This document shows positions 1-11,805 of a stretch of 11,805 nt of DNA, piece by piece. The stretch is from Candidatus Hermodarchaeota archaeon (GTDB taxonomy: Archaea > Asgardarchaeota > Lokiarchaeia > Sigyniarchaeales > SOKP01). Numbering within the stretch: position 1 is the stretch's first letter; every line of letters begins with the position of its first letter. Position numbers and translations under genes: made by a program. The DNA lies in NCBI GenBank assembly GCA_048885925.1, contig JBHLLG010000090.1, positions 1 through 11,805 of the forward strand, read 5' to 3'. Under the pieces are notes generated by a model. That model had not been told where the DNA came from. It saw only the letters and a program-made list of their open reading frames with translations, and made no database searches.

Positions 1-558
1 AGAGGGAAACCAGAAGATTATCGCTATAAAGCGATGAGAGAAAGATGGGGAACTAATGTAGTTTTAAAGAGTCTTACAAAAATATATATTTTTCAAGGTA
101 TTGTTATCTTTATAGTTGCTTTCCCTGTGTGGTTTACTAACATCAGTACTAATCCCTCCATTAATAACCTTTTAGACTTTTACGGAATTACTTTATGGCT
201 TGGAGTAATAATTTGGATTATAGGGTTCTTATTTGAAACTTTTGGAGATTATCAGTTATATAAATTCAAGCAAGATCCAAATAATAAAGGAAAAATATTA
301 GATCGAGGATTATGGAAATATTCGCAACATCCGAATTATTTTGGTGAAGTAACTCAATGGTGGGGAATCTATGTTATTACTATTGCTGTTCCTTTTGGAT
401 TCATTTCAATTGTAGGTCCAGTATTTATTACGTACATGATAATCAAAGTATCAGGTATCCGGTTATTAGATAAACATTATGAAGGTGACGATGACTATAC
501 CAATTATAAAAAAAAAACGCGTCTATTTTTTCCTTGGTTTCCAAAAAAGAGCAAATAA
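1..558 (+). CDS. DUF1295 family (steroid 5-alpha-reductase-like) membrane protein, 5'-truncated by the window edge
   Basis: Frame 1 is open from base 1 (RGKPEDYRYKAMRERWG), so ATG 34 is internal. It carries the family motifs EDxRY, ETFGDYQLYKFK, GLWKYSQHPNYFGE-WWG and SGIRLL plus hydrophobic helices, and ends FFPWFPK. Confidence 0.85.
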   Translation, partial: RGKPEDYRYKAMRERWGTNVVLKSLTKIYIFQGIVIFIVAFPVWFTNISTNPSINNLLDFYGITLWLGVIIWIIGFLFETFGDYQLYKFKQDPNNKGKILDRGLWKYSQHPNYFGEVTQWWGIYVITIAVPFGFISIVGPVFITYMIIKVSGIRLLDKHYEGDDDYTNYKKKTRLFFPWFPKKSK

Positions 559-569
559 AAATTTAAATT

Positions 570-590
570 ATTTTTATTAATTTTTTTTCT
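570..590 (+). terminator. Possible archaeal oligo-T terminator after the DUF1295 gene
   Basis: T5 and T8 runs lie 12-30 nt after the stop at 558. Weak evidence in such AT-rich DNA. Confidence 0.3.
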
Positions 591-692
591 ACTTATCCTA
601 TGATTTTTAATCTGAAAATTTTTAAATAGCCAAAAGTATCTAGAAAAGAAAGTAAAAGAAAATAGCAATAATTTCATGGATAATGCTTAAAA

Positions 693-698
693 GGGAGG
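693..698 (+). promoter_or_regulatory. Shine-Dalgarno site (GGGAGG) for the GTG start at 703
   Basis: aaGGGAGGaaaaGTG is the only G-rich patch next to the start codon. Confidence 0.65.
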
Positions 699-702
699 AA
701 AA

Positions 703-1608
703 GTGGAGCAAGAAAAAGCAACTTATGACACTAATGAAAATATATCGAATTCTATAATCAAAGAAGAGATTAATTTGCAATTACATTGGTATTTGCCTAT
801 ATTTTTTATAATTTATTTTGGTTCATTTTTAATTCCGGCGATCATCCTTATGATATTCATTATGTTTTTATATTTACCCTATTTCTTAGAAATAACTAGT
901 TTTGTTAATATTTTTACTAATCTACCATCTTTACTATCAGCTTTAACGTTACCTATCATAGTTATTGCATGCTATCTATTACATTTAGTCTTTATAGCAA
1001 TCATAACTCGCTGGTTTTGGAGATTTACAGAAAGGAAGTCCCCTTCAAAAGCGGGCATAATACCTCGAAATATCCCTAGTAAGACTCTAAACTATTATCA
1101 TCTTCGTTCTTTTGTAATAAAGTATCCTAAGAATGCTTTTTCACGAGGTCCCTTTCCATGGCTTTTAAAATGGATGTTTAATTTTGTGGGAGCTAACCAG
1201 GTTGGAAAAGGTTCTGTCATTGAAGAACAGGTCGCTGGAGATAGATTTGTTAAAATTGGAGAGAATTCATATATTGGGATAAATGCAGCGATTAGTTCAC
1301 ATGCAGTCGATGGAATTTTCGGTAATATTTCATTTGCCGAAATAAATATTGGAAATAATGTCACTACTGCCGGTTTTAATTGCATTGCTCCTGGTGTTGA
1401 AACTGGAGATAATTCATGGTGGTTACCCATGACTGGAGCTACAAAATATAATATTCTTTCTGGTAACAACCATTATTTCGGCACTCCTCTAAGAAAAATC
1501 TTTAAAAAGAAAGTTATGGAATATTTACAAATTACAGAAGAAGATCTAAAAAGAGCAGAAGGGCTAAGCAATAGTTCTATTGAAAAGATAAAAGGCAATA
1601 AAAAATAG
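703..1608 (+). CDS. Membrane-anchored left-handed beta-helix (hexapeptide-repeat) acyltransferase-like protein, paralogue 1 (His-containing)
   Basis: Two long hydrophobic N-terminal segments, linker PSKAGII...YYHLR...GPFPW, then hexapeptide turns (VGKGSVI, VKIGENSYIG, INIGNNVT, PGVETGDNS) with SSHAVDG and terminal YFGTP. Confidence 0.75.
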   Translation: MEQEKATYDTNENISNSIIKEEINLQLHWYLPIFFIIYFGSFLIPAIILMIFIMFLYLPYFLEITSFVNIFTNLPSLLSALTLPIIVIACYLLHLVFIAIITRWFWRFTERKSPSKAGIIPRNIPSKTLNYYHLRSFVIKYPKNAFSRGPFPWLLKWMFNFVGANQVGKGSVIEEQVAGDRFVKIGENSYIGINAAISSHAVDGIFGNISFAEINIGNNVTTAGFNCIAPGVETGDNSWWLPMTGATKYNILSGNNHYFGTPLRKIFKKKVMEYLQITEEDLKRAEGLSNSSIEKIKGNKK

Positions 1609-1624
1609 ATAAAATTAGGTAAAA

Positions 1625-2548
1625 ATGAGTGAAAAATCAGAAAATATAAAGGAAAATATGCTACAATTGGATTTAAATGCGACTAATATTGAAAAACCAG
1701 ATTACATGGTTGATTTTGTAACAACTAGCGCCATTAGCAAAATAGGATATAAATTTCTTATTTTTTATATACCGATCCTGTGGGTTTCAGGATATATGGC
1801 AGTTGCAGTTTTCTTTGATATTTCTAAACTAATTAATAATTGGATTATTACTATGTTTCTTTTGCCCATTTGGTTATTTGTTTTATATTTTATCTTCGTA
1901 TTTGGTATTGCGATTTTTACCAGAGCTTTCTTATTAATAATAAATATGATTCACAAACCTAAAGAAGGAATTTTTAAAGCGGAAGAGGGTAATAAAGATT
2001 ATGAATTCTGGAGATTAAGGGTGGAATTGAAGAAGTTAGTCTTTTGGCTTATGAATAATGGTCCATTGCCATGGATTGTAATGTGGGGCTTCAGGTGGAT
2101 GGGTATTCGTGTAGATTTCTCTAGTCATATGCATGATGCGTGGGCAAGTGGAGGATTCATTAAATTTGGTCGAAATGTTACTGTCGGGCAAGGTGCTGTT
2201 GTGATGGGTTCAATGGTGGTTGGGAAATATTTGATAATTAAAAAAGTAGTTCTTGGAGATCATACTGTTATCGGTGGCGTTTCTAATGTTTCTCCTGGTA
2301 GTAAAATCGGAAAAGAATCTGTTTTAGCCGCTTTTACTACAACTGTTCCAAATCAATTTTGTGAACCAGGATGGATATATTTAGGACCACAATTTGCCAG
2401 AAAATTAAAACCTAATAAATATGCTGAAGAACGAAGGGATATTATTTATAGAAAGGATGTGGACAAAGAGATTAAATATAAAGTTCAACAAGAAGTTAAC
2501 ATCGACGAGGATAAAAAATCATTATTAAATAATAATAAGGAGGAATGA
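1625..2548 (+). CDS. Membrane-anchored LbH acyltransferase-like protein, paralogue 2
   Basis: Two TM segments, PKEGIF...YEFWRLR...GPLPW, hexapeptide repeats (IKFGRNVTVGQGAVV, VVLGDHTVIG, PGSKIGKESVL), WIYLGP and a charged C-terminal tail. Starts 16 nt after paralogue 1. Confidence 0.75.
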   Translation: MSEKSENIKENMLQLDLNATNIEKPDYMVDFVTTSAISKIGYKFLIFYIPILWVSGYMAVAVFFDISKLINNWIITMFLLPIWLFVLYFIFVFGIAIFTRAFLLIINMIHKPKEGIFKAEEGNKDYEFWRLRVELKKLVFWLMNNGPLPWIVMWGFRWMGIRVDFSSHMHDAWASGGFIKFGRNVTVGQGAVVMGSMVVGKYLIIKKVVLGDHTVIGGVSNVSPGSKIGKESVLAAFTTTVPNQFCEPGWIYLGPQFARKLKPNKYAEERRDIIYRKDVDKEIKYKVQQEVNIDEDKKSLLNNNKEE

Positions 2549-2554
2549 AGATTA

Positions 2555-3403
2555 ATGTCAGTACCTTCAAGCTTAAAATGTGGACCTCACACTACCCTTG
2601 TTTTAGTTAAAAAAAGATATCTAATATTCTACATTTTCCTAATTTGGGTAAGTATTTTTTCAATACAATTTGAATTTTGGCTATTTTGGAAATTATATGA
2701 ACCAAAATTTATTCATTTTGTATTGTTTCTTCCTCTTTTAATATTTGTCATGTATATAACATCTATAGCTATATCATTAATTTTCGCAAAGATTTTTTTA
2801 ATTGTTGTTAATTTAATTCATAGACCACGTGAAGGTATATTTCTAAGACATCATTCCGATAAAAATTATAGATATTGGAGTATAAGGAGTGTTATAAAAA
2901 AATGGCCTTTATGGCTATCTCATAAATTTCCTTTTCCATTTATTGATAATATATGCTTAAAAATGTTTGGAATAAAAAATACCTATTCTAATTCTCTTTT
3001 TGAGGGATTTATTGATACTGAACTTATAGAATTTGGAAAGAATGTAGTAGTTGGTGAATCAGCTATAATCCAATCAGCAGTTATAGTTGGAAATTTATTT
3101 ATTATAAAAAAAACCATAATTGAAGATAATGTAATGATTGGGGCTCACAGTGTAGTTATGCCTGGAACACATATAAAAAAAAATTCTATTCTAGCAGGAA
3201 GTTCAATGACTACTGTAGGGCAAGTTTTAGATGAAGATTATATATATTTGGGAGCGCCAGCCAAAAAATTCAAAAAGAATGTATTCATAGAAGAAGGTTT
3301 AGAAGAGATAATTGAAAGACAATTTGAAGAAGATTTAATCTCAGATGTTCAATATGAAGATTTATATACTATGAGAAAGGATAAGCATACTCAAATCAAA
3401 TAA
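2555..3403 (+). CDS. Membrane-anchored LbH acyltransferase-like protein, paralogue 3
   Basis: Two TM segments, PREGIF...YRYWSIR...FPFPF, hexapeptide repeats (IEFGKNVVVGESAII, IIEDNVMIGAHSVVMPGTHIKKNSIL) and YLGAPAK. AGGAGG at 2538-2543; starts 6 nt after paralogue 2. Confidence 0.78.
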   Translation: MSVPSSLKCGPHTTLVLVKKRYLIFYIFLIWVSIFSIQFEFWLFWKLYEPKFIHFVLFLPLLIFVMYITSIAISLIFAKIFLIVVNLIHRPREGIFLRHHSDKNYRYWSIRSVIKKWPLWLSHKFPFPFIDNICLKMFGIKNTYSNSLFEGFIDTELIEFGKNVVVGESAIIQSAVIVGNLFIIKKTIIEDNVMIGAHSVVMPGTHIKKNSILAGSSMTTVGQVLDEDYIYLGAPAKKFKKNVFIEEGLEEIIERQFEEDLISDVQYEDLYTMRKDKHTQIK

Positions 3404-3450
3404 TTTAGGTATTTCTTGTTATTTTAAAAGATAATATGTGTTGATTTAAA

Positions 3451-4245
3451 ATGAAAGTTGGATATGTTCAAACATCTCCTATTTTTGGAGAAAAAGAGAA
3501 GAATTTTGAGCAAATAAACAATTTAATTGGTGAAATAAAAGCCGATTTACTCGTTTTACCAGAATTATTTGCAACAGGCTATGCTTTTGTTTCAAAAGAA
3601 GAAGCAGAATCATTGGCTGAAGGATTGGAAGATCAAACAACTCAGTTTTTAATTAAATTATCAAAAAAGACTAAAGCAGCTGTTGTTGGAGGATTTATAG
3701 AAAAGGATGAAGAGACACTATATAACTCTGCTATGATTGTTTTTGATTCAAAAATATTAGGAGTATATAGAAAACTTCACTTATATTATAAAGAAAAATT
3801 GTGGTTTTCTCCTGGAAATAAACAACTTGAAATTTATAATGTAAATAATATAAATATAGGAATAATGATTTGTTTTGATTGGATATTTCCAGAAACGATT
3901 CGATCGCTTTCACTACTTGGAGCGGATATAATAGCTCATCCCGCTAATTTAGTATTACCCTACTGTCAAAATGCAATGGTAACTAGATGTTTAGAAAATC
4001 GTGTATATGCAATAACCTCAAATAGAATAGGGGAGGAAAAAAGAGGTGTAGATCATTTTAAGTTCACAGGACGAAGTCAAATAACATCCTATAATGGAGA
4101 AATATTATCTTCAGCCCCAAAACTGAATGAGTATATTGACGTAATTAATATAGACATTATGAAAGCGAGGAATAAAAATCTTAATGATTATAACAATTTA
4201 TTTAATGATCGACGCATAGAATTTTATCAAAAAACCTTAAGTTAG
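3451..4245 (+). CDS. Nitrilase / carbon-nitrogen hydrolase superfamily protein (amidase-like)
   Basis: Complete Glu-Lys-Cys triad contexts: LLVLPELF, YRKLHL, ICFDWIFPE. Also YNSA, RCLENRVY and NRIGEE...FTGRSQI. Confidence 0.92.
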   Translation: MKVGYVQTSPIFGEKEKNFEQINNLIGEIKADLLVLPELFATGYAFVSKEEAESLAEGLEDQTTQFLIKLSKKTKAAVVGGFIEKDEETLYNSAMIVFDSKILGVYRKLHLYYKEKLWFSPGNKQLEIYNVNNINIGIMICFDWIFPETIRSLSLLGADIIAHPANLVLPYCQNAMVTRCLENRVYAITSNRIGEEKRGVDHFKFTGRSQITSYNGEILSSAPKLNEYIDVINIDIMKARNKNLNDYNNLFNDRRIEFYQKTLS

Positions 4246-4260
4246 AAAAAACGTTTTTTT

Positions 4261-5178
4261 ATGAAAATAGGATATCCTTGTATAAATTTGTCTTTAAATT
4301 GTAGGAGTAGTAGAACATTTCGTTTAAAGAATTATTCAGTAGAAAGACTCATAGAGACTATTGAAAATAATTTAAATTGCTTGTTGAAAATATTAGAATT
4401 TAACTATATTAACAAAATTTTCTTTTTTAGAATAACTTCGGATTTAATTCCTTTTGCTTCTCATCCTGTTATGCAATTTGATTGGCAACAACATTTTAAA
4501 ACGAAATTTAAAGAAATTGGTACATATATAAAGAAAAATTCTATGCGAATCACCATGCATCCAGGTCAATATACAGTTCTTAATTCTAAAAATGAAAAAG
4601 TGGTTCAAAATAGTATTAAAGAATTAGAATATCATGTAAATATTTTAAATTCACTAGGCTTAGATTCAGAAGCGAAAGTAATCACCCATGTGGGAGGCGT
4701 TTATGGTGATAAAAAAAATAGCATTAAACGGTTTATAGAAAGATATAGAGAGCTTGATGATAAAATAAAAAATCACTATGTTATTGAAAATGACGATAAA
4801 TATTATCAGTTGAAGGATTGTTTGTTAATCAATCAATCTACACAGATGCCAATTATTCTTGACACATATCATCATTATTGTCATAATGAAGGAGAATCTT
4901 TAGAAAATGCGATAAAATCTATATCCAATACATGGAAAGATAGGGATGGGATACCAGTTTTACATTATAGTTCTGAACATCCCTATAAAGGCAAATATAG
5001 ACATGCTGATGAAATTGATCTAAATCATTTCAAGAGCTTTTTAAAACAAACAACCAATTTCAATTTCGATCTAATGTTAGAAATTAAAAACAAAGAAAAA
5101 AGTGCTCTAATTGCTGTAAAAAGTCTAATTAATGATATTAGATTTAATCAAGATCTAATAGAATTATTAAATAATTAG
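4261..5178 (+). CDS. uvsE: UV DNA damage repair endonuclease UvsE (UVDE)
   Basis: Diagnostic motifs GYPCIN, FFRITSDLIPFASHP, MHPGQY, HVGGVYGDK, IENDD, LDTYHH, HYS, HAD and DLMLEIKNKE. Confidence 0.95.
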   Translation: MKIGYPCINLSLNCRSSRTFRLKNYSVERLIETIENNLNCLLKILEFNYINKIFFFRITSDLIPFASHPVMQFDWQQHFKTKFKEIGTYIKKNSMRITMHPGQYTVLNSKNEKVVQNSIKELEYHVNILNSLGLDSEAKVITHVGGVYGDKKNSIKRFIERYRELDDKIKNHYVIENDDKYYQLKDCLLINQSTQMPIILDTYHHYCHNEGESLENAIKSISNTWKDRDGIPVLHYSSEHPYKGKYRHADEIDLNHFKSFLKQTTNFNFDLMLEIKNKEKSALIAVKSLINDIRFNQDLIELLNN

Positions 5179-5221
5179 CGATATATTTTTTAAAATCAGA
5201 AATTTGTTATTATTGATGAGT

Positions 5222-5686
5222 ATGATTAAATTACCAAAAATGGAAGAAAGGGAAATAAAAGAAGCATTTAATACACATAATTTATGTAGAATCGCATTTA
5301 TTGATGATAAATACCCATATATTGCACCATTTCAATATGCTTATATAGGTGATGTTTTTTATTTTCATTTTACAGATTATGGTAAAAAAAAGGAAATAAT
5401 AATGAAAAATCAAAACATTTGTATATCAATTGAGCATTTCGAGCAAGATTTAAGTGGATATTATTTTATTTCAATGCAAGGTAAATTAGAATTGGTAGAG
5501 GATGATAATTTAAAAGAAAAAGTCATGAATCACATGGCAAAATCAGCAAAAATGAAATATTCAAAAAATTTTTTATCAGTCCATGGATTTAAAAAGAGTG
5601 AAGGTTGGGATGTTTTTACAGCAAAAGAACAATTGATTTATAGATTCAAGCCAATTGGACCTCCAATTGGTTTAAAATCTATTTAA
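5222..5686 (+). CDS. Pyridoxamine 5'-phosphate oxidase-like (NimA-like) flavin-binding split-barrel protein
   Basis: LCRIAF..D.YPYIAPFQY, FYFHFTDYGKK, N.NICISIE and SMQGKLELVED are typical of this fold. Start uncertain: TTG 5204, ATG 5216 or ATG 5222. Confidence 0.8.
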   Translation: MIKLPKMEEREIKEAFNTHNLCRIAFIDDKYPYIAPFQYAYIGDVFYFHFTDYGKKKEIIMKNQNICISIEHFEQDLSGYYFISMQGKLELVEDDNLKEKVMNHMAKSAKMKYSKNFLSVHGFKKSEGWDVFTAKEQLIYRFKPIGPPIGLKSI

Positions 5687-5739
5687 AACTACTGAAATTT
5701 TGTAATATAAAAAAATATTTAGATACTAATTAAAATTTT

Positions 5740-5808
5740 GATTTGGATAAGTGTGGCCAACTTTTAAAAATAAAATCTCGTTTTTCATTATTTTATTTCT
5801 TCCAAATC
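5740..5808 (-). promoter_or_regulatory. 3'-UTR stem-loop with AUGA...GA, candidate SECIS-like element
   Basis: On the minus strand just after the stop: outer 8-bp stem GAUUUGGA/UCCAAAUC (5808-5801 with 5747-5740), and inner stem AGAAAUAAAAU/AUUUUAUUUUU (5800-5790 with 5776-5766) closing the loop AAUGAAAAACGAG. Confidence 0.4.
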
Positions 5809-5809
5809 G

Positions 5810-6283
5810 TTATTCATTAATTTTTTTTAGAACCTGTAAAATCTCTTCATTTTCTGGAATATCATGCATATTTTTTCCATAATAGGCGTATTGAATGATA
5901 CCATTTTTATCGATTACTAATAATCCAGGCATTCGACCCAGTTTGCTTAACCTTACTTCTTGTTTTAACATTTCAGCAACTTGCTTTGATTCATCATAAA
6001 AAATAGGATACTTTCTAGCATATTTTTGTTCCATTTTTATAGCATTATCTTCATTATCTACTAATATTGGATATAAATAGCCATCCAATTCTTCAAATTT
6101 TTCTATATCTCTCCTTAATCTAGCAGCATGCCAACGACAAAATGGTCAATTGATATTTCTAAATAATACAAGCACAACATTCCTTTTACTTTCAAAATCT
6201 CTGATATTAATTGTTTCTCCTCTAGAATTTGGTAAACTAAATTCTTTGACTTTAGTCCCTACTAAATTGAATTTATCTTTCAA
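5810..6283 (-). CDS. Peroxiredoxin-like (AhpC/TSA, thioredoxin-fold) protein with in-frame TGA, probable selenoprotein (UxxC), 157 aa
   Basis: From TTG 6283 it reads MKDKFNLVGTKVKEFSLPNSRGETINIRDFESKRNVVLVLFRNIN-[TGA 6148..6146]-PFCRWHAARLRRDIEKFEELDGYLYPILVD..., continuing in frame into the listed 5810..6088 ORF (RMPGLLVIDKNGIIQYAYYG). The N-terminal F.LP...G..I pattern is typical of AhpC/TSA. AGTGA (SD-like) precedes the TTG, and an in-frame TAA lies further upstream. Confidence 0.82.
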
Positions 6284-6363
6284 TTTAACATCACTTTGGT
6301 TTTGATTTATATATTAAATAAAAATAAAATAAATATTGCTTAATTATATATTCTTTAAAATTT

Positions 6364-7179
6364 CTACGGTTGTAGTATCCCAGCAAAAGCTAACCAAGCT
6401 AACAGTGATTTTGCAACTAAACTTAAGATTATGTAAACACGTTCACCGAAGAGATAATCTTTCCAAGGTCCTACTCCTTTATATTGAAGTATCTGATTAA
6501 TGGCAAAACTATTGAATAAAACTAAATAGGTATAAAATATCCAATAGACGAAATCAGGTATACCCTCAGCATCTACACCATAAAAGTAACCAATAATGAC
6601 AATCCAAGGAATAGCACCAGAGATACATCCTAAAATGAAAGGCTTCCAGTTTGTTTTTTCTGTATACTGATTAACTAGCTCCATCATATAACCAAACATT
6701 ATCATCATAGCATTCAAAACAAAAATCATAATCAATGACCAAATGTCCCACACACCAAAAAGTAATGAAAGAAAAACTATCATAATTGAACTAGATAAAG
6801 CATATTCATACCAACGGTATGGATTAAAGCCCTTTTTAAGATGATTATTATATCTTTCATTCAATGGATAAGCGATTAAAAAATGAGCTAAAGCAGATAT
6901 TAGTAAGAATGAAGCCAAGACTGCTCCAAAATATGTTACAGTAAATAATACCTCAGGATTTGGATATATATTAAAAATATCAGGTGGAGTAAACTCATAA
7001 GTCAAATAAAAAGTATAAATATCTCTAGAGAAATTTAAAATCAGACCTACAGTCAACATTAATATTCCTTGTATCAAATGTAAGATACCCATATTCCGAT
7101 TAAACTTTTGCAAATAATCAAATGATATAGCAGAGCTTGCAATAATTTCTTGTCGTTCTTTAAAATTCATTTTAACCAT
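6364..7179 (-). CDS. heR: Heliorhodopsin
   Basis: Seven hydrophobic segments with the heliorhodopsin signatures LHLIQG (TM1 His), SALAHF (TM2 His), NPYRWYEYALSSSIM (TM3 Arg and Glu counterion), MIMFGYMME, FNSFAINQILQY, and GERVYIILSLVAKSLLAW (SxxxK retinal-binding Lys). ATG 7170 is an alternative start. Confidence 0.95.
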   Translation of the reverse strand: MVKMNFKERQEIIASSAISFDYLQKFNRNMGILHLIQGILMLTVGLILNFSRDIYTFYLTYEFTPPDIFNIYPNPEVLFTVTYFGAVLASFLLISALAHFLIAYPLNERYNNHLKKGFNPYRWYEYALSSSIMIVFLSLLFGVWDIWSLIMIFVLNAMMIMFGYMMELVNQYTEKTNWKPFILGCISGAIPWIVIIGYFYGVDAEGIPDFVYWIFYTYLVLFNSFAINQILQYKGVGPWKDYLFGERVYIILSLVAKSLLAWLAFAGILQP

Positions 7180-7462
7180 TTTCTTTTTTTGTTTAGATGA
7201 TTATTTCTTAATTTTATTTAGTTCAATATTAAACTTAAAATATAGCTCTAAAATTTATTAAAATTTTACAACAATTATTTTTAGAATTAATGAATTTAAA
7301 AGGTTTTTTTAATGATTAATTAATTACTCTTAAAACGGTAATTAATACGCGAAAGAATCAATTTTAAGAAATTTAAATGGATCAAAGCCAAATAAAGTGT
7401 TGATTTGGGAGGTGTGTGGATAACTTATTATCTTTTTTTATTCTTTTTATTTTTTAAAAAAA

Positions 7463-9103
7463 TTAAGTGTCTATTAAGTATAAAGGCCATTTTTTCAAAA
7501 TTCCTTTAGGGTTTTTACCACTTCTGACTTTTTCTAAAACATCTGAACGAGTTTCTAAAAAATTTACGGGATTTTCATTAATTAACCGGATATTAATTTG
7601 ATTATTTATAATAGCTTCTTTAAAATTATCATTTTTAATGCAATTGAGCAATATTCGATAATAATTTTTCAAATTTGAACAATTTTTCTTATCATTTGAG
7701 TAAAGAAACAAAGTGAATTGTTTATCTTTAACTTGATTATTTCGAAGTAATAGCAATGAATCAATTTCTAATTCGCATTTTTGCTTTATACAATTTAATA
7801 GAAATCGTGGTTCATAAATTTCGTAATTATTAAAATTAAAATAATCACCAGCATAGACATTATAATTAGGGGATATTAATATTTCTTTAGAAAGTTTGAT
7901 AGGATATCTTAATAGAAAATTAGATCGTAAAATTTTGCCATCTATTTGGGGAAGACCTTCATTTTTTTTGATTGAAATAATATCACCTATATCAATATTT
8001 ATTAAAGCTTTAGAACCATGGATTCGTGAAACATAGAGTTTTCCAATTTTACTTGTTGTTCTAGAAATTAATTCTTTTTTTCCTTTGTATTCTATCACAG
8101 GAATAGTTAAAGGAAAGATGTACATTTGATTTAAACGTGAAATTTCAAAATCTGCTTTATTTATACTTGCAGCAAAGGGTCCAATTTCTGAGGCTACATA
8201 AAGATTTGTAAATCTCTCTTTCCCTTTCTCCCATTTCATAAATTTACGAATTAATTCCCAATCTGAATTTGATAAAGAACTGATACTAAAGACTAATGTG
8301 CTTTTAGCTAGTTTTTCAGACAATCTTTTTTGAATTCCTTTTGAAACATATTCTATTCCTTTTTTATTAATTTCTGATAAAAGGGATTCTAAAACGGGAT
8401 TATGATTTGAATTAATTGAATTCATTGATTTTTTTATTCCACTTTGAAGCCTGTTAATATCTGCCCATCCTAAAATTGTAGTTGCGGGAGCAGAAATAAC
8501 GGAAATCTTTTCCATTGAAAGAATTTTTGACAAAATCTCTAAATTCTTTGAATTTTTATACTCATAAAATAAATAAGACCTAGGTTTAGTAATAGATAAC
8601 ATGATTCTTTGGGAAAATTCCGAGGAATACAGTGAGATGTATTCTTGTTCTTTATATGTTTGAATTCCATCCAACTTTAATCTAGAAGGGACAAAAATTA
8701 CGGCAGATGAATTTGAATTTAAACCACTAGATTCAAAAATAGCTTGCATGCCAGGTGCCCATTGCCTTTTAATAATATCTTTTGTCATTAGGAACCACTT
8801 TAACATCGCTATATTACTATTAGTTGTACCTGATGTATGGCAGAAAACGAATGAATTAGAATCTTGATTTTTTTCCAAAAAATCAAATAAATCTATTGAG
8901 AAGCTTCTTGAATCAGTTGTTTCAATCTTTATCCTATCCATGATATTCTCAATAGAGGATAGTTCTGAAAGTCTTAAAGCTAATTCTTCATATTCTTTGT
9001 TAGAACTTACTTCAAGCCAATCATACCAATTTATCTTTTTAATATCCGAAAAGGATTTATCGAATTCATCTTGAACTTTTCTATCAAAATCAAATGTCTC
9101 CAA
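7463..9103 (-). CDS. Divergent ANL-superfamily adenylate-forming enzyme, GH3 / PaaK / LuxE-like acyl ligase
   Basis: P-loop-like HTSGTT(x7)K, LYVASEIG (GH3-type YxASE) and IDIGDII (xGD) appear in the expected order in 546 aa. TTG start with AGGAGG SD at 9114..9109. Confidence 0.65.
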   Translation of the reverse strand: METFDFDRKVQDEFDKSFSDIKKINWYDWLEVSSNKEYEELALRLSELSSIENIMDRIKIETTDSRSFSIDLFDFLEKNQDSNSFVFCHTSGTTNSNIAMLKWFLMTKDIIKRQWAPGMQAIFESSGLNSNSSAVIFVPSRLKLDGIQTYKEQEYISLYSSEFSQRIMLSITKPRSYLFYEYKNSKNLEILSKILSMEKISVISAPATTILGWADINRLQSGIKKSMNSINSNHNPVLESLLSEINKKGIEYVSKGIQKRLSEKLAKSTLVFSISSLSNSDWELIRKFMKWEKGKERFTNLYVASEIGPFAASINKADFEISRLNQMYIFPLTIPVIEYKGKKELISRTTSKIGKLYVSRIHGSKALINIDIGDIISIKKNEGLPQIDGKILRSNFLLRYPIKLSKEILISPNYNVYAGDYFNFNNYEIYEPRFLLNCIKQKCELEIDSLLLLRNNQVKDKQFTLFLYSNDKKNCSNLKNYYRILLNCIKNDNFKEAIINNQINIRLINENPVNFLETRSDVLEKVRSGKNPKGILKKWPLYLIDT

Positions 9104-9108
9104 AATAG

Positions 9109-9114
9109 CCTCCT
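9109..9114 (-). promoter_or_regulatory. Shine-Dalgarno AGGAGG for the TTG start at 9103
   Basis: Minus strand reads ttAGGAGGctattTTG. Confidence 0.7.
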
Positions 9115-9241
9115 AAGATACAATTTTTGTTATAAATAAAATTCCAATTTTAAAGATAATTATTAGCATAATCTAATAGAATATATAAAGAAAAAAAGAA
9201 TTAAATTATTTTTACAAATAAATTATTTATTTCAAAGAATT

Positions 9242-9772
9242 TTAGATAATACCATAAAGTCCGCTTTCAGAATCTTGGAAAATTGGTAAATGTGGCGGTA
9301 AATAGGTAAATAATATTAATGCTAATCCTAACCCTATAATAATTATCCATGAAACAATGCTTATCCATTGTTTAAGTTCATTTGATGAAATAATTTTATA
9401 ACTAACTAATTGGCCGATAATCACTCCAATAAAAAAGCTCAAAATGTCTATAATAAGAATTTCAGTACCAAGAATTGCTGTATATGAATAAAAAATAATT
9501 AATATAGTACCAATACTTATTAATGCCGCAACAGTCTTTCCAATGATAAAATTTTTTGTATCCTCTTTTATATAATTATATTCAATTAAAGAAAAGATTA
9601 TCAATGGCCAGTATGGAAGTTTTAAATGCTCCCAAACACTTTCATTAACTGCAGTAATCGCACCAATTGGAGGCCAAGAATATAACCATTCAAATAAGAA
9701 ATGGAATAATGTTCCAACGATAATTATAAATACAATACCTATTATTTCCCATTGTAATATTTTATTCTTCAT
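9242..9772 (-). CDS. DUF6512-like integral membrane protein
   Basis: About five hydrophobic helices with GTLFHFLFEW, VNESVWEHLKL, FYSYT and TYLPPHLPIFQD motifs (family recognised from memory). GGTGA SD at 9781..9777. Confidence 0.65.
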   Translation of the reverse strand: MKNKILQWEIIGIVFIIIVGTLFHFLFEWLYSWPPIGAITAVNESVWEHLKLPYWPLIIFSLIEYNYIKEDTKNFIIGKTVAALISIGTILIIFYSYTAILGTEILIIDILSFFIGVIIGQLVSYKIISSNELKQWISIVSWIIIIGLGLALILFTYLPPHLPIFQDSESGLYGII

Positions 9773-10020
9773 TTTTTCACCATAAATAAAGTAATTTAAC
9801 TTATTTCTATTAGAATTAAGAAAAGAAAGTAAAAATCTTGAATTCTGAAGTTATAAACGGAATATCCTACAAAATTATTTTGCTTAGTATCTATAAAGAA
9901 TTTCAATATCTTAGTTAATTTCAATTTGATCTTATATAAATTATTTTATAATTTCTAATTATAAATATCTATTTCATAAAATCTATAAATATCAAATAAA
10001 TAAAGAAAATGATCACTAAT

Positions 10021-10986
10021 TTATGGAGTCAATTTATGCAATCCTTGAGAAAATATTTTCTCCTTATACCAAGTTATCTGCATTCGAAGTGTCTCTTCTA
10101 AACTAGTTTTTGGTTCATAACCCAAAATCTTTTGTGCTTTGTTGATATTAGCTCGTGTGTGTAATTGATCTCCTGGACGTTTGGATATTATATTGAAATT
10201 AGCTTTTTTCCCCATAATCTTTTCAACAATAGTAATACCTTCTTTAGTGGTAATTTCTTTATCAGAACCAATATTGAATATTTCACCAATAGCTTTATTG
10301 GGTTGTTTTAAAACTAACAAAAAGCCATCTATAATATCTGAAATGGCTGTATAGCTACGAGAATGGTTTAAACTGTCTTCAAATAATGGAAATGGTTCAT
10401 CTATAAGAATGGAACGAATTAATTTTGTATATAATTTTTCTGGACGTTCACGAGGACCAAGAACTGAAAAGATCCGTAGGGAACAAGCAGGGAAACCATT
10501 TTCTCTATGGTACGCTAACACTAACTGTTCAGCAGCTAATTTAGTAACACCATAATATGAAGTAGGTTTGGGTGCTATATCTTCAGAATCATAAGCAAAT
10601 TTACCATAAATAGAAGATGTAGCAACATTAATAAAACATTTTAAATTTGGCAGATTTTTTACGGCTTCCAGTAAATTATGAGTAGCATTTATATTGTTGC
10701 GAATATAATGTTCATAGGGAGTTTTAGTGGAAATGCCAGGTTGAGCAGCTAGATGAAATATAAATTCAACATCTTCAACTATAGTTGATAAGTTATCAAT
10801 AGCTAAATCTTTTTCAAATATTTGTACACCTTTAGCACTGATTTCTTCTGCATTGAGACGTTTCAATTCGGGAGGGTAATAAGGATCGAAATTATCAATC
10901 CCAATAACTCTGTATCCCATCTCAGATAATTTTTCAGATAAATGGGAGCCTATGAATCCGGCTGCACCAGTAACAAGAATTTTCAT
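10021..10986 (-). CDS. NAD-dependent NDP-sugar epimerase/dehydratase (extended SDR, UDP-glucuronate 4-epimerase-like)
   Basis: ILVTGAAGFIG Rossmann motif, GIDNFDPYY, HLAAQPG, TSSIYG, catalytic YGVTK, GPRERPE, FNIGS and RPGD. Confidence 0.92.
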   Translation of the reverse strand: MKILVTGAAGFIGSHLSEKLSEMGYRVIGIDNFDPYYPPELKRLNAEEISAKGVQIFEKDLAIDNLSTIVEDVEFIFHLAAQPGISTKTPYEHYIRNNINATHNLLEAVKNLPNLKCFINVATSSIYGKFAYDSEDIAPKPTSYYGVTKLAAEQLVLAYHRENGFPACSLRIFSVLGPRERPEKLYTKLIRSILIDEPFPLFEDSLNHSRSYTAISDIIDGFLLVLKQPNKAIGEIFNIGSDKEITTKEGITIVEKIMGKKANFNIISKRPGDQLHTRANINKAQKILGYEPKTSLEETLRMQITWYKEKIFSQGLHKLTP

Positions 10987-11164
10987 AATACATTCTCTAA
11001 TAATATAAATTGCATTTAAGATCTTATTTTTAATAATACAATGAAAGTCAAAAAGATAATTGTATATAATTCCTAATCAAAAATTATTATTTTTCAGAAA
11101 ATATTTATAATTGTTTTCTCCTTGAATTAATGAACTACTATATTATTTTCATGTAAATCTTACT

Positions 11165-11805
11165 ATGAAAGCAGCTGTTTTTGATGGAAAAGAAATATCA
11201 ATAAAGGTAGTATCTAAACCAAAAATAAAAGATTCACAAGTTTTGGTCCATGTTAAAGCAGCAGGAATATGTGGAACGGACATAGCAATTGTGAAGGGAG
11301 ATTTACCTGTACCTACTCCAATTATCCCGGGTCATGAATTTGTTGGAGATGTCGTAGAAGTTGGAAAAAGTGTAGATAAATCATGGTTAAATAAAAGAAT
11401 CACATCAGAAATTAATAGCAATATCGATTTTAATTGCTATTTTTGCAAGCAAGGATTATATACACAATGCATCTCTCGTAAAGCAATTGGTATTGATATT
11501 GATGGCGCTTTTGCTGAATATATCGCATTAGATTCATATTTACTTCATGAAATCCCTGATCCAATTCCATATGAGGAAGCTACATTTATTGAACCCCTCG
11601 CTGCAGCTTATCAAACGTTTGAGATGATGCCATTTGATCAAAATGATAAAATAATGGCAATATTTGGTCTTGGAAAATTAGGATTATTAATTACTCAAGT
11701 AGCTTTAATGAAAGGATTACAATTGATTGTTATAGATGGTTCAGATCATAAATTAAATTTAGCAAAAAAATATGGTGCTTCTTATCTAATTAATAGATTA
11801 AAATT
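11165..11805 (+). CDS. Zn-dependent medium-chain dehydrogenase (threonine/sorbitol-DH-like), 3'-truncated by the window edge; absent from the ORF track
   Basis: ATG 11165 gives MKAAVFDGK...AGICGTDI...PGHEFVG...DFNCYFCKQGLYTQC...DGAFAEY...IEPLAAA...IFGLGKLG. The frame stays open to the end of the window. Confidence 0.92.
   Translation, partial: MKAAVFDGKEISIKVVSKPKIKDSQVLVHVKAAGICGTDIAIVKGDLPVPTPIIPGHEFVGDVVEVGKSVDKSWLNKRITSEINSNIDFNCYFCKQGLYTQCISRKAIGIDIDGAFAEYIALDSYLLHEIPDPIPYEEATFIEPLAAAYQTFEMMPFDQNDKIMAIFGLGKLGLLITQVALMKGLQLIVIDGSDHKLNLAKKYGASYLINRLK

Follow-up and report, generated by a model that had tools for sequence, protein, structure and literature searches.

According to the part of the 2023 PosA paper available to us, the C-terminal module of Pls and PosA contains three units, in each of which a membrane helix pair leads through a linker into a five-turn left-handed beta-helix (LbH), and the published model shows a pseudo-threefold trimer with six helices as its base; characterised members of this superfamily polymerise diamino acids, and catalytic residues are not assigned there (PMC10522769). 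We found nothing on split or free-standing forms of the module, nor on its profile TIGR02353, in the openly readable main texts covered, and neither sequence nor fold searches of the PDB returned a solved Pls-type module. Among solved proteins, hexapeptide acyltransferases are typically homotrimers. A heteromeric arrangement of beta-helices is found in the gamma-carbonic-anhydrase/CA-like trimer of complex I (chains 7ar9, 7aqq and 8iuf). Here we describe three adjacent archaeal genes, A, B and C, whose products (P1, P2 and P3) are, in our judgment, rather probably the subunits of one membrane acyl-transfer enzyme that has a single active site and belongs to the Pls/PosA superfamily, A, B and C having diversified independently within it.

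The genes lie in an 11,805-nt stretch of DNA, hereafter the window, from an Asgard (Promethearchaeota-type) genome. Its close homologues carry the names of Promethearchaeota and other Asgard groups, in agreement with the first-pass annotation of this DNA, which had placed it in a probable archaeon. The ORF listing gives three plus-strand reading frames with intergenic gaps of 16 and 6 nt (Table 1). A scan of the window for promoters and terminators returned 21 promoter-like sites, against 23.4 expected by chance, and no terminators.

Table 1. Positions of the three-gene locus and of two neighbouring genes in the window.
Feature	Position	Strand	Description
Subunit A (P1)	703..1608	+	301 aa, GTG start; N-terminal tail, membrane helix pair 29-106, PFPW linker, LbH
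Subunit B (P2)	1625..2548	+	307 aa; membrane helix pair 44-110, H-K-P-K-E-G after helix 2, PLPW, beta-helix
Subunit C (P3)	2555..3403	+	282 aa; membrane helix pair 16-91, H-R-P-R-E-G motif, PFPF, beta-helix, charged tail
Carbon-nitrogen hydrolase (nitrilase superfamily)	3451..4245	+	47 nt downstream of C; Pfam CN_hydrolase 1.6e-39
Predicted ANL-superfamily adenylate-forming enzyme (GH3/PaaK-like)	7463..9103	-	546 aa; previously unannotated; 4 kb from triplet

All three proteins follow one unit plan, in which two membrane helices are succeeded by a linker and an LbH. The two membrane-length hydrophobic stretches span residues 29-68 and 70-106 in P1, 44-67 and 69-110 in P2, and 16-45 and 47-91 in P3. 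In the 30 residues past the second helix of P1 there are seven K/R and one D/E, an excess of positive charge which, under the positive-inside rule, suggests that the beta-helix is cytoplasmic. The linker carries a G-I after helix 2 and an aromatic-[YW]-x-[LI]-R stretch, followed by PFPW, PLPW and PFPF at residues 150, 147 and 126 of P1, P2 and P3, respectively, and the proteins have YFGTP, YLGPQ and YLGAP near their C-terminal ends. P2 and P3 are 34% identical over 249 aa (E 7e-47), whereas P1 is 23% identical to P2 (E 8e-16) and 24% to P3 (E 8e-13); the three are true paralogues across the membrane helices, the linker and the beta-helix. Thus the first-pass description of three adjacent, tightly spaced genes with a common architecture was correct in its ORFs, gaps and paralogy, and in the motifs it had named.

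Hexapeptide repeats alone were recognised by Pfam, with 16.8, 28.8 and 35.8 bits for P1, P2 and P3; the PF00132 gathering score of 27 is exceeded by P2 and P3, and P1 falls below it. Pfam and NCBIfam scans of P1-P3 found no adenylation or carrier domain, as had been claimed from the letters of the sequence. The nearest solved folds (Foldseek, E 4e-6 to 1e-5) are maltose and galactoside O-acetyltransferases and AntD, all CoA-dependent trimers, and a search with the A-type profile recovers LpxD and LacA chains at E values of 8e-8 and 4.5e-7. Matches in the PDB never cover profile positions before 112. The LacA/Maa class and the N-acyltransferase AntD resemble the units in supplying their best solved folds and best PDB sequence matches, as well as a counterpart (LacA His115) of the A-unit histidine discussed below, but they are soluble homotrimers with three active sites and lack the membrane hairpin and the linker.

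How close the proteins stand to Pls and PosA depends on which half of the unit is considered. TIGR02353, the equivalog_domain model of Pls/PosA with a curated cut-off of 423.1 bits, is the best NCBIfam match of P3 (1.2e-10) and P2 (8.9e-5), although the scores (40.5 bits for P3, 21.0 for P2 and 15.0 for P1) are far below that cut-off. Residues 87-241 of P3 align to positions 64-215 of the model, and C is the unit most like it. A profile of the archaeal family has 155 matches at E<=1e-30 among 1.84 billion proteins, including P0266 (1320 aa) and P0256 (1713 aa), which at 589.8 and 471.1 bits with TIGR02353 are true members; these are reached at E ~1e-32 with three matched stretches each, nearly all of the score coming from the LbH part. 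An HMM of the membrane/linker half alone matched no Pls protein, and direct hhalign comparison of the archaeal and Pls N-terminal halves was not significant (E 0.12-0.29).

The two groups appear to be bridged in this half by a set of uncharacterised free-standing three-unit proteins annotated as "hypothetical" (P0195, P0201, P0236, P0255, P0268 and P0219), which come from bacteria and one fungus; P0236 and P0255 are from Elusimicrobiota, P0268 is from the chytrid Obelidium mucronatum and P0219 is an SDR fusion. They resemble the archaeal set in lacking A and T domains and in having three helix pair plus LbH units, but each is a single polypeptide and they group with Pls in the unit tree described below. 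With TIGR02353, P0195, P0201, P0219 and P0268 score 168-264 bits, below the cut-off. In the membrane/linker half, hhalign relates B and C to these proteins (E 1.3e-5 and 4.6e-5; reversed controls 0.15-0.18) and these proteins in turn to Pls units (E 2.5e-8; controls 0.46-0.53); the corresponding half of A gave no significant match to them (E 0.022; control 0.15). As far as alignments can tell, then, the membrane/linker half is related to Pls only through these intermediates. For the beta-helix half, the best unit of each of four true Pls proteins (C1, or C3 in P0269) scores 44-56 bits, and the best generic LbH enzyme of the PDB scores 49.2 bits with the whole profile, so that, judged by sequence, the family is not much closer to Pls than to ordinary LbH enzymes. 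The link to Pls/PosA drawn in the first-pass annotation accordingly stands as regards the best match of P2 and P3 and the reach of the profile, but it is weaker than was implied and lies almost wholly in the beta-helix.

The module and the locus are alike in having three units, TIGR02353 as best match and a conserved histidine in only one unit; they differ in that the former is one chain with A and T domains, and the latter three genes of one unit each. None of P1-P3 has six helices and three beta-helices in one polypeptide, a full layout that occurs in a single chain in the relatives P0124 and P0126. A 705-aa protein above the TIGR02353 cut-off, P0264, was considered as a stand-alone module and set aside, since it is marked "partial" and a 1342-aa member lies in its cluster.

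Two neighbouring genes were followed through related genomes. The C-N hydrolase, which scores 295 bits with NF040852 (cut-off 500 bits), follows the C gene in six of the seven split loci of the genus; in the sister genus it is linked in one of five genomes, lies on other contigs in three and was not found in one. It is probably not an obligate partner, as the two genes are linked in only a part of the lineage. The ANL-type protein matched no Pfam family. Its AlphaFold2 model (pLDDT 89.7, pTM 0.88) has GH3.11/JAR1, PaaK1 and the acyl-CoA ligase BT_0428 as its top Foldseek matches (E 1e-10 to 2e-10, TM 0.40-0.54), and an H-T-S-G-T-T motif is invariant in 28/28 sequences. Of 201 genomes of the phylum, 29 encode the enzyme; each of these is LbH-positive, and 52 of the 81 LbH-positive genomes lack it. 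Among the LbH places listed, the two share a contig in 15 of the 29 genomes; in the other 14, the LbH genes are on other contigs in 11, and none is listed for three f21 genomes. We consider this enzyme a candidate supplier of the activated acyl group, its tie to the triplet being offered as a lead.

These neighbours bear on the possibility that the complex is a Pls/PosA-like polymerase, which would assemble amide-linked polymers or oligomers from building blocks activated in trans, for instance by the ANL-type enzyme nearby, and deliver them to the membrane or across it. The layout is indeed that of the sole characterised superfamily members, reported in the available part of the PosA study to polymerise diamino acids (PMC10522769). 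The position of the GH3/PaaK-like enzyme 4 kb away, its confinement to LbH-positive genomes, the contigs it shares with LbH genes and the amidase type of the hydrolase that follows C would also fit such a role. However, no carrier domain is linked to the locus: PP-binding was found in one NRPS-like ORF only, on another contig (C21), and none of the 25 AMP-binding matches of the genome lies beside an LbH locus. Moreover, the ANL gene runs in the opposite direction to the triplet and is missing from most LbH-positive genomes, it lacks a shared contig in nearly half of those that have it, the hydrolase is rarely linked in the sister genus, and the archaeal units are not orthologues of C1-C3. GH3-type enzymes also usually form the amide themselves. 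We therefore think a polymerase unlikely, and similarly see only a small chance that the locus encodes a carrier-independent three-subunit machine which, with a dedicated adenylate-forming enzyme, makes a surface polymer or lipid modification with amide or ester linkages.

The assignment of a single active site comes from one histidine. A is the only one of the window's three units with this conserved residue (His200, bases 1300-1302), which falls in one alignment column with His115 from E. coli galactoside acetyltransferase (1kqa) and the equivalent His of maltose acetyltransferases, the catalytic base in enzymes of this type. It is invariant in 22/22 A-type sequences, distant families included. 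In the set of units compared it is present in 17/17 A, 1/12 B and 0/15 C units, the column being occupied by Ser in 11 of the 12 B-type units, and in the window's own genome each of four loci has exactly one His-bearing unit. Because only A keeps the counterpart of LacA His115, one active site per A/B/C trimer is likely. A single histidine per set is also seen in Pls proteins P0256, P0266 and P0285 (C3 only) and in the free-standing P0195, P0201, P0219 and P0255 (unit 2 only). Counting against such a rule, the three-unit relatives P0236, P0268 and P0269 have it in all three units; the Helarchaeota two-unit protein P0178 has it in both. The position of the His-bearing unit varies: in archaea it is encoded by the leading gene of a triplet or lies centrally in fusions, and in Pls it comes last.

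Gene order and gene fusions suggest that the three products work together. B lies directly upstream of C in 11/11 loci from 11 genomes of the genus, and the fetched loci contain five complete A-B-C triplets. AB fusion genes number 13 in loci of six genomes, with one more in the window's own genome (C71, 625 aa); CA fusions are found as P0121-P0123 and in loci L031 and L032. A search for longer homologues returned three matches only, each of them an archaeal CA fusion. P0124, encoded on a 149-kb Promethearchaeota contig, is a C-A-B fusion of 797 aa. A-B-C, (AB)-C, (CA)-B and C-A-B all represent one and the same cyclic order. The AlphaFold2 model of P0124 is a single compact fold (mean pLDDT 82.7, pTM 0.84) in which each unit has a helix pair, a short strand, two helices and the beta-helix, the order of elements described for the PosA model in the available part of that paper (PMC10522769). 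Sets in relatives comprise triplets, AB+C, CA+B, doublets and singletons, and departures from 1:1:1 gene stoichiometry occur, with as many as two or three AB genes to one C gene at L037 and L042 and with doublets in other families. Copy number thus varies, which the first-pass annotation had itself named as speaking against its proposal, yet the variation is ordered and the gene order is fixed. Irrespective of copy number, each set in the window's own genome still has one His-bearing unit. The neighbours of the distant doublets (aconitase-family, GatD-like asparaginase-family, adenylate kinase and GT4 glycosyltransferase genes) are not conserved and gave no functional clue.

Complex prediction for the window's A, B and C cores gave a score of 0.46 (runs 0.46, 0.46 and 0.51), compared with 0.01 for the best of three controls, a result rated as "weak support". 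Of 80 solved complexes, 58 reach the mark used for this score, as do two of 110 mismatched pairs, with seven of those 80 and both passing mismatches reaching it at a score <=0.60. At least 91% of contacts recur between runs, and partner pLDDT is at least 68. Since solved LbH trimers abound, the pass may reflect likeness only. Joint assembly, as proposed in the first-pass annotation, is thus favoured by the fusions, the fixed order and the fold of P0124, with the complex prediction a weak pass, and A, B and C probably assemble 1:1:1 into one enzyme.

An alternative is that the genes are tandem duplicates whose products each form their own homotrimer, giving three membrane acetyltransferases with different substrates and leaving adjacency as a mere trace of duplication. 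The homotrimeric habit of hexapeptide acyltransferases would favour this, as would the existence of A-like singletons, one of them in the window's own genome (C1:189565-190365), and of two-unit proteins with two histidines such as P0178. Homotrimers of B or C would, however, lack the catalytic-type base in 11 of 12 and 15 of 15 cases, respectively, unlike units have repeatedly been fused in a single cyclic order, one such fusion folds as a single module, and B and C are adjacent in 11/11 loci of the genus. Separate homotrimers consequently seem improbable to us.

We also considered whether a fused Pls-type or free-standing three-unit gene was split directly, each of A, B and C descending from one fused unit. 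The occurrence of three units and one His per set, as in Pls (C3) and bacterial free-standing forms (unit 2), would be compatible with fission, and Pls C3 units slightly favour the A profile over those of B and C (22.8, 7.1 and 15.0 bits for P0266; 29.2, 15.3 and 21.5 for P0256). In a unit tree, obtained by a quick search on an alignment fitted to the archaeal profile, the 60 archaeal units nevertheless fall on one side (SH-aLRT 89) and are separated from 29 further units (80), which comprise every one of the 12 Pls units together with the free-standing ones. B is sister to C (96), and the second genes of distant doublets branch at the base of this pair. A, B and C show no correspondence with C1, C2 and C3, and orthology, which the His pattern had hinted at for A and C3, was rejected on this account. 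The differing position of the His-bearing unit among groups likewise argues against fission. This split suggests that the A/B/C set arose by its own diversification and not by the breaking up of a Pls gene, and the first-pass equation of the three genes with that module in split form gives way to parallel diversification; we consider direct fission very improbable.

Least probable of all, and scarcely to be expected, is a non-catalytic role in the membrane, with the beta-helix units serving as scaffolds or sensors comparable to the CA-like subunits of mitochondrial complex I, since the invariance of the A histidine in distant families and the acyltransferase nature of the nearest folds and profiles speak against it, even though two of the three units have lost the histidine and complex I gamma-carbonic-anhydrase family chains are among the family's PDB sequence matches. 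That trimer is nonetheless alike in being membrane-attached and built of diverged beta-helix paralogues with catalytic residues lost in some subunits; it differs in belonging to the carbonic anhydrase-like subfamily, in having no hairpin per subunit and in being part of a respiratory complex.

In the single acyl-transfer enzyme that we favour, each subunit would contribute a two-helix membrane hairpin and a cytoplasmic LbH. The three beta-helices would pack against one another in the manner of ordinary trimeric hexapeptide acyltransferases, with the six helices as a membrane base, a layout like that modelled for the C-terminal module of the poly-lysine and poly-ornithine synthetases. Catalysis would take place at a single subunit interface with the His of A as base, and the acyl group would be passed from a thioester to an acceptor located in the membrane or at its surface. 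Acyl-CoA would be the most likely donor, given that the subunits have neither an adenylation domain nor a carrier protein attached to them. The set may have arisen within Asgard archaea from an ancestral A + X pair, X later duplicating into B and C.

For the module of the enzymes that make poly-lysine and related antimicrobial polymers, the locus would provide a natural version in three small subunits, one likely catalytic and two degenerate, and this form would be far easier to approach by mutation, co-purification and cryo-EM. It may also document how an A + X pair was turned step by step into an A, B, C enzyme with a single active site, the units being found fused in several different orders. 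If the carrier-independent machine considered above were real, it would be a free-standing reaction centre of the poly-lysine synthetase kind and would show how this centre works without NRPS parts. Asgard archaea are the closest archaeal relatives of eukaryotes. The family is present in 40/40 sampled genomes of one Asgard family, with up to 19 matches per genome, and this strong expansion makes it a notable and uncharacterised share of Asgard membrane biology.

Genes A, B and C are separated by gaps of 16 nt (A-B) and 6 nt (B-C), and ribosome-binding sequences of the GGAGG type precede A and C. Their products (P1, P2 and P3, respectively) each have two hydrophobic stretches of membrane length close to the N-terminus, and the strongly basic segment behind helix 2, which in P1 holds 7 K/R against 1 D/E, indicates that the remainder of each protein should be cytoplasmic. 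Pfam detected hexapeptide repeats alone. In pairwise BLASTP comparisons P2 and P3 aligned at 34% over 249 aa (E 7e-47), and P1 matched both P2 (E 8e-16) and P3 (E 8e-13), which shows the three to be paralogues across the entire unit of membrane helix pair, linker and left-handed beta-helix (LbH). The ORFs, gaps, helix pairs and paralogy bear out the first-pass annotation in its description of three tightly spaced genes of one architecture, and the sequence motifs it listed are present in P1-P3; its interpretation of them as a split module of the type found in the poly-lysine and poly-ornithine synthetases (Pls/PosA) gained partial support. A 123-aa antisense ORF within gene A is open in a relative too; rather than being a gene, it is in all likelihood a shadow ORF that reflects conservation on the coding strand.

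Coordinates of the features discussed (window positions unless a genome, contig or locus is named)
Feature	Position	Strand	Description
DUF1295 gene	34-558	+	steroid-reductase/methyltransferase-like membrane protein; flank of region
Gene A (P1)	703-1608	+	ORF, 301 aa, GTG start
Antisense ORF	1098-1469	-	123 aa, within gene A
Same ORF in a relative	L037 4244-4618		199 bits
His200 of A	1300-1302	+	invariant A-type His column
Gene B (P2)	1625-2548	+	ORF, 307 aa
Gene C (P3)	2555-3403	+	ORF, 282 aa
Heliorhodopsin gene	6364-7179	-	Pfam PF18761, E 4.4e-95; NF038020, 329.5 bits
ANL-type ORF	7463-9103	-	546 aa, predicted adenylate-forming enzyme (GH3/PaaK-like)
DUF6512 gene	9242-9772	-	membrane protein; flank of region
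NRPS-like ORF	G000:C21:36428-42811	-	2127 aa; two AMP-binding and two PP-binding matches
Doublet and phosphoesterase junction	G000:C5:9741-12950 (L013/L014)
Truncated units, genome G006	L028 9150-9962; L029 10754-11134; L030 12778-13356

The near homologues of P3 carry the source names Promethearchaeota, Lokiarchaeota and other Asgard archaea. With P3 as query, matches were found in 40/40 genomes of the order, at 3-19 per genome within the genus. A family profile scored across the phylum, with at most 14 candidates per genome, matched 81 of the 201 genomes sampled at E<=1e-20; these comprised 40/40 in the window's family and part of the genomes in seven further families, with no match at this threshold in the other 19 families scored. 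The window's own assembly (3.9 Mb in 181 contigs, the window being contig C90) contains nine units in eight ORFs. Besides A, B and C, contig C71 has a fused AB gene (625 aa) that overlaps the beginning of a C gene whose 316-aa product shares 60% identity with P3, C5 has a doublet with a metallophosphoesterase gene behind it, and C1 has a lone A-like gene. In relatives, sequence matching the right-hand end of the window continues into an AB...C cluster, so that C90 and C71 are probably adjacent. The C5 doublet, in which one unit has the A-type His and the other is C-like, abuts the gene for a 531-aa calcineurin-like metallophosphoesterase, and this junction is seen again in relatives as frames of about 780 aa with one stop.

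We surveyed gene arrangements in 17 fetched loci from 10 genomes. Five complete split triplets were found, all in the order A-B-C, together with two incomplete split loci: L042, for which the fetched stretch omits the start of B and any upstream A gene, and L028, where tblastn found no A and the B gene has no N-terminus. Thirteen fused AB genes occur in tandems of one to three, with a C gene behind the last AB in all six AB clusters as well as on C71, and a B/C-like gene comes after each of two CA fusions. In the genus, B lies immediately upstream of C in 11/11 loci, drawn from 11 genomes. Loci from other families of the order (4/4) carry a doublet in which an A-like gene precedes a B/C-like one. 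Database proteins include further CA fusions (P0121-P0123) and two complete C-A-B fusions, P0124 (797 aa, from a 149-kb contig) and P0126. All of these split and fused orders are one cyclic order. Of the conservation of triplet and order that the first-pass annotation proposed to check, the order holds; fused, doublet and single forms exist besides the triplets. Genome G006 has truncated units, namely the B gene of L028, which has no A upstream, a B tail before an intact-order C gene position, and a fragment of C behind two AB genes; paralogous copies may have recombined, or this single-contig genome may be misassembled.

One His is invariant in A units (22/22 in alignment A3 and 17/17 in the unit set), and the same column holds His in 1/12 B units and 0/15 C units. 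The single His-bearing B-type unit comes first in the C5 doublet, and the other gene of that doublet is without the His; exactly one His-bearing unit is therefore present in each of the four loci of the window's genome. The A profile places this column opposite His115 of the E. coli galactoside acetyltransferase 1kqa and opposite the corresponding His in maltose acetyltransferases; this residue serves as the catalytic base in that enzyme class. One His in three units is likewise the state of fused archaeal proteins and of four free-standing bacterial proteins, where unit 2 carries it, and of three Pls proteins, where it sits in unit 3; in three other proteins every one of the three units has it. 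The best reading of this pattern is that an A/B/C set would have one active site.

The relation to Pls/PosA was approached through the profile TIGR02353. It was the top NCBIfam match of P3 (E 1.2e-10, 40.5 bits, residues 87-241) and of P2 (E 8.9e-5), and it also matched P1 (E 0.0061, residues 46-266). The profile check suggested in the first-pass annotation accordingly returned matches, but at scores far under the 423.1-bit cut-off, and an HMM restricted to the membrane/linker half matched no Pls protein; among its 3,722 targets it found P0201 alone, weakly (14 bits, E 0.008). With the beta-helix half, the best unit of each of the four true Pls proteins scored 44-56 bits; this was C3 in P0269 and otherwise C1 of the three terminal membrane units C1-C3. 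Ordinary LbH proteins of the window's genome did not exceed 30 bits. When the whole profile was run on the PDB, the best generic enzyme reached 49.2 bits, and no match extended ahead of profile position 112. Scoring of family profile A2 (44 unit cores) against 1.84 billion representatives gave 13,813 matches at E<=1e-3, 1,614 at 1e-10 and 155 at 1e-30, and 13 among the 150 matches listed had three matched stretches. These include two true Pls/PosA proteins with adenylation domains, P0266 (1320 aa, TIGR02353 589.8 bits) and P0256 (1713 aa, 471.1 bits). Others among them are free-standing three-unit proteins without adenylation or thiolation (A/T) domains: P0195, P0201, P0236 and P0255 (the latter two from Elusimicrobiota), P0268 (809 aa, from a chytrid fungus) and P0219 (960 aa, with the units fused to a short-chain dehydrogenase, SDR, domain), the last two having no functional annotation; the four that were scored reached 168-264 bits with TIGR02353. 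P0264 was rejected as a stand-alone module, being a fragment.

We compared the N-halves by hhalign, profile against profile, with reversed controls. Archaeal units of all types matched the free-standing proteins at E 1e-4 (reversed control 0.14), as did B (1.3e-5; 0.18) and C (4.6e-5; 0.15) separately, while A gave a non-significant 0.022 (0.15). The free-standing proteins in turn matched Pls units at E 2.5e-8 (reversed controls 0.46-0.53), and the direct comparison of archaeal with Pls units was not significant (E 0.12-0.29; reversed controls 0.08-0.63). The N-half comparisons form a transitive chain from archaeal units through free-standing proteins to Pls units. A quick IQ-TREE analysis of 90 units, using linker and beta-helix columns taken from alignment to the archaeal profile, involved a short search and some long branches; it placed 60 archaeal units on one side (SH-aLRT 89) and all 12 Pls units with 17 of 18 free-standing units on the other (80), and one long-branch fungal unit joined beside the archaeal side. 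Within the archaeal side, the A units are one clade and the B+C units a second (96 each), with the second genes of distant doublets at the base of B+C, a topology that fits an ancestral A + X pair in which X would have duplicated to give B and C. The tree speaks against one-to-one descent of A, B and C from C1, C2 and C3, and independent diversification appears the better account. With the archaeal and Pls units on separate sides, the earlier view that the genes are the Pls module split into subunits is not upheld. We conclude that P1-P3 have superfamily and architecture in common with Pls/PosA and lie outside the Pls/PosA family proper.

No carrier or adenylation domain linked to the A/B/C genes was found with Pfam or NCBIfam. 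PP-binding domains in the assembly occur solely in the NRPS-like ORF on C21, and none of the 25 AMP-binding matches in the genome adjoins an LbH locus; the search for stand-alone A domains and carriers raised in the first-pass annotation yielded no AMP-binding or PP-binding match beside the LbH loci. The assembly has a contamination estimate of 4.4%, which bears on the origin of the C21 ORF. The 546-aa ORF of the window has no Pfam match. Its H-T-S-G-T-T motif is invariant, the ESM Atlas pointed towards GH3/AMP-binding proteins, and its predicted fold (pLDDT 89.7, pTM 0.88) best matches GH3.11, PaaK1 and the BT_0428 acyl-CoA ligase in the PDB (E about 1e-10). The prediction of an adenylate-forming enzyme of the ANL superfamily carries high confidence, and every named homologue is an Asgard "hypothetical protein". 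The enzyme occurs in 29/201 genomes, all 29 LbH-positive, and shares a contig with LbH genes in at least 15 of these 29, all in two genera, among the places listed; 52 LbH-positive genomes are without it. As a functional partner of A/B/C, it is a lead only. A C-N hydrolase gene lies behind the C gene in 6/7 split loci of the genus, but in only 1/5 genomes of a sister genus. The heliorhodopsin gene is syntenic with LbH loci inside the genus, and the synteny of the DUF1295 and DUF6512 genes is kept across it.

An AlphaFold2 model of the natural C-A-B fusion P0124, built from a 26-row alignment, had a mean pLDDT of 82.7 and a pTM of 0.84, and in every unit a pair of long helices leads through a short strand and two further helices into the beta-helix. 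The PosA paper (PMC10522769) describes the same elements in the AlphaFold model of PosA, and states that the membrane module had no experimental structure. Foldseek against the PDB returned single-unit matches alone, to maltose/galactoside and serine acetyltransferases and to AntD (E from 3.7e-6; query-normalised TM <=0.16). Complex prediction with the cores of the window's A, B and C gave 0.46 versus 0.01 for the best control, graded as weak support; in calibration, 58 of 80 solved complexes and 2 of 110 mismatched pairs passed, and scores of 0.60 or less account for 7 of those 80 and for both mismatches. The best reading is that A, B and C together form a putative heterotrimer, a membrane LbH acyltransferase that would work with one active site and independently of a carrier. 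It would be a new variant inside the superfamily to which the Pls/PosA polymerisation module also belongs.

Follow-up and report, generated by a model that had tools for sequence, protein, structure and literature searches.

Peroxiredoxin-like selenoproteins were described from Lokiarchaeota in 2016 (Mariotti et al. 2016, PMC4989117), and in 2024 PrxL was reported for 43.2% of the Asgard archaea that use Sec (Huang et al. 2024, PMC11227280). As described there, PrxL proteins have an AhpC/TSA fold and a redox box that reads C/U-x-x-C rather than T/S-x-x-C, with Sec as its first residue and no Cys elsewhere. The PrxL genes of 2016 carry a canonical lokiSECIS, according to PMC4989117, which defines this element as AUGA followed by a stem of 9 bp, whose 11-nt loop is A-rich at its start and has AG at its end, and then GA. 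The gene treated here shares the protein features of these PrxL genes and differs from them in the RNA behind its stop codon.

The window, a stretch of 11,805 nucleotides from Candidatus Hermodarchaeota archaeon (contig JBHLLG010000090.1 of assembly GCA_048885925.1), almost certainly holds an intact PrxL selenoprotein gene at 5810-6283 on the minus strand. To our knowledge, every SECIS model and search tool published for Asgard archaea or eukaryotes is built on an AUGA_GA core. The 2016 PrxL genes have a canonical lokiSECIS, whereas the subfamily of the window has none (0/30 loci). What stands in its place is an RNA that shows covariation and is conserved across the phylum; it lies behind Sec forms of the gene and lacks the AUGA_GA core. 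The best overall explanation, which we consider very probable, is an intact Loki-type PrxL gene in which UGA46 encodes Sec, with a three-way-junction RNA as the probable signal.

The first-pass annotation had assigned the gene to a known class, correctly, and had placed the novelty in this particular instance and its context. The gene itself does not bear out that novelty; the 3'UTR, with its element lacking the AUGA_GA core, is less ordinary. In the supplement of PMC11227280, Lokiarchaeia_..._U entries match PrxL over its whole length (...FRDIN-X-PFCRWHAARLRRD...) and the string CRWHAARLR occurs 24 times; because the exact subfamily stands in these 2024 Asgard selenoproteome data, the gene is not new. 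PrxL.1 and PrxL.2 are, in the portion of PMC4989117 available, other subfamilies than the one in the window, and the supplement types FFRGNW-X-SHCKKH and FFRGAW-X-YY-X-K look like PrxL.1/PrxL.2. The PrxL gene itself adds nothing new to biology; the 3'UTR element could matter.

Reading frame, protein fold and conservation of the TGA

The gene and the codons discussed below are as follows.

5810..6283, minus strand: PrxL gene, 157 codons and TAA (5810-5812), with a TTG start at 6283
6146..6148, minus strand: in-frame TGA, codon 46, predicted selenocysteine in the first position of the U-P-F-C redox box
6137..6139, minus strand: TGT encoding Cys49, the sole cysteine, which aligns with the Cys of S-P-V-C in the solved Bcp peroxiredoxin 2cx3
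6284..6363, minus strand: A+T-rich spacer of 80 nt that separates the PrxL start from heliorhodopsin

The ORF caller caught only the last 92 codons (5810..6088, minus strand, 92 aa, TTG start). With TGA read as U, the frame at 5810-6283 on the minus strand yields 157 residues followed by TAA, with a single interruption, the TGA at 6148..6146. The U of codon 46 stands in ...VVLVLFRNIN-U-PFCRWH..., and both the coordinates and the motif given by the first-pass annotation proved exact. The orthologues support TTG 6283 as the probable PrxL start: at the 26 orthologous loci kept by the selection script, whose start-motif filter left out L026, L049, L052 and L053, the equivalent codon is ATG in 6, TTG in 9 and GTG in 1. 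TGA ends one of the 12 ORFs in the window and is the terminal stop in 4 of 30 PrxL orthologues; judging by these gene ends, TGA otherwise works as a stop in the PrxL lineage. Standard ORF rules call this gene and about 100 orthologues 92-aa fragments, though they are predicted to be intact redox enzymes.

Residues 8-132 of the PrxL protein match positions 1-123 of the 124 in the Pfam AhpC-TSA profile (E 1.7e-21, 76.8 bits, cut-off 26). Because the match covers these residues, the domain spans the TGA, and since it runs over the TGA, the 157-codon frame does not arise by chance. The Redoxin score is 59.1 bits, and the top NCBIfam family is 'SelL-related redox protein' at 51.9 bits, under its cut-off of 120. 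An AlphaFold2 model built on 30 orthologues (mean pLDDT 95.6) contains a strand at 35-41 and then a helix at 47-58; residue 46 is therefore at the N-terminus of the helix, the place of the redox box in the thioredoxin fold. Foldseek retrieves Sulfolobus Bcp1, Bcp4 and other peroxiredoxins with this model, at TM 0.82-0.87 and identity 19-24%. Pfam, AlphaFold and Foldseek thus bear out a peroxiredoxin-like protein of full length with the AhpC/TSA fold, and, as the fold takes in both sides of the TGA, the proposed intact 157-aa enzyme is favoured over a fragment.

The resemblance to Bcp/PrxQ proteins (Sulfolobus Bcp1, 3drn; Aeropyrum Bcp, 2cx3) extends from the fold to the profile level (E 2.6e-10). 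In the profile search of PDB sequences, U46-P-Y/F-C49 falls on S-P-V-C of 2cx3, so that the active-site Pro and Cys align; it falls on T-P-G-S of chain 3drn, where the Pro aligns, the fourth position is Ser and R117 falls on an Arg. The protein differs from Bcp/PrxQ in having Sec for the Thr/Ser of T/S-x-x-C, which makes the box a thioredoxin-like U-x-x-C, and in its low identity to them. C49 is the one cysteine among 157 residues, and the box is of the C/U-x-x-C type, not T/S-x-x-C, with Sec in the first position (U46-P-F-C49). Reading of UGA codon 46 as selenocysteine would place a U46-P-F-C49 box where the first helix of the peroxiredoxin/thioredoxin fold begins; Sec would stand where the classical peroxiredoxin T/S-x-x-C has Thr/Ser, and Cys49 at the Cys of that motif. 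The predicted chemistry is a selenenylsulfide/selenol-thiol cycle that would reduce peroxides or disulfides, with a thioredoxin-type reductant recycling PrxL.

Homologues of PrxL at E<=1e-10 are present in 60 of 100 sampled genomes of the same order. The best 30 order-level loci all have U at the same site (30/30), as U-P-[F/Y]-C in 29 and as U-P-Y-A in one, a paralogue. A search of the phylum gave a match at E<=1e-6 in 178 of 399 genomes; among the 105 matches listed at E<=2.3e-35, 104 span residue 46, and 102 of these carry TGA (one TGA in 98, two in 4, none in the remaining 2). In a further 20 loci with 23 genes, U is at the site in 21 genes, 16 with U-x-x-C and 5 with U-x-x-U; both genes without TGA have Asp there, in L-M-D-L-F-C. 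The position of the TGA was verified in 51 of 53 homologous genes (30 order-level and 23 further). To the question raised earlier, whether homologues have Cys or TGA at this position, the 102 of 104 spanning matches answer TGA, not TGT/TGC. The Asp-form homologues are L055 (G224:C159) and the second gene of L056 (G223:C126), one of them in tandem with a Sec paralogue. Replacement of Sec by Asp instead of Cys is unusual.

Selection on both sides of the TGA was estimated from 11 genus-level PrxL genes (55 pairs; 53 pairs with dS>0.05 for codons 1-45). For codons 1-45 the median dN/dS came to 0.129, and for codons 47-155 to 0.082, with dS about 0.6-0.75. Relaxed selection 3' of the TGA, an outcome that the first-pass annotation had named as speaking against a selenoprotein, was not found, the median there being 0.08. 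The site 6146-6148 lies within contigs of X5 and X7, two runs that come from two other studies, and outside those of X12 and X16; because the X5 and X7 contigs carry identical letters there, the TGA is not an assembly error.

Selenocysteine machinery of the genome

The genome (3.9 Mb in 181 contigs, 95% complete, 29% G+C) was searched for Sec machinery, as had been suggested; tRNA-Sec, SepSecS, selD and a SelB-type factor are present, and there is a partial candidate for PSTK. SepSecS is encoded at C8:83884-85185 (478.4 bits, cut-off 224.85). The tRNA-Sec gene lies just 5' of it, at C8:83691 to about 83815 (+), and SepSecS begins some 70 nt downstream. Inspected by eye, this tRNA shows UCA as its anticodon, 9 bp in the acceptor stem and 4 bp in the T stem. 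Its Rfam score of 34.1 bits is under the gathering score of 47 because the D-arm region holds an insert: when stretches were deleted in silico, 161 of the 1224 deletions led ARAGORN to call tRNA-SeC(tca), and nearly all of these 161 begin at nt 9-32 and take out 31-44 nt. An archaeal SelB-type factor of 472 aa is encoded about 6 kb upstream of tRNA-Sec/SepSecS; its score is 235.4 bits with the selB family (cut-off 242.25) and 139 with EF-Tu. This SelB-tRNA-Sec-SepSecS gene layout is the one reported for Loki in the available text of PMC4989117. selD reaches 176.7 bits (cut-off 125) and has an in-frame TGA of its own, in ...HGUSCK.... Of PSTK there is one candidate, at C154:1282-1534 (L020): an N-terminus of 51 residues that fits selen_PSTK best among the families, with 30.5 bits where the cut-off is 290.5. 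A 100-N scaffold gap follows after 51 codons, so the gene is visible as the N-terminus alone and is not scorable in this assembly.

The insert in tRNA-Sec measures about 31-44 nt and sits in the D-arm region; the Loki tRNA-Sec of PMC4989117 has, in the part of that paper available, a 31-nt intron in the T-loop. Over the whole genome ARAGORN found 12 tRNAs when introns were not searched for and 31 when they were, with many introns at non-canonical positions.

Other genes with in-frame UGA comprise four HdrA or HdrA-VhuD loci, multi-UGA genes among them, and one VhuU gene. Each of these loci is followed by a canonical lokiSECIS with AUGA, 9 bp, an 11-13-nt loop and GA or AA, and the five copies lie at C5 (-) 47984, C11 (-) 60221, C47 (-) 6017, C31 (-) 11818 and C7 (-) 33922. 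PMC11227280 counts as Sec-utilising an Asgard archaeon with at least three Sec-system genes, including tRNA-Sec, and one or more genes for known selenoproteins; the present genome belongs among them. Decoding would follow a route of the archaeal/eukaryotic type, through tRNA-Sec, PSTK, SepSecS, SelD and the SelB-type factor.

Two explanations compete with Sec at codon 46. The TGA might reflect an error in sequencing or a nonsense mutation of recent date, in which case the locus would be a pseudogene or would survive as a remnant of 92 aa, which is what standard ORF calling, with the last 92 codons alone as its yield, would lead one to believe. We regard this as extremely improbable, given a TGA at the site in 51/53 genes and in 102/104 spanning matches, dN/dS of 0.08 downstream and 0.13 upstream of it, identical letters in contigs of two other studies and a fold for which both halves are needed. 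UGA might also be read through as some other residue, with Cys or Trp inserted by a near-cognate tRNA or through a reassigned code. Such a reading, to which the element behind PrxL lends some support by lacking the canonical SECIS core, is nevertheless very unlikely: TGA terminates genes in the lineage, the genome has a dedicated Sec system, and UGA also occurs, with Sec at known sites, in SelD, HdrA, VhuD and VhuU of the same genome, which belong to classical selenoprotein families. The redox-box position is, moreover, the documented Sec site of Prx-like proteins in the available part of PMC4989117. Selenocysteine insertion at codon 46 of an intact PrxL gene is thus the reading that we predict and carry forward.

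The RNA element behind the stop codon

The following features describe the region 3' of the gene.

5721..5815, minus strand: match of the R1 covariance model (81.6 bits), a conserved 3'UTR element overlapping the stop codon
5741..5807, minus strand: structured core of 67 nt, a three-way junction beginning 2 nt past the TAA
5802-5807 with 5741-5746, minus strand: P1
5790-5800 with 5766-5776, minus strand: P2, with its apical loop at 5777-5789, AAUGAAAAACGAG
5760-5763 with 5749-5752, minus strand: P3, with its loop at 5753-5759, UGGCCAC
5709..5715, minus strand: run of seven U after the element (sequence only)

An element at or just 3' of the stop codon is shared by all 30 order-level PrxL loci. 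In the genome, R1 has one copy at E<=1, at C90:5721-5815 (-), with 150 of 10,610 first-look candidates scored. The RNAalifold consensus is a three-way junction, in which P1 pairs AUUUGG with CCAAAU, P2 has 10-11 bp and an 11-16-nt loop, and P3 has 4 bp and the loop UAGCCAC. Over the 30 sequences, 95.6% of the cells are paired, against 36-59% with the partners slid; changes on both sides occur in 12 of 20 pairs, against 4-7 when slid, and none of 500 shuffles comes up to these figures. Strain variants support the proposed P2 pairing: 5798 and its partner 5768 change together in X7 (A-U to G-C), and in X12 and X16 5798 alone is altered, giving a G.U pair. Archaeal transcription termination uses oligo-T, and the seven-U run at 5709-5715 is a possible transcription end.

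P2 measures 9-11 bp, and its loop has 13 nt in the window, 11-13 nt in the genus and mostly 16 nt in other genera. The loop of the genus, AA[A/U/C]AAAA(U/C)GAG, begins with AA and ends with AG in 13 of 13 copies, with GAG in 12; the copy in the window departs from the conserved letters, with ACGAG, not AUGAG. The P3 loop is near-invariant, UAGCCA being present in 43 of the 45 copies of relatives. The window has G for A here (UGGCCA), a letter common to all four runs compared.

All five canonical lokiSECIS also fold as three-way junctions in single-sequence folds, made up of a lower stem, the AUGA junction, a 9-bp stem-loop, GA/AA, a second hairpin and a return strand; this layout is unmentioned in the SECIS section of PMC4989117. 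The PrxL element agrees with them in lying directly past the stop and in its identical three-helix layout; lokiSECIS are found in the 3'UTR near the stop, and P1 of the window begins 2 nt after TAA. The stem of 9-11 bp and, within the genus of the window, the 11-13-nt apical loop with its A-rich start and AG end resemble those of the lokiSECIS, and the P2 loop of the genus nearly equals the loop of the canonical C31 element, GAAAAAGUGAG. The differences lie around the junction and in P3. In the PrxL element the positions of AUGA and GA form covarying Watson-Crick or G-U pairs, and the junction has shrunk, with 0-1 nt left at its 5' side and 2-3 nt, A-rich, at its 3' side. Its P3 loop is the near-invariant UAGCCA; in the canonical copies this loop varies from one to the next. 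Instead of AUGA 5' of the stem, the window reads UGGAAG before P2; instead of GA/AA 3' of the stem, UU/CU follows the 9-bp stem in the consensus, pairing and covarying, and the AA found in the window past the 11-bp P2 is the beginning of the A-rich linker.

Pattern searches gave the same picture. The strict lokiSECIS pattern is absent from the PrxL 3'UTR of the window, AUGA with a perfect stem and GA/AA occurs within 600 nt of the stop in 0 of 30 PrxL orthologue loci, and within that distance these 30 loci have no other conserved structure or canonical SECIS. A scan of 5500-6400 with Rfam at E<=10 returned chance-level matches and no SECIS family. The loose type I pattern of PMC11227280 (NNGAN...N[GA]ANN, at most 2 mismatches) matches 30 of 30 PrxL 3' regions, 7-38 times each, and is therefore uninformative in this A+T-rich DNA. 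The AUGA within the P2 loop of the window was considered as a SECIS core and rejected, as it has no partner stem and the 3' side of the loop is ACGA.

Outside the genus of the window, 22 of 32 copies have a 16-nt P2 loop of the form N-GAA...UGA-N, which sets GA opposite AUGA at the tip of P2. In archaeal box C/D sRNAs, L7Ae binds the K-loop (C'/D' motif), according to PMC6009581. Compared with it, the P2 loop 5'-N-GA-AAA...A-UGA-N-3' would have a D'-like UGA and after it a C'-like (A)UGA to close the terminal loop. Such loops could form tandem G.A pairs, and we speak here of a resemblance to the K-loop only. The 5' GA of the motif is missing from 12 of 13 copies in the genus of the window, and the 5' UGA that the window has in its P2 loop is a private variant, 5786 reading as A in all four other runs. 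In the literature on SECIS with archaeal three-way junctions or K-loops, no such Asgard element is described in the portions available.

In the genes examined, the element goes with the Sec form. Among the 21 further Sec genes (20 loci), R1 scores at least 49 bits 3' of 14, including all 5 with U-x-x-U, and 18-27 bits behind 4; at E<=1 there is no match behind the other 3 (L064, L065 and L066), which are divergent. There is no R1 match behind either Asp-form gene (2/2), though one of them adjoins a Sec paralogue bearing the element. L064 and L066, without a match, and L067 (18.6 bits) have G+C-rich stems and, by eye, a UAGCCA hairpin loop. The association between element and TGA rests on two related non-Sec genes, so shared ancestry could explain it.

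A partner for the UAGCCA loop was sought by eye in tRNA-Sec and near the UGA, with a 4-nt match at most, and a pairing of the loop with either was dropped on that account. A genome scan for UNGCCA hairpins gave 179 matches and was uninformative. The three-way-junction descriptor returned 83 rows over the genome, which are chance-like; the row on C127 has no in-frame-UGA gene before it.

We think it rather likely that the three-way junction is the SECIS of PrxL, a variant without the basal kink-turn core. The cis signal would most likely be the 67-nt junction, with AUGA_GA replaced by Watson-Crick pairs and a P3 loop of near-invariant UAGCCA. PrxL could instead be a selenoprotein whose junction is a terminator, a stability element or a regulatory element, while some other, unrecognised signal inserts Sec. 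The missing AUGA_GA core would fit such a role, as would L064, L065 and L066 without an R1 match at E<=1, and the non-Sec homologues that serve as controls number two. We nonetheless judge it unlikely. The junction lies at or overlaps the stop and has the three-helix layout of the five canonical lokiSECIS; its 9-11 bp stem and A-rich, AG-ending loop resemble the upper part of lokiSECIS as given in PMC4989117; no other conserved structure or canonical SECIS occurs within 600 nt; and L064, L066 and L067 (18.6 bits) keep the UAGCCA hairpin loop by eye.

If the junction is a working signal, it bears on which part of a SECIS the archaeal machinery reads, and it supplies a new search model for hidden selenoproteins. 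A wider proposal, which we put forward tentatively and with doubt slightly the stronger, is that in the PrxL subfamily of several Asgard families the SECIS has lost its basal AUGA_GA kink-turn, keeps the scaffold and the apical loop, and adds the UAGCCA loop and, mostly, a K-loop-capable GA/AUGA pair at the tip. Were this true, searches that require the AUGA_GA core would miss selenoprotein genes, and the archaeal-to-eukaryotic route of SECIS would have included forms with the core moved or absent.

Genomic neighbourhood

The genes around PrxL in the window are given below.

6364-7179, minus strand: heliorhodopsin gene (Pfam 318 bits), 80 nt upstream of PrxL on the same strand
5204-5686, plus strand: PNPOx-like gene, convergent with PrxL
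4261-5178, plus strand: UvdE, UV-damage endonuclease, beyond the PNPOx-like gene

In 8 of the 29 other order-level loci searched, all eight of the genus of the window, heliorhodopsin and the PrxL orthologue are no more than 1.5 kb apart; at the same distance a PNPOx-like gene is found in 9 and UvdE in 6. Heliorhodopsin, PrxL, the PNPOx-like gene and UvdE may form a light/UV/oxidative-stress gene cluster. Elsewhere in the window, two paralogous hexapeptide-repeat transferase genes stand in tandem on the plus strand, at 1625-2548 and 2555-3403, and the first of them has TGA as its stop, with the second beginning 7 nt further on.
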